Origin: an uncultured Chloroflexia bacterium | Lineage (GTDB): Bacteria > Chloroflexota > Limnocylindria > QHBO01 | NCBI GenBank assembly: GCA_963839635.1 | Contig: CAWIVT010000006.1 | Location: forward strand, 470,936 to 534,935 | Length of the DNA stretch: 64,000 bases | Direction of reading: 5' to 3' | Notes under the pieces: generated by a model | The model's database searches: none | Seen by the model: the letters and a program-made list of their open reading frames with translations, nothing else | What the model was told of the DNA's origin: nothing | Program-made: the position numbers and the translations under genes | Shown here: positions 1 through 64,000 of the stretch, piece after piece | How the letters are laid out: each line of letters starts with the position of its first letter | Numbering within the stretch: position 1 is the stretch's first letter

Positions 1-1781
1 GGTCGCCCACCTGGTGGCCGTGCGCCTTGTTGAAGAGGCCGAACCGATCGAGATCGAAGACGATCGCGCTCAGGGGGCGCCACCCGGTGAGCCGCTCGCG
101 CCGATGCGCGGCCAGGACCCGATCGAGGGATTCGTCGAAGTGGCGGCGGTTGTAGAGCCCCGTGAGCGGATCCCGCACCGCGAGCTCCTCCACCTCGGCA
201 TGCAGGAACGCATTCGCGACGGCGAGCGCGGCGCTGCTGGCCAACAGCTGAAGGCCCTCGAGCTCGAGCTCGGTGAAGCCGGCGCCGGCCGCCGTCCGCC
301 CGATGGTGAGCGCGCCGACGACCACGCCGTCACGGATCAACGGAAGGCCAACGCCGTGGGTCAACGCGGCGATCTCGAGATCCTGCATCGCCTTGGGGTA
401 TTGGTCGGGACTGAGCGCCCCCTCGATCACGATCGCGCGGTCCCGAATCGCACGGCCGGCCAGCCCCTCGCCGACCTGCACCTGGCGACCGACGACGCGT
501 CCCGGCACGCCGCGTCCCGCACGAACCAGGTATCTGCCGTCGGTTCGATCCAGGAGGGTCACCGCCAGCGTGTCCCCAGCGACGACGCGCCCGGTTGCCT
601 CGATGATCATCTCAGCGAGCGGCTCGATGGCCAGGGAGCTGGTGACGTCGCGACCGAAGGCCTCGATGTCCCGGAACAGGTCTGCGCGGGCGGCGAGCGT
701 TCGGCGGTCCTGTCCGAGTGCGACCGCCGTGGCGATCCGGGTCGCCATGATCGCCACGAGGCTGCGATCGGTCGTGTCGAGCCGGTGGGCGCCGACCGTC
801 TCCACGTTCAGAAGGCCAAGGAATCGGCCGTCGACGACGAGCGGCGCGCAGATGAGGCTCGTCGCGCTCATGGTGCCCGGCACGTAGTCGGGATCCGCGC
901 CGATGTCAGGCACGAAGGCGAGCTCGCGGGTCCGCATCACGCGGCCGGCAACGCCGGTGGTGGCGTCGAAGGAATCGAGCGCCTCGACGTACCCGCCGCG
1001 GGCTGTCAGGTGCACGCGATCCGAGTCGCCGAGATAGACGGAGACGTACGGATATCCGAAGCGCCGCATGATCACCTCGACGACGCGTTCGATCGACTCT
1101 GCCGCCGGCCCACCCTCCACCAGCAGCCGGCCGACGGACTCCAGCGCGGAGATCTGGCGCGCGCGCCGCCGCTCGAGCCGCATCCCCGATCGCGCCGCGA
1201 CAAGCGCTTCCTCGAGGGCGTGAACGATACGCCGCGTGCTGAAGCCGATCACGAGCGCGACGCCGGCCAAGCGTGACTCCGCGCAGGGCGATGGCGCTCG
1301 TCGATCCCGGGTTCTGGAGCTCGGGGCCAAGCAGGACGATCGCCGCCACCGCGGCCGCGGCCGTGCCGTGCACCGCTCCGGCGGCTGCAGCCGCGGCGAC
1401 GATCGGGATGTAGAGCGAGAGCAGCGGCCGCGCCTCGCCGCCGATCAGGAGCGACGCGACCGACGCGAAGGCGAGCGGCGGGAGGAGACGGATCAGCTGC
1501 CACCCGAGCCGGGCGTGCAGTCGGTTACGCCGCCCCAGCCGGCCGAGCAGCGCCTGGGCAAGGAGCGCCACGGCGCTCATGCCCATTGCAAGCCCGAGCT
1601 CGCTCGGTCGCTGGCCCAGGAGCGCGGTGAGCACCACGATCGGCACCAGCGTTGCGGTGTAGAACAGGTACGGATCGTTTGACGATCCGGAGCCAGGATG
1701 GCGCGAGGTCCCAGGGGCGCAGGGCACGGCCCAGCGTCGAGCGTTCCCCGTGTGCAGCGGTCGGGCGCATGTGCGGGGCAT
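1..1781 (-). CDS. Membrane-anchored GAF-GAF-GGDEF diguanylate cyclase. The 3' end runs off the left edge and there is one frame change near 1270.
   Basis: My own minus-strand translation of 1..1270 gives two GAF-like segments, then LAVRDPLTGLYNRRHFDESL...IVFDLDRFGLFNKAHGHQVGD, which is the start of a GGDEF domain. The hydrophobic N-terminal part (LFYTATLVPIVVLTALLG, IPIVAAAAAAGAV) lies in the frame of track ORF 906..2978 between ~1280 and ~1700. The two parts are in different frames. The start (ATG at 1781) is uncertain. Confidence 0.75.
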
Positions 1782-1910
1782 GGTGGACCGTCCGAGGTTG
1801 GCCCCACCATGCCCCCGAAGTACTGCCGTGGTCCGGCTGGCACGCTGCACGCTATGGTTCGACCGTACGCCAACGTGCGTCCAGGTGCCCATGCACGGAG
1901 AGACAAGACC

Positions 1911-2780
1911 ATGACCTTTCGGCGGGACGTTGAGCTCGACCCCGGCCAGGTTCAGGATCGGCGAGGCCGGCGCGTCAGCGGCGGCGGCGTCGCGATGGGC
2001 GGCGGCCTCGGAACGCTGATCATCATCGCGCTGATCATCCTGTCCGGAGGGAACATTGGCGACATCATCGGTGGCCTCGGTGCGGGCCAGACCGACACCG
2101 GGCCGCTCCCGAGCGACCTCGCAACGGAATGCGAGACCGGCGCCGACGCGAACGAGCGGCAGGATTGCCGGCTCGTCGGCGCCGTCAACAGCCTGGACGA
2201 GTACTGGAGCGGCGCCTTCGGTGCCTCCGGCGATCAGTACCAGACGCCGAGCACCGTCCTCTTCTCCGGCGCCGTCGACACCGCGTGCGGCAGCGCATCG
2301 AGCGCAGTCGGCCCCTTCTACTGCCCGATCGACCAGACGATCTACATCGACCTCGGCTTCTACGAGCAGCTCGAGACCCAGTTCGGCGCGGAGGGCGGCC
2401 CGTTCGCGGAGATGTACGTGGTCGCGCACGAGTACGGCCACCACGTCCAGAACCTCCTCGGCCAGCTCGAGGCCGGCCGGGACGCCGGCGCCGAGGGCGG
2501 CGCGGTGCGCACCGAGCTCCAGGCCGACTGTTATGCCGGGGTGTGGGGCGGGAACGCCGTCGATACCGGCTTCCTCGAGCCGCTGACCCCCGAGCAGATC
2601 AACCAGGCCCTCGACGTCGCAGCCACCATCGGCGACGATCGGATCCAGGAGCAGACACAGGGGCAGGTCAACCCGGAGACCTGGACACACGGCTCCGCGG
2701 AGCAGCGACAGGAGTGGTTCCGCATCGGCTTCGACGCCAGGGCGGCCACGTCGTGCGACACGTTCAACGCCGACATCTGA
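1911..2780 (+). CDS. YpfJ-family neutral zinc metallopeptidase, membrane-anchored
   Basis: Part of ORF 1698..2780. ATG at 1911 follows GGAG at 1897-1900. There is an N-terminal TM segment (LGTLIIIALIILSGG). The motifs GPFYCPIDQTIYIDLGFY and HEYGHHVQ (HExxH) are typical of the YpfJ/PF04228 family. Confidence 0.85.
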   Translation: MTFRRDVELDPGQVQDRRGRRVSGGGVAMGGGLGTLIIIALIILSGGNIGDIIGGLGAGQTDTGPLPSDLATECETGADANERQDCRLVGAVNSLDEYWSGAFGASGDQYQTPSTVLFSGAVDTACGSASSAVGPFYCPIDQTIYIDLGFYEQLETQFGAEGGPFAEMYVVAHEYGHHVQNLLGQLEAGRDAGAEGGAVRTELQADCYAGVWGGNAVDTGFLEPLTPEQINQALDVAATIGDDRIQEQTQGQVNPETWTHGSAEQRQEWFRIGFDARAATSCDTFNADI

Positions 2781-2863
2781 CGAGGCGACCCGGCACTTCT
2801 GGCGCTTGGCGGCGATTGACGAACGTGTGAGACTGTCGCCCCCCAACCGGGAGTGAGCGCACG

Positions 2864-4887
2864 ATGACGACGAACGGCCACGGCACGGACCCGGGCCGCC
2901 GCGTACCCGACGAGCACGTGCTTGGCTCCCCATTCCCGCCCATCGCCGAGTACGGTTTCCTGTCGGACTGCGAGACAACCGCGCTCGTCGCGCCGAGCGG
3001 CAACGTCGAGTGGCTGTGCCTGCCTCGGATGGATTCGCCGAGCGTGTTCGGCGCGATTCTCGACCGCGGTGCCGGCGGCTTCCGGCTCGGGCCGTCGGAC
3101 ATCAACGTGCCGGCCGCGCGGCGCTACCTGCCCGGCACCATGGTGCTCGAGACGAGCTGGGGCTCGCCGGGCGGCTGGATCATCGTCCGGGACGTGCTGC
3201 TCATCGGCCCCTGGCGACACACCGAGGCCCGATCGCAAGACGCAGCGCCGGCCGCCGACGGACTACGACGCCGCGCACATCCTGCTGCGCACGGTGCGGT
3301 GCGTGAACGGCGAGATGCAGCTCACGCTCGACTGCGAGCCGCGGTTCGAGTACGGCCTGCGAATCCGGCACGTGGAGCTACACCGAGGACGGCTACCACC
3401 AGGGCGATGTGTCGCGCCGAGGGCAGCGACGTGGAGCTGGTCCTCACCAGCGACATGAACATCGGCTTCGAGGGACCGCGCGCCAGCGCCCGGACGCTGC
3501 ATCAAGGAGGGTGAGACCCGCTTCTGCGCGCTCAGCTGGAACGGCGCGGCGGCGCCTCGCACCTACGACGATGCCTACCAGCGCCTCGTCTGGACCGCGC
3601 ACCACTGGCAGCACTGGCTGGCGCGCGGCAACTTCCCCGACCACCCGTGGCGCTCCCACCTCGAGCGCTCGCGCGCTCACCCTCAAGGGGCTGACCTACG
3701 CGCCGAGCGGCGCGATCGTCGCGGCGCCGACGACGTCACTGCCGGAGACGCCCGGCGGCGAGCGCAACTGGGACTACCGATACAGCTGGATCCGCGACTC
3801 GACCTTCGCGCTGTGGGGCCTCTACACGCTCGGCTTCGACTGGGAGGCCAAGGACTACCTCGCCTTCATCGCCGACGTCGCCGAGCGCGACAAGCGAGCT
3901 GCAGATCATGTACGGCATCGACGGCGAGCGCGGCGCTCGACGAGCGAATCCTCCCCCACCTGGGCGGCTACGAGGGCGCACGGCCGGTGCGCATCGGCAA
4001 CGCGGCGTACGGCCAGCGCCAGCACGACATGTGGGGCGCCGTGCTCGACTCGGTCTACCTGCACACCAAGTCTCGCGACCGGCTCGACGAGCGGGTCTGG
4101 CCGATCCTGACGCGCCAGGTCGAGGCCGCGATCGCGAACTGGCGCGAGCCCGACCGCGGCATCTGGGAGGTCCGTGGCGAGCCGAAGCACTTCACCAGCT
4201 CGAAGGTCATGTGCTGGGTCGCCGCCGACCGCGGCGCGCGCCTGGCACGCCTGCGCGGGGACGAGGAGCTCGCGGAGCGGTGGCAGGCGGCCGCCGACGA
4301 GATCCACGCCGACATCTGCGCCAACGGCGTCGACGAGCGCGGGGTGTTCACCCAGCACTACGAGACCGATGCGCTCGACGCCTCGGTCCTGCTCATGCCG
4401 CTCGTCCGCTTCCTGCCCGCCGACGACGAGCGCATCCGGCGCACGGTGCTCGCCATCGCCGACGAGCTGACCGACGACGGCCTGGTCCTGCGCTACCGGA
4501 CCGAGGAGACCGACGACGGCCTGAGCGGCGAGGAGGGCACGTTCACGATCTGCTCGTTCTGGCTGGTGTCGGCGCTGTGCGAGATCGGTGAGTACGCCCG
4601 TGCGCGCCGGCTGTGCGAGAAGCTGCTCTCGTACGCCAGCCCGCTGGGGCTGTACGGCGAGGAGCTCGATCCCGACACCGGGCGCCACCTCGGCAACTTC
4701 CCGCAGGCCTTCACCCACCTCGTCGCTCATCAACGCCGTCATGCACGTGATCCGCGCGGAGCACGGCGCCGTCGGCGGTGTCGCTCCCCTCACGCCGACG
4801 ACCCCGGCGCGCCCGACCTCCGGAAACGGCAGGGTGCACGCGGCCGAGCCGGCGCGGCGGGCGAAGAGGGCGGCGCGAAAGCGCTGA
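2864..4887 (+). pseudogene. Glycoside hydrolase family 15 protein (glucoamylase/trehalase-like), about 8 frame changes as sequenced
   Basis: GH15-like motifs are spread over ORFs 2864..3514, 2922..3458, 3409..4110, 3908..4591, 3813..4919 and 4588..4887. Examples: EYGFLSDCETTALVAPSGNVEWLCLPRMDSPSVF, SLPETPGGERNWDYRYSWIRDSTF, GIWEVRGEPKHFTSSKVMCWVA, NFPQAFTHL. The 3' end is uncertain. Confidence 0.8.
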
Positions 4888-4915
4888 CCGCGACCGAGCC
4901 CGGCAGAATACGGGC

Positions 4916-5860
4916 GTGAAGCCCTTTCGATTCCTTGCGGAGGCGCGCGCCATCGCCAGCGCCCGCGAGCTTGCGGAGACGGCGCGCCGGGCCGAGTCCA
5001 TCGGCATCGACGTGCTGGTCATCCCCGACCACCTGATCCCCCAGCTGGCGCCGATCCCGGCCATGGCGGCCATCGCCGCCGTCAGCGAACGCCTCCGCAT
5101 CGGCACCTTCGTCCTCAACAACGACCTGCGCCACCCTGCCGTCCTGGCCCAGGACCTCGCCAGCCTCGACGTGCTCAGCGAGGGGCGGCTCGAGGTCGCC
5201 ATCGGCGCCGGGTGGAACCGGCCCGAGTACGAGGCCATCGGCATCGAGTTCGACGCCACCCCCGTCCGGCAGGCTCGACTCGCCGAGGCGATCGCCGTCC
5301 TGAAGGGCTGCTTCGCCGACGGCCCGTTCAGCTTCACGGGCGAGCACTACCGCATCACCGATTACGACGCCGAGCCGAAGCCGGTGCAGCGGCCGCATCC
5401 GCCGTTTTTCATCGGCGGCGGCGGGCGACGCACGCTGACCCTCGCCGCGCGGCAGGCGCAGATCGTGGGGCTGGCGCCCAGCGATCCTGCCGAACGGCGT
5501 CGGCGATCCGGCGTCCGTGACGTTCGCCGCCACGGCAGAGAAGATCGAATGGGTGCGCGAGGCGGCTGGCGAGCGGTTCGACGACGCTCGAGCTCAACAT
5601 CTATCCGTCGATGACCGGCATCAGCGTCACCGACCACGCGCGACGGGAGGCGGAGGAGCTTGCGGATGCGCTGCGCACGCGCAGCGGGGTCAGGGTCGAG
5701 CGCGGAAGAGCTGCTCGACTCGCCGCACATCTTCATCGGCTCCGTCGACGGCTTCGTCGAGAAGTTCCAGCGGCTCCGCGAGGAGCTCGGGATCAGCTCG
5801 ATCATGGTCGGCGAGGTGGACGAGCTCGCGCCGGTCGTCGAACGCCTCGCGGGGACGTAG
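4916..5860 (+). pseudogene. LLM-class F420-dependent oxidoreductase (luciferase-like monooxygenase family), about 3 frame changes
   Basis: GTG at 4916 (VKPFRFLAEA...). Motifs: GIDVLVIPDHL, LRIGTFVLNNDLRHPAVLAQDLASLDVLSEGRLEVAIGAGW, then C-terminal pieces in ORFs 5517.., 5611.. and 5660..5860 (SPHIFIGSVDGFVEKFQRLREELGISSIMV). Confidence 0.8.
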
Positions 5861-5925
5861 CGTGTGTCATCTGCGGACCCCGCGCGGCGCGCATCCTGCT
5901 ATAACGCGAGCGAGAGGAGGATCAG

Positions 5926-6012
5926 ATGGACCTGATCTGGATCATCGTCATCGTTCTGGTGGTCTTGGCACTGCTCGGCTACTTCGGCTTCGGCCGTCGC
6001 CGCGGGCTCTAG
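5926..6012 (+). CDS. 28-aa single-pass membrane peptide (hypothetical)
   Basis: ATG at 5926 is preceded by GAGAGGAGGA at 5912-5921. It translates to MDLIWIIVIVLVVLALLGYFGFGRRRGL and stops at TAG 6010-6012. It is too short for the ORF track and there is no homology claim. Confidence 0.45.
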   Translation: MDLIWIIVIVLVVLALLGYFGFGRRRGL

Positions 6013-6033
6013 CCAGGGCTCACCCGCACGACA

Positions 6034-6070
6034 GTCCGCCGGGTGGCGAGCACCTCCCCGCCCGGCGGAC
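6034..6070 (+). terminator. GC-rich stem-loop (10-bp perfect stem, 17-nt loop) downstream of the small ORF
   Basis: gtccgccggg (6034-6043) is the exact reverse complement of cccggcggac (6061-6070). No U-tract follows, so its function as a terminator is only suggested. Confidence 0.35.
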
Positions 6071-6143
6071 GCACCAGTTCTCCTCCAGGTCGGCCGCTGC
6101 GCGCGGCCGGCCTGAACCAGCGTCGCGATCGGAGCCAGGCGCC

Positions 6144-7341
6144 GTGACGCGCATCCTCGTCTACACCGGCAAGGGCGGCGTCGGCAAGACGAGCGTCGCG
6201 GCCGCGACCGCGCTGGCCTGCGCCGACCGCGGCTACCGGACCATCGTGATGTCGACCGACATCGCCCACAGCCTCGGCGACGCCTTCGACCGGGAGCTCG
6301 GCCCGACCCCGCTCGAGATCGCGCCGAACCTGTGGGCGCAGGAGTCGGACGTCTTCTTCAACGTGGCGCGCTACTGGGGCCGGATCCAGGAGTACGCCGC
6401 ATCGGTCCTGCGCTGGCGCGGCCTCGACGAGGTGATGGCCGAGGAGATGACGGTCCTGCCCGGCATGGACGAGGTCGGCTCGCTGCTGTGGATCGCCGAT
6501 CACCACGACTCGGGCAACTACGACGTCGTCGTCGTCGATGCCGCGCCCACCGGCGAGACGCTGCGCCTGCTCTCCCTGCCGGAGGCGGCCAAGTGGTGGA
6601 TGGAGAAGATCGAGCCGATCGGGCGCCGGATCGCGAAGCTGACCGGCCCGCTCATCCAGCGCGTGGTGGGCATGCCGATGCCCGGCGACGACGTGTTCAA
6701 CGCCGGCGAGGAGCTGTTCGCGCGGCTCGACCACATGCACGCGCTGCTGACCGATCACGAGAAGACATCGGTCCGCGTCGTGCTCACCCTGGAGCAGGTG
6801 GTGATCAAGGAGGCGCAGCGCTCGTTCACCTACTTCCACCTCTACGACTACCCGACCGACATGGTCGTCGCCAATCGCGTCCTGCCCGACGACGTGGGCG
6901 CCTACTTCCGCGGCTGGTACGAGGCGCAGCAGCGCTACGGCCCGCTGGTCGAGAAGACGTTCCACCCGATCCCGGTGCAGCAAGGCGCCGTTCTTCGATC
7001 GCGAGATGGTCGGCATCGACCGCCTGCGCGAGCTGGCCGCCAGCGCTGTACGGCGACACCGATCCGACCGAGTTCTTCTACCGCGGCCGCCCGTACTAGG
7101 TGGTCCGCGACGACGGCGGCTTCCTGCGTCTCGGTCGACCTGCCGTTCACCGAGAAGGACCAGCATCAACCTGTCGCGCCACGGCGACGAGCTCGTCATC
7201 GACCTCGGCACCTGGCGCCGCACACTCGTCCTGCCGCGCATCCTGGTCGACGCCCCGACCGAGGGCGCGCGCTTCGAGGACAGAACCCTCAAGATCCGGT
7301 TCGGCACACCGGCACGCCCTGAAGGAGCACGCGACGCATGA
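6144..7341 (+). pseudogene. ArsA/GET3-family ATPase with C-terminal HSP20-like domain, about 4 frame changes plus an in-frame TAG at 7097
   Basis: GTG at 6144 follows GGAG at 6131. The P-loop is ILVYTGKGGVGKTSVAAATA, with DVVVVDAAPTGETLRLLSLPE further on. The C-terminal part DLPFTEKDQ/INLSRHGDELVIDLGTWRRTLVLPRILV is split over ORFs 5517..7322, 6332..7099 and 7006..7341. Confidence 0.8.
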
Positions 7342-7640
7342 CCGATCACACCACCCCCCGACCGCACCGCCGACCTCGAGGCGCGGATCGCCGAGCTCGA
7401 GCGGCGCAACTGGCGCGCGACCATGGACGAGGGCCGATCCGGCATCGAGACCGCCTTCTGGGCCGCGGTCCACACCGTCTTCCCCGAGGAGGCGCGCAAG
7501 CACCTCAAGGTCGCCGGCCGCGAGCAGCTGCTGGCGGCGCGCGTCTACCTCGACAAGCTGGATCGCACGGCTGGACGAGGACGAGAAGCAGGACGACTCG
7601 GCTGACGGCCGTGCGCACGAGAAGGATCGAGGTCGAGTAG
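7338..7640 (+). pseudogene. Small (~100 aa) helical hypothetical protein overlapping the ArsA-like stop, about 3 frame changes
   Basis: ATG at 7338 overlaps the TGA at 7339-7341. The plausible reading is MTDHTTP / DRTADLEARIAELERRNWRATMDEGRSGIETAFWAAVHTVFPEEARKHLKVAGREQLLAARVYLDKL / IARLDEDEKQDDSADGRAHEK / IEVE, spread over three frames. The first break is at a C-run near 7355-7361. Confidence 0.4.
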
Positions 7641-7677
7641 CCGGCCTCTGCTCGCGATCCGCTAGGATCATCGCGTC

Positions 7678-7753
7678 GCGGGAGTAGCTCAGTTGGCAGA
7701 GCGGCAGCCTTCCAAGCTGCATGTCGCGGGTTCGATCCCCGTCTCCCGCTCCA
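7678..7753 (+). tRNA. tRNA-Gly (anticodon UCC), CCA encoded
   Basis: Manual cloverleaf: acceptor GCGGGAG/CTCCCGC, D-arm GCTC-AGTTGGCA-GAGC, anticodon arm GCAGC-CTTCCAA-GCTGC (anticodon TCC), variable ATGTC, T-arm GCGGG-TTCGATC-CCCGT, discriminator T plus CCA. Total 76 nt. Confidence 0.93.
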
Positions 7754-7814
7754 CTCTCACCTGATCGCGCTCGGAGTCGATCCGCCCGCGTCCGGATGCG
7801 TATGCTCGGACCCG

Positions 7815-9516
7815 ATGCGCCCGCTGCCACCGCCCTACGACTCCATCGTCGCCGGGCGCCCGACGCGGATTCCGCTCCACGGCACGACCCTGTTGGCCAA
7901 TCGGCTCTTCACCAAGGACTTCGCCTTCAGCGCCGATGAGCGCGAGGCCTTCGAGCTTCGCGGCCTGCTGCCCGACCGCGTGATGACCATCGAGGAGCAG
8001 GTCGCGCTCGAGCTCGAGCGCCTGCGGCGCAAGGACGACGCCCTCGAGCAGTACATCGGCCTGGCGGCGCTGCAGGACCGCAACGCCACGCTCTTCTACC
8101 GGGTGCTCGCCGAGAACCTGGAGGAGCTGCTCCCGATCGTGTACACGCCGACCGTCGGGACTCGCGTGCCAGGAGTTCAGCCACATCCTGCGTCGCACCC
8201 GCGGCGCATGGATCACGCCGCACGACGTCGACCGGATCCCGGAGATCCTGCGCAATGGCCCGTACGCAGACGTGCGGCTCATCGTAGTGACCGACAACGA
8301 ACGCATCCTGGGCCTCGGCGACCTCGGCGCCGGCGGGATGGCGATCCCGATCGGCAAGCTCGCCCTCTACACCGGAGCCTGCGGCATCTACCCCGCCCTG
8401 ACCCTCCCAGTCAGCCTGGACGTCGGGACCGACAATCCGGACCTCCTGGCCGATCCGCTCTATCTCGGGCATCGCGCACCGCGCCTGCGCGGCGCGCAGT
8501 ACGACAGGCTGGTCGACGCATTCGTGACCGGGGTCCAGGAGGTCTGGCCCGGCTGCGTCATCCAGTTCGAGGACTTCAAGCAGCACAACGCGCTGCGCAT
8601 CCTCGACCGCTACCGCGACCGCGTTCCGAGCTTCAACGACGACGTGCAGGGCACGGCCGCAGTCGTGTTGGCCGGGGTGCTGGCCGCCCTCCGGCACCTG
8701 GGCCGACCGATAGCCGACCAGCGGATCCTGCTGGTCGGCGCCGGGGCCGCCGGCGTGGGGATCGCTCGCCTGCTACGTGCCGAGATGGCCGATGCGGGGA
8801 TGGGAGACGACGCGATCGCCATGTCCCTGCTTCTCGCTGATTCGCAGGGCCTGGTCCACGCCGAGCGCGAGAGCCTCGACGAGACGAAGCGGCCCCTTGC
8901 CGTTCCGCGAAACGTCGCCGATGCACAGGGCCTGAGCGTCGACAACGACCTCGTCGCGACGGTCCAGCGATACCGGCCAACGATCATGGTGGGAACGACA
9001 GGGGTCGCGGGCACCTTCTCGGAGGAGATCGTCCTCGCGATGGCGGCGGGGACCGATCGGCCCCTCATCATGCCGCTGTCGAACCCAACAGCCATCGCCG
9101 AGGCACGGCCGGAGGACGTGGTGCGCTGGACCGAGGGTCGGGCGCTGATCGCCACGGGCAGCCCGTTCGCGCCGGTCGAGGGCCTTCAGATCGGCCAGGC
9201 GAACAACGTCTTCATCTTCCCCGGACTGGGACTCGGGGCGATCGTCTCCGAGACGAGCCGCATCACCGATGCCATGGTCCTCGTCGCGGCGCGGACGCTC
9301 GCGGCCCAGGTCACGCCGGATCGCCTGGCCGCCGGCACGCTCTTCCCGCCGATCGCGGCGCTGCGACAGGTTTCGCGGGCGGTTGCCCTCGCGGTCGCGC
9401 GCGAGGCGATTGGGTCAGGCCACGCCCCCTCGAACGAGCACCTCGAAGCAGACGTCGACGCGGCGATGTGGTGGCCGGAATACGTGCCCTACATCCGCGC
9501 CGATGCCGAGCCCTGA
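7815..9516 (+). CDS. NAD(P)-dependent malic enzyme (one frame change near 8160)
   Basis: ORF 7815.. carries the N-terminal part ([13 protein letters not shown]...IVYTPTVG). ORF 8272..9516 carries [74 protein letters not shown] single extra base near 8160 separates the two frames. Confidence 0.88.
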
Positions 9517-9629
9517 CCCATCAGGATCGAAATTGGTGCCGCGTTCGCGGCCGCGCTCGGCATGGCGTCGGTCGGCACGCTGGAGCATCCCAGCTACGCC
9601 ACCTTCGTCACGGCACAGGTACCGGCCGC

Positions 9630-10751
9630 CTAGCCGACACCCCGGAGCACCGCCTCGGTGTGCTCCCCCAGCCGAGGAGGCGGGAGCCGCGCCAGCAGGC
9701 TCGCACCATCGACGCGGATCGGCGACGGCGCCAATCGCACTCCGTCCAGCGTTTCGGTCCAGCGTCCTTCGGAGGCGCCTTCCATGCTCGCCAGCGCCTC
9801 GCCCACGCCGTTGATCGGGCCGGCGGGCACGTCAGCAGCCTCGAGCGCCGCGATGAGCTCATCTCGACCCCGCCGACCGATTGCATCGGACAACACCGCG
9901 ATAAGCTCGGCACGATGCTCCAGGCGCTGGGGATTCGTGGCGTAGCGGCCGTCGTCAACCACCCCGAGCACCCCGACCAGGCGGCGGAACTGTGCGTCGT
10001 TGCCCGCTGCGACGACGAGATCACCGTCCGCCGCGGAGAAGGCCTGGTACGGGACGATGTGCGGGTGCGCGTTGCCATGGCGCTCGGGCTCGGCGCCCGT
10101 GGCGAGGTGGCTCCCGAGGACATTGATGAGCGACGTCACGCCGGCCTCGACCAGGCTCACCTGCACGGAGGCCGTGCGTCCGCGCCCGACGAGTGACGCC
10201 AGCGCCCCAACCGCACACTCCAGGCCCGCCACGAGGTCGAGCATCGCGACGCCCACCTTGACGGGGCCGCCGTCGGGCGTTCCCGTGATCGACATCAGGC
10301 CGCTGACCGCCTGCGCCAGGAGGTCGTACGCGGGGCGGTCGGCAGCCGCTCCGGGGAAGCCGCCCACACTGGCAACGACCAGGTTCGGGTGGCCGGCACG
10401 GAGCTCATCCGCCCCCATCCCCAGGCGGGCTGCGGTGGCCGGCCGATAGTTGTGCACGAGCAGGTCGGCCGTCGCGAGCAGGCGGTCGAAGGCGGCGCGG
10501 CCATCGTCGGCACGCAGGTCGAGGACAACGCTTCGCTTGTTCCGGTTCACGGAGGCGAAATAGGCGCTCCGCCGATCCTCAGGGTCGCCCCACCATGGCG
10601 GCCCCCACGTTCGGGTTTCGTCGCCATCGGGTGACTCGATCTTGATCACGTCCGCACCGAGATCGCCCAGGAGCATCGTCGCGAACGGACCGGCCAGCAC
10701 GCGGCTGGCGTCGATCACCCGGATGCCGTCGAGTGGCAGGAGTGGCGTCAT
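9630..10751 (-). CDS. CaiB/BaiF family (class III) CoA-transferase
   Basis: Lower part of ORF 9630..11699. The start, read directly from the sequence, is ATG at 10751 (MTPLLPLDGIRVIDASRVLAGPFATMLLGDLGADVIKIE), followed by YFASVNRNKRSVVLDL. Confidence 0.85.
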   Translation of the reverse strand: MTPLLPLDGIRVIDASRVLAGPFATMLLGDLGADVIKIESPDGDETRTWGPPWWGDPEDRRSAYFASVNRNKRSVVLDLRADDGRAAFDRLLATADLLVHNYRPATAARLGMGADELRAGHPNLVVASVGGFPGAAADRPAYDLLAQAVSGLMSITGTPDGGPVKVGVAMLDLVAGLECAVGALASLVGRGRTASVQVSLVEAGVTSLINVLGSHLATGAEPERHGNAHPHIVPYQAFSAADGDLVVAAGNDAQFRRLVGVLGVVDDGRYATNPQRLEHRAELIAVLSDAIGRRGRDELIAALEAADVPAGPINGVGEALASMEGASEGRWTETLDGVRLAPSPIRVDGASLLARLPPPRLGEHTEAVLRGVG

Positions 10752-10803
10752 GATTCGTACGGTAGAGGAGCCGCTGGCACGCGCGCCGCTAGCATTGGCA
10801 TCC

Positions 10804-11723
10804 ATGAAGATTGGATTGATGCTGCCCATCGGGCAGGACAGCCCGGGGAGGACCCGAAGTCGTTCGCTCACCTCCGCGCCATGACCATCGCGGCAGAGGA
10901 GGGCGGGCTCGACTCGGTCTGGCTGGCCGACCATGTCCTCTTCCGGAGCGACGACGAGGAGGGCACGCGAGGGATCCACGAGGCCTGGACGCTCCTGTCC
11001 GCCCTTGCCGCGGTCACCTCGCGCGTCGAGCTGGGGCCTCTCGTGCTCTGCGTCCCGTTCCGTAACCCTGCCATGACCGCGAAGATGGCCGCCACCTTCG
11101 ACGAGGTGAGCGGCGGCCGGCTCATCCTCGGCCTGGGCTGCGGCTGGCACGAGCCGGAATTCGACGCCTTCGGGCTCCCGTTCGACCACCGCGTCGGACG
11201 GTTCGAGGAGGCCCTCGAGATCATCGTGCCGATGCTGCGCACGGGGTCCGCGACCTTCAGCGGCCGATGGCATCGCGCGGATCGCGCCGAGGTCGTACCG
11301 CGTGGCCCACGTCCCGGCGGCCCGCCTCTCCTGATTGCCGGCAAGCAGCCGCGCATGCTCGAGCTGGTGGCCCGACACGCCGATATGTGGAACGCGGCCT
11401 GGTACGGCCACCCCGACGAGGCGCATGAGCTTCGCAAGCGGCTCGCGAACCTGCATGCCGCGCTCGACGCCGCCGGACGCGATCCGGCGACCCTCGAGCT
11501 GACCGCCGGGGTTTTCGTGGCGGTGGCGGACGACCCCGACGCGCCCGACAACGCGATGAGCGGCAGCGTCGAGGAGATCGCCGATGCGCTCGCCGGTTAC
11601 AGGGCCCTGGGCATCAGCCATCTCATGGTCCACCTGTGGCCGCGTACGCCGGAGGCGGTGACCCGGCTCGCCGCGGCGGCCGCCCTCGTTCGCGAGCACG
11701 CGACGGTTCCGGTCGCCGGCTAG
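10804..11723 (+). CDS. LLM-class F420-dependent oxidoreductase (one frame change near 10850)
   Basis: ATG at 10804 gives MKIGLMLPIGQDSPG in the frame of ORF 10642..10884. The rest is ORF 10881..11723 (GLDSVWLADHVLF, GGRLILGLGCGWHEPEFDAFGLPFDHRVGRFEEALEII). Confidence 0.8.
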
Positions 11724-11735
11724 CCCCGCCGCGGG

Positions 11736-12332
11736 TCAGCCCGCGGCGGTCAGCAGGACGTGGCGTACCGGACGTCGCGCTCGCCGGATGCGCGCCAGGT
11801 TGCCGCCCACGACCCGCTGGCCGCAGGTGTCGCATACCGTCCATCGGCCATCGCGGGCCAGGCGAACCGGATGCTCCGCCACGAGGACGCGCCATGTGCG
11901 GCGCGGGCGGACGCGAAGTGCCGCCCGGTGCTCGGCGAGCGCGGACGCCGCACCCGGGATGCCCAGTGCCACCGCGTGGCGCAGCGAGCTGCGATAACGC
12001 GACGACTCCAGGCGCAGGGCGTCGGCATCGGTCAGGCCGTGGCGCCGGTAGAGCCCGAAGGCGATGGCGTAGAACGCTCGCCCGTGGTGCGTCGACCGCC
12101 CGCGACGGACGCGCATGGCCGGCGCAAGCCAGTGAGCCAGCTCGTGGAGCAGCGTCAGGCGATGGTCCATCGGATCCGCGCCGGCGCGGACGGCGATCAT
12201 CCCGTCGTGGCGCCGGGTGACGCCCGTCGATGCATCGCCCGCCCGTCGGCGCCATGCGAGCCGCGGTGGGGCGACATTCGCATCCGCGCACACGGCGGCG
12301 ACCAGCTCGAGCGCCCATGCCGGCGCCGTCAT
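11736..12332 (-). CDS. SprT-like / HExxH zinc-metallopeptidase-domain protein (hypothetical)
   Basis: Intact ORF of 198 aa. It has a LLHELAHW (HExxH) motif after an N-terminal region typical of SprT/DUF45-like proteins, and a C-terminal CDTCGQ. The family assignment is tentative. Confidence 0.55.
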   Translation of the reverse strand: MTAPAWALELVAAVCADANVAPPRLAWRRRAGDASTGVTRRHDGMIAVRAGADPMDHRLTLLHELAHWLAPAMRVRRGRSTHHGRAFYAIAFGLYRRHGLTDADALRLESSRYRSSLRHAVALGIPGAASALAEHRAALRVRPRRTWRVLVAEHPVRLARDGRWTVCDTCGQRVVGGNLARIRRARRPVRHVLLTAAG

Positions 12333-12595
12333 CGGGCAGCTCGCAGCAGGCGCCCGACCTCGACGAGCCAGGCGTCGAGTGTCGGATCGGCGTAGCGAGC
12401 CTCGTCGTAGGTGAAGCCGATCATGCCGGCGCCATGCTCGGCGACATACGCCTCGGGCGTCACCGTCCTGAACGGAAAGGCGCGACTCGCGAGTGCCTCT
12501 CGCTCCGGGGCGGCCGGGGCTCGATCCACGCTGCGATCCGCGTCACGACGAGCGCGCCATCGCTCCGTGAGTTCTCCGAGACGTTCGCGTGCCAC
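12329..12595 (-). CDS. Hypothetical protein (88 aa), stop overlaps the start of the SprT-like gene
   Basis: Intact ORF with non-repetitive composition (FRTVTPEAYVAEHGAGMIGFTYDEARYADPTLDAWLVEV). It overlaps the downstream gene by 4 nt. No family recognised. Confidence 0.5.
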   Translation of the reverse strand: MARERLGELTERWRARRDADRSVDRAPAAPEREALASRAFPFRTVTPEAYVAEHGAGMIGFTYDEARYADPTLDAWLVEVGRLLRAAR

Positions 12596-12618
12596 CTGTC
12601 GAGCCTAGCGTCAGACGG

Positions 12619-15096
12619 TCAGGCGCGGACGGGCTCCGCGGCGCCCTCGTACAGGCCGAGCCGTGCGACGCCGCGTTGCACCCAGCGTGGCGCCCACCAG
12701 TTGACGGCGCCCATGACGCGCATGAAGGCGGGGACCAGGATGCCGCGCACGACCGTGGCGTCGATCAGCACGGCGAGCGCCATGCTGAAGCCAAGGGCCT
12801 TGATGAGCACCACCGACGACAGGGCGAACGCGCCGAACACGGCAACCATGATCAGCGCGGCGCCGGTGATGATCCCGCCGGTGATCCCGATCCCCTCCGC
12901 CACGGCCCGAGTGTTGTCTCCCGTGGCGAGGTAACGCTCGCGGATGCGCGAGAGGAGGAAGACCTCGTAGTCCATTGAGAGGCCGAACAGGATCGCGAAC
13001 ATGAGGATCGGCGTCGACGCGATCGTGGTGCCGGACGGGTCGAAGTCGAGCAGGCCGGACAGGTTGCCCTCCTGGAAGATCCAGACCAGGGCTCCGAAGC
13101 TCGCCGTGATCGACAGCAGGCTCATGAGCACCGCTTTCACCGGCAGGAAGACCGATCCGAACGTGAGGAACAGCACGGCGCCCGTGACGCCAACGACGAT
13201 GGCGACCGCCCACGGCACCGCGTGCGTAAAGCTGGCGAGGAAGTCGGTGGAGCGCGACGACAGTCCCGCGGTCAGCACGTCCTCCGTCCCGGCCGGCGCC
13301 GGGACGGCGCGCACCGCATCGACGAGCTGGCGGCCGTCGGCTGAGTCGGGCAGCAACGTGCTGAACACGTTGACGCGCGTGACGTCGTCCGCGATCCACT
13401 GGTCCAGCCAGACGGCGATCGCGGCGGCCTCGGGAGGGCGCTGCTCCACGGGCAGGGTCGCGATCTGGAGGTAGGTCGCCTCGTCCATGCCCGCGGGCGG
13501 ATCGAGAACGCTCGCGACGTCGCTCACGCCGTCCAGTGCCCCGAGCTCGCCGATGAACGAACGGAGCTCCTCGATCCAGGTCGGGTCGAGCGCGCCATCG
13601 GTGAGGATCGGCTCCTCGGTGTGCACGGCGACCTCGATCGGGTCCGCGCCGCCGCTGGGGAACTCGTCCTCCAGGATGCGGAAGCCGGTGACGCTGTCGG
13701 ATGGGGGCAAGTCATCGAGATTGCCGCCGGTCGACAGCTGAATCCCGAAGAACGGCAGCCCGGCCAGGACGAGCACGAGCAGGACCGGGGCGGCGACGAG
13801 GAGCGGTCGCCGCATGACGACGCGCGCGACTCGGCCCCAGACGCCGTGGCCCCGGCGAGCGTCGGCCGCGGAGACGTCGTCCTCGATCAGGCGCAGCGAG
13901 CGCGGGAGCGGCACGCGCAGCCGGTTGACGCGCGGGCCGAGCATGCCGAGCAGCGCCGGCAGGACGGTGAGCCCGAAGATGAGCGTCGAGAGGACCGTCA
14001 CGACGCCGCCGATTCCCATGCTGCGCAGCGCCGGCGACTCGAAGACCGTCAGGCTGGAGAGGCCGATGGCGACCGCGATGCCGCTGATCGCGACGGCCTT
14101 GCCGACGGTCGCCATGGTGTGCTCGACGGCATCGGCCACCGAGCGGTGGCGCAGCTCCTCCCGGAAGCGGCTGACGGTGAAGAGCGAGTAGTCGATCGAG
14201 AGCGCCAGTCCGATCATGGTGGCCACGTTCGTGACGAAGATGCTCATCTCGGTGACGCCCGCGAGCAGCCCAATCGCCGCCATCGAGCTCGGCAGCGCCA
14301 TCCCCGCGATGATGAGCGGCAGCGCGGCGCCGACGACCGTGCCGAACACGGCGAGGAGGATCAGCATCGCGATCGGCAGGCTGATGAGCTCGGCCCGAAC
14401 GAGATCCTGCTCGACCGCCTCGTTGAACTCGTGCTGCACGATCGGGATGCCGGTCACCGTGGTCTCGACGCCAGCGGGGGCGTTCACCAACGCCGCCAGG
14501 TGCTCGGCATCGTCGACGGCGTCCTCCACGTCCTCGTTCAGCCGAAGGAGAGCGATGGTCTTGTCGCCGCCCTCGCTGAGGAACGACGGGTCGCCGACGT
14601 CGGCGTAGGTGAGGATCTCGTCGACGATCGGCTCATCGCTCAGCGGCGCGACCGAGTCGGCCACCGTGTCCTGGAACTCGTCGGACGCAGCGTCACCATC
14701 CGGATCGGTGAAGATGACGATCAGGGTCGTCGCGGTCTCGCCGAAGCGATCCGCGAGCAGCGCCTCCGCGCGCGCCGCCTCCGAGCCCGGAACCTGCCAG
14801 CCGCCTTGGCTCAGCCTGCCCCCCGCCGTCGCGCCCCACACGTTCAGCGCGATGACGATGGCGAGCCCTGCGAGCGGCAACCAGCGCCGATGGCGGTACG
14901 TGGCGCGCCCAAGCGCCGCGAAGATCCCGTTGTGTCCGATCCGGTCGTCCGTGGTGCGCGGATCCGGTGGCCGCGCGGCGTCGGGGGCCTCCGGGAGGCC
15001 CGGCGGCAGCTCGATCGCATCCCGCCCGCCCCGAATCGCGAGCCACGTGGCGGCGATCAGTGCGAGAGCTCCCCCCACGATCAGCGGACGGCGCAT
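12619..15096 (-). CDS. MMPL-family (RND superfamily) membrane transporter
   Basis: Intact 825-aa ORF. It has two blocks of about 6 TM helices, each preceded by a soluble loop, and typical MMPL strings (IDYSLFTVSRFREEL, MDYEVFLLSRIRE). Confidence 0.9.
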   Translation of the reverse strand: MRRPLIVGGALALIAATWLAIRGGRDAIELPPGLPEAPDAARPPDPRTTDDRIGHNGIFAALGRATYRHRRWLPLAGLAIVIALNVWGATAGGRLSQGGWQVPGSEAARAEALLADRFGETATTLIVIFTDPDGDAASDEFQDTVADSVAPLSDEPIVDEILTYADVGDPSFLSEGGDKTIALLRLNEDVEDAVDDAEHLAALVNAPAGVETTVTGIPIVQHEFNEAVEQDLVRAELISLPIAMLILLAVFGTVVGAALPLIIAGMALPSSMAAIGLLAGVTEMSIFVTNVATMIGLALSIDYSLFTVSRFREELRHRSVADAVEHTMATVGKAVAISGIAVAIGLSSLTVFESPALRSMGIGGVVTVLSTLIFGLTVLPALLGMLGPRVNRLRVPLPRSLRLIEDDVSAADARRGHGVWGRVARVVMRRPLLVAAPVLLVLVLAGLPFFGIQLSTGGNLDDLPPSDSVTGFRILEDEFPSGGADPIEVAVHTEEPILTDGALDPTWIEELRSFIGELGALDGVSDVASVLDPPAGMDEATYLQIATLPVEQRPPEAAAIAVWLDQWIADDVTRVNVFSTLLPDSADGRQLVDAVRAVPAPAGTEDVLTAGLSSRSTDFLASFTHAVPWAVAIVVGVTGAVLFLTFGSVFLPVKAVLMSLLSITASFGALVWIFQEGNLSGLLDFDPSGTTIASTPILMFAILFGLSMDYEVFLLSRIRERYLATGDNTRAVAEGIGITGGIITGAALIMVAVFGAFALSSVVLIKALGFSMALAVLIDATVVRGILVPAFMRVMGAVNWWAPRWVQRGVARLGLYEGAAEPVRA

Positions 15097-15173
15097 GAGT
15101 CTCTCAATGAATAGACGTTCATCATCACGGACCGGACTCTACCGCTTGCAGAATCCCGCCGTCAAGTGCAAGA

Positions 15174-15187
15174 TGAATTGCAATTCA
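15174..15187. promoter_or_regulatory. Perfect 14-bp palindrome TGAATTGCAATTCA in the MMPL/TetR divergent intergenic region (candidate TetR operator)
   Basis: Read directly at 15174-15187. It lies in the only clearly AT-enriched stretch nearby (15100-15209), 23 nt upstream of the TetR start codon. Confidence 0.55.
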
Positions 15188-15209
15188 CTTCCGAAGCGCG
15201 AGCAATTCG

Positions 15210-15809
15210 ATGCCACGAACCAGCGCCGCCCATGCCACGGAGATGCGCCAGCGCATCCTCGACGGCGCCCATCGGGCCATGCTCGCCGGCGGCTACCGCG
15301 GTACCACCATGCCGGCCATCGCGGCCGAGGCGGACGTCAGCGTGGGGCTCCTGTACCGGTACTTCGACAGCAAGGAAGAGCTCTACCTTGCCATGTGCGA
15401 GGGGGTGACGCAGGCGCAGCTCAACGAGCTGGCGGCGCAGATGGGCCAGATCGCCGATCCCCGAGAGCGGCTCGCACGTGCCGTCGGCTACTTCGTCGAG
15501 AGCCTCGAGGCCGAGCGCTGGGGCGCCATCATCACGACCGGCTGGGCCGAGGCCGACGTCAACCCGGCGCTGCGCGACATGCTGCGGCGACGCTGCGACC
15601 AGATCCGCGCATTCGCGTCAATGTTCCTCCGCGAGGCCGTCGCGCGGGGCGAGGTGGAGCCGGATATCGACGTCGAGGAGCTCAGCCTCGCGGCGACGAT
15701 GCTCATGGACGGGGTCGTCGCACACCAGGCCGAGATGGGCGATCGGTTCGATGCCGCCCTCGCCAAGCGTTCGGTCATCGCGCTCATCGGACGGACGCTC
15801 AGCAGCTGA
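15210..15809 (+). CDS. TetR/AcrR-family transcriptional regulator
   Basis: Intact 199-aa ORF. The N-terminal HTH region is RQRILDGAHRAMLAGGYRGTTMPAIAAEADVSVGLLYRYFDSKEELY. It is divergent from the MMPL gene. Confidence 0.9.
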   Translation: MPRTSAAHATEMRQRILDGAHRAMLAGGYRGTTMPAIAAEADVSVGLLYRYFDSKEELYLAMCEGVTQAQLNELAAQMGQIADPRERLARAVGYFVESLEAERWGAIITTGWAEADVNPALRDMLRRRCDQIRAFASMFLREAVARGEVEPDIDVEELSLAATMLMDGVVAHQAEMGDRFDAALAKRSVIALIGRTLSS

Positions 15810-15998
15810 CGCTGACATCGCTTCGTTGGCGGAGGCCGCCACGTGCGCGAACATGGCCGATCGATCTTCCTTTACAGCGTATGCTGCGACTGGATCTGGC
15901 CTTGCCTTGCCCATCGTGGACCGTGCCCAGGCAGCAGCGATCCGAGAATCAGGAGGCTGCAGGAGAGGCGTCACCGCTCGGCGTCACCCCTGCCTGCG

Positions 15999-18900
15999 AT
16001 GTCGACGGCACCGGACCCGAGGCCTGGCGCGCGCCGGGGGGCTTGCATCGCCATCTCCGCATTCTCGCTTCTCCTGGGTATCGGCTTGGTAGTGGCATCG
16101 GGCACGTGGTCGCCAGCGAGGGCCGCAACGATCACCTGGACCGGCCTCGGGGCCACCACCAATTGGAACCTGGCCACCAACTGGTCGACAGTCACGGTGC
16201 CTGGGGCGGCCGACGTCGCTGTCTTCGACGGAACCAGCCCCAAGCCGGTGCTCATCAACGCCAATGTGAACGTCGCTGGATTACAGGTCACCCCCGCCTA
16301 TGGCGGCACGGTCACCCAGGGCGCGGGCCGCACCATCACGCTCGGTGCCAACGGCTGGGCCCACTCGGGCGTCTTCAACGGCAGCGACGCGGCCATCACT
16401 ATCAACGGCCCCTTCACCCTGAGCGGCGGCGTCTTCACGGCCACGAGCGGGATCATGAGCGTGGGAGGCGATTTCACGCACGCGGCCGGCTCGTTCGCGC
16501 ACAACGCCGGCACGCTGCGGTTCACCGGGGCAGCGGCAGCCATCGACCTCGCGGTGAGCCTTTCGGTATGGAACCTCGGCCTGGCGCAGAACAACCTTGC
16601 GCCGAAGACCCTCGCTGCGGGCGACACACTCATGGTGGACGGACTCCTCACGCTCACGAACGGAACGTGGGAGGGAGGAGAGCTTCATGCCCACGGCGAC
16701 ATCGTCGCCGCCTCCGCCTTCGATGGTGGCACCGCCACCCTGCGCATCAACGGCGCCGGCAACCAGCTGCTGACCGGCAGCGCCACCACCACCGTCGGTG
16801 CGCTGCCCACTCTGGTCATCGACAAGCCGAGCGGCACGTTGAGCCTGGCCGGCACGATCCGCACCCTGCGTGACTGGACCTACGCCGCTGGCCTGCTCAA
16901 CGCCGGCACCAGCAACGTTGTGTTCAGCGGCACGCAGACCATCGCCGGCAGCCACAGCCTGGCCGGCGTCGAGCTGCGCAACGCGCTGGTCAGGACCCTG
17001 GCGCCGGGCACCACGCTGACCGTCACCGGCCTGCTGCGATTGAACGATGGCGAGCTCAACGGCGGCGACAGCCTGGATGCCCACGGCGACATCGTCGCCG
17101 CCTCCGCCTTCGATGGTGGCACCGCCACCCTGCGCATCAACGGCGCCGGCAACCAGCTGCTGACCGGCAGCGCCACCACCACCGTCGGTGCGCTGCCCAC
17201 TCTGGTCATCGACAAGCCGAGCGGCACGTTGAGCCTGGCCGGCACGATCCGCACCCTGCGTGACTGGACCTACGCCGCTGGCCTGCTCAACGCCGGCACC
17301 AGCAACGTTGTGTTCAGCGGCACGCAGACCATCGCCGGCAGCCACAGCCTGGCCGGCGTCGAGCTGCGCAACGCGCTGGTCAGGACCCTGGCGCCGGGCA
17401 CCACGCTGACCGTCACCGGCCTGCTGCGATTGAACGATGGCGAGCTCAACGGCGGCGACAGCCTGGATGCCCACGGCGACATCGTCGCCGCCTCCGCCTT
17501 CGATGGTGGCACCGCCACCCTGCGCATCAACGGCGCCGGCAACCAGCTGCTGACCGGCAGCGCCACCACCACCGTCGGTGCGCTGCCCACTCTGGTCATC
17601 GACAAGCCGAGCGGCACGTTGAGCCTGGCCGGCACGATCCGCACCCTGCGTGACTGGACCTACGCCGCTGGCCTGCTCAACGCCGGCACCAGCAACGTTG
17701 TGTTCAGCGGCACGCAGACCATCGCCGGCAGCCACAGCCTGGCCGGCGTCGAGCTGCGCAACGCGCTGGTCAGGACCCTGGCGCCGGGCACCACGCTGAC
17801 CGTCACCGGCCTGCTGCGATTGAACGATGGCGAGCTCAACGGCGGCGACAGCCTGGATGCCCACGGCGACATCGTCGCCGCCTCCGCCTTCGATGGTGGC
17901 ACCGCCACCCTGCGCATCAACGGCGCCGGCAACCAGCTGCTGACCGGCAGCGCCACCACCACCGTCGGTGCGCTGCCCACTCTGGTCATCGACAAGCCGA
18001 GCGGCACGTTGAGCCTGGCCGGCACGATCCGCACCCTGCGTGACTGGACCTACGCCGCTGGCCTGCTCAACGCCGGCACCAGCACACTCATTCTGGCCGG
18101 GACGGAGACGTTGACGACCGGCGCGGCGTCGCTGTACCGATTGCAGGTGCGCGGCGGCACGGCGACGCTCGCAGGCCCCCTCACACTTACGAACGACCTG
18201 AACGTCGTGGCCGGCACCTTCAACCTCGATGGCAACCCGGTCGACGTTGCAGGTTCCCTCACGGTCGCTGGGACCCTCATCGCAGACGGCACCGAACTTC
18301 GCGTCGCGGGCAACGTCACTGCGCCGGGCTCATTCCAGGCCGGAACCGGCAGGCTCGTCCTTGACGGGACCCTCCTTCAGCAGCTCGACCTCGTGAGCTC
18401 GGCCTTGAACGACCTCACCCTCGACAATGCGGCCGGCGCTTCGTTGCTCACTGACCTCGCGGTGGGGGGCACGCTGGAACTGGCGTCCGGGTCGCTGACA
18501 ATCGGTGCGCACCGGCTCACCATCGCGATGCCCATCGAGGGGACCGCCACCAGCCTGGTTGCAGGGTCGAGCTCCTCCCTGACGGTGGCGGGGACTGCCG
18601 CCGGGATCAGCGTGCCCACATCGATCATCGACCTTGCCGAGCTTTCGATCACGAACCCGGCCGGGACATCGATCGGTGGTCCCCTCACGCTTCACGTGGG
18701 CCTCGTACTGGGCGGCGGGAACCTGCACGCAGGCCCTCACCTCGTCACCATCGCGGCCGGAGGGTCGGTCGGACGGACCAGCGGGCACGTGATCGGCGCG
18801 CTCCAGAAGTCGATCTCCGTCGGAGGGCCGCTGAGCTTGACGTTCGAGATCGGCGACGCGAGCGGCTACACGCCGGTGCAGGCGAGCTGGGTCTCGGTCA

Positions 18901-19742
18901 GCGCAGCGGGCACGATCGCCGCCTCCACCGAGGCCGGCGACGACGTCGCCGGCCTCACGGCCACGGGTTTGGTACCAACGGCCAGCGTGAACCGCACCTG
19001 GACGCTCGTGGCCGGCAGCGGCGTGGTCGTCGGACCGACGTCGGTGAACGTCACGTTCCTTGCCTCCGACCTCGACCCGGCCGCGCGTCCGATGGATCTG
19101 CTGGCTGTCAGCTCCAGTGGAGGAGGCTCGACGCTGGCCGCCGTCACGCAGCGCACCCCCACGACGACGACGCTGACCCTGGAGGGAGCTCCGAACGGGA
19201 CCATCGCCCTCGGCATGCCCGGAGCCGACCTCGGGATCGGACTGACCGGACCGACGAGCGGGACAGTCGATCAACCCCTCGCCTACATCGTCACCATCAC
19301 CAACAACGGACCGTTCGACGCCAGCCTGGTCACCGCTCGCATCACCCTCCCGGCAGCGTCGGCGCCTCGCTCCACCATGCCGAGCCAGGGAACCTGCCAG
19401 CTCGGCGGGACCGTCCTCACCTGCGACCTCGGGCCAATGGCATCCGGCTCGAACGCGTCCGTTGGGTTCACCGTCGCATTTGCGTCGGCCGGGTCCCACC
19501 AGCTTGCCGCAGCGGTGAGCGTGGGGGGCACCGCGGTCGACCCCACTGCGCCCAACGACAGCACGATCCTCGACGTGGCGATCAGCCAGCCGACGCCTGC
19601 CTCAACTGGCATCCGCCTGCTCCCGGACACCTCGACGCCGCTGGGCTGGGCGATCAGCCTCGCGCTCCTCGCTGTGCTAGCCATGTCCGGCGTAGTACTG
19701 ACCGCAATCGTCGCCCGGGTTCGGTCGTCGTCTCGGCGATAA
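15999..19742 (+). CDS. Giant secreted surface protein: signal peptide, Gly/Thr/Ala-rich beta-helix-like repeats, DUF11-like domain, C-terminal LPDTS + TM + basic-tail sorting signal
   Basis: Intact ORF 15843..19742. ATG at 15999 gives MSTAPDPRPGARRGACIAISAFSLLLGIGLVVASGTWSPARA|ATITW, a signal-peptide-like N-terminus. The DUF11-like segment is LAYIVTITNNGPFDASLVTARITLP...CQLGGTVLTCDLGPMASGSNASVGFTV. The C-terminus is LLPDTSTPLGWAISLALLAVLAMSGVVLTAIVARVRSSSRR. The start codon is uncertain (15843 is the alternative). Confidence 0.8.
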   Translation: MSTAPDPRPGARRGACIAISAFSLLLGIGLVVASGTWSPARAATITWTGLGATTNWNLATNWSTVTVPGAADVAVFDGTSPKPVLINANVNVAGLQVTPAYGGTVTQGAGRTITLGANGWAHSGVFNGSDAAITINGPFTLSGGVFTATSGIMSVGGDFTHAAGSFAHNAGTLRFTGAAAAIDLAVSLSVWNLGLAQNNLAPKTLAAGDTLMVDGLLTLTNGTWEGGELHAHGDIVAASAFDGGTATLRINGAGNQLLTGSATTTVGALPTLVIDKPSGTLSLAGTIRTLRDWTYAAGLLNAGTSNVVFSGTQTIAGSHSLAGVELRNALVRTLAPGTTLTVTGLLRLNDGELNGGDSLDAHGDIVAASAFDGGTATLRINGAGNQLLTGSATTTVGALPTLVIDKPSGTLSLAGTIRTLRDWTYAAGLLNAGTSNVVFSGTQTIAGSHSLAGVELRNALVRTLAPGTTLTVTGLLRLNDGELNGGDSLDAHGDIVAASAFDGGTATLRINGAGNQLLTGSATTTVGALPTLVIDKPSGTLSLAGTIRTLRDWTYAAGLLNAGTSNVVFSGTQTIAGSHSLAGVELRNALVRTLAPGTTLTVTGLLRLNDGELNGGDSLDAHGDIVAASAFDGGTATLRINGAGNQLLTGSATTTVGALPTLVIDKPSGTLSLAGTIRTLRDWTYAAGLLNAGTSTLILAGTETLTTGAASLYRLQVRGGTATLAGPLTLTNDLNVVAGTFNLDGNPVDVAGSLTVAGTLIADGTELRVAGNVTAPGSFQAGTGRLVLDGTLLQQLDLVSSALNDLTLDNAAGASLLTDLAVGGTLELASGSLTIGAHRLTIAMPIEGTATSLVAGSSSSLTVAGTAAGISVPTSIIDLAELSITNPAGTSIGGPLTLHVGLVLGGGNLHAGPHLVTIAAGGSVGRTSGHVIGALQKSISVGGPLSLTFEIGDASGYTPVQASWVSVSAAGTIAASTEAGDDVAGLTATGLVPTASVNRTWTLVAGSGVVVGPTSVNVTFLASDLDPAARPMDLLAVSSSGGGSTLAAVTQRTPTTTTLTLEGAPNGTIALGMPGADLGIGLTGPTSGTVDQPLAYIVTITNNGPFDASLVTARITLPAASAPRSTMPSQGTCQLGGTVLTCDLGPMASGSNASVGFTVAFASAGSHQLAAAVSVGGTAVDPTAPNDSTILDVAISQPTPASTGIRLLPDTSTPLGWAISLALLAVLAMSGVVLTAIVARVRSSSRR
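16687..18084 (+). repeat. Perfect tandem repeat, 390-bp unit x about 3.6 copies, in frame (130 aa per unit) inside the surface-protein CDS
   Basis: The string atgcccacggcgacatcgtcgccgcctccgccttcgatggtggc starts at 16687, 17077, 17467 and 17857. The printed lines are identical copy to copy. The track shows three identical 124-aa antisense ORFs at 16880, 17270 and 17660. Identity ends at 18084. Confidence 0.95.
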
Positions 19743-19773
19743 TCGAGCGGATGTTCCAATCGGCCCATGCCCC

Positions 19774-21100
19774 ATGACCGCGATGGCGCCTGCCGCGTGG
19801 TGGCGCGGACTCGGCGGGTTGACGCGCAGCGGCAGCTCGATCGAGGCGCTCGCCTGGGCCTTCTACGACTTCGCGAACACGATCTTCAGCTTCGCCATCG
19901 TCAGCTTCGCGATGAGCCTGTGGACCATTCGCTTCCTGGGTGAAGGCCCGGGGACCTTCTGGTTCACCGCGGCGGTGAGCGTGTCGGTCCTGCTGAATGC
20001 GATCGTCTCCCCCGTCCTGGGTGCCATGAGCGACCGCGTCGGGCGCCGCAAGCCGTTCCTGGCGGTCTTCACGATCGCTCTGCATCGTGGGCACGGCCGT
20101 CATCGGCCTCGTCGACATTCGCCTCGGCCTCGTCGCGTTCGCGATCGCGAACTTCGCCTACCAGGCAGCGCTGATCTACTACGACGCGCTCCTTCCCGAC
20201 GTCGCTCGACCGATCGCTCGCGGACGCATCTCCGGAATCGGCGTGGCACTCGGCTACTGCGGCACGCTGCTCGTCGGGGTGATCCTGCTGATGGGCATCA
20301 CGGTCCAGGACGACCGCTCGACGCCCGCGACCTTCGCGCTGGTCGCCGGGCTGTTCCTCGTCTTTGCCGGCCCGCTCTTCCTCCTCGTCCATGAGCGCGA
20401 GCGCGGGGGCACGCGCTTCAGCGCGGCCGATGCGGTCCGCTCCTTCGGCCAGCTCGCGAGGACCGTCGCGCATGCACGCGCGGCGCCCGGGCTGCTGCGA
20501 TTCATCGTCGCGCGCTTCTTCTACTCCGACCCGGTGAACACGGCGATCGCCGTCATGAGCTCTTTCGCCGTCTACGCGGTCGGCTTCACGGAGGGCCAGG
20601 CGCTACAGGTGCTACTGATCCTGACGGTCGTCGCCGTCATTGCATCGTTTGGCTGGGGCTTCCTGGCGGATCGATGGGGACCGCGCCGCACCCTGTTCGC
20701 GGTGCTGGCGGTCTGGGCCGTCGGCCTCGCTATCCTGACCCTGTTCCTGTCGACCATCCCGTTCCTGTTCGCCGGCGCGCTGCTCGGCGCCGGGCTCGGG
20801 GGCGTCGGCGTGGTGGATCGGCTCATGCTGCTGAGGCTCACGCCGCCGGAGCGGGTTGGCGAGATGTTCGGGCTCTACGGCCTGGTCGGGAAGTTCAGCG
20901 CCGTCGTTGGGCCGATCGTGTACGGGACCATCGTCGCCGTGCTGCTGGAGGGCCTCGACCGCGGCGCGTATCAGGTCGCCATCGCGTCGCTCTTCGTGCT
21001 CCTGCTGGTCGGGATCGCGATCCTGCGCGGCGTGCCGGAGGGCGAGCCGGAGAACGAGGAGCTCGCCGCCGACGCGCTGGCGGAGGGCATGAACCGATGA
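19774..21100 (+). CDS. MFS transporter, UMF1 (Atg22-like) family (one frame change near 20070)
   Basis: ORF 19774.. gives LAWAFYDFANTIFSFAIVSF...AMSDRVGRRKPFL. ORF 20087..21100 continues with about 10 more TM segments (FAIANFAYQAALIYYDALLPDV, RISGIGVALGYCG). Confidence 0.8.
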
Positions 21101-21876
21101 CGATCGTGGTCGCACACCGCGGCTTCTCCGCCCAGGCGCCCGAGAACACGATGGAGGCGTTTCGCCTCGGGGTCGAGGCCGGGGCCGATGCGATCGAGCT
21201 GGATGTCCACCTCACGGCCGACGGACAGCTCGCCGTCATCCACGACGAGACGCTCGATCGGACCACCGACCGCACCGGATCCGTTGCGAGCCAGACCATG
21301 GACCAGATCCGCCAGGCCGATGCCGGCGCGACCTTCGCGCGCCCGGACGATTCGGGCTTCCCGTTCGCCGGAAAGGGTCACCGCGTGCCGACGCTACCCG
21401 AGGTCCTCGACTGGCTGGCGGAGGGCATCGGCCTCGTCATCGAGATCAAGGCCCGCGCCGCCGCGGACGCCGTCGTCGAGGCCCTCCGGGGCCATGCGGT
21501 TCAGGCCGGCGGACGGCTGGCGGTCATCAGCTTCGACGAGGCCACCATCGAACGCGTGCACGAGCTCGATCCGGCGATCAGGACGGGCTATCTGCTGGTG
21601 CCCGGCCAGCCGGTCCCTCCCGCCCTCGTTTGGGCCACGGAGCACGGTCACGTCGGCGTCTTTCCATGGGACGGCGATCTCGGGATCGATCCGATGCCGC
21701 TCATGGCCGAGGCTGCGGCCTACGGCCGCGAGATCGGCTGCTACGTGGTCAACGACCCCGGACGCATGCAGCACCTGGCGGCCTACGGCCTGTGGGGCTT
21801 CGTCACCGACGTCCCCGACGTCGCCCGGGAAGCCCTCGGTCCTCCCAAGCCCCAGGTCGACGCGCCGCGTTCCTAG
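21097..21876 (+). CDS. Glycerophosphodiester phosphodiesterase (GDPD family)
   Basis: ATG at 21097 overlaps the MFS stop (ATGA). Motifs: MTIVVAHRGFSAQAPENTMEAFRLGVEAGADAIELDVHLTADGQLAVIHDETLDRTT. Confidence 0.88.
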   Translation: MTIVVAHRGFSAQAPENTMEAFRLGVEAGADAIELDVHLTADGQLAVIHDETLDRTTDRTGSVASQTMDQIRQADAGATFARPDDSGFPFAGKGHRVPTLPEVLDWLAEGIGLVIEIKARAAADAVVEALRGHAVQAGGRLAVISFDEATIERVHELDPAIRTGYLLVPGQPVPPALVWATEHGHVGVFPWDGDLGIDPMPLMAEAAAYGREIGCYVVNDPGRMQHLAAYGLWGFVTDVPDVAREALGPPKPQVDAPRS

Positions 21877-23432
21877 CGGCGGCCGCGCCCGGTCAGGATG
21901 CCCAGGACCGAGCGCAGGATCGTGTTGAAGGTGCCCGACCGGGCGAACCGCGCACCCTCCTGGGCGACGTCCTTCCAATCGACACCACGCTCCGGCGCGC
22001 GGGTCGGGCGCATCCGACGCTCGTCCGGCGACTCCGGATCCTGGACGCCATCCATCTCTTTCCGGGCCTCCGTCGTCGCCTTGGCCAGCCGTGCCGCGAG
22101 AAGCTCCTTCGCGGACTCCGGATCCGTGTCGGCGGCGTACGAGGCGGCGATCGGCGATGCGGCGGCCACGGCGTCGAAGACGGCCGGCTCGACCTGGGCC
22201 ATCAGCGACATCGGCGGACGGAGCATGGTGCGCACGGTCGGCATCGGACGGCCCTTGGGATCCAGCGCGGTGATGAGCGCCTCGCCGGTGCCGAGCTTGG
22301 TGAGCTCCTCCTCCACGTCGTAGAACGCGGTCGTCGGGAAGGTGTCGGCGGTGGCTCGCACCGTCTCGAGGTCGTCGGGGGTGAAGGCCCGTAGCGCGTG
22401 CTGGACGCGGTTGCCGAGCTGCCCGAGCACCTCCGCCGGCACGTCCGTCGGTGAGTGGGTCACGAAGAAGACGCCGACCCCCTTGGATCGAATGAGGCGA
22501 GCCACGAGCTCGATCTGCTGCATGAACGTCTTGTTCGCATCGCGAAACAGCAGGTGCGCCTCGTCGAAGAAGAAGACGAGCTTCGGCTTCTCGAGGTCGC
22601 CCACCTCCGGAAGGGACTCGTACAGCGAGGCCAGGAGCCACATCATGAAGGTGCTGAACAGGGCGGGCCGGTCCTGCATGTCGGCCAGCTCGAGCACGTT
22701 GACGACCCCGCGGCCCTCTTCGTTCGTGCGCAGGAACTGGTCGACGTCGAACTCGGGTGAGCCGAAGAAGGCATCGGCCTCCTGCTGCTCGAGCTCGACG
22801 ATCTTGCGGATGATGACCCCGGCAGTGGCTGTGGCCACGCCGCCGTACTCCGCCATCTCGGCCTTGCCCTCGTCCGAGTTGAGGTGATTGAGGAGCGCGC
22901 GCAGGTCGTCGAGATTGACCAGGGGGAGCTGCTTGTCGTCCGCGTACTTGAACGCCAGGGCCAGGACGGACTGCTGGGTGTCGTTGAGGTCGAGCACCTT
23001 CGACAGCAGGATCGGACCGAAGCTCGAGACCGATGCGCGCAGTCGCACGCCCTTGCCGTCGCGGTCCAGCGTCAGGAACTCGACCGGAAACGCCCTCGGC
23101 GCGTAGCCGGCAAGACCGATGGCCTGGGCGCGTGCCGTCAGCTTCTCGTTCGGCGTGGCCGGGGCTGCGAGGCCGCTGATGTCGCCCTTGATGTCGCTGA
23201 TGAAGACCGGAACGCCCGCGTCGGACAGCTGCTCGGCGAGAACCTGGAGCGTCTTCGTCTTGCCGGTGCCGGTCGCGCCGGCGACGAGCCCGTGCCGATT
23301 CATCATCCCGAGGGGCACCCGGACCTGGAGGGCGGGAAACGTCTCATCCCCGCGCATCGCCGCGCCGAAGACGATCCCCGGACCCTCGAAGCCGTACCCG
23401 GCGGCGAGCGCCTCTTCGAATTCGTTGGCCAT
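21873..23432 (-). CDS. HerA-like helicase-domain ATPase (DUF853 / YjgR family)
   Basis: Intact 519-aa ORF. Walker A is HGLVAGATGTGKTKTLQ, Walker B-like is KLVFFFDEAHLLF, with KGVGVFFVTHSPTDVP. Confidence 0.85.
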   Translation of the reverse strand: MANEFEEALAAGYGFEGPGIVFGAAMRGDETFPALQVRVPLGMMNRHGLVAGATGTGKTKTLQVLAEQLSDAGVPVFISDIKGDISGLAAPATPNEKLTARAQAIGLAGYAPRAFPVEFLTLDRDGKGVRLRASVSSFGPILLSKVLDLNDTQQSVLALAFKYADDKQLPLVNLDDLRALLNHLNSDEGKAEMAEYGGVATATAGVIIRKIVELEQQEADAFFGSPEFDVDQFLRTNEEGRGVVNVLELADMQDRPALFSTFMMWLLASLYESLPEVGDLEKPKLVFFFDEAHLLFRDANKTFMQQIELVARLIRSKGVGVFFVTHSPTDVPAEVLGQLGNRVQHALRAFTPDDLETVRATADTFPTTAFYDVEEELTKLGTGEALITALDPKGRPMPTVRTMLRPPMSLMAQVEPAVFDAVAAASPIAASYAADTDPESAKELLAARLAKATTEARKEMDGVQDPESPDERRMRPTRAPERGVDWKDVAQEGARFARSGTFNTILRSVLGILTGRGRR

Positions 23433-23457
23433 CGACGCGAGTGTAGTGGCTCGGCGG

Positions 23458-25590
23458 CTAGCCGCGGTTCGCGTCGATCCTGGGAAGGCGCGTCTTGCCG
23501 TCGACCAGGAAGTGGCGGAACCACTCCGCGATCAGCCGGGCATTGTCGACGCGGCGGAAGGGCGTGCCGGACCGGGTCAGCTCGTGCGACTCCTCGGGGA
23601 CTCGCATCAGCCGCACGGTCTTCTTGAGCGAGCGAAGGACGGCGAACAGCTCCTCGGCCTGCGTGATCGTGCAGCGCAGATCCTTCTCCGAGTGCTGGAT
23701 CAGGAGCGGCGTGGTCACGTTCGCGGCGTAGGTCAGGGGGGAGTGACGCCGGTACAGGTCCCAGTCGTCCCACGGATGCACGCCGTACTCGTAGAGGCCG
23801 AAGGTGGGGCCGCCGATGTCGCCGGAGAGCATCTGGCTGACCATGTCGTTGACGGATCGACAGGTGACGGCTGCCTTGAACCGGTCGGTGTGGCCGACGA
23901 TCCACGAGGTCAGGTATCCGCCGTACGAGCCGCCGGTGACGCCCATGCGCTCCGGATCGACGAGGCCGTCGGCGGCCAGGGCGTCGATGCCGGCCATCAC
24001 GTCCGCCATCGGCCCGTCGCCCCAGTCCCCCATGTTCGCCGTCAGGAACGCCTGGCCGTAGCCCTGGGAGCCTCGCGGGTTGCAGGCGTAGACGCTGATC
24101 CCGCTGGCGGCCAGGAGCTGCCATTCCCAGTTGAGCGACCAGCCGTACAGCGTGGCGGGTCCGCCGTGGATCTCCAGCACCACCGGCGCGGGGCGGCGCT
24201 TCGTGCTCGCCGGCGACGGGAAGAACCAGCCCTGGATGCGACGTCCACCGACCTCGTGCCAGCGTTCGACGGGCGCGACGAGCCTCATGTCGGACCACGC
24301 CTCGCCCATCAGGTCACTCACCCGACGCGGGACGACGCGGTCGCTGCCGGCCACCCGCCCAGCCGGCACGTCCCCGACGACGACGTTCGGCACCTCGGTG
24401 CCGCTCGTGCGCACGGCCGCCACGCGCGCCCCGCCTCGCGGCAGGTCCACGAGCTCGATGCGGCCCAGGTAGTGGCGGTCGCGCGTGAGGCGCTCGACGC
24501 GGCCGCCGTCGATCTCGACTCTCCACAGCTCGAAGCTTCCCTCGATCGGCGCCGCGAAGACGAGCCACCGGCCGCCCGCCATCCAGTGCAGCCGAGTGGG
24601 ACCGCCGCCGAAGAGGTCGCTGTTCATGCTGGCGGCCGCCTCGAGGTCGGACCCGGCGATGAGCTCCTCGGCCAACCCGTCCCGAACGCGGATGCGCCAG
24701 ACGGACGCCTGGTTGATGACGCCGCGCTTCCAGTCGCGGATGCCGACGGCAGCCACCCAGCGGCCGTCCGGCGACCACGCCGGCGCGCCCCACGTCTGGC
24801 GTCCTCGCCCCGGCGTGAGCTGGCTCACGCGACGCGTCGCCACGTCGACCAGGTAGATGTCGCTCCGCCAGCCGAGATCCGCGTCGCGATGCCGATCCGA
24901 CACGAACGCGACCCGCTTGCCGTCCGGCGACCAGCGCGGGTCTGCATCGTGGCTGTCGCCACGCGTCAGGAGCTCGGCGTCGCCGGTGGCTGCGTCGACG
25001 AGCCAGAGACGCTGGAACTTGTCATGGATGAACCCGGTGCCGTTGAACTGGTAGAGCAGTGTGTCGATGAGCCGCGTGTCGGGGGGCGGTGGATCCTCGG
25101 GCTTGCGCTCGGGCTTCTTCTCCGGCTCCGTCGACGTGGAACCGCTCACCACGCACAGCTGCCGGCCGTCGGGCGACCAGGCCAGCCCGTCGACGTTCTG
25201 CGGCAGGTCGGTCAGCTGACGAGCCTCTCCGCCATCGGCGAAGGGCAGCAGCCAGACCTGCGTCCCTCCCTCCTTGGGAGCCTCGGCTTTGCCCGGCTTC
25301 GCCCCGGCGCCGCCGGCCTGCAGGACACCACTGCGGTCCGACAGGAATGCAATCGTCCGCCCGTCCGGGCTCCAGCGCGGGGAGGCGTCGGTCCTGCTGC
25401 CGGCGGTCAGCTGCCGAGCCGGGCTCCCACCATCGGACGGTGCGATCCAGATCGAGCTGCGATAGCCGTCCTTGCCCGGCGCCACCGACTTGACGGCGAA
25501 GGCGACCCAGCGGCCGTCGGGCGCGAGGCTGACGTCGGTCGGGACGCGAAGTTCGTAGAGGTCTTCGGGGCGCGGCACGCGTACGGCCAT
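23458..25590 (-). CDS. S9-family serine peptidase (prolyl oligopeptidase/acylaminoacyl-peptidase type) with N-terminal beta-propeller
   Basis: Intact 710-aa ORF. It has repeated SPDGR/WSPDG propeller strings and the catalytic Ser motif VTGGSYGGYLTSW. Confidence 0.88.
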   Translation of the reverse strand: MAVRVPRPEDLYELRVPTDVSLAPDGRWVAFAVKSVAPGKDGYRSSIWIAPSDGGSPARQLTAGSRTDASPRWSPDGRTIAFLSDRSGVLQAGGAGAKPGKAEAPKEGGTQVWLLPFADGGEARQLTDLPQNVDGLAWSPDGRQLCVVSGSTSTEPEKKPERKPEDPPPPDTRLIDTLLYQFNGTGFIHDKFQRLWLVDAATGDAELLTRGDSHDADPRWSPDGKRVAFVSDRHRDADLGWRSDIYLVDVATRRVSQLTPGRGRQTWGAPAWSPDGRWVAAVGIRDWKRGVINQASVWRIRVRDGLAEELIAGSDLEAAASMNSDLFGGGPTRLHWMAGGRWLVFAAPIEGSFELWRVEIDGGRVERLTRDRHYLGRIELVDLPRGGARVAAVRTSGTEVPNVVVGDVPAGRVAGSDRVVPRRVSDLMGEAWSDMRLVAPVERWHEVGGRRIQGWFFPSPASTKRRPAPVVLEIHGGPATLYGWSLNWEWQLLAASGISVYACNPRGSQGYGQAFLTANMGDWGDGPMADVMAGIDALAADGLVDPERMGVTGGSYGGYLTSWIVGHTDRFKAAVTCRSVNDMVSQMLSGDIGGPTFGLYEYGVHPWDDWDLYRRHSPLTYAANVTTPLLIQHSEKDLRCTITQAEELFAVLRSLKKTVRLMRVPEESHELTRSGTPFRRVDNARLIAEWFRHFLVDGKTRLPRIDANRG

Positions 25591-25666
25591 CGGTCGGGCG
25601 ATCTCCAGTGCGGGACGTGATCCGGGTGGTTCGTCTAGTTAACCATCCGCGGCCTCGGAGGGCGAC

Positions 25667-26677
25667 CTACCAGTTCGTGGCGGTCGAGGCCTCGATCTCT
25701 CCGACCGATGCCAGCCAGCGCTCGGCGTCGATTGCGGCCTTGCAGCCGTCCCCCGCCGCGGTCACTGCCTGGCGGTAGTGATGGTCGTGGACGTCGCCGG
25801 CGATGAAGACGCCGTCGATGCCGGATCCGGTCTCGCCGACGACTTCGAGGTACCCACCGGGTCCGACCTTCAGCTGGCCCTCGAACAGGTCCGTGTTCGG
25901 CTTGTAGCCGATGGCGACGAACATCCCCTGTACCGGGAGCTCAGAGTCCTCGCCTGTGGCGGTGTCACGCAGGAGGAGGGAGCTGACGGTCATCTCGCCC
26001 TTCACCTCGAGGACCTCCTTGTTCCAGAGGATCTCGATCTTGGGGTCGCGCTCGGCGCGGTCCTGCATGATCTTGCTGCCGCGGAACTCGCCGCGCCGCA
26101 CGAGCATGGTGACCTTGTCGGCGAAGCGGGTCAGGAAGGTCGCCTCCTCCAGCGCCGTGTCGCCACCGCCGACGACGGCGACCTCGCGTCCGCGGAAGAA
26201 GAAGCCGTCGCAGGTGGCGCAGGCGCTGACGCCGCGGCCGCGGAAGGCCTCCTCGGACGGTAGGCCAAGCCAGAGGGCCGAGGCGCCGGTCGCGACGATG
26301 ACGGCATCGGCGCGGTACTCGACGTCGCCGACCCAGATCCGGAACGGGCGCTGGCTGAAGTCCACCTTCGTCGCATCCCGCTCGACGACCGTCGAGCCGA
26401 AGCGCTCTGCCTGCGTACGGAACTCCTGCATCAGCTCCGGGCCCTGGATGCCCTGCGGGAATCCCGGGTAGTTCTCGACGTCGGAGGTGATCATGAGCTG
26501 TCCCATCGGCACGTTGCCGGCGATCACGATCGGTTCGAGGTTGGCGCGCGCGGCGTAGATGGCGGCGGTCAGGCCGGCGGGTCCGGAGCCGATGATGGCC
26601 ACCTTGCGATGCCGGCCGTCGCCGTTGTCGCCGGAGGGATTCGGGGTGCCGGTGGTCGGCGGAACGGTGGCGGTCAT
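25667..26677 (-). CDS. trxB: Thioredoxin-disulfide reductase
   Basis: Within ORF 25667..26839, starting at MTATV (26677). Motifs: VAIIGSGPAGLTAAIYAARA, redox-active CATCDG, VVGGGDTALEEATFLT, FIAGDV. Confidence 0.92.
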   Translation of the reverse strand: MTATVPPTTGTPNPSGDNGDGRHRKVAIIGSGPAGLTAAIYAARANLEPIVIAGNVPMGQLMITSDVENYPGFPQGIQGPELMQEFRTQAERFGSTVVERDATKVDFSQRPFRIWVGDVEYRADAVIVATGASALWLGLPSEEAFRGRGVSACATCDGFFFRGREVAVVGGGDTALEEATFLTRFADKVTMLVRRGEFRGSKIMQDRAERDPKIEILWNKEVLEVKGEMTVSSLLLRDTATGEDSELPVQGMFVAIGYKPNTDLFEGQLKVGPGGYLEVVGETGSGIDGVFIAGDVHDHHYRQAVTAAGDGCKAAIDAERWLASVGEIEASTATNW

Positions 26678-26912
26678 CTCGTTCTCAGTGTACCGCCGGC
26701 ACGACCTGATGGCCTCGGGCCGGCGGCGGCTGATTCGACCGCGCATCCCCGTCCGTATTGATGCCGTGGCTTCCGATGGCGGTTTGCGGAATGGGTGGTC
26801 GGCGCGGATGATGCACTCCGCCCACTCTGGCGAGAGCACGAGGACCGATGCGCTGACCGGCTCGATTCAGCACCCTTCGTACGGATGAGCAGCGCATGAC
26901 TGCCCTTGGACC

Positions 26913-27628
26913 GTGCTGAGCTCCCTGCGTGAGGCGCTCGGCCGGTTCCCCCTTGCAGCCAGGGCGGATGCGGTCGAGCTCCTCGACTCGGGGTCGCCTC
27001 TCCCTTCCGGAAGTCGAGCAGAACCTCGTCGACCTCGCCCGGTTGAACCGCCTGCCCGGCGGCACGGCCGCCAGCGTGGATGCCATCCGTCATCTCATCG
27101 GCAGCCGTCCAGACCCGCGCATCCTCGACGCGGGCACGGGCCAGGCGGACATGCCCGTCGCGTTCGCTCATCACGGCTGGCGCACGGTGGCGCTGGACCC
27201 GAATCCGGACGTGCTGCTCATCGCGCGGCGGGCGACCGAAAACGAGCGGAGGGTCGAGGTGGTGGAAGGCGACGTCCGCCGGCTCCCGTTCTCCGACGGG
27301 GAGTTCGACGTGGCCCACTGCTCGCTGCTCATCCACCATCTCGAGCCGGACGAAGCCGTGTCGGCCCTGCGTGAGCTCGCGCCGGGTCGCTCGCCTCGGC
27401 GTTGTCGTCAACGACCTCCGCCGTGGAATCCTGCCGATGGCGGCAACGTGGGTCACGGTCACCGCGCTCGGTCGCAGCCGGGTCACCAGGCAGGACGGCA
27501 TGACCTCGGTTCAGCGCGCCTACACGCTCGTTGAGCTCGACGACCTGCTTGCGCAGGCCGGGATGGCGCCCCGATGGCGCTCGAGCCGATGGATGCCGCG
27601 CATCGCGACGATGGCCACCTCGTCGTGA
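26913..27628 (+). pseudogene. Class I SAM-dependent methyltransferase, about 2 frame changes (near 26990 and 27385)
   Basis: Motif I is ILDAGTGQADMPVAFA, with VEGDVRRLPFSDGEFDVAHCSLLIHHL in ORF 26929..27534. The C-terminal part VARLGVVVNDLRRG...YTLVELDDLLAQAG is in ORF 27080..27628. The N-terminal 25 aa are in the frame of ORF 26913. Confidence 0.75.
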
Positions 27629-28801
27629 CTTCGTACGACGTACTGATCGTCGGAGCCGGCCCGGCCGGCTCCGCGCTTGCCGCTGGCCTGGGTCACGCCG
27701 GGGCGCGCGTGCTCATCGTCGAGCGAGCGCATCACCCTCGGCCGAAGGCGTGCGCCGAGTACGCGAGCCCTCGAATCGTCGAGGAGCTGGCGGGCATCGG
27801 GCTCACACGGCGGGCCTGGGCCGACGACGCCGTGGCCCTGGGCGGCATGCACCTCCACACCGCGCGAAACGACGTGCGCATCGCCTACGCGGATCGCCGT
27901 GGCTCCCGCACGGCATGGGGCATCGATCGACGACGCTTCGACGAGTTGCTGGCCGGGCACGCCGTCGAGTCAGGCGCCGAGCTTCGCGAGGGCGTCGCGG
28001 TCGTCGCGCTCTCCCAGGCCGGTGGCCGGGTCGATGGAGCCCGCCTTCGCAACCTGGAGTCCGCGCGTGAGGAGCCGATCAGCGCGGACTGGATCATCGG
28101 GGCCGATGGCGCGCGATCCGCGGTCGCCCGCTTCATCGGCGTCGAACGCCCCGTGCGATTTCCGCGCCGCCTGGGCCTCGTGGCGCACTACACCGGCATC
28201 CCCGAGCTCACCGACCACGGCGAAATGCACGTCGGTCCGGATTGGTACGTCGGACTGGCGCCAACGCCCGGAGGCGAACTGAACGTCGGGATGGCGCTGC
28301 CCTTGTCGGACGGCGGTCGATCCGCGGGCGCGCGCTTCGCGGCCGCCATCGACGGGCTGCCGGCCGTCGCGCGACGCCTCGCCGGCAGCTCCCGCCTCAC
28401 GCCCATCCGTGGCGCGGCGCCCATCGGCCATCGGGTGGCCCGAGCTGCCGGTCCTGGGTGGCTTCTCGTCGGCGACGCGGCAGGCTTCGTCGACCCATTC
28501 ACGGGTGAGGGCATCTACCGAGCGCTGCGGTCGGCTCGCGCAGCAACCGCCGCACTCGCCGGCGGTGGCGACGTCGTGGGCGCGCTACCTGCGCGAGCGA
28601 CGCCGAGCGTTCGCGGCAAAGGATGCGCTGACCTGGCTGGTGCAGGGCTTCCTTGCCATGCCGGCGGTGCTGGAGCATGCCGTCGAGCGCCTCGAGGCCA
28701 GGCCCGAGGCCGCCCTGCGGCTCGGGTCGGCCCTCGGTGACTGCCGGCCGGCGACGGACGCGCTCTCGCCCCGAGCGATCCTGGAGGTCCTTCGGCCGTG
28801 A
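27625..28801 (+). CDS. FAD-dependent oxidoreductase, geranylgeranyl-reductase family (one frame change near 28570)
   Basis: GTG at 27625 overlaps the methyltransferase TGA (GTGA). Motifs: YDVLIVGAGPAGSALAAGL, IIGADGARSAVA, LVGDAAGFVDPFTGEGIYRAL. The C-terminal 75 aa are in ORF 28409..28801. Confidence 0.82.
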
Positions 28802-29238
28802 AGAGCGAGCTCCACCTCGTGATGCAGGCTCCGATCGAGCGGATCTTCCCGCTCGCCGCGGAGGTCGAGCGCTGGCCGGAGATCCTCCCCCACTACCGAT
28901 ATGTGCGTCGCCTCCCCGGGGACGAACGACGTTTCGCGATGGGCGCGCGCCGCGGGCCGATCCCCGTCAGCTGGGAGGCGATCCAGCGGCCGCGATTCGA
29001 GGAGCGGCGCATCGAGTTCCTGCACACCGGCGGGGTGACCAGGGGCATGGAGGTCGCGTGGCGTTTCGAGCCCGCGCCCGGCGGCACCGACGTCAGCATC
29101 GAGCACCATCTCGAGCTTGCGTGGCCGCTCATCGGCGGCTTCGCGGCCCGCCACGTCATCGGCCCGCAGTTCATCGAGGCCATCGCGGGTCGCACGCTGC
29201 GCCGGATCCGCGACCTGGCGGAAGGCACCGACCGATGA
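28798..29238 (+). CDS. SRPBCC-superfamily protein (polyketide cyclase/dehydrase-like, START fold)
   Basis: Intact 146-aa ORF. GTG at 28798 overlaps the upstream TGA. Its size and strings (VMQAPIERIFPLAAEVERWPEILPHY...VSWEAIQ) are typical of PF03364/PF10604-type proteins. Confidence 0.7.
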   Translation: MKSELHLVMQAPIERIFPLAAEVERWPEILPHYRYVRRLPGDERRFAMGARRGPIPVSWEAIQRPRFEERRIEFLHTGGVTRGMEVAWRFEPAPGGTDVSIEHHLELAWPLIGGFAARHVIGPQFIEAIAGRTLRRIRDLAEGTDR

Positions 29239-30476
29239 CCGGCCGCCGCGTGGTGATCACCGGAATCGGCGCGATCACGCCGGTCGGCCACGGCGCCGAC
29301 GGACTCTGGGACGGCGTCATGGCCAATCGCTCGGCGGTGCGCGCCATCGACCGATTCGATGCGACGCCCTTCCCGTCGCGCATCGCGGCGCAGGTCGACG
29401 ACTTCGATCCAGCCGACCACCTCGACGCGCGGCGAGCGCGGCGGCTTGACCGCTTCAGCGCCATGTCCGTTGCCGCCTCGCGCATGGCGTTCGAGGACGC
29501 CGGATTGGCCGGTACGACCGACGCCACCCGAACCGGAGTCTGGATCGGTTCGGCCCTCGGTGGCGTCGCGTTCGGCGAGGAACAGCACGCGGGCTTCGTC
29601 GCGCGAGGCGTGCGCGGCGTGGCGCCGACCCTGGCTCTAGCCGTGTTCGGTGGTGCCGGCGCCAGCAACGTGGCGCTCGACCTGGGGCTCACCGGGCCGA
29701 GCGTGGGCAACGCGAACTCGTGCGCATCGGGCGCCGTTGCCATCGGCCAGGCCGCCGGCGCCATCCGGGACGGAACGGTCGTCGCGGCACTCGCTGGAGG
29801 CGCCGAGGCGCCCCTGGCGCCGCTGACCTTCGGCGCCTTCGCGCTCATCCGCGTGCTGTCGCAGCGCAACGACGATCCGTCGACGGCCTCGAGACCGTTC
29901 GACCGCGACCGCGACGGCTTCGTGATGGGCGAGGGAGCCGCAATCCTGGCACTCGAGGAGCGGGGTGCGGCACTTCGTCGCGGGGCGAGGATCATCGCCG
30001 AGATCGTCGGGTTCGGAGCCACCAACGACGCCTACCACATGACCGCCCCCCGGCCGGATGGACGCGATGCCGGACGGGCCATCGCCCAGGCGCTGGCGGA
30101 CGCTCGCATCGCTCCGGAGCGCATCGGCTACGTGAATGCTCACGCGTCGAGCACGCCACTGAACGAGCCAGCCGAGGCGCTCGCCATCCGCGCCGCGTTC
30201 GGGGCCCTTGCCGACCGCATCCCGGTGTCGGGCACCAAGGGGCTGTACGGGCACGCGCTCGGTGCGTCCGGCGCCATCGAGGCGGCGATCACGGCGATGG
30301 CCGTCCATCGCGGCGTGCTGCCCGGGACGTGCAACCTCGCCGACCTCGATCCGGCCATCAACCTCGAGGTCCTGCGCACCGCCATTGAGACAACGGTCGA
30401 TGCGGCGGTCTCGACCTCGTTCGGCTTCGGGGGGATGAACGCGGCGCTGGTGTTCGCGCGCCACGCTGAGCCCTAG
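29235..30476 (+). CDS. Beta-ketoacyl-[ACP] synthase family protein (KAS I/II-like, Cys-His-His)
   Basis: ATG at 29235 overlaps the SRPBCC TGA (ATGA). Motifs: RRVVITGIGAITPVG, active-site NSCASGAVAIG, NAHASSTPLNE, GLYGHALGASGAIE, SFGFGGMNAALVF. Confidence 0.88.
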   Translation: MTGRRVVITGIGAITPVGHGADGLWDGVMANRSAVRAIDRFDATPFPSRIAAQVDDFDPADHLDARRARRLDRFSAMSVAASRMAFEDAGLAGTTDATRTGVWIGSALGGVAFGEEQHAGFVARGVRGVAPTLALAVFGGAGASNVALDLGLTGPSVGNANSCASGAVAIGQAAGAIRDGTVVAALAGGAEAPLAPLTFGAFALIRVLSQRNDDPSTASRPFDRDRDGFVMGEGAAILALEERGAALRRGARIIAEIVGFGATNDAYHMTAPRPDGRDAGRAIAQALADARIAPERIGYVNAHASSTPLNEPAEALAIRAAFGALADRIPVSGTKGLYGHALGASGAIEAAITAMAVHRGVLPGTCNLADLDPAINLEVLRTAIETTVDAAVSTSFGFGGMNAALVFARHAEP

Positions 30477-30904
30477 GCGACGGGAAGCCCCTCGAGCTCC
30501 GGGCGCCGCGCGCCACCGAACGCCCAGCTGAGCGCATCCTCGAATGGCGACGAGCCGGCCGCCTTGTCGACGACGATCGTGCGCTCGTCGCCCTGGATCA
30601 TCGAGGGCAGCGCCTCAGTGCGGCTCCCGGTCCAGTAGATGATCGGCAGTCGCGGATAGCGATGGCGGGTGGCCATGAAGAGCGCGGCGCTGAGCTCGTT
30701 CTCGAGACGCCAGTCAAGGACGAGGACGTCGGGCTCGGGGCTCGAACGCATTCCGGCCAGGAATGCGTTCGCCTGTCGAAACACCGTCGGAACCGCTCCG
30801 TTCGCTTCGCACAGCTCGGCGGCCAGCGCCGCGGCGGAGGGCTCGTCCTCGACGATCCACGCGCGTCTCTGCAGGCCCTCCCCGACCGCCAGTCGCTGCT
30901 CCAC
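30473..30904 (-). CDS. Stand-alone response-regulator receiver domain protein
   Basis: Intact 143-aa ORF. It has the acidic pocket IVEDEPS, phospho-acceptor context DVLVLDWRL and conserved K (VVDKAAG), with no output domain. It is convergent with the KAS gene and overlaps it by 4 nt. Confidence 0.7.
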   Translation of the reverse strand: MEQRLAVGEGLQRRAWIVEDEPSAAALAAELCEANGAVPTVFRQANAFLAGMRSSPEPDVLVLDWRLENELSAALFMATRHRYPRLPIIYWTGSRTEALPSMIQGDERTIVVDKAAGSSPFEDALSWAFGGARRPELEGLPVA

Positions 30905-30956
30905 GATCTTCGCCCCTCATGCATAGCGCGTGCCGAGGCACCCTGCCCGATCTACC

Positions 30957-32213
30957 ATGACACCGATGACCCCCATCCACAGGCGGCCAACGCGCACCGT
31001 GCTCGTCGACGACGTCCCGATCGGCTCGTCGCACCCGGTCGTCGTGCAGTCGATGACCAACACCGACACGGCCGATGCGGACGCCACGGCCCTCCAGGTT
31101 GCGCAGCTCGCGCACGCCGGGTCCGAGCTGGTTCGCATCACCGTCAACAACGACGAGGCTGCCGAAGCGGTCCCGATCATCCGCGACAAGCTCGACCGCC
31201 TCGGGGTCGACGTGCCGCTGATCGGCGACTTCCACTACAACGGGCACCTGCTGCTCACGAAGTATCCCGCCGCGGCCGCCGCGCTCGCCAAGTACCGCAT
31301 CAACCCGGGCAACGTGGGCACGAAGCGTCGCGACGAGCAGTTCGCCCAGATCATCGAGGTCGCGATCAGGAACGAGAAGCCGGTCCGCATCGGCGTCAAC
31401 TGGGGATCGCTCGATCAGCAGCTCCTGACCGAGATGATGGATGCGAACGCGCTCCTGCCCGAGCCGTCCGACAGCCGCGAGGTGATGATCGAGGCCATGA
31501 TCGAGTCGGCACTGCGCTCGGCGCGCCTGGCCGAGGAGACCGGACTGCCGCCGGACCGCATCATCATCAGCGCCAAGGTCTCCGGCGTGCAGGACCTGGT
31601 CGAGGTCTACGCGCGCCTTGCCGAGCGCTGCGACTATCCGCTCCACCTCGGGCTGACCGAGGCCGGGATGGGCGCCAAGGGCATCATCACCTCGACCGCC
31701 GGCCTGGCGATCCTGCTGCAGCGCGGCATCGGCGACACCATCCGCGTGAGCCTGACCCCGGATCCCGGAGGCGACCGCACCGAGGAGGTGCGGGTCGCGC
31801 AACAGGTCCTGCAGTCGATGGGGATGCGCTCGTTCCTGCCCCAGGTCAGCGCATGTCCGGGCTGCGGCCGGACGACGTCCACCTTCTTCCAGGAGATGGC
31901 ACGCGATATCCAGGCCTATCTCGTCGAGCGGATGCCCGGCTGGCGTGAGACGCACCCCGGCGTCGAAGAGCTGCGAGTGGCCGTCATGGGCTGCGTCGTC
32001 AACGGTCCGGGTGAGTCGAAGCACGCCGACATCGGCATCAGCCTGCCCGGCACGTTCGAGGAGCCCGTGGCACCGGTCTTCGTCGACGGCGCGAAGACCG
32101 AGACCCTGCGCGGCGACGACATCGTGCCGCGCTTCCTCGCCATCCTCGAGGACTACGTCGAGCGCCGATATCCGGCGCCCGGGGAAGTGGCGGCGGCGGC
32201 GCGCGCGGACTGA
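30957..32213 (+). CDS. ispG: 4-hydroxy-3-methylbut-2-en-1-yl diphosphate synthase (flavodoxin)
   Basis: ORF 30930..32213. Motifs: [58 protein letters not shown]. The start is taken at ATG 30957. Confidence 0.93.
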
Positions 32214-32214
32214 T

Positions 32215-32232
32215 CGCGGGCGCGGCCCCGCG
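32215..32232. terminator. Short GC hairpin exactly between two convergent stop codons (6-bp stem, 6-nt loop)
   Basis: cgcggg (32215-32220) pairs with cccgcg (32227-32232). It is flanked by the ispG stop (32211-32213) and the stop of the minus-strand small ORF (32233-32235). Confidence 0.3.
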
Positions 32233-32415
32233 TCAGGTGGCCGCGGCGAGGAACGTCCAGGCGGCGATGACGAGGGCGAGGATCACGAACGTGACGAGGG
32301 CCAGCGGCAGGAAGGCCACGCTGAGCGGCTGCCGGCGCTCGAGCGGCGCCCGCCCGGCCTCGGCCGTGTCGTCCGGTCGCGTGGCGGGTAGGTTGCTCTC
32401 CATCGTGCTCCTCAC
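32233..32415 (-). CDS. Small membrane protein (60 aa) at the distal end of the oxidase operon
   Basis: Intact ORF with one clear TM helix (LSVAFLPLALVTFVILALVIAAWTFLAAA). Its GTG start overlaps the TlpA-like stop (GTGA). No family recognised. Confidence 0.45.
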   Translation of the reverse strand: MRSTMESNLPATRPDDTAEAGRAPLERRQPLSVAFLPLALVTFVILALVIAAWTFLAAAT

Positions 32416-33023
32416 TCTTCCATGATGACGGCCACCTTCTCGTCGAGCGTATGCGACGAGAACTGGCCGAGGACGCGCGCGGCGATCCGGCCGTCACGCC
32501 CGATGAAGAAGGTCTCCGGCGGCGCGAGAATGCCATACGCATCGGCCACGCGGCCCTCCGGATCGGCGGCGGCCGCCCACGTCGCACCGAAGCGGGCCAT
32601 GAAATCGCGCGCCGCCTGGGCGCGGTCCTGGTAGACGATCCCGAGCACCACAAGCCCATCGTCCGCGTGCCGGCTCGCAGCGTCCCGGAGCAGCGGGAAC
32701 TCCTCGATGCAGGGAACGCACCAGCTTGCCCAGAAGTTGACGATCACCGGGCGACCGCGCAGATCGGCCAGCTGGATCACGTTGCCGTCGAGATCGGTCA
32801 GGGTGAAGTCGGGCGCCACGTTGCCGATGGCCGTCGGCGAGGTTCCAGAACCCCGGACGAGGAGTGCCGCGACCAGCAACCCGATGAGAATGAGCGGCAG
32901 CACGGCGGCCACCACCAGGTGACGGAGGCGCAGCCGCCGCAGGTCGAGACGACGCGGAGCGGCGATGCCGGCGGTCACGTGCGGCTCAGTGGGCGGGCTC
33001 GTCGTGGGATCCGTGCTCCGCAT
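32412..33023 (-). CDS. TlpA/ResA-family thiol:disulfide oxidoreductase (membrane-anchored thioredoxin fold)
   Basis: ORF 32412..33047. It has a TM anchor (HLVVAAVLPLILIGLLVAALLV) and the motif VIVNFWASWCVPCIEEFP (CxxC). The start is ambiguous (33047, 33023 or GTG 32978). Confidence 0.85.
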   Translation of the reverse strand: MRSTDPTTSPPTEPHVTAGIAAPRRLDLRRLRLRHLVVAAVLPLILIGLLVAALLVRGSGTSPTAIGNVAPDFTLTDLDGNVIQLADLRGRPVIVNFWASWCVPCIEEFPLLRDAASRHADDGLVVLGIVYQDRAQAARDFMARFGATWAAAADPEGRVADAYGILAPPETFFIGRDGRIAARVLGQFSSHTLDEKVAVIMEE

Positions 33024-33330
33024 CGCGCCATTCGCGGTTGGCGGCACGCACCCAGGCGACGGCCGTGATGGCGAAGAGGAGGAGGCCGGGAATCGCGAGC
33101 CACGGGTTGGCCAGCTGGTCCTCGGCCCGGAACGCGAGCCCGGCGCCGAGCAGCGCGATGGCGGCCGACATCACCGCGGGCAGGTAGCTGGGCGGTGGCA
33201 GGTGCACGCCGCGCGGCGGCGTCGGCCGCCCTGCCCCGGACCCACCGCGCGAGGCGATCGCGAAGACGACGCCGAGCACCACCAGGATGACGATCCCGAG
33301 GAGTGCGAACCCGATTGCGGTGTCGGTCAT
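32986..33330 (-). CDS. Cytochrome c oxidase subunit IV-like small membrane protein (assignment mainly positional)
   Basis: Intact 114-aa ORF immediately downstream of ctaE. It has three hydrophobic helices (FALLGIVILVVLGVVFAIA, LPAVMSAAIALLGAGLAF, LAIPGLLLFAITAVAWV). Confidence 0.5.
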   Translation of the reverse strand: MTDTAIGFALLGIVILVVLGVVFAIASRGGSGAGRPTPPRGVHLPPPSYLPAVMSAAIALLGAGLAFRAEDQLANPWLAIPGLLLFAITAVAWVRAANREWRDAEHGSHDEPAH

Positions 33331-33343
33331 CTGCCTGAGGCCC

Positions 33344-33970
33344 CTAGCGCAGGAAGTAGATGGTGCTGAAGACGGCGATCCAGACCACGTCCACGAAGTG
33401 CCAGTACATGCTGACCGCCTCGACCGCCACGTGATTCCGTCGGCTGAACTGGCCGCGCATCGCCCGCGCCAGGATGATGGTCAACCCGACCGCGCCACCG
33501 AAGACGTGCGCGCCGTGGAAGCCGGTCAGCGTGTAGAACGTCGTGCCGAACACGCCGTCGGCGATGCCGAAATCGAGCTGGCTGTAGTCGTACAGCTGGC
33601 CCATCAGGAACAGCACGCCGAGCACCAGGGTGATCCCCGTCCACATCCGCAGCTTCCCCACGTCGCCGCGGCGAATGGCCCACACGCCGAACTGCATCGT
33701 GAAGCTCGAGGCAAGCAGGATGGCCGTCAGCACGCCGGCGAGCGCGATGTCGAGCTCGTGCGCGCCCTCCGGCGGACCCCATGCCCCGGCGGGCACCGAT
33801 GCCCTCGCATTGAAGTAGGTCGCGAACAGGCCACCGAAGAACATCACCTCGCTGGCGATGAAGAGGAGCATGCCGAGCAGCGCCGTCGGCATGCCGGTCT
33901 GCCCGTGGTGGATCGCCTCGTGGGCCTCGTGCTCCCCGGCCGGATGAGCCTCGACCGTCTGGGCGGTCAT
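33344..33970 (-). CDS. ctaE: Cytochrome c oxidase subunit III
   Basis: Intact 208-aa ORF. Motifs: [48 protein letters not shown]. Confidence 0.92.
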
Positions 33971-35650
33971 ACGACGCCCTCCCGGCGCTCGACGTCATCC
34001 TCGGCGCTCTCCTCGAGGTCCGATGGACGCTCGGCACTGTGGCCGTGGCCATGCGTCAGGAAGAAGAGCGGCCGCTCGGAGTGGATGGGCGGCAGGGTGT
34101 CGAAGTTGTAGGGCGGTGGCGGCGAGGTGGTCGCCCACTCGAGCGTGTTGCCCTCCCACGGATCGTCGCCGGCCGGCTCGCCATTGATGAACGTGGCGAT
34201 CACGTTGATCAGGAACGGGATGACGCTGAGCGCGATCAGGAAGGCGCCGACGGTCGAGGCGAAGTTCAGGATCATCCAGCCGGTGTCGGCGCTGTAGTCG
34301 CTGACGCGGCGCGGCATGCCGGACAGGCCCAGCTGGTGCATCGGGAAGAAGGCCAGGTTGAAGCCGATGAAGTGCATCCAGAAGTGGACCTTGCCGAGCC
34401 GGTCGTTCAGCTTCCGCCCGAACATCTTGGGGAACCAGTAGTACGTCGCCGCGAAGACGCCGAAGACCGACCCGCCGAAGAAGACGTAGTGCAGGTGGGC
34501 CACCACGAAGTAGGTGTCCTGCAGGTGGAAGTCGATCGGCGGCGAGGCCAGCATCACACCGCTGATGCCGCCGATGAGGAACATCGACAGGAACCCGAGG
34601 GCGAACAGCATCGGCGTGTTCAGCAGCAGCTTGCCCCGCCACAGGGTCGCCAGCCAGTTGAACATCTTGATCCCGGTCGGGATCGCGATGAGCGCGGTCA
34701 TGAAGCTGAAGAACGGCAGGAACACCGCACCGGTGGTGAACATGTGGTGGGCCCAGACGCTGAAGCTGAGCAGGCCGATGGCGATCGTGGCGAACACGAA
34801 GGCCCGATACCCGAACAGCGGCTTGCGGCTGAAGACCGGCAGGATCTCGCTCACCACGCCCATGGCCGGCAGGATCACGATGTACACCTCGGGGTGGCCG
34901 AAGAACCAGAAGATGTGCTGCCACAGGACCGGGTTGCCGCCCACGCTCGGGTCGAAGAAGGACGCCACCGTAGTTTCGGTCGATGAAGAGCGCGATGAGC
35001 CCGGCGGCCAGGACCGGGGTGGCGAGCAGGATGAGCACCGCCGTCACCAGCACGGTCCACACGAAGATCGGCATCCGGAAGAGCGTCATCCCGGGCGCGC
35101 GCATCTTGAAGATGGTCGCGATGAAGTTCACCGCACCGAGGATCGACGCCGTGCCCACCAGGGTGAGCCCGATGATCCAGAGGTCCGTGCCGACGCGCGG
35201 TGAGTAGTTCGTCAGGGGCGCGTAGCCGGTCCATCCCTCGGCGGCAGCGCCGCCGAACAGGTAGCCGCTGAAGATGAGGCCGCCGCCGAGCGGCAGCAGC
35301 CAGAAGCTCAGCGCGTTGATGCGCGGGAAGGCCATGTCGGGCGCGCCGAGCTGGAGCGGCACGATGTAGTTCCCGAAGCCGCTGAGCGCCGGGATGATGA
35401 ACAGGAAGAGCATGATCGTCCCGTGCATCGTGAACGCCTGGTTGTAGGTGTCCTGGTCCACGAACTGAAGGCCCGGCACGGCCAGCTCGCTGCGAATGAC
35501 GAGCGCCAGGATTCCCGCCGCGAAGAAGAACAGGAAGCTGTTCGCGATGTACAGGATCCCGATCTTCTTGTGATCGACGGTCGTCAGCCAGTCGATGACC
35601 CACGAGCGGCGGTAGGCCCTGGCCTGCGGTTCGAGGGTGGTGGTTGCCAT
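33967..35650 (-). CDS. ctaD: Cytochrome c oxidase subunit I (one frame change near 34965)
   Basis: The N-terminal 228 aa are in ORF 33995..35650 ([40 protein letters not shown]). The remainder is in ORF 33967..34968 ([41 protein letters not shown]). The junction reads LFIDRNYGG / [11 protein letters not shown]. The stop overlaps the ctaE start (ATGA). Confidence 0.92.
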
Positions 35651-35677
35651 CGGTGGTTGCTCTCTCTCCCCGCTTCG

Positions 35678-36730
35678 CTACTCGGTGACCGTCACGTCGC
35701 CCACCATGTCGAGCGGGTGAGCGTCGCAGATGAACGTATAGTCGCCGGCAGGTAGGGCCGGCACCTCGTACGTGATGGTGCCAGGCTCGTTCACGAACGC
35801 GCCCTCGAACAGGTTCGTGCCGCCGTCGTAGATGCTCACGTTGTGCGGCACGGCCTCCTGGTTCTCGAACTCGATGCAGAAGGCGGTCTCGGCCGGGACC
35901 TCGAACTCGTCGATGTCGAACTGCGTGTTGTCCGCCTTGATCTCGACAGTGAGCTCGCACTCACCAGTCGCCGGCGGGGGCGTCTCGCCGGTGGCGATCC
36001 CGGCGATGGCCGCGTCGTAGTCCGCGCGGGGCAGGGCCTCCACGATGAAGGTCATCTCGGCGTGGCTCGTGCCACAGAATTCGGCGCACTGGCCGGCGTA
36101 CGTGCCGGCCTCGGTCACAGTGAACTCGAGCTCATTGTCCTGCGAGTCATCGGGATAGCGGATCAGGTCGCGCTTGATGAGGAACTCGGGGACGAAGAAG
36201 GCGTGGTTGACGTCCTCGGAGCTGAGGATCAGCCTCACCGGCTCGTCCACCGGGACGTACAGCGTCGGAGGTTCTGCGAGCGTGCCCGTTTGCGAAACCC
36301 CCTCCTCGTAGGTGAACCGCCACTGCCATTGGAACCCGTCGACCTGGATCGTGACACCCGGCTCCTCGCTGCGTGCCTCCACTTCGGCCAGCGTCACCAT
36401 GCTGAAGCCGAACAGGATGAACACGATGACGGTCGGGATGAGCGTCCAGATGATCTCGACCATCGTGTTCCCGTGGAGCTGCTCGGGGAGCGTCTCGTCT
36501 CCCGGCTTGCGGCGGTAGCGGACGACGGCGTACAGGATGAAGCCCTCAACGGCCACGAACACGATGCCGGCCAGCACCAGCACCACGATGTAGAGGTTGA
36601 AGACATCGCGGCCGGCATCTGTCTTCGGCTCGGGCGGAAGCAGGCAGCCGGCAAGCAGGAAGACGATGAGCATGGGGGCACCGACGCGGAGGACGCTCCG
36701 CAGCCGGGACCTTGCCGCCATTCGTTGCAT
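35678..36730 (-). CDS. ctaC: Cytochrome c oxidase subunit II (lipoprotein) with a fused C-terminal type-1 copper (cupredoxin) domain
   Basis: ORF 35678..36787, start taken at ATG 36730 (MQRMAARSRL...). The lipobox is FLLAGC, followed by two TM helices. The CuA site is VNHAFFVPEF...CAEFCGTSHAEM. An extra ~97 aa at the C-terminus carry PHNVSI...YTFICDAHPLDMVGDVTVTE. Confidence 0.88.
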   Translation of the reverse strand: MQRMAARSRLRSVLRVGAPMLIVFLLAGCLLPPEPKTDAGRDVFNLYIVVLVLAGIVFVAVEGFILYAVVRYRRKPGDETLPEQLHGNTMVEIIWTLIPTVIVFILFGFSMVTLAEVEARSEEPGVTIQVDGFQWQWRFTYEEGVSQTGTLAEPPTLYVPVDEPVRLILSSEDVNHAFFVPEFLIKRDLIRYPDDSQDNELEFTVTEAGTYAGQCAEFCGTSHAEMTFIVEALPRADYDAAIAGIATGETPPPATGECELTVEIKADNTQFDIDEFEVPAETAFCIEFENQEAVPHNVSIYDGGTNLFEGAFVNEPGTITYEVPALPAGDYTFICDAHPLDMVGDVTVTE

Positions 36731-36881
36731 CAAGATGATCTCGGTGCTCCTGGTTCGACCGACACCCCGTGGCTGGGTGGCGGGCACGCACGCTCAGCGG
36801 GCTGAGGCGGCACGTGGCGCATTGTAGCGAAGGCCGCCGACGCGGGCGACCCGTGTCGACGGCCCGTTCGGAAGGACCTGG

Positions 36882-37809
36882 CTATGCGCCGCCGGCAAGC
36901 TCCGGGCAGGCGGGGTCCTCGTGCGGCAGCACCGGGCGGGCAATCACGCTGAAGCGGCGGTCGCCGTCGTCGGTCCACAGCGTCATCTGGGTCGCCGCGC
37001 TCATCTCCTCGAACCAGGCTGGCGCCGAGCGTCGCCGTCGACCACGCCGCAACGGGTCCCGTCGCCGAAGAAGGTCTCCTCGTCGCCGAAGGCTGCGGGG
37101 TCGTCATCCGTCGGCCACTCGCGAACCTGCTCGGGCAGGCCGCCGCCGTCGACCGGGCTCATCGGTCACGTCGCGGACGTAGAGCCGCATCGCCTCGGGC
37201 TCGTACGGCTGCCACCCCTCGGTCTCCCACGCGGACGCCGGCAGCCACGTGTCGAGCGTCATGAGGCCGTCGTTGAGCTGGCCCAGGATGCGATGCGCCT
37301 GCGACCTCGCCCGAGGTCATGCCCGGCGGCGGCTCCATGTCGGGCGGCACCGCGCCCAGCCCGTAAATGCTGATGGTCACCTCGCGGCCGTGCGGCGTCG
37401 AGGATGAAGACCGTGTTCGCCGCGTCGGCGACCATGCTCTGCGCCCCGTTCAGCTCCACGTCCGCGGTGAAAGCCCCGTCTCCTCGACCCCGCGCAGCAC
37501 CTCCTGGATGCCCTCCTCCGTGAGCGTGCGCTCGATGAGCGCCGGCAACGCCGGGCCGGGAAACTCGAGGGTCTGGGCGCCCTGCATGATCACGCGGCCG
37601 TCGCCCAGCAGGACGAACGCGGGCAGGCGGGTTGCCATGAACTGGACGGGCACGAATCCCCCGGTGTTGTCGACGACGAGGATCGCGTCGCTCCCGGTCG
37701 GATGCTCGATGCCGTCGGCGTCGCCTGACCCGCCGACGCTCGGCCGGAGGCGAGTCCCGGGCGATCCGCCACCCGTTGCGGTGCACGCGGCGATGACGAG
37801 GTGGCGCAT
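36882..37809 (-). pseudogene. Hypothetical lipoprotein, at least 5 frame changes as sequenced
   Basis: ATG at 37809 gives MRHLVIAACTATGGG (lipobox). I followed the reading through ORF 37450..38562 (ILVVDNTGGFVPVQFMATRLPAFVLLGDGRVIMQGAQTLEFPGPALP), ORF 37259..37786 (FTADVELNGAQSMVADAANTVFILDAA), ORF 37159..37380 (VTISIYGLGAVPPDMEPPPG) and my own translation down to ...RPVLPHEDPACPELAGGA, with the stop at 36882-36884. Confidence 0.5.
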
Positions 37810-38889
37810 GAGCGAGATGAGCACGGGAGGGTTCGGGGCGTGGCGTTCAAGGACGCAGACTGGACGCCACGCGGCGCACGCGCAGTTCCGCGGATGCGAC
37901 AATGGATCCGATGCGCCGACTTCCCCCTCGTCCTCGCCCTGGCCTGGCTGCTGGCGACCCCCGCGTCGGGCTGGCACACGGCGCCGACGGCTCCAGCGCC
38001 GACGCTGCCCGGGGTGCTCCTCGCGTGGCGCTTCGACCCGCTCGTGGTCATCGGCCTCGTGGTGGCCGCCGCGGCTACCTGTGGGCGGTCCGGCGCGTGA
38101 ATCGTCGACACCCGGGCAACCCGCAGCCGGCGTATCGGTCCGGCTGTTCTGCGGCGGGCTCGGCGCGATCGCCTTGGCGCTGCCTCGCCGATCGAGGCGT
38201 ACGAGGGCGCGCTGTTCAGCGTGCACATGGTCCAGCACATGCTCCTCGAGCTGGTCGCCGCGCCACTGCTGCTGGCCGGCGCGCCGATCACGCTGGCGCT
38301 GCGCGTGGCCACGCCATCGGTGCGGCGCCGGCTGCTCTGGGTGCTCCACAGCCGCCGATGCGTGCGTCCGTCTCGTTCCCGGTGCGTGGCGTGGGTGCTG
38401 TTCGCGGCGGTGAACTGGGGCTGGCACTTCAGCGCGCTCTACGACCAGGCGCTCGAGAACCAGGCGCTCCACTACTTCCAGCACGCGACCTTCCTCGGCG
38501 CGGCGCTCCTGTTCTGGTGGCCGGTGATCGGCGCCGACCCGTCGCCGTGGCGCCTGCCCCACCCGGTCCGCCTCTTCTACCTGTTCCTGGCGCTGCCCCA
38601 GAACTCGTTCCTCGGCGTGGCGCTGTCAACGCCGGCACGGTGCTCTATCCGCACTACGTCACGAACGTGCGCGCGTGGGGCCTCAACGCCGCTCGACGAC
38701 CAGGAGCTGGGCGGCGTGATCATGTGGGTCTTCGGCGACATCGCCTTCCTGCTCGGCATGGCGATCGTGGTCGCCATGTGGGTGCGCCACGAGGAGCGAC
38801 GCACCGCCCGCCTCGACGCGCGGCTGGCCGCCGAGCGCGCCGCGCGCGGCGACGAGGCGTGGACGGCGAGTCCCGGCCGGGCTCCGGGC

Positions 38890-39873
<984 letters not shown>

Positions 39874-40811
39874 AGCGCGGCGCCGACGGCGAGGTGCGGC
39901 ACCACGAAGAGGGCCGACAGCCGCGAGACCACGTTGAGGCCGCCCAGCGCGATCTGCACCACGATCAGCACGACCAGCCAGAGTGCGAGCCGCCGCGCGC
40001 AGATGGCGTCGGTGGCGACCGCCGGATCGCGACGGCCGTCCAGACCACGAGGGCGGCGACGACCAGGCTCATGGCCCGATGCGCGAGCTGCACCGCCTGC
40101 TCGCTGCCAGCCAGGTCGGGCACGAGCGCTGCCGTCCATGAGCGGGAAGTCGGCGTAGGCGAGGCCGGCCCGGTGGCCGGTGACCCACGAGCCGAGCAGC
40201 ATCTGGGCGAAGATCGCGACGGCGGTGATGCCGGCCAGGCGGGTGAGGCGCCGGCCGCGCGTGCGCGGCGGCATCGGTCCACGGGTGGCCCGGTCGGCGA
40301 TGAAGATGGTCGGCCGCGAAGACGGTGAGCGCCATGCCGAGGTGCAGCGGTGACGAGCTCGGCTGCGCAGGCCCTCCATGACCACCCAGCGCCCGAGCAG
40401 CGACTGCGACGATGACGAGGCACGCCGGCCACCACGGCCGCGGCGAGGAGCGGTCGATCGCGCCGCCGGTCGGTCGCTGAACAGCGGTCCAGATGCCCAC
40501 GGACGCCGACCAGCGGGCCGACGAGGAACGCCGCGATCGAGGCGGTGGGTGTGCTCGATCCAGGCGTGGAGCTCGGCCGGCGGGATCAGGTCGTCGAAGC
40601 GAAGCAGCCCGGGCCAGGCGGGGCAGGCCAGGCCCGAGTCGGTGGCGCGCACCAGGCCGCCCACGGCGATCAGGACGAAGGTCGCCACGGCAGCGGCGAC
40701 CGCCAGCTTGGCGAATCGGGTCACATCGGGTTCCTCTCGCCGCTCGGAGGGGGCCTGGCGAGCGGGCGCCGCCATGATAGCCGCCAGCGGCAGCCGGTAC
40801 GATGCCATGGC

Positions 40812-42057
40812 ATGGAGGACGGACGGCTGCTCCAGGTCAACGTCTCGCCGGGCGGCGTGCCGAAGCGGGCGGTGCCCGCGGCGCGGATCACGGCCGGTGG
40901 AGTCGAGGGCGACCGGCAGCAGGCGATCACCGTGCACGGCGGGCCACACCGCGCGGTCTCGCTGCTGGGCATCGAGGCGATCCGGCGCGTCGCGGCCGAG
41001 GGCCATCCGATCGGGCCGGGGACGACCGGCGAGAACCTGACGACCGAGGGGTTCGACGTGTCGGCACTGCCGCTCGGCACGCGCCTGGCCATCGGCGACG
41101 AGGTCGAGCTCGAGATCTCGGCGCCGACGAATCCGTGCCGCACCATCCGCCACTCGTTCAAGGACCTGCGGTTCGGCCGTCTCTCGATGACCACGCACCC
41201 GACGGACAGCCGCATGTACGCGCGCGTCCTTCGCGAGGGGACGGTGCGCCCGGGCGATCCGATCCGCGTCACGCTGCCGGTGGACGACCAGGCGGCGCTG
41301 TATGTCGTGAACGATCGGCTGGACGGCGTGGAGCGGGTGAGCTCGCTGGCGTTGTGGAGGGCGGCGGTGGAAGCCGGGCACGATGTCGACGTCCTGGACG
41401 ACGGCGACATCGCCGTCGCCGCCGCGCCGTCGCTGCCCGGGCAGGCCTTCAACAGCGGGCTCGGCTTCGCCCACCTGCCGAACCTGGTCGACCGCGCGCT
41501 GGATCACTTCCGCGGCCGAGGCGTCGCCGGATGGGTGCTTGCCGACGAGCCGCCCTGGCCCGGGGCAACCGCCGACACGACCCTGGCTCGCTACGCCGTC
41601 GCCCCGCCGAGCGTCGGGGGCGGCGAACCTTCCGGCGCCGCGGTACGCGAGCTGGCGCGCGGACGAGATCGGGCCATGGGCCGAGGTGATCACCGCGGCG
41701 AGCGAGTTTCCGGAGCCGATCGCGGCGGCGTGGCGGTCGCTCGAGGCGCGGCTCGCCCGGGCCGCGCACCATCACCGCTACGTGGCAGAGGTCGACGGGC
41801 GGGCCGTCGCGGCCGCCAGCCTCCACACGCACCACGGGCTCGGCTGGATGCGCGCCGGATCCGTCCTGCCAGCGTATCGCGGTCGCGGGCTGCAACGAGC
41901 GCTCATCGCGCAGCGGGCCGACGCGGCGGCACGGCTTGGCTGCGACCTGGTCGGCGCCTCGGCCGTGGAGGGAGGTGTCTCCGCCCGCAACCTCGAGACC
42001 CTCGGGTTCCGGCGCACCGGCACGCGGCGAAGCTACCGCGCCGAGGCGACCGCCTGA
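40812..42057 (+). CDS. MOSC-domain / GNAT N-acetyltransferase fusion protein (one frame change near 41655)
   Basis: ATG at 40812. The MOSC part is LLQVNVSPGGVPKRAV...GPGTTGENLTTEGFDVSALPLGTRLAIGD...NPCRTI (ORF 40545..). The GNAT part is VAEVDGRAVAAASLHTHHGLGWMRAGSVLPAYRGRGLQRALIAQR (ORF 41383..42057). Confidence 0.72.
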
Positions 42058-42860
42058 CGGACGCGGCGCTGCGCGGTCCTCGCGTGCGGGACGAATCGCA
42101 ACGGCGGCGGCACGAGCGGAAGCGCCCGACGGCTCACCGTCGCGACGACGGTCATCGCCCGATCACGCGCCGGCGACCAGGCGATCCCGTACTGGCGGCG
42201 AAGGGCGTCGGGCAGGGTGGCGATGGAGACGGCATGCGCCATCTCCCATACGGCGCGCGGCAGCCACGGAACCGGGTAGAGGACGGTCCGAGCGATCTCC
42301 ATGGCCGCGGGCGTCACCGCCACCCGGCCGTCGTCGATCATCCCGGCCATCCATGCTCGAAGCTCGACGATCGTCGGCGGCAGGACGGAGCGAGGCACGC
42401 CGAGCAGCTCGGCGACCTGCCCGGCCTCGGCGTGATACGCCTGCTCCTCCGCCGGTGTCAGATGTGCCACGAACCGGTCGTAGACGCGCAGGGCGGTGTC
42501 GATCAGGGTGGCATGCACCCACAGCAACGCCTCGGGGTCGAGCGCCGTGTAGGGCGCGCCGTCGTCGTGACGTGAGCCGGACACCGACCGGTGGATGCCG
42601 TTGACGCGCCGGATGGCCGCCTCGGCGCGCGATCGGGTCCCGAACACGACCTCGAAGCTGGTGCTCAGCGTGCGCCTCAGCCGGCCGAACGGATCGGTGG
42701 CATAGGTCGAGTGCTCGAAGACGCCGGCCGCCACAGCCGGATGCGCCGCCTGCATCAGCAGCGCGCAGGAACCGCCGGCCAGGACCACCACCTCGCGATC
42801 GATGCGCCAGGCGAGGCTGCCGGGGCCGAACAGGCCCGTCGCCTCGTCGATACGGGTCAT
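42033..42860 (-). CDS. Oxygenase MpaB-family protein (DUF2236)
   Basis: Intact 275-aa ORF. Strings: GPGSLAWRIDREVVVLAGGSCALLMQAAHPAVAAGV, VNGIHRSV, LLWVHATL. Confidence 0.7.
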   Translation of the reverse strand: MTRIDEATGLFGPGSLAWRIDREVVVLAGGSCALLMQAAHPAVAAGVFEHSTYATDPFGRLRRTLSTSFEVVFGTRSRAEAAIRRVNGIHRSVSGSRHDDGAPYTALDPEALLWVHATLIDTALRVYDRFVAHLTPAEEQAYHAEAGQVAELLGVPRSVLPPTIVELRAWMAGMIDDGRVAVTPAAMEIARTVLYPVPWLPRAVWEMAHAVSIATLPDALRRQYGIAWSPARDRAMTVVATVSRRALPLVPPPLRFVPHARTAQRRVRQAVASAR

Positions 42861-43615
42861 CCGTAGGCCGCTGCGGGAGCACCCCTCGGCCGTCGCGGCT
42901 CGTGGAAGACAACTCGGAAGACGAGCCCGGCCACGACGCCGGCCACGAATCCGCCGATGTGCGCCATGTAGGCAACGCCACCGCCCTCACCGGCCGTACC
43001 GAACTCGGCGAAGCCGCTCACGAACTGGAGGACAGCCCACAGGCCGATGGCCACGATCGCCGGCACCTGCATCGGGAAGCGGAGCATGAGGACCGTCACC
43101 CGGTTGGTCGGAAACATGACGAGGTACGCGCCGAGGACGCCGGAGATGGCGCCGGAGGCGCCGAGCGTCGGGATGTACGACGCCGTGTTGACGAGGATCT
43201 GCGCGAAGCTCGCGATGACCCCGGCGACGACGTAGAAGATCGCGAACGGGATGTGGCCGATGCGGTGCTCGACGTTGTCGCCGAAGATCCACAGGAAGAG
43301 CAGGTTGCCGGCGATGTGGAGCCATCCGCCGTGCATGAACATGCTCGTCAGGAGCGTCAGCCAGATCGGGCTGGGCCCGGGCTCCTGCGGGATGGGGACG
43401 GTCTCGCCGCCGATCTCGACAGGCTGCGGCTCGACAAGGTCGACCCCGTTGGTGATCTCGAACGGCACCGCGCTGTAGCCGTAGGTGAACTCCTCCCCGG
43501 ACGGACCGCCGGCGCCCTGGAGCAGGAGGAAGACGGCGACGTTGAGGCCGATGAATGCGAGGCTCACGAACGCTGGGCCATGGCCCCGCTCGTTCTGGTC
43601 GCCGATGGGGAACAT
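42857..43615 (-). CDS. Rhomboid-family intramembrane serine protease
   Basis: Intact 252-aa ORF. Motifs: MFMHGGWLHIAGNLLFLWIFG, catalytic GASGAISGVLGAY, HIGGFVAG. The stop overlaps the MpaB-like start by 4 nt. Confidence 0.88.
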   Translation of the reverse strand: MFPIGDQNERGHGPAFVSLAFIGLNVAVFLLLQGAGGPSGEEFTYGYSAVPFEITNGVDLVEPQPVEIGGETVPIPQEPGPSPIWLTLLTSMFMHGGWLHIAGNLLFLWIFGDNVEHRIGHIPFAIFYVVAGVIASFAQILVNTASYIPTLGASGAISGVLGAYLVMFPTNRVTVLMLRFPMQVPAIVAIGLWAVLQFVSGFAEFGTAGEGGGVAYMAHIGGFVAGVVAGLVFRVVFHEPRRPRGAPAAAYG

Positions 43616-43656
43616 CGGCGCGATGATAGAGCACGCGCCGCGCCATAATCGGCGGC

Positions 43657-44863
43657 ATGGAGATCGAGGTCCGCCCGTTCACCGGCGATCATCGAGCCTA
43701 TCTCGACTCGATCGCGATCGGCTTCTCCGAGCACCTGACGGACGAGTCGGCACCCATCTGGGACGCGGTGATGGAGTGGGACCGCGCCATCGCCGCGTAC
43801 GACGGCGACCGCATCGTCGGGAACGCCGCCGCCTTCAGCTTCGAGCTCACCGTGCCGGGCGGGTCACTGCCCGCCGCGGGCGTGACGGTCGTCGGCGTGC
43901 AGCCGACCCACAGGCGACGGGGCGCCCTTCGGAGCATGATGCGGATGCAGCTCGACGACGTGCACCAGCGCGGCGAGCCACTCGCCATCCTGTGGGCATC
44001 CGAGGCGAGCATCTACCAGCGATTCGGCTACGGCCTGGCTTCGCTGAGGGCGAGCGTCCGACTCGACCGTCATCGCAGCGCCTTTCGCCGGCCGCATGCC
44101 TTCAGCGGCCAGGTCCGCCTGGTGACAGAGGACGAGGCAAGGATCGCCTTCCCGCAGGTCTACGACGCGGTGAGGCCGACCCGCGTCGGATTCTTCACCC
44201 ACACCCCCGAGTTCTGGAATTCGGAGGTCTTCCACTTTCCGCCCGAGTGGCGGCGCGGACGCGGGGAGCCGTTCAACGTCGTGCACGACGTCGGCGGCAC
44301 GATCGACGGCTATGCGCGGTACGCGATCCGCGATGGCGACGACGCCGGAGGTGTCGGTCCTCGACCTGATGGCGGTCAACCCGGCCGCCCACCTGGACCT
44401 GTGGCGCTACCTGGCCGACATCGACCTCATGGCGCGCGTCGAGTGGTGGAACGTCGCCGTCGACGATCCGATCCTGCTGGCCATCCTCGAGCCGCGCAAG
44501 CTCGATATGAAGCTGGGCGACGCGCTCTGGCTCCGCATCGTCGACCTGTCGTCGGCCCTGGCCGGCCGCCGATATCGAACCGATGGAAGGGTCGTCCTCG
44601 AGGTGGCCGACGAGTTCTGCCCCTGGAACGACGGGCGCTGGGCGCTGCGCGTCGAGAACGGCGTGCCGTTCGTCGAGCACGCCACCGACTCGGCGGACCT
44701 GACCTGCGACATCACCGACCTTGCGGCGGCATACCTGGGCGCCTTCAGCTTTGCGCAGCTCTCGGACGCGGCGCGCGTGTCCGAGGCCTCCCCCGGCGGC
44801 GTTGCACGCGCTGATGCGCTCTTCCGGACCGATCGCGCACCGTGGTGCCCGCGAGTCTTCTGA
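43657..44863 (+). CDS. Eis-like GNAT N-acetyltransferase with C-terminal SCP2-like domain (one frame change near 44340)
   Basis: ORF 43657.. gives VGVQPTHRRRGALRSMMRMQLDDVHQRGEPLAILWASEASIYQRFGYG. ORF 44312..44863 gives LDLWRYLADIDLMARVEWW...WLRIVDLSSALAGRRY...GAFSFAQL. Confidence 0.75.
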
Positions 44864-44875
44864 GCCGGCCACGGA

Positions 44876-46463
44876 TCAGGCAGGCGAGGACCCTGCCGCC
44901 TCGGATTGGGCCGCCGCTCTCTCACGCGGCGGGTTCCTGATTCCGACGGCGTTCATCGCGCCGCCGGCCACGAGCAAACCCGCCGAGACGAGCATCGCCA
45001 GGTGGAAGGCGTCGGTCGATGCTGTCCGCGCCGCGTCGGCCACCTCCGGATCTACGTCATCCGGTGGGCTCGTCAGGGCCTGGATCCGCTCGCGGACCTC
45101 CGGGTCGTTGACGTCCAGGTCCGGCACCAGGCTGGCCAGCGTCGGATAGAAGGTCGCCGTGATGGCGATGAAGAGCACGGCGGCGATGAGTGGCGAGCCG
45201 ACCCGGCTCACCGCATTGTTGATGGCGGATCCCAGGCCGGCCTTCTGCACCGGCACCGAGCTCATCAGGGCGGTCGTCAGCGGGGCGACGACCATGCTGA
45301 TCCCCAGGCCGAACAGGATGAGGCCGGGTAGGACGTCCACCAGCACGTCCACCGGTGGAACCAGCGCGGTCGCATCCGTCAGTCCCGCGTCCCACGGTGC
45401 CGAGTCGGCCGGGATGCGCGCCAGCCAGAGGAGTCCGGCGGCCATGACCAGGGGTCCGATCGTCATGAAGAGGCGCGGGCCGAAGCGCGCGGAGAGCTGA
45501 CCGGCCGGCGTCGAGAGGAAGGTCAGCATGATCGCCACGGGCAGTCCGACCGAGCCGGCGGCCAGCGGCGAATATCCGAGCGTGCCCTGGAGGAAGAGGG
45601 CCTGGAAGGTGAATGTCACGTACAGCGCGCCGTAGATGACGAACGTCGACAGGTTGACGACGGTGAAGTTGCGCGACTTGAACAGCTCCGGCGGCACGAG
45701 TGGATTCCTGCGGGTGAGCATCAGCACCGGAATCGCAAGCGTGGCGACCGCGCCGATGCCGAGGGCGAACCACGCCACGGGATCCTGCCAGTCTCTCTCC
45801 TGGCCGCGAGTGGCCCCGAAGGCGAGCCCGCCGACCCCGATGGCGATGACCGCCGCTCCCAGCCAGTCGAACCTGCCGGTCGCCTCGCTGTTGCGGCTCT
45901 CGGGCATGCTGCGACTCGCCCAGAGCGCGAACGCGATGAGCGGCACGTTGATCAGGAATGCGGCGCGCCAGCTCACGGCCTGCACCAGGAGGCCACCGAC
46001 AACGGGACCGATGATGGCGGTCGCCGACGTCCCCGAGGCCCACAGCCCGATGGCGCGGCCTCGCTCCTCGCCGTCGAAGGCGGCGGTGATGATCGACGAG
46101 GCTGGCCGGCACGAGCACCGCGCCGAACGCTGCCTGGACGATGCGCGCGGCAATCAGGATCTCCATCGTCGGGGCGAGCCCGCAGCCGACGGACGCGATG
46201 CCGAACCCGGCGAGCCCGACCTGGAACATGCGGCGCCGTCCGTAGTAGTCGTTGAGAGCACCGGCGAGGATCAGCAGCGCCGAGAGGACGGTGAAGTAGG
46301 CGCTGTTGACGTAGGTCAGGCCCTCGAGCCTGGCGACGTAGGTCGCCGGCAGCTCGTCGCCGATCGACTCCAGCGCGACGTTGACGATCGTGCCGTCCAG
46401 GAAGACGATCGCCGAGCCCAGGATGGTCGCGACCAGGATGGCGGTGCGCTGGCTCACGGGCAC
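44876..46463 (-). CDS. MFS transporter, DHA2 (EmrB/QacA-like, 14-TMS) family (one frame change near 46095)
   Basis: The N-terminal 120 aa are in ORF 45057..46463 (ILVATILGSAIVFLDGTIVNVAL, LNDYYGRRRMF). The rest is in ORF 44876..46153 (GLWASGTSATAIIGPVVGGLL, many TM helices). Confidence 0.82.
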
Positions 46464-46495
46464 ATCCTACGCCGCGACGCCGATACCATTCGCGC

Positions 46496-47485
46496 ATGCG
46501 CAGGCTGACCGACGCCCTGGCGACCGACCTGGCCCGCCTGGCGGTGGACAACGTCGGCCGCGAGTATCCGAACGCGCCGGGCCACCTCCTGCGATCGGCC
46601 GATGACCTGGCTGCGCCGAGCGAGCTGCATCCCGCCTTTTTCGGCAGCTGGGACTGGCACTCATCGGTCCACCAGCATTGGCTGCTTGTTCGGCTCCTGC
46701 GCCTCGGCCTCGCCGGCGTGGAGGGCCCATCCGCGCACGCGGCGCTCGCGGCGAGCCTCACCCCGCAGCACCTCGAGGCGGAGGCCGCGTATCTGCGCGA
46801 GCGACCGGCCTTCGAGCGCACCTACGGATGGGCCTGGCTCCTGCGCCTGGCCGATGAGCTCGCAGCCTGGCCCGATCCGGAAGCATCGGCCTGGTCGACT
46901 GCCCTGGCCCCGGTCGTCGCGGCCGTGCGGGCCAACTGGGTCGCCTTCCTGCCCGCGGCAACGTACGCCATCCGCGCCGGAACGCATGCCAACAGCGCGT
47001 TCGGCCTTACCTTCGCCCTCGAGCACGCCCGAGCGGCCGGCGACGACGCCTTCGCCTCGGCGGTCGAGGAGCGCGCCAGAGCCTGGTTCGAGCCCGACCG
47101 GGCCTACCCCGCGTACCTCGAGCCCGGCGGCGATGACTTCATCTCTCCCGCGCTGGCCGAGGCGGTCCTGATGGCCCTGGTCCTGAAATCCGACTTCGCG
47201 GCGTGGTTCGAGGTGTTCATGCCCACGATCCCGCAGCAGCTGTTGTCCCCGGCGATCGTCGCCGATCGATCCGACCCGAAGACGGTGCACCTGGACGGCC
47301 TGAACCTGTCGCGGGCGTGGTCGTTGCGCCGAATCGCGAGGGCGCTGGGCGAGGGTGCAGCGTCTTCGCGAGTCCTCGCGGCGGCCGACGACCATCTGGA
47401 TGCCGCATTGCCACACCTGTTCAGCGGTGAGTACGGCGGCGAACATTGGGTCGGCACGTTCGCGCTTCTGGCCCTCACCGACTAA
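46496..47485 (+). CDS. DUF2891-domain protein
   Basis: Intact 329-aa ORF. Strings I associate with DUF2891: NVGREYPN, HPAFFGSWDWHSSVHQHW, ERTYGWAWLL, GTHANSAFG, LNLSRAW. Confidence 0.65.
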   Translation: MRRLTDALATDLARLAVDNVGREYPNAPGHLLRSADDLAAPSELHPAFFGSWDWHSSVHQHWLLVRLLRLGLAGVEGPSAHAALAASLTPQHLEAEAAYLRERPAFERTYGWAWLLRLADELAAWPDPEASAWSTALAPVVAAVRANWVAFLPAATYAIRAGTHANSAFGLTFALEHARAAGDDAFASAVEERARAWFEPDRAYPAYLEPGGDDFISPALAEAVLMALVLKSDFAAWFEVFMPTIPQQLLSPAIVADRSDPKTVHLDGLNLSRAWSLRRIARALGEGAASSRVLAAADDHLDAALPHLFSGEYGGEHWVGTFALLALTD

Positions 47486-47541
47486 CGGCAGGACCGGGGG
47501 CATCGGCCTCTAGCGGCACGCATCCTGCAGGCGTAGGCAGG

Positions 47542-48585
47542 GTGGTGAAAGCGCTTACATCCCGCCCCCGACCAAGACGCTCCGCGACCATCTACGAGGT
47601 TGCCCGCAGCGCCGGGGTCTCGATCGCCACGGTATCGCGAGTGCATCGCAACGCAGCCACCGTCGCCCCGGCGACGCGCGAGCGCGTCCACCGCGCCGTG
47701 GCCGAGCTCGACTACCGCCCGAGCCGGCTCGGACGCTCGCTTGCGCGCGGCCATCACGATGCCACCGGAATCGTATTCCCCGATCTCTCCGGGCCGTATT
47801 ACTCGGCGGTCATCTTCGGATACGAGGAGGCGTCTGCCGCAGAGGACCAGAGCGTCCTGATCCTCGCCACCCACGGTCGCCCGGCATCGGCGCAGCAGGT
47901 GCTCGACCTGGCGGACCGTGTGGACGGCCTCGTCCTCTTCGGGCGCACGGTGGATGACGATGTCGTGGAGGCTCTCGGGCGCCGTGGCGTCCCGATGGTG
48001 CTGCTCGCTCGCCCGACTGCCGGCACGGCGGACAGCGTCCGCGTCGACGGCCGGTCGAGCGCGAAGGAGCTCACCACGCACCTGTTCGCGCACGGGCTCA
48101 GCCGCGTGGCTTTTCTCGGGGACCCGCGCGGGTCGCCCGACGCAGCCGAGCGCTGGCGTGGGTTCACCGACGCACACCGGGCAGACCATCGCAAGGCGTG
48201 GCGGCCGGCAGTCGCATGCGGGTTCAGGGAGGTTGACGGGCAGACGGCCGCAGCAGCCCTCCTCGCGGACTCCGACAGGCCGGACGCGATCGTGTGCGCC
48301 AACGACGAGATCGCGATGGGAACGCTCGGGGCCGCGCGCGCCGCCGGGCTGACCGTTCCCGACGACCTGGCCGTCACGGGCTGGGATGACATTCCGGCGG
48401 CCCGCCACCTGGCACCGCCCCTGACGACCGTCCGCCAGCCGATGCTCGACCTCGGCCGGCGCGCGGCCGAGTTGTTGCGTGACCGAATCACGACCCACCG
48501 AACCGAGCCGTTGCACGACGTGCTGCCATCCGAGCTGGTCGTTCGTTCGAGCTGCGGATGCAGCCATGACATCCAAGGAGGATGA
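47542..48585 (+). CDS. LacI-family transcriptional regulator
   Basis: Within ORF 47446..48585. The HTH is TIYEVARSAGVSIATVSRVHRN, followed by a periplasmic-binding-protein-like sugar-binding core (AIVCANDEIAMGTLGAARAAGLTVPDDLAVTGWDD). The start is taken at GTG 47542. Confidence 0.88.
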   Translation: MVKALTSRPRPRRSATIYEVARSAGVSIATVSRVHRNAATVAPATRERVHRAVAELDYRPSRLGRSLARGHHDATGIVFPDLSGPYYSAVIFGYEEASAAEDQSVLILATHGRPASAQQVLDLADRVDGLVLFGRTVDDDVVEALGRRGVPMVLLARPTAGTADSVRVDGRSSAKELTTHLFAHGLSRVAFLGDPRGSPDAAERWRGFTDAHRADHRKAWRPAVACGFREVDGQTAAAALLADSDRPDAIVCANDEIAMGTLGAARAAGLTVPDDLAVTGWDDIPAARHLAPPLTTVRQPMLDLGRRAAELLRDRITTHRTEPLHDVLPSELVVRSSCGCSHDIQGG

Positions 48586-48591
48586 GAGGAA

Positions 48592-49866
48592 ATGACCAGT
48601 AAGAGATCGACCGGAGTCGCAATTGCGGCGTTCGCGATGATATTCGCGCTCGCTGCATGCGGGCGCGGTGACGAGGCCGACGCCAGCGGTGGCGGCGCTG
48701 CGTCCCAGGCTCCAGAGGTCGATACCGGCGCGGCGAGCGGCGAGATCGACGTTTGGGCGATGGGCACCGAGGGCGAGAACCTCGGCGTCCTGGCCGAGAG
48801 CTTCATGGCCGACAACCCGGACATCACCGTGACCGTCACGCCCGTCCCGTGGGATGCGGCGCACGATCGGATCGTCAACGCCATCGCCGGCGGAGAGGTG
48901 CCAGACGTCACCATGGTCGGAACCACCTGGATGGGCGAGTTCGCGGCCCTCGGTGGGCTCGATCCGACTCCGTCGAACATCGACGGCAGCCAATTCTTCG
49001 AGGGCGCGTGGAACACGACGATCGTTGACGGCACCAGCTATGCCGTGCCGTGGTACGTCGAGACCCGGCTGCTCTACTACCGCACCGACCTCGCCGCAGA
49101 GGGTGGTGTCACCGAGGCTCCCGCGACCTGGGACGACCTGAAGGCGCTCGCCGAGGGCATCCAGGGCGCCGGCGCGCAGTACGGGATCAACCTCCAGCCT
49201 GGCGGAACCGGCTCGTGGCAGACCTTCATGCCGTTCTTCTGGCAGGCAGGCGGCGAGATCCTCGGCGAGGACGGCGCGTTCACGCTCGAGGGGGAGCCCT
49301 GCGTCGGGGCGCTCACCTTCTACGACTCGTTCTTCGAAGAGGGCCTGACGGCGCCCGCAGCGGCAGACACGCCGGTTGAGGGCGAGTTCGCCAACGGCAA
49401 CGTCGGGTCGTTCGTCAGTGGCCCGTGGATGATCGGCATCGTCAGCGATGCCGGGGCGGATCCGGAGACCTGGACCGTCGCGCACCAGCCGACCGAAGAG
49501 GCCGGGACCTCGTTCGTCGGCGGTGCCAACCTGGCCGTGCTGTCCGATGCGGACAACAAGGAGGCAGGCTGGGCGTTCATCGAGTACCTGTCCCAGCCCG
49601 AGGTGCAGGTGACCTGGTACGAGACGGTGAGTGACCTGCCGTCGGTCCAGGCGGCCTGGGACGACGAGGCGCTCTCCGGCGACGAGCTCCTGTCCGCGTT
49701 CGGCGACCAGCTCTCGGATGCCAAGGCGCCGCCCTCGATCGCGACCTGGGAAGAGGTTGCGGCCGAGATCGACACCGTCATCGAGCAGGTGACGGTCGGT
49801 GACATGGCTCCGGAGGAAGGCTGCACCGCGATGCAGGAGGCAGCCTCCGCGATCGGCACGGACTAG
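48592..49866 (+). CDS. Carbohydrate ABC transporter substrate-binding lipoprotein
   Basis: Intact 424-aa ORF. The lipobox is FALAACG. Family-1 solute-binding strings: PDVTMVGTTWMGEFAALGGL, YAVPWYVETRLLYYRTDL. Confidence 0.88.
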   Translation: MTSKRSTGVAIAAFAMIFALAACGRGDEADASGGGAASQAPEVDTGAASGEIDVWAMGTEGENLGVLAESFMADNPDITVTVTPVPWDAAHDRIVNAIAGGEVPDVTMVGTTWMGEFAALGGLDPTPSNIDGSQFFEGAWNTTIVDGTSYAVPWYVETRLLYYRTDLAAEGGVTEAPATWDDLKALAEGIQGAGAQYGINLQPGGTGSWQTFMPFFWQAGGEILGEDGAFTLEGEPCVGALTFYDSFFEEGLTAPAAADTPVEGEFANGNVGSFVSGPWMIGIVSDAGADPETWTVAHQPTEEAGTSFVGGANLAVLSDADNKEAGWAFIEYLSQPEVQVTWYETVSDLPSVQAAWDDEALSGDELLSAFGDQLSDAKAPPSIATWEEVAAEIDTVIEQVTVGDMAPEEGCTAMQEAASAIGTD

Positions 49867-49871
49867 GGCCG

Positions 49872-50804
49872 ATGCAGAGCAACGCCAGGGCCGTGGGTGC
49901 GGGACGGACCGCATCCACGGCCGGGCGCTCGCCAAGGCGTGACGCGCTCGTTGCGTGGAGCTTTGCGCTGCCGTTCCTGATCCTGTTCCTGGTCTTCATG
50001 GCCGGGCCGATCCTCGTGGCGCTTGTCACGAGCTTCACCGACCTGCGGGTGACGGATATCCGCAACCCGCTGTCCGTCGACTTCGTCGGCATCGAGAACT
50101 ACGCAGCCGTCCTCGGGGACGAGCGCTTTCAGAAGGCGGCCGCGAACACGTCTGCCTACGTCCTCGTCGGCGTGCCGCTCGCCATCGCTCTCGGGCTGGG
50201 TGCGGCGCTCCTGCTGAACCAGGGGATCGTGAAGTTCCGCACCTTCTTCCGGGTCGGCTTCTACCTCCCGGTCGTCACGAGCATCGTGGCGATCTCGGTC
50301 GTGTGGCGGATCCTGCTCGGCACGGAGACCGGCCTCGTCAACGCCATCCTGGGGGCATTCGGCGTGGACGGGCCGGGCTGGCTGTCCGATGAGAGATTCG
50401 CCCTGTGGTCGCTGGTGGTCATGGCGGTATGGCACAGCCTGGGCTCCCTGATGGTGATCTTCCTGGCCGGCCTGCAGACAATCTCGGGAGACCTGTACGA
50501 GGCGGCCGAGGTCGACGGTGCGAATCGCTGGCAGCGATTCCGCGGCATTACCTTCCCGCTCCTGCGTCCGACGCTCCTGTTCGCCGGCGTCATCACCGGC
50601 ATCGGCTACGTGCAGTTCTTCGAGGAGGTGTACGTCATGACGCAGGGCGGGCCGCTGAACTCGACCGTGTCGCTCGCCTACTACGCCTACGACCAGTTCA
50701 GTTTCGGAAACTACGCGTACACGGCGGCGATCGCCTTCGTGCTGTTCATCGCCATCGCCGTGCTGACCGCGATCCAGTTCCGGCTGCTGCGACCGGCCAC
50801 GTGA
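49872..50804 (+). CDS. Carbohydrate ABC transporter permease (MalF-like)
   Basis: Intact 310-aa ORF with 6 TM segments. The EAA-type loop is LYEAAEVDGANRWQRFRGITFPLLRP. Confidence 0.9.
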   Translation: MQSNARAVGAGRTASTAGRSPRRDALVAWSFALPFLILFLVFMAGPILVALVTSFTDLRVTDIRNPLSVDFVGIENYAAVLGDERFQKAAANTSAYVLVGVPLAIALGLGAALLLNQGIVKFRTFFRVGFYLPVVTSIVAISVVWRILLGTETGLVNAILGAFGVDGPGWLSDERFALWSLVVMAVWHSLGSLMVIFLAGLQTISGDLYEAAEVDGANRWQRFRGITFPLLRPTLLFAGVITGIGYVQFFEEVYVMTQGGPLNSTVSLAYYAYDQFSFGNYAYTAAIAFVLFIAIAVLTAIQFRLLRPAT

Positions 50805-50814
50805 GGAGCGACCG

Positions 50815-51696
50815 ATGAGCACCCTCTCGCCCGCACGAGAAGCGGCAACCAATCTCCCCAAGGCCGGCCGCGGAGCGCGATCCGGAGGCGGGGCGTGGTG
50901 GATCTACCTGCTGCTGTTCCTCGGCATCCTCATCCTGGTCGGGCCGTTCGTGTGGATGGTCCTCGGGTCGTTCAAGACGACCGGCGAGCTGCGCCAGGTG
51001 CCGCCGACCTGGTTCCCGGAAGCGCCGACGCTGGCCAACTACGAGGACCTGTTCAGCCGGCTGAACTTCCTCGGCTACTTCTTCAACTCGACCGTCGTCG
51101 CCCTCGCTGTGACGGTCGGCAACATCGTGTTCTGCTCGATGCTCGGCTATGCGCTCGCGAAGCTGGAGTTCCCGGGCAAGCGAATCCTCTTCGTCGTCGT
51201 CCTCGGCACGCTGATGGTCCCGAGCGTCGTCACGTTCATGCCGCTCTTCGTGCTGACCGCAAACCTCGGCCTGGTCAACACCCACGCCGGCCTGATCCTG
51301 CCCTTCCTGGTCGGCGCCTTCGGCGTATTCCTGATGCGGCAGTTCATCGCGGGGCTCCCGGACGAGCTGCTCGACGCGGCGCGCGTCGACGGCGCGGGAG
51401 AGCACTACATCTTCTGGCGAATCATCCTGCCGCTCTGTGGCCCGGCGCTAGCGACGCTGGGCATCCTGACCTTCCTCGGCAGCTGGAACAGCTTCCTGTG
51501 GCCGCTCGTCGTGGCAACCTCCGACACCATGTACACGCTGCCCGTGGCGATCGCGCTGTTCGCAACGGGTCAGCAGGAGACGAACATCGCCCTGCTCATG
51601 GCCGGTTCGGTCGTGGTCATCGTGCCGGTGCTGATCGTCTTCATCGCGCTCCAGCGCTACTTCACCCAGGGCATCGCCATGACCGGCATCAAGTGA
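50815..51696 (+). CDS. Carbohydrate ABC transporter permease (MalG-like)
   Basis: Intact 293-aa ORF. The EAA loop is LLDAARVDGAGEHYIFWRIILPLCGP. Confidence 0.9.
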   Translation: MSTLSPAREAATNLPKAGRGARSGGGAWWIYLLLFLGILILVGPFVWMVLGSFKTTGELRQVPPTWFPEAPTLANYEDLFSRLNFLGYFFNSTVVALAVTVGNIVFCSMLGYALAKLEFPGKRILFVVVLGTLMVPSVVTFMPLFVLTANLGLVNTHAGLILPFLVGAFGVFLMRQFIAGLPDELLDAARVDGAGEHYIFWRIILPLCGPALATLGILTFLGSWNSFLWPLVVATSDTMYTLPVAIALFATGQQETNIALLMAGSVVVIVPVLIVFIALQRYFTQGIAMTGIK

Positions 51697-51763
51697 TGCT
51701 GCAGCAGCCCCCGTCCCGAGCGGCACCCGAGCGCCGCGTCACGCGACAAGAAGGTTTCCACCG

Positions 51764-53329
51764 ATGACTCGATCGCACCGCCTCCTCGCGCTCCCCCTGA
51801 CCGTCCTGCTTGCCCTGGTGCTTGCGATGCCGGTCAGTGCGGCAAACCCGAAGGCGGCGCTCCAGCGCTGGGCAGCCGATACCTGGGCCAGCTTCGTGGC
51901 CATGACCAACCCGGAGACGGGCCTGCCGTCCGACAACATCGGCGGCGACCTCGATCCGGACACGCGCGCGGCGTACACCTCGCCGACGAACATCGGAATG
52001 TACATCTGGGCCACGCTCTCGGCGCGCGACCTCCAGCTCATCAGCCCGGGGGAGGCGCGCGAGCGCGTCGCGGTCACGCTCGACAGCGTCGCCGCGCTCG
52101 AACGCCACGAGGAATCTGGCCAGTTCTACAACTGGTACGACCCCGACACCCTCGAGACCATCCACATCTGGCCGGAGAATGGCGACCCGGTCTATCCATT
52201 CCTGTCGAGCGTCGACAACGGGTGGCTCGCGTCCGCGCTGCACATGGTCGCCAACGGCGCCGTGCCGCAGCTGCGCGACCAGGCTCACGAGCTGGTCAGC
52301 ACGATGAACTTCGGCTTTTACTACAACCCGATCGAAAACCAGATCCGCGGCGGCTACTGGCCGTCCGTGCCGCCCGGCCAGGTTCACGTGCCGGCGGTCG
52401 ACAGCTACAACTGCCAGCCGGGCGCTGCCGACGGCAGCAGCTCGGGGTTCACATGCCACCACTACGGCGCGTTCAACACCGAGCCGCGGATCGCCTCGTA
52501 CATCGGCATCGCCTACGGGCAGATCCCTGCTCGCCACTACTTCGGCGGCTTCCGGACGTTCGAGGACACCTGCGGCTGGAACTGGCAGGAGACGAAGCCG
52601 ATCGGTGAGTGGGCGGAGTACACCGTCGAGGGCGAGACCCTCCGCGTCTTCGAGGGCGCCTACCCCTACGACGACCAGCTGGTCGTGCCGACCTGGGGCG
52701 GGAGTGCCTTCGAGGCCTTCATGGTTCCCCTCGTCGTGCCGGAGGAGCAGTGGGGGCCCGAGAGCTGGGGCGTCACGCATCCGCTGTACGCCGAATCGAC
52801 GATCGAGTTCGGCCTCGACGAGGCGGAGTACGGCTACTGGGGCTTCAGCCCGGCTTCGAACCCGGCCGGTGGCTATCGCGAATATGGCATCGACTGGATC
52901 GGCCTCGAGCCGAACGGCTATCCCGCCGACGTCGAGCGCCTGACCGTCGGCACCCGCGGCTGGGATGATCCGGCGTGTCCCGTTCCGGCCGACCCGATCG
53001 AGGACTACGGTGAGGGCGTCGTGACGCCGCATGCCGCCGCGATCACCCTCGATTTCGCCTTCGATGCGGCGCTCGCGAACCTGCAGAACCTCGAGAGCGA
53101 CTTCCCGGACATCTACGGTCCGGGCGGGTTCAAGGACTCGATCAACGTATCGACCGGCCAGGTCGCCGACCGCTACCTCTCGCTCGACCAGGGCATGTTC
53201 ATCGCAGCCCTCGCCAACGAGCTGCGGAACGATCGGCTGCAGCACTACTTCAGCCACGGCGCGGTCGAGCAGTCCCTTCGCCCGCTCATGGCCGTGGAGG
53301 AGTTCGGCGCGGGCCGGATCGCTCCGTGA
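51764..53329 (+). CDS. Secreted glucoamylase-family (PF10091/DUF3131-like, (alpha/alpha)6-type) glycoside hydrolase
   Basis: Intact 521-aa ORF. The signal peptide is LALPLTVLLALVLAMPVSA|A. Strings: YTSPTNIGMYIWATLSARDL, GQFYNWYD, LSSVDNGWLASAL, TEPRIASYIGIA, PTWGGSAFEAFM. The exact family and substrate are uncertain. Confidence 0.6.
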   Translation: MTRSHRLLALPLTVLLALVLAMPVSAANPKAALQRWAADTWASFVAMTNPETGLPSDNIGGDLDPDTRAAYTSPTNIGMYIWATLSARDLQLISPGEARERVAVTLDSVAALERHEESGQFYNWYDPDTLETIHIWPENGDPVYPFLSSVDNGWLASALHMVANGAVPQLRDQAHELVSTMNFGFYYNPIENQIRGGYWPSVPPGQVHVPAVDSYNCQPGAADGSSSGFTCHHYGAFNTEPRIASYIGIAYGQIPARHYFGGFRTFEDTCGWNWQETKPIGEWAEYTVEGETLRVFEGAYPYDDQLVVPTWGGSAFEAFMVPLVVPEEQWGPESWGVTHPLYAESTIEFGLDEAEYGYWGFSPASNPAGGYREYGIDWIGLEPNGYPADVERLTVGTRGWDDPACPVPADPIEDYGEGVVTPHAAAITLDFAFDAALANLQNLESDFPDIYGPGGFKDSINVSTGQVADRYLSLDQGMFIAALANELRNDRLQHYFSHGAVEQSLRPLMAVEEFGAGRIAP

Positions 53330-55191
53330 CGGATGGGGAGGCCATCGTGACCGACGTTGAACGGAGCGCGCGCGCGGATTGGGAGGCGCGCATCGGCCTG
53401 CGGAGCGATGCCGAGGCAGGGCTCGACCTGCCGTCGCTCCCGGCACCTGGGGCACTGCGGGCGAATGCTGGGCGCGGACAGGTCACCCTGGAGTGGGAAC
53501 CGGTCGACGGAGCGGCCGGCTACGTGATCGAGCGCGCTTCGCGTCCGGACGGCCCGTGGGAGCTGCTCGTCATCGGCGAGCCGGAGGTCCGGCCTGTTCC
53601 CCACCCACCGTTCACCGACACGAGCGGCACGCCGGGGAACGAGGCGCACTATCGTGTTGCGGCCGCGGCATCGGTCAAGGACTTCGACCAGCCGCGGTCC
53701 GAGGTCGTCACGGCGACGCCAGCGCAGGCCGGGGCGGCCGCGGTGCGCATCGAGGTAGCCGTGGCGGAGGTGATCGGTCCGGTCGAGCGGCCATGGCGGC
53801 CGATGATCGGGTCCGAGCACCTGAGCCAGCTCGAGGCCGGCATCGGGCCGGGTGGCCGCCCGATCGGTCCCGAGTTCTCCGAGGCGCTGCGCCTCGCGCA
53901 CGACGAGCTCGGCGTGCGGGCGGTCCGCGCGCACGCGATCCTGGGCGACGACCTCGGGACGTACCGTGAGTTCGACCATAAGCCGATGTACGACTTCAAG
54001 GGCATTGATCGTATCTACGACCACGTGCTGGGGCTCGGGCTGAAGCCGATCGTCGAGCTCAGCTTCATGCCTCGCGACCTCGCCAGCGACCCGTCGAAGA
54101 CGGTCTTCGACTACGGCGCCATCGTCAGCCCGCCGCGGAGCTGGGACCGATGGGAGGAGCTGGTGCGCAGGCTGACGGCGCACCTGGTTGATCGATACGG
54201 CCTCGATGAGGTCCGCACCTGGGCGTTCGAGGTGTGGAACGAGGCGAACCTCGACGTCTTCTGGTCGGGCACGCGCGACGAGTACATGAGGCTGTACGAC
54301 CTCAGCGTCCGGGCCGTGAAGTCGGTCGATGCCGGGCTGATCGTCGGTGGGCCGGCGTCGGCGGCGGCCAAGTGGGTCGACGAGATGCTGGCCCACTGCC
54401 GCGCAACGGGCTCCCCGATCGACTTCGTCTCGACGCACACCTATGGGAACGCGCCGCTCGACCTGCGGCCGATCGCGGCGCGCCACGGCTACCCGGGCCT
54501 GCCGCAGTGGTGGACCGAGTGGGGAGCGCACGCCACGCACTTCAACCCGGTCCACGACTCCCCGTGGAGCGCCGCCTACCTCGTGCGCGGCATGGCGTCG
54601 GCCATGGGCCGCACCGAGGCCCTGGCCTACTGGACGATCTCCGACCACTTCGAGGAGCTCGGCCGCCCACCGCGGCTGCTGCACGGTGGCTTCGGCCTGC
54701 TGGCCGTCGGGAACCTGCGCAAGCCGCGCTGGTGGGGGCTGTGGATGCTCGAGCAGCTGCTGCCGTCGCGCATCGGGGTGAGCGTGACGGGCGACGGCGC
54801 CGGCGACATGGTGCAGGCCATCGGATCGCGCGACGATGACGGACGGATCACCATCATCGCGTGGAACGGCACCGTCGACGTCAGCAAGGCCGATGGTGTG
54901 CCGCTGCTGGACCGATCCGCGGCGCTGCGCCTGAGTGGCCTGCCAAGGCCGAGGTACCGGCTGCGGCACCGGAGGCTCGACGCGGCTCACTCCAACCTCG
55001 TCGCCTCATGGGCGGGGGTCGGGGGCGGCGCCGACTGGCCGGACGATGCCGGGTGGCAGCGGCTCGCGGCCGAGAACTACCTCGAGGAGCTCGAGCCCGA
55101 GCGTGCCGTCGATGCCTCGTCCGGGTCGGCGGAGCTCGCCTTCGACCTGCCGATGCCATCGGTCTCGCTGCTGGAGCTGACACCCGCCTAG
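53326..55191 (+). CDS. GH39-like (clan GH-A) glycoside hydrolase with N-terminal FN3-like domain
   Basis: Intact 621-aa ORF. GTG at 53326 overlaps the upstream TGA. The FN3-like part is GQVTLEWEPVDGAAGYVIERASRPDGPWE. The catalytic-type motifs are WAFEVWNEANL and QWWTEWG. No signal peptide is evident. Confidence 0.65.
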   Translation: MTDGEAIVTDVERSARADWEARIGLRSDAEAGLDLPSLPAPGALRANAGRGQVTLEWEPVDGAAGYVIERASRPDGPWELLVIGEPEVRPVPHPPFTDTSGTPGNEAHYRVAAAASVKDFDQPRSEVVTATPAQAGAAAVRIEVAVAEVIGPVERPWRPMIGSEHLSQLEAGIGPGGRPIGPEFSEALRLAHDELGVRAVRAHAILGDDLGTYREFDHKPMYDFKGIDRIYDHVLGLGLKPIVELSFMPRDLASDPSKTVFDYGAIVSPPRSWDRWEELVRRLTAHLVDRYGLDEVRTWAFEVWNEANLDVFWSGTRDEYMRLYDLSVRAVKSVDAGLIVGGPASAAAKWVDEMLAHCRATGSPIDFVSTHTYGNAPLDLRPIAARHGYPGLPQWWTEWGAHATHFNPVHDSPWSAAYLVRGMASAMGRTEALAYWTISDHFEELGRPPRLLHGGFGLLAVGNLRKPRWWGLWMLEQLLPSRIGVSVTGDGAGDMVQAIGSRDDDGRITIIAWNGTVDVSKADGVPLLDRSAALRLSGLPRPRYRLRHRRLDAAHSNLVASWAGVGGGADWPDDAGWQRLAAENYLEELEPERAVDASSGSAELAFDLPMPSVSLLELTPA

Positions 55192-55231
55192 CGCGTTGCC
55201 CCGCCGGCGCTCGCGGCGTACGGTTGCTCGC

Positions 55232-56227
55232 ATGGGCAACGCGGCGCTCGACCGGTTGCTGGCGGTCCTCCTCGCGGTCCAGCTGGCGAGCGGGCTGCTC
55301 ACGCTGCGCTCCGGTGTGCCCGCGACCGCTCCCCTCTTCTGGCTCCATGGGCTCGTCGGCGGGGCGCTCCTCGTCGCCACGCTGGAGAAGCTACGCCGCA
55401 GCGTCGGGCCGGCGATGCGCGCACGACGATGGCGGCGCCTCGCACTGGGAACGGTCGTGGCGCTCCTCTCCGCCGCGGCGCTGGCCGGTGGCTTCGCATG
55501 GGTCGCTGGCGGCCGGATCCTGTCCGTCGGCCCGTGGACGATCCTGACCATGCATGTGTGGGCGGCGCTCGCCCTGCTGCCCATCGTGCTGCTCCATCTG
55601 CTCCCGCGCCGGTGGCGCCTGCTGCGGCCCCCAACCGCGGGACGGCGGCGCGTCAGCCGTCGAACGCTGCTCGTCACCGCCGGCGCGATCGCGCTCGGAG
55701 CCGTTGCCTGGGGCGCGGCCAACGTGCTGGATGCCGTGCAGGCGGGTGGGCGGCGCTTCACGGGTTCGCGCTGGCTGCCTGACGGCGGGATCCCGCCGCC
55801 GACCACGTTCTACGGCGAGGGCACGCCCAACATCGACTCCGCCACGTGGAGGCTGCACGTCACCGGCCGCGTCGAGCGACCACTCGACCTGGACATCGCC
55901 GCGCTGGGGACGATCGGGACGCTGGGGCGTGACGCAACTCTGGACTGCACTTCCGGCTGGGTGATGCGGACGTCATGGCGCGGAACCCCGCTCCGCGCCG
56001 TCCTGGAGGCCGCCGGCGCCGACCCGCGTGCGGCGCACGTGCGTGTCCGATCGGTGACCGGATGGAGCGCGATCCTCGAGCGACACGAGCTCGAGGGCGC
56101 CCTGCTCGCGACCCACGTCGCCGGCGCCCCGCTGCCGGCGGCGAACGGCGCCCCCTGCCGCCTCGTCGCGCCGGATCGGCGTGGCCTGGACTGGGTCAAG
56201 TGGGTGACCGACGTCGAGGTCGCCTGA
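55232..56227 (+). CDS. Molybdopterin-dependent oxidoreductase (sulfite-oxidase/MsrP-like Moco domain) fused to an N-terminal multi-TM domain
   Basis: ORF 55196..56227, start at MGNAALD. It has four hydrophobic helices with conserved-looking His (FWLHGLVGG, TMHVWAALALLPIVLLHLL), an internal twin-arginine-like RRRVSRRTLLVTAGAIALGA, then LDCTSGW...RSVTGWS...NGAPCRLVAP...GLDWVKWV. Confidence 0.72.
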   Translation: MGNAALDRLLAVLLAVQLASGLLTLRSGVPATAPLFWLHGLVGGALLVATLEKLRRSVGPAMRARRWRRLALGTVVALLSAAALAGGFAWVAGGRILSVGPWTILTMHVWAALALLPIVLLHLLPRRWRLLRPPTAGRRRVSRRTLLVTAGAIALGAVAWGAANVLDAVQAGGRRFTGSRWLPDGGIPPPTTFYGEGTPNIDSATWRLHVTGRVERPLDLDIAALGTIGTLGRDATLDCTSGWVMRTSWRGTPLRAVLEAAGADPRAAHVRVRSVTGWSAILERHELEGALLATHVAGAPLPAANGAPCRLVAPDRRGLDWVKWVTDVEVA

Positions 56228-56230
56228 TCG

Positions 56231-57613
56231 CTACTGCTGGATCGGCTCGAAGCGCGCGGTGAAGTGGCGCAGTGCCGACGGCTGCTCGACGATCCGCATG
56301 CCGCGCAGGTCGGATGCGCGCTCGGCCACCCAGCGGATGACCTCGATCACGTAGTCCACGTGCGATTGCGTGTACACGCGGCGTGGGATCGCCAGTCGCA
56401 CGAGCTCCATGGCCGCGGCCGACTCCGAGCCATCGGGGTGCAGCCCGAACATGACCGACCCGATCTCACAGCCGCGGATGCCGCCCTCGCGGTAGAGGGC
56501 ACACGCCAGCGCCTGCCCCGGGTACTCGAGGGCGGGGATGTGCGGCAGGAGGGCGGCCGCGTCAAGGTAGACGGCATGCCCGCCGATGGGCCGGATGCAG
56601 GGCACGCCGGCCTCGATCAGGGCCTCGCCGAGGTACGCGGTCGAGCGGATCCGATAGCGCAGGTAGTCATCCTGCACGACCTCGCGCAGCCCCGCCGCCA
56701 TCGCCTCGAGGTCGCGACCCGCAAGGCCTCCGTACGTCGGGAAGCCCTCGGTCAGGATGAGCATGTTGCGGCACTGCTCGGCCCAACGGTCGTCGTTCAG
56801 CGCGAGCCAGCCGCCGATGTTGGCGAGGGCGTCCTTCTTGCCCGACATCGTCATCCCGTCCGCCAGCGCGGCCATCTCACGCACGATCTCCGGCACCGGG
56901 ACGCCGGCGTAGCCCTCCTCGCGCTGCTTGATGAACCAGGCGTTCTCGGCGAAGCGGCACGCGTCGAGGAACAGTGGCACTCCATATCGGTCACACACCT
57001 CGCGCACCGCGCGCAGGTTGGCGAGGCTGACCGGCTGGCCGCCACCGGAGTTGTTGGTGACCGTCACGAAGACGACCGGCACGCTCTCAGCCCCGCGCTC
57101 GCGGATCAGCGCATCGAGCGCCTCGGTGTCCATGTTGCCCTTGAACGGATGGAGCGTCGCCGGCTCCCGGCCCTCGGGGATCACGCAGTCGATGGCCTCG
57201 GCGCCGGTGAACTCGACGTTGGCACGGGTCGTGTCGAAGTGCGTGTTCGAAGGGATCACCTTGCCGGGGCCGCCAATGACGCTGAACAGGATCTTCTCGG
57301 CGGCTCGGCCCTGGTGCGTCGGGATCACGTGGCGGAACGGCCACAGCTCGGTGACGGCCTCCAGGAAGCGGAACCACGACGGCGAGCCGGCGTAGGACTC
57401 GTCACCGCGCTGGATGCCGGCCCACTGCTCGGCGCTCATTGCGCCGGTGCCCGAATCGGTGAGGAGGTCGATGAGGACGTCGTCCGCATGGATGTTGAAC
57501 AGGTTGAAACCCGCTTCGCGGAGGTTCGCGTCACGCTCCTCGACGCTCGTGAGGCGGATCGGCTCGACGCTCTTGATGCGAAACGGCTCGATGATCGTGC
57601 GGAAACGGTCCAT
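56231..57613 (-). CDS. Tryptophanase / tyrosine phenol-lyase family beta-eliminating lyase (PLP-dependent)
   Basis: Within ORF 56231..57688, start at MDRFRTIIEPFRIKSVE (57613). Motifs: LTDSGTGAMSAEQWAGIQRGDESYAGS, IPTHQGRAAE, PLP-lysine context MSGKKDALANIGG. Confidence 0.88.
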   Translation of the reverse strand: MDRFRTIIEPFRIKSVEPIRLTSVEERDANLREAGFNLFNIHADDVLIDLLTDSGTGAMSAEQWAGIQRGDESYAGSPSWFRFLEAVTELWPFRHVIPTHQGRAAEKILFSVIGGPGKVIPSNTHFDTTRANVEFTGAEAIDCVIPEGREPATLHPFKGNMDTEALDALIRERGAESVPVVFVTVTNNSGGGQPVSLANLRAVREVCDRYGVPLFLDACRFAENAWFIKQREEGYAGVPVPEIVREMAALADGMTMSGKKDALANIGGWLALNDDRWAEQCRNMLILTEGFPTYGGLAGRDLEAMAAGLREVVQDDYLRYRIRSTAYLGEALIEAGVPCIRPIGGHAVYLDAAALLPHIPALEYPGQALACALYREGGIRGCEIGSVMFGLHPDGSESAAAMELVRLAIPRRVYTQSHVDYVIEVIRWVAERASDLRGMRIVEQPSALRHFTARFEPIQQ

Positions 57614-57666
57614 CACGCCGATGGTACCGGGTTGGCGTCGCCACCCGTGACAGGCATGATGCCGCG

Positions 57667-58632
57667 GTGATTGGCCGGTTCCTGGCAACCTGCGGCTGGC
57701 TGGCCGGGCAGATCGGCCGGCCTTTTCGCGCCCTTCCCCTCGGTCGGCTGAGCGCCGGCCCGCCGCTGCTCGTCGCGCTCCTGCTGGCCGGCGTCGCCGC
57801 CGTGCCCATCGTCCTGCCGCTGCTCGACCCGCAGCCCGAGGACGTCACGGTCCAGCAGATCTTCGACGGCGGCACGACGGATCCCGATGGATGGATTCGC
57901 CTCGAGGGCCGGATCGTTCCCCTGCAGTCGGCACCGACCCGCGAGGGCGGGCGGTACGCGTTGCTCGTCGACGCGGTCAACCCACTGCGAGCCGTGGCCG
58001 TCCGGAACGACTCGCGGCTCGCTGGGGCTGGCTTCGCGCAGCTGACCGGCATCCTCTCCCCCGCCGCCGTGGTGGTGGAGGAGGAGCTGCCCATCGAGGC
58101 GACCGTTGCCGGCACCCCCCCACGCGTCGTCCCCGATCGGATCGTGAGGCTCGACGCCGTGGCCAAGCCGGAGCGACAGGTGGCGTGGTGGCTGGCCATC
58201 CCACCGCTGGTCCTCGCCCTCCTCATCCTCGTGGGCGTCCGCTCCGGATATCCCGTCTTCCGGCCCACGACCGAGATCGACGTGCTCGTCAACCCGCTCG
58301 GAGTCGGCGAGCGAGTTCCGACCGCATACGGCGGCCGCATCGGCCCGAGCGTTCGACCCCTGTCGGACCCCGGCGGTGCACTGCTCCTCGTCCGCCGCGG
58401 AACGAGTGGAAGCATGCTCACCGCGCAGCCGCTCTCCGACGATGGCGGTGTGGCCCCGGCACCGGTGCAGATCGGAGGCAGCTGGACGAGCGGGCGCATC
58501 GGTGCAGTCCATACCCTGACCGAGACGGTTCCGGCGCTCGAGGTGCGCTCTGAGCTCGTCGACGCGACCTTCCTGTTCGCGCGCAACGCGGAACGCGACC
58601 GTGTCGCCGCGCTCATCGCGGTCGACCGCTGA
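57667..58632 (+). CDS. Hypothetical two-TM membrane protein
   Basis: Intact 321-aa ORF. TM helices: PPLLVALLLAGVAAVPIVLPLL and WWLAIPPLVLALLILVGV. The composition is non-repetitive and no family is recognised. Confidence 0.55.
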   Translation: MIGRFLATCGWLAGQIGRPFRALPLGRLSAGPPLLVALLLAGVAAVPIVLPLLDPQPEDVTVQQIFDGGTTDPDGWIRLEGRIVPLQSAPTREGGRYALLVDAVNPLRAVAVRNDSRLAGAGFAQLTGILSPAAVVVEEELPIEATVAGTPPRVVPDRIVRLDAVAKPERQVAWWLAIPPLVLALLILVGVRSGYPVFRPTTEIDVLVNPLGVGERVPTAYGGRIGPSVRPLSDPGGALLLVRRGTSGSMLTAQPLSDDGGVAPAPVQIGGSWTSGRIGAVHTLTETVPALEVRSELVDATFLFARNAERDRVAALIAVDR

Positions 58633-58655
58633 GGGTCGCTGATTCACGCGGCCCG

Positions 58656-59184
58656 GTGATCCGTACTCCGGTCATGCACCGCCTCGACCGGCCCGCCGGC
58701 CCAGTGACTCCGCGCCCCGGCCAGGAATCGGCCTGGGCGTACCCGCGACCGCCCGCCGTGGTCCCGTCCGAGCGCCTCGTGCGCATCGAGCACGGCGGCG
58801 TGGTGATCGCCGAGTCGCGACGCGCCATCCGGATCCTCGAGACGGCGGGCGCGCCGGTCTGGTACCTCCCTTCGCGACGACGTGCGCCTCGACCTGCTGC
58901 GCCCGATCTCGGGCACGACCGCGTGCGAGTGGAAGGGCGTCGCCTCGTACTTCGACGTCACTGCCGGCGATCGCACCGCCCGTCGGGCGGCGTGGACCTA
59001 CTCGGCACCCCTATCCGGCTACGAGGCGATCGCCGGCTATTTCGCGTTCTACGCGGGGCGAGTGGATCGAGCCACCGTCGACGGCGAGCGAGTCCGCCCG
59101 CAGCCGGGCGGCTTCTACGGCGGCTGGGTCACCGATGACGTCGTCGGCCCGTTCAAGGGAGAGCGCGGGACGGAGGGCTGGTAG
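58656..59184 (+). CDS. DUF427-domain protein (one frame change near 58870)
   Basis: ORF 58656.. gives VRIEHGGVVIAESRRAIRILETAGAPVWYLP. ORF 58882..59184 gives RDDVRLDLLRPISGTTACEWKGVASYFDV...FYAGRVD. The start codon is uncertain. Confidence 0.7.
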
Positions 59185-59212
59185 GTATCAGCGCGCGTGG
59201 CGTGTCGCCGCG

Positions 59213-60591
59213 CTAGGCCAGCAGCGTGACCGCGATGGTCGCCAGGTAGCCCAGGAGCAGCAGCCCTCCGACCAGCAGGTTGAGGTTCACGTTGGCGCCC
59301 ATGACGGCCATGAGCGTGTACGGGCTGTCGTAGTGGACCTTCAGGCCAGCGTGGACGCGGAGCGCAAGCGGCACGGCCGCGATGGCGATTAGCGTCGGCC
59401 AAGGCAGGAGCCCGCCGGCCACGCCGGCGGCGATCGCCGCGAAGGCGGCCATGGCGGCCACGAGGTAGCCCGCTGCGGACCATCGTCGGGCGAGAAGCGC
59501 ACCGGAAGCGTCCGCTTCCCCGCCTCGGCGTCGCGAGCGCCGGTCCGGGATCTCGTTCACGAACAGGATCAGGCCGATCAGGATGCCTGGCACGACCGAC
59601 AGCAGCGCCGGCTCCGGGATCGAGGCGGTCGGTCTGCACCACGTACGCGCCGAGCAGCATGATCGGGCCGAAGCCGACGGCCACGGCAATTTCGCCGAGC
59701 CCGCGATAGACGAGCTTGAGAGGGGGCGCCGTGTAGGCGACTCCGACCGCGATGCCTGCAATGCCGATCCAGAGCAGGGTGATCGAGCCGGTGACGGCCA
59801 CCAGGATCAGACCGATCGCCGCCGCCGCCCCGAACAGGGCGAGCGCGAGCCACACGAGCCCGCGGATGCTGACGAGGTCGTAGACGGCGACCCGCGAGCC
59901 GCCCGAGAACTGGGTCGGCGTGGTGTTCGCGTCATCGGCTCCCGACAAGCGTGTCGAAGATGTCGTTGGTGACGTTGATCGCCAGGTGCGCGAAAAAGGC
60001 GCCGAGGACGGTCAGCAGCGCCGTCCACCACGTGAACGCGCCGTGGCTGGCCGCCACGGCGATGCCGAGCAGCACCGGAACGGCGGTTGCCGACAGGAAC
60101 GGCAGGCGAGTGGTGCGCAGCGCCAGCCAGAACGGGCTGAGGCGCGGCTTGATCGTGCGTCCCTTCTCGACCGACAGCGCGGCAAGATACCGCCGCGACT
60201 GCGGCACGGAGCGCTCCGAGTACTCGAAGAATGGCGTCTCGGCCTCGTCCCAGCCCCAGGCACGGGTGGGCGTGAACGTGGCGTCGCCATCGAAGCGGCC
60301 CCAGAGCTCGAGGTATCGACGCTGGTCGTAGCCGCCGGGGATGGGGTGAATATGGCTGCCGAGGATGCCGACCTCTCGATCGGTCGGGATCTCCAGCCCG
60401 GCCGGCGCCGCCAGGCCGACGGTGCCCGCTGCCGCATGGGCCTCGAAGGATGTGGCGACGCTCATCGGGTAGCCGTCATCCTCGACCCAGCTGACCACCA
60501 CGTGGGCGTACGTCGCAAGGCGCTCGAAGTCCTCCCCCGTCGGGGCATGGGCCGGGATGGCGCCCGAGCGCATGGGTGCTCGTGTTGCCAT
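59213..60591 (-). pseudogene. UbiA-superfamily (MenA-like) prenyltransferase with an N-terminal ~145-aa split-barrel (PNPOx-like) domain, about 4 frame changes
   Basis: ORF 59932..60591 gives the N-terminal soluble domain, then PFWLALRTTRLPFLSATAVPVLLG...AHLAINVTNDIFDTL. ORF 59115..59948 continues SGADDANT...AVGVAYTAPPLKLVYRGLGEIAVAVGFGPIMLLGAY. ORF 59213..59761 gives VPGILIGLILFVNEIPDR and the C-terminal helices. DAEAGKRTLPVRF lies in the third frame. Confidence 0.7.
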
Positions 60592-61095
60592 CTACGCGGC
60601 CTCCCGCCGTGGAGCACGCGTCATGACCGGGGCGTGATCCGTCCTTCCATCGGCCCAGTAGAGGGCACGTTCCGGCGTGACCTCGATGACCGCCCGCTCG
60701 AAGAAGAGCGGCAATGCCACGCGGACCTTGAGGAAATCGTCGATGGAGGGCTCCTTTTCGCGCCAGAGGCGCAGGATCAGGCGCTCCCAATCGGAGTGTG
60801 GATCCTCCTCGATCAGCCGCGCGGTGCCCTGGATCGTCACGCGGTCGCGATTTCCCCTGGTGGCCACCGGGTCGCTGATGGCGAGCGAGACGCGCGGATC
60901 GCGCTTGATGTGCTCGAGCTTCTTGCTGAAGAGCGTCGACGAGTGAAGGTAGATCTTCCCCTCGTGGTACAGCGGGATGAGCGGGTGGGTGACCGGCCGC
61001 CCATTGTGGCCGACGACCGTCAGCTCACCTACGAGCGCGACGTCGAGGAGCCGCTCAACCGCGTCAGGTAGCCATCCCATCGGGATCTCCGTCAT
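60592..61095 (-). CDS. Pyridoxamine 5'-phosphate oxidase-family (FMN/F420 split-barrel) protein
   Basis: Intact 167-aa ORF. Strings: LVGELTVVGHNGRPVTHPLIPLYHEGKIYLHSS, RDPRVSLAISD, RVTIQGTARL. Its TAG stop is immediately followed by the ATG of the prenyltransferase gene. Confidence 0.65.
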   Translation of the reverse strand: MTEIPMGWLPDAVERLLDVALVGELTVVGHNGRPVTHPLIPLYHEGKIYLHSSTLFSKKLEHIKRDPRVSLAISDPVATRGNRDRVTIQGTARLIEEDPHSDWERLILRLWREKEPSIDDFLKVRVALPLFFERAVIEVTPERALYWADGRTDHAPVMTRAPRREAA

Positions 61096-61170
61096 GGTTG
61101 CGAAACGTGTTACCGCAGTCTAGCACATTAGGCCGGCGACGCCGCCCGGCTGGGCTACACTGCGCGCGCC

Positions 61171-62160
61171 ATGACCGACCCCACGGAGCACTCGCTCGTC
61201 ATCCTTGCCCGTCATCCGGACGGATCCATCGAAGAGCTGGCGCCCGAGCGCATCGACGAGATCGACCGGCTGACCGATCGCGAGGGCACGCTGGTCTGGG
61301 TCAGCGCGATTGCTCCCGATGAGCCGGAGATCGACGCCGTCGGTCGCGAGTTCCGACTTCATCCGCTTGCGCTCGAGGACCTTCGGAAGCAGCACCAGCG
61401 CCCGAAGATCGACACCTACGAGCAGCAGCACATGATCGTCGCCTACGAGGCGGTGGCCGATGCGCCCGATGGCCTGTCGGAGATCCACATCTTCGTCGGC
61501 GCCGGGTGGCTGTTGAGCGTCACGTGGACGTCCACGCCGATGTGCGACGCGGTGCGGCACGCGTTCGCGAACCGGCAGAAGAGCGCGATCGACACGACCG
61601 GCGAGCTCCTCTACGCCCTGCTCGACGCCGCCGTCGACAGCTACTTCCCGCTGCTCGATGGCATCTCCGAGCGCATCGACGCGCTCGAGGACCGCGTCCT
61701 CGAGGGAGACGCCGACCGCGAGGGGCTGGCCGAGATCCTCTTCCTGAAGCGCCGGCTGCTCGAGCTGCGACGCGTTCTTGCGCCGATGCGCGACGTCGCG
61801 AATGCCCTCCTGCGTCGCGACCTCGAAATCGTGGACGCCTCCTCGGTCCCGTACTACCAGGACCTGTACGACCACGTGGTCCGCGTCCTGGACCAGGTCG
61901 ATATCTACCGCGACCTCCTGGCAGCTGTGCTCGATGCGAGGCTGACCGTCGCCAGCAACGGCCTCAACGCGATCATGAAGCGCCTGACGGCCTTCACCGT
62001 GGTGCTCATGGTGCCAACGCTCATCGCCGGCATCTACGGCATGAACTTCGACCACATGCCTGAGCTCCGGTGGCCGTTGGGGTATCCGATCGCCCTCCTC
62101 GTCATGGCGGCGACGGTCGCCATCGCCGTCGCCTTCTTCCGCCGCAGGGGCTGGTTCTAG
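61171..62160 (+). CDS. corA: Magnesium/cobalt transporter CorA
   Basis: Intact 329-aa ORF. It has two C-terminal TM helices and the signature YGMNFDHMPE. Confidence 0.92.
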   Translation: MTDPTEHSLVILARHPDGSIEELAPERIDEIDRLTDREGTLVWVSAIAPDEPEIDAVGREFRLHPLALEDLRKQHQRPKIDTYEQQHMIVAYEAVADAPDGLSEIHIFVGAGWLLSVTWTSTPMCDAVRHAFANRQKSAIDTTGELLYALLDAAVDSYFPLLDGISERIDALEDRVLEGDADREGLAEILFLKRRLLELRRVLAPMRDVANALLRRDLEIVDASSVPYYQDLYDHVVRVLDQVDIYRDLLAAVLDARLTVASNGLNAIMKRLTAFTVVLMVPTLIAGIYGMNFDHMPELRWPLGYPIALLVMAATVAIAVAFFRRRGWF

Positions 62161-62192
62161 GACACGGCACGCAGCCTGCATCGGTCACAGGC

Positions 62193-62360
62193 ATGACCAT
62201 TCAGCAGCCACCCGACGACGAGATGCCGACGCCCCGCCCGGACGAGACGCCGGACGAGACGCCGATCGACACACCGCCGGAGCCGGAGCAGCGCGCTCCC
62301 GGACAGGAGCACGCGCCGATGGGTGCTCCGCGCGACGAGCCCGACCCCGAGATGGCCTGA
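62193..62360 (+). CDS. Small acidic Pro/Glu/Asp-rich hypothetical protein (55 aa)
   Basis: ATG at 62193 within ORF 62070..62360 gives MTIQQPPDDEMPTPRPDETPDETPIDTPPEPEQRAPGQEHAPMGAPRDEPDPEMA. It is low-complexity, so coding status is uncertain. Confidence 0.3.
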   Translation: MTIQQPPDDEMPTPRPDETPDETPIDTPPEPEQRAPGQEHAPMGAPRDEPDPEMA

Positions 62361-62363
62361 CGC

Positions 62364-64000
62364 TCAGCCGTCTCCCGCGCCGCCGTGGCCGCCGCCACGG
62401 CTCAACCTGACGCGCATGACCGACGGGTCATGGTCGCTCGCCTGGTCGAAGAACTCGGCGTTGACGTGGACGACGTCGTACGTCGGTGAGCGCCGCAGGA
62501 CTGCATCGCTGACCAGGATCTGGTCGAGCACCTGTGAGTTGCCGTCGAACACGTAGCTGTACTGCTCGCGCCGTGACACCTCATCGAACAGCGTGGTCAG
62601 CACGGGGTCGCCGTCCGCAGCCCCGGTCAGGATCTCCACGGTCTCGCTGAACTGGAAGTCATTGATGTCTCCCAGCACCACGACGTTGGCCCCGGGCTCG
62701 ATGGCGATGATCTCGTCGACGAAATCGTTGATCACCTGTGCCTGCCCGTGGCGCCAGCCGTCCGTATCGCCTCCCACCGGGTTCTCGAACTCGGTGTACC
62801 GCACGGGGGGCTGCCAGCGCCCGAAGAGCGGGTCGTCACCCCCCTTGGAGCTGAAGTGGTTGGCGATGACGATCACCGTCTCGCCCTGCCACAGGAACTC
62901 GCCGGCGAGCCCCTTGCGCGTGCTGTTGAAGGCCGGATCATCGGTCCCGATGCGGCCGGGACTGAACTGCAGCTGAGCCGCGGCGTCATCGCCGGTGCCG
63001 ACGCTCACGACCCCGGTGTCGACGGTCGACGTGCCACCCGGGCGGTCGACGAACTGGACGCCGCGATCGGTCCGGAACAGGAAGCCGACGCGGATGTTGC
63101 CGCCCGGCTGCCCACCATCGGCGTTGTCGACCGGATCGATCTGCCGGTACTCGTAGACCGGTCCGCCGGCGGCCTGGATGGCGGCGATCAGCGAGCCCCA
63201 CGAGAGGTCCGCCGCCGTGGTTCCGTCATTGGTTCCGCCGGTGTTGTCCTGGATCTCCTCGATGGCCAGGATGTCGGGCGCCGCCAGGTTCTGCGCGATC
63301 AGCGCACCCAGGCGGGCAACGTCGTCGGCGCCGTCGTCATCGGCCGGATTCGGATCGAGATTCTCGACGTTGAACGTCGCGATGCTCAGCTCGCGGGAGC
63401 GGGCGGCACGCGTGAACTCGCGCTCCAGGCCGTTGTCGACCCGCACGAGGGTGGTCGTCACGAGCAGCTTGAAGTTGCCGAAGTCATAGTCCAGGGCGCC
63501 GAAGACCGGCGTGGTGAACGAGTCGCCCACGTTGAGGTCCGGCATCTGCGGACGCCCCACGATCGCGTCGTCGAGGATGACGCGCTCGGGATTGAAGTCC
63601 GACGGTGTGACGAGCACACCGCCACGCGCGGAGCGGGGGCCGGCGCGGGAGCCACGGTCAGCCACGACCGGGATCTCCCCGAAGCCGTTGGTCGGGCCGA
63701 CGGCGACGGCATTGTTGATGCGCAGGTACTGACCCTCCAGGCTCTCCCAGAAGTCGATCCCGTCCTGCGCCGGATCGAAGGTGCCACCGGCGTTCTCGAC
63801 CGAACCGCCGACCGAGTCGTTGTCGATCACCTCGCTCGGCGGCACGCGGCCACCGTTGCCGACCAGGGTGACCGGGAGGACGTTGTCACTGGACACGACG
63901 GTGATGCGCAGCGGGTTCGTTGCCGAGTTCGCGTGGGTCAGCTCGGTCGTCGTGAGGTTGTCGCTGCTGGCGCCGCCGGCGCGGAACTCGACCACGCGGC
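62364..64000 (-). CDS. ExeM/NucH-like extracellular nuclease (endonuclease/exonuclease/phosphatase fold); 5' end beyond the right edge
   Basis: ORF 62364..63995 stays open to the window edge. EEP-type strings: LSIATFNVENL, PDILAIEEIQDN, VIANHFSSKGGD, VVLGDINDF, QASDHDPSVM. Confidence 0.75.
   Translation of the reverse strand, partial: RVVEFRAGGASSDNLTTTELTHANSATNPLRITVVSSDNVLPVTLVGNGGRVPPSEVIDNDSVGGSVENAGGTFDPAQDGIDFWESLEGQYLRINNAVAVGPTNGFGEIPVVADRGSRAGPRSARGGVLVTPSDFNPERVILDDAIVGRPQMPDLNVGDSFTTPVFGALDYDFGNFKLLVTTTLVRVDNGLEREFTRAARSRELSIATFNVENLDPNPADDDGADDVARLGALIAQNLAAPDILAIEEIQDNTGGTNDGTTAADLSWGSLIAAIQAAGGPVYEYRQIDPVDNADGGQPGGNIRVGFLFRTDRGVQFVDRPGGTSTVDTGVVSVGTGDDAAAQLQFSPGRIGTDDPAFNSTRKGLAGEFLWQGETVIVIANHFSSKGGDDPLFGRWQPPVRYTEFENPVGGDTDGWRHGQAQVINDFVDEIIAIEPGANVVVLGDINDFQFSETVEILTGAADGDPVLTTLFDEVSRREQYSYVFDGNSQVLDQILVSDAVLRRSPTYDVVHVNAEFFDQASDHDPSVMRVRLSRGGGHGGAGDG

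Follow-up and report, generated by a model that had tools for sequence, protein, structure and literature searches.

The window, a stretch of 64,000 nucleotides from an uncultured Chloroflexia bacterium, carries a perfect tandem array of a 390-bp unit inside a single gene. We consider it likely that the array is real and biological, and that it represents a module amplified and homogenized by recombination in an anchored surface protein with a solenoid-like rod. As read from the sequence, the pattern is consistent with unequal recombination or gene conversion that acted repeatedly (concerted evolution) on a surface protein resembling the "Periscope Proteins". The array is a recombination-driven repeat array of a known kind and leaves current ideas standing.

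A perfect in-frame tandem array

Tandem Repeats Finder reports a period of 390 at positions 16687-18084 of the plus strand, with 3.6 copies, 100% matches and 0% indels; the array comprises 3.585 copies over 1398 bp, with neither mismatch nor indel between copies. Exact comparison shows that all 390 bases of copies 2 and 3 equal those of copy 1, and that copy 4 shares its first 228 bases with copy 1 and differs at 106 of the remaining 162 positions. The self-match at a lag of 390 runs for 1008 bp, a length that excludes chance as the cause, and does not extend leftward, which places the left edge of identity at 16687. The earlier note, made from the letters alone, had described 3.6 identical copies at these positions, and both analyses confirm this: exact alignment found none of the base differences between units that it proposed to look for, and the lag-390 match agrees with the period for which it suggested a self-comparison.

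The array lies in frame within an open reading frame of the plus strand (15843-19742), from which the gene is called at the ATG at 15999. As had been proposed, the period is a multiple of three (390 = 3 x 130), and the frame is kept inside this 1247-residue gene. Three identical 124-residue antisense ORFs, noticed in the same early reading, do exist in the ORF list of the minus strand (16880-17254, 17270-17644, and 17660-18034). They are by-products of the repetition of a 70%-GC sequence and not genes, since the plus strand is the one that carries the homology, the Pfam domain, and the confidently modelled structure.

Domain organization of the predicted protein

By ORF and translation, the gene (P0001; 15999-19742, plus strand) encodes a 1247-residue, all-beta repeat protein that is predicted to be secreted and anchored to the membrane or wall. 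An identical 1247-residue protein occurs on two contigs in a public protein collection. From the N-terminus, its parts are a signal-peptide-like segment, a long all-beta region of ~130-residue modules, a beta-sandwich region, one DUF11/CLIPPER domain, and a C-terminal tail. The first segment (15999-16124), read from the sequence by eye, has a basic n-region, a hydrophobic core, and A-R-A before ATITW; the predicted mature start, ATITWTGLG, is conserved among relatives.

In protein terms, the array corresponds to one hybrid first module followed by three identical modules. The hybrid, module 0 (16545-16913; module HMM match at residues 183-305), begins with ~47 unique residues, ends with 76 residues that equal the repeat unit (228 bp from 16687), and is 78% identical to modules 1-3. 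The module HMM and identity matrix define modules 1-3 (16914-18083, divided as 16914-17303, 17304-17693, and 17694-18083), each of which spans 130 residues (NVVFSG...NAGTS) and is 100% identical to the others. An all-beta continuation of degenerate, module-like segments (TLILAGTETL...) extends from 18084 to approximately 18800, with weak module HMM matches at residues 719-796 and 800-912 and a short-strand pattern in the model. The conserved beta-sandwich region that follows (approximately 18801-19250) is delimited by invariant alignment columns and motif positions. It holds the most invariant motifs of the family, EIGDxxGYxP (18846-18875) and SVNRTWT (18984-19004), which we chose for finding relatives.

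A single DUF11/CLIPPER (CnaA-like Ig) domain adjoins this region (19251-19565; Pfam PF01345, residues 1085-1189), scoring 46.6-46.9 bits against a Pfam gathering cut-off of 24.6. Its model matches the CARDB structures 2kl6 and 3idu and the CLIPPER structure 9ifr with target-normalised TM-scores of 0.73-0.79. Motif positions and a helix in the model identify a sorting-signal-like tripartite tail (19620-19739), composed of LPDTS (19620-19634), a hydrophobic and predicted helical stretch (19641-19715, residues 1215-1239), and RVRSSSRR (19716-19739). The combination of motif, helix, and basic tail recurs in 31 of 68 relatives, with the family consensus [LV][PA][DN]T[SAGTR]. The NCBIfam LPXTG model does not match P0001 at E <= 1, and the 64-kb window contains no TLxTC-type sortase-like ORF. 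The signal-like N-terminus, the tail, and the CLIPPER domain are hallmarks of surface anchoring, in line with the earlier suggestion of a surface protein; to judge from these features, the product is predicted to be secreted, displayed at the surface, and anchored through its C-terminus.

A probable solenoid fold without a significant database match

The AlphaFold2 model of residues 48-1247 has a mean pLDDT of 91.6 and is all-beta apart from one C-terminal helix. A separate model of the repeat region, containing the four modules, reaches a pLDDT of 94.6 and a pTM of 0.88 and is likewise all-beta with a 130-residue period; the DSSP pattern recurs every 130 residues in both models. Pfam and NCBIfam searches with P0001 and 12 relatives return nothing beyond DUF11/CLIPPER, leaving the repeated unit itself with no Pfam family match in these proteins. 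Sub-threshold matches to Amnionless, PATR, YscD, and MCM_OB were set aside as weak.

When the whole 1200-residue model is compared with the PDB, the repeat region is unmatched and only the C-terminal Ig-like domains find counterparts (integrin leg domains, CARDB, and CLIPPER). A Foldseek search of the PDB with the repeat-region model alone returns beta-helix proteins as all its best matches, none of them significant (best E 0.12, TM at most 0.24); the top match is Ag43 (E 0.12, TM 0.17). The family profile finds nothing under E 0.2 among PDB sequences. Based on the models, the repeat region probably folds as a solenoid, an assignment that is qualitative.

Arrays in a second assembly and in relatives

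The gene is flanked by two conserved neighbors on the plus strand: a TetR-family regulator gene directly upstream (15210-15809), supported by Pfam TetR_N on the neighbors of L001, L002, and L003 and by tblastn synteny, and an MFS transporter gene directly downstream (19774-21100), supported by synteny. The view that the surroundings are riddled with indels does not hold for the window, where the TetR and MMPL neighbors are intact and the MFS gene has a single frameshift near 20078-20091. Dense error patches belong instead to L001, an ENA contig from a second assembly of the same population; we rejected a generally poor consensus, as the noise lies in L001 and not in the window. L001 carries the same array with equal copy number and sequence, and one mismatch in the whole gene.

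L002, from a sister species, contains the syntenic orthologue, with TetR upstream, MFS downstream, and ~80% overall identity to the window gene. Its array consists of a 387-bp unit in 3.58 copies, one of which has a 1-bp insertion while the copies are otherwise identical. The edges of identity lie no more than 2 nt from those in the window, and a copy number of 3.6 is found in both assemblies of the window population and in the sister species. The two units are 87.7% identical to each other. With a Jukes-Cantor distance of 0.135 between the species and 0 differences in 1008 compared positions, the most recent homogenizing event in each lineage would, on sequence grounds, date to about the final 2% of the period after the split. 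The earlier proposal of very recent expansion or continuing homogenization by unequal recombination is borne out by this comparison, since L002 has the same 3.6-copy array, internally identical with a unit that is 12% different, and other species have independent perfect arrays.

Two such arrays, in L007 (381 bp x 4.85) and L008 (387 bp x 3.67), are 100% identical internally and have boundaries unlike those in the window. P0011 has four diverged modules, other relatives have amplified different module types or two-module units, and several carry arrays whose copies differ at one or two residues (99.3-99.7% identity). Separate perfect duplications affect the C-terminal stretch of P0009, P0015, P0020, P0063, and P0064, where Pfam lists DUF11/CLIPPER. 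More distant relatives have 1-6 strong modules per protein and arrays of 1.5-5 copies, the one-module cases lying on short-read contigs. We rejected P0012 and P0014 (817 and 887 residues, one module each) as unexpanded orthologues because they lie on MEGAHIT k141 contigs, in which perfect arrays would be expected to shrink to such a form. Arrays of at least 99% identity occur in 25 of the 37 relatives on contigs of at least 50 kb (68%) and in 19% of those on shorter contigs. Across the wider family, clustering at 50% identity gives 1520 clusters for the ~130-residue module, and a single protein contains as many as 23 module matches.

Copy numbers and per-copy identities derive from consensus sequences of Nanopore/Flye-type assemblies rather than from reads. 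The GTDB genome scan was built on an alignment of 12 close sequences; an alignment of 46 sequences held no stretch conserved enough. In JGI metagenomes, an exact-match scan with a 30-nt unit-junction probe returned nothing and a family scan returned two distant fragments only; no copy-number variants of the species came to light.

Origin of the array

We propose that the N-terminal two thirds of the protein form a continuous, all-beta, solenoid-like rod of ~130-residue modules, in which one module type was amplified and homogenized to give the hybrid first module and the three identical ones. The process would be driven by unequal homologous recombination of the RecA type, together with gene conversion, between adjacent modules, with the conserved second halves of the modules providing the homology. 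Whole modules would be gained or lost in frame, and copies would be kept identical by concerted evolution. Such gains and losses would change the length of the rod. From the DSSP assignment of about five strand-turn coils per module, each module may add roughly 2-3 nm, and rod length may in turn govern the reach of the N-terminal end beyond the cell and the number of identical surface patches on display, which is the mode of action of Periscope Proteins.

A different origin for the perfect identity would be an error of assembly or polishing, in which the true copy number differs or a consensus step made differing copies identical. The source contig is of the Flye 'contig_N' type, from long-read metagenome assembly, and the relatives derive from Nanopore-only MAGs given a single round of polishing with Medaka (PMC12313526). 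Residual errors are present, as in the MFS frameshift and the error patches of L001, and perfect arrays lie mostly on long-read contigs. We nevertheless regard an artefact as very unlikely. Two assemblies with contigs of unequal size and different error patterns contain the same array, the period matches the length of one protein module, and the frame is preserved in every species examined. The one-copy indel of L002 and the imperfect arrays in relatives indicate that identity between copies is not forced. That indel also implies that the polishing pipeline handles copies separately; with the whole 3.7-kb gene clean and the second assembly in agreement, the consensus collapse raised in the earlier note finds no support. 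In addition, a 1.4-kb array is presumably short compared with long reads, and the link to long contigs is expected if short-read assemblers collapse arrays. Even if the array is genuine, it could record a one-off, very recent, and selectively neutral burst of duplication with no ongoing homogenization and no role in length. The absence of differences between copies fits a recent event, and the two assemblies show no copy-number variation within the species. This seems quite unlikely, however, given the shared boundaries and separate unit sequence of L002, which require either homogenization after the split or parallel expansions, and given perfect arrays with differing units and boundaries in about two thirds of long-contig relatives, a frequency unlike that of a rare accident.

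The remaining alternatives concern what the array does. The contingency label applied in the earlier note, whereby a change in repeat number switches expression on or off, has in its favor only the location of a repeat in a surface-protein gene, and such phase variation is extremely improbable here: the 390-bp unit codes for a folded module, the gain or loss of copies leaves the frame intact and so cannot switch the gene, and Tandem Repeats Finder detects no short homopolymer or oligonucleotide tract in the gene. Alternatively, selection might hold the protein at four modules, with gene conversion acting on an array that is not a device for length variation. An organization of one hybrid and three identical modules is common to the window, L001, L002, and L008, and four strong modules are likewise found in P0011 and P0022. 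We judge a fixed length unlikely, because strong modules number 2, 3, 5, or 6 in close relatives, the module count in the wider family rises far higher, and identical tandem DNA is expected to vary readily in copy number (PMC8201768); moreover, only three truly close genomes are sampled. A broader version of this idea, to which we likewise assign a low probability, is that soil Chloroflexota possess an extensive, unannotated family of surface proteins built on a continuous beta-solenoid rod and subject to unusually fast concerted evolution, in which module number stays constant and gene conversion maintains identity under selection for fixed length or identical patches. Four modules are present in three species, one of them with independent array boundaries; if true, such constancy would be the opposite of the length-variation logic of Periscope Proteins. 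Amplification and homogenization of a module by recombination remains our preferred reading.

The Periscope class has so far been described mainly from host-associated bacteria and with bead-like domains, and the present array extends highly identical, in-frame domain arrays of surface proteins to an uncultured, abundant soil lineage of a little-studied phylum. Short-read metagenomes are probably subject to a systematic error in the length of such genes, as suggested by the excess of perfect arrays on contigs of at least 50 kb. The widespread ~130-residue module, with neither a Pfam family nor a solved relative, is a candidate for curation and structure determination.

Comparison with known systems

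Beta-helix and solenoid proteins (Ag43, EtpA, Hap, pertactin, and RsaA; MpAFP RIV; CdrA with its MBG repeats) are the sole PDB type retrieved by the repeat-region model, without significance. As in such adhesins, rod length would be set by the number of coils; P0001 differs from them in the lack of a significant match (E >= 0.12, TM <= 0.24) and in its super-repeat of ~130 residues. Its N-terminal TWTGxGxxxNWxxxxNW...PGxxDxAxF start and weak PATR and Amnionless matches are reminiscent of 'beta strand repeat-containing' proteins, a name that NCBI gives to two relatives. Unlike autotransporter and two-partner-secretion adhesins, P0001 has a predicted anchor of C-terminal LPxT, helix, and basic tail, and Pfam and NCBIfam detect no autotransporter barrel or TPS domain in it.

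The CLIPPER domain is a characteristic stalk domain of surface fibrillar adhesins (PMC12617251). P0001 resembles these proteins in having a bona fide PF01345 domain adjoining the anchor and a predicted layout of signal peptide, long extracellular region, and sorting signal, but tandem-CLIPPER stalks repeat this domain, whereas here it occurs once and is not the repeated unit. The pentapeptide, hydrophobic stretch, and basic tail are those of sortase-anchored LPXTG proteins of monoderm bacteria, except that the motif, LPDTS, ends in Ser rather than Gly and the curated LPXTG model is unmatched. LPNTA, the Bacillus anthracis SrtC motif, belongs to the LP[DN]T[SAG] pentapeptide family.

In concept and proposed mechanism, the array matches the Periscope Proteins, which include the SasG/Aap G5-E repeats, Rib/alpha C, Sgo_0707 SHIRT, Esp, and CdrA (Whelan et al. 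2021, PMC8201768). As here, intragenic recombination is their proposed driver, and their arrays are visible only in long-read assemblies (PMC8201768). Unlike these proteins, P0001 belongs to an uncultured soil Chloroflexota rather than a host-associated Firmicute or Proteobacterium, its unit, to judge from the models, seems to form part of a single continuous all-beta rod and not a bead-like globular domain with linkers, no separate distal ligand-binding domain is identified, and the variation in repeat number between strains that defines the class is not seen at close range (two assemblies and the sister species). Its predicted N-terminal export signal and C-terminal anchor resemble theirs, and it shares with them long tandem repeats (>50 residues) of very high DNA identity that each encode a folded unit and have a period that is a multiple of three. 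Its 130-residue unit is present in 3.58 copies that are 100% identical at both the DNA and protein levels, and is close in size to the 128-residue G5-E unit of SasG.

A perfect in-frame array in a predicted surface protein

Tandem Repeats Finder detects a single array in the window, at 16687-18084, with a period of 390, 3.6 copies, 100% matches and zero indels. A base-by-base check agrees with this and with the earlier note's description of a 390-bp unit repeated 3.6 times at 100% nucleotide identity: copies 2 and 3 match copy 1 at 390 of 390 bases, and copy 4 matches it for 228 bases and diverges afterwards. The lag-390 self-match spans 1008 bp with no leftward extension, and the DNA is laid out as A-(B-A)x3, with A measuring 228 bp and B 162 bp. 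G+C content is ~70% across the whole window. The three identical 124-aa antisense ORFs that the earlier note had placed at 390-bp intervals are present in the window's ORF list (16880-18034, minus strand), alongside a 527-aa ORF (16281-17864, minus strand). The three 124-aa ORFs simply arise from one GC-rich stretch translated three times from the non-coding strand; long antisense ORFs of both kinds are typical at 70% G+C, and nothing supports them as genes.

The array is in frame within an ORF at 15843-19742. Translation from the ATG at 15999 gives a 1247-aa product with a residue-for-residue match in a public protein collection, where it occurs on two contigs (568 kb and 425 kb). Residues 1-42 start basic and have a hydrophobic core, with A-R-A preceding a conserved ‘ATITWTGLG’. 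An all-beta region (residues ~45-860) is followed by a conserved beta-sandwich region carrying the most invariant motifs of the family, EIGDxxGYxP and SVNRTWT, and by one DUF11/CLIPPER domain (PF01345), which scores 46.9 bits where the cut-off is 24.6. CLIPPER domains are CnaA-like Ig domains, typically found in stalks of fibrillar adhesins at the cell surface (PMC12617251). At the C-terminus, a linker containing Pro and Thr leads into LPDTS, then a hydrophobic helix of 25 residues and finally RVRSSSRR; 31 of 68 relatives have such a tail of motif, helix and basic residues, with the motif in the form [LV][PA][DN]T[SAGTR]. Given its N-terminus, CLIPPER domain and C-terminal tail, the protein is predicted from sequence to be exported and anchored at its C-terminus on the cell surface. 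The curated LPXTG model does not match it, and the window contains no sortase-like ORF.

Each repeat unit encodes a module of a predicted solenoid

A profile built from the array unit recovers it as a module of ~128 residues. Module 0 occupies residues 183-305 and the identical modules 1-3 residues 306-435, 436-565 and 566-695, with weaker, degenerate module-like stretches to either side. Module 0 is a hybrid, 78% identical to the unit overall, in which the last 76 residues are identical and the first part differs. AlphaFold2 models of residues 48-1247 (pLDDT 91.6) and 170-720 (pLDDT 94.6, pTM 0.88) both display short strands every ~7 residues and an exact 130-residue period by DSSP. In these models, each module would contribute about five strand-turn coils to a solenoid-like rod and lengthen it, as a very rough estimate, by 2-3 nm. 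When the repeat region is searched against the PDB with Foldseek, every hit is a beta-helix or solenoid protein (Ag43, EtpA, an antifreeze beta-helix, tailspikes, RsaA, Hap and pertactin), none of them significant (best E 0.12, TM ≤ 0.24).

No Pfam family covers the ~130-residue module, and among PDB sequences no solved structure is related to it. Nevertheless, 1520 clusters at 50% identity contain a match to the module profile, 889 of them at E ≤ 1e-10, and one protein of 3369 aa has as many as 23 such matches. The module (for example, window 16914-17303) could form the basis of a new curated family. A mild degree of novelty lies in the host lineage, in a unit that is probably a solenoid, and in this uncurated but widespread module.

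The array is reproduced in a second assembly

A second assembly of the same population (L001; ENA ERZ25039530 contig_29665, 425 kb) carries the identical protein and aligns with window positions 6002-29712 at 98.0% identity. Differences are limited to patches at 6000-7500, 13500-15500 and 19500-22500, where mismatches reach 10% and indels are numerous; elsewhere ~0-2 positions differ per 500 bases. Within the repeat gene there is one mismatch (16400), and the array is equal in number and sequence. In the window, the neighboring MMPL and upstream TetR genes are intact and the downstream MFS gene has one frameshift, whereas MMPL and MFS are shattered in L001. The noisy patches are therefore local consensus failures of L001, possibly caused by low coverage or mixed strains, and not window errors. 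The earlier note had described an error-free array amid indel-riddled surroundings and proposed consensus collapse of the copies; the window's own surroundings are largely intact, so that proposal loses its basis.

The MFS gene (19774-21100, plus strand) is split by its frameshift near 20078-20091 and is a pseudogene unless the shift is a residual indel error; it encodes 442 aa and is intact in the sister species (L002) and in the related locus L003. Near its start, a 15-bp tandem repeat (~2 copies, ATCGTCAGCTTCGCC-like) is conserved in four loci (window 19882-19910; L002 13066-13099; L003 4029-4059; L004, another related locus, 3367-3400) and probably encodes merely a repeated hydrophobic motif.

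Relatives bear names from the Microflora Danica long-read MAG set, which was built from Nanopore reads with Flye assembly and one Medaka polish (PMC12313526). In L002, a single extra C at 9944-9945, present in the first array copy only and probably an indel error from Nanopore sequencing, splits the gene into 275-aa and 975-aa products; its removal restores one long ORF. Several relatives have arrays that differ by one or two residues between copies. The pipeline thus polishes copies separately, which, together with the identical array in L001, argues against an assembly artefact. Judged from assembled consensus sequences, little doubt remains on this point.

Array copies evolve in concert within lineages

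L002 is the closest long-read relative and shares gene order with the window (CoA-transferase, luciferase-like, MMPL, TetR, repeat gene, MFS, HerA and S9 peptidase). Its repeat gene has ~80% DNA identity to the window gene and contains 3.58 copies of a 387-bp unit, identical save for the 1-bp insertion, with left and right identity edges at most 2 nt from those of the window. The two units, in contrast, are only 87.7% identical (JC distance 0.135). Copies thus match inside each genome but differ from one genome to the other, which is concerted evolution. Because 0 differences occur in 1008 compared positions, the last homogenizing event in each lineage would fall within ~2% of the time since the two split. 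The L002 orthologue also has a 48-bp tandem repeat (12652-12782; 2.7 copies, 93% matches) in the Pro/Thr-rich linker preceding its LPDTS. This repeat, absent from the window gene, is a second, smaller length-variable segment of the protein.

Perfect arrays also occur in two GTDB species representatives, as 381 bp x 4.85 (L007) and 387 bp x 3.67 (L008); their edges differ, so they arose from independent events. In P0003 and P0007, two-module units are amplified such that module types alternate between two, while the four modules of P0011 share only 57-75% identity. Tandem repeats at ≥99% identity are present in 31 of the 68 closest relatives, whose median contig is 227 kb with such a repeat versus 10.6 kb without; they are found on 25 of 37 contigs of at least 50 kb versus 6 of 31 shorter ones (Fisher p = 8e-5). 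Two apparent one-module orthologues were rejected as uninformative on copy number, since both lie on MEGAHIT contigs, where a perfect array would collapse to that form. In P0009, P0015, P0020, P0063 and P0064, a C-terminal stretch with Pfam DUF11/CLIPPER contains 100% identical tandem duplications of 251-255 residues; perfect amplification in the family thus extends beyond the 130-residue module. Annotated relatives are labeled uncultured Chloroflexia, Chloroflexota or Candidatus Limnocylindria MAGs, two of them syntenic with the window, and no additional close relatives turned up in scans of JGI metagenomes. The source is presumably a Chloroflexota bacterium living in soil or sediment.

Mechanism and relation to known repeat proteins

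Unequal homologous recombination together with gene conversion between adjacent modules would keep the copies identical. The pattern matches because whole modules are amplified, with identity running partway into the first, and because edges sit where module halves become similar and units differ by lineage. Very recent expansion or continuing homogenization by unequal recombination, as the earlier note had suggested, fits with the sister species having its own identical unit and other lineages having others. A less likely reading is that selection holds the length at four modules, with gene conversion alone responsible for the identity of the copies. The 3.6 copies found in both assemblies of the population and in the sister species speak for it, whereas module number varies from 1 to 6 strong modules among more distant relatives. 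Overall, the array is well explained by recurrent intragenic recombination that keeps perfectly repeated, in-frame structural modules of a predicted surface protein identical.

The term contingency locus, in its usual sense, does not apply, since a unit of 390 bp preserves the reading frame and so cannot turn the gene off. A closer parallel is offered by Periscope Proteins, surface proteins with stalks of highly identical folded repeats for which intragenic recombination has been proposed (PMC8201768). Whereas these are defined by differences in repeat number among close strains, both assemblies of this population and the sister species have 3.6 copies; the features readable from sequence, namely repeats of more than 50 residues, at least 80% identity and a predicted surface-type architecture, are all present, and the product would be a Periscope-like protein.
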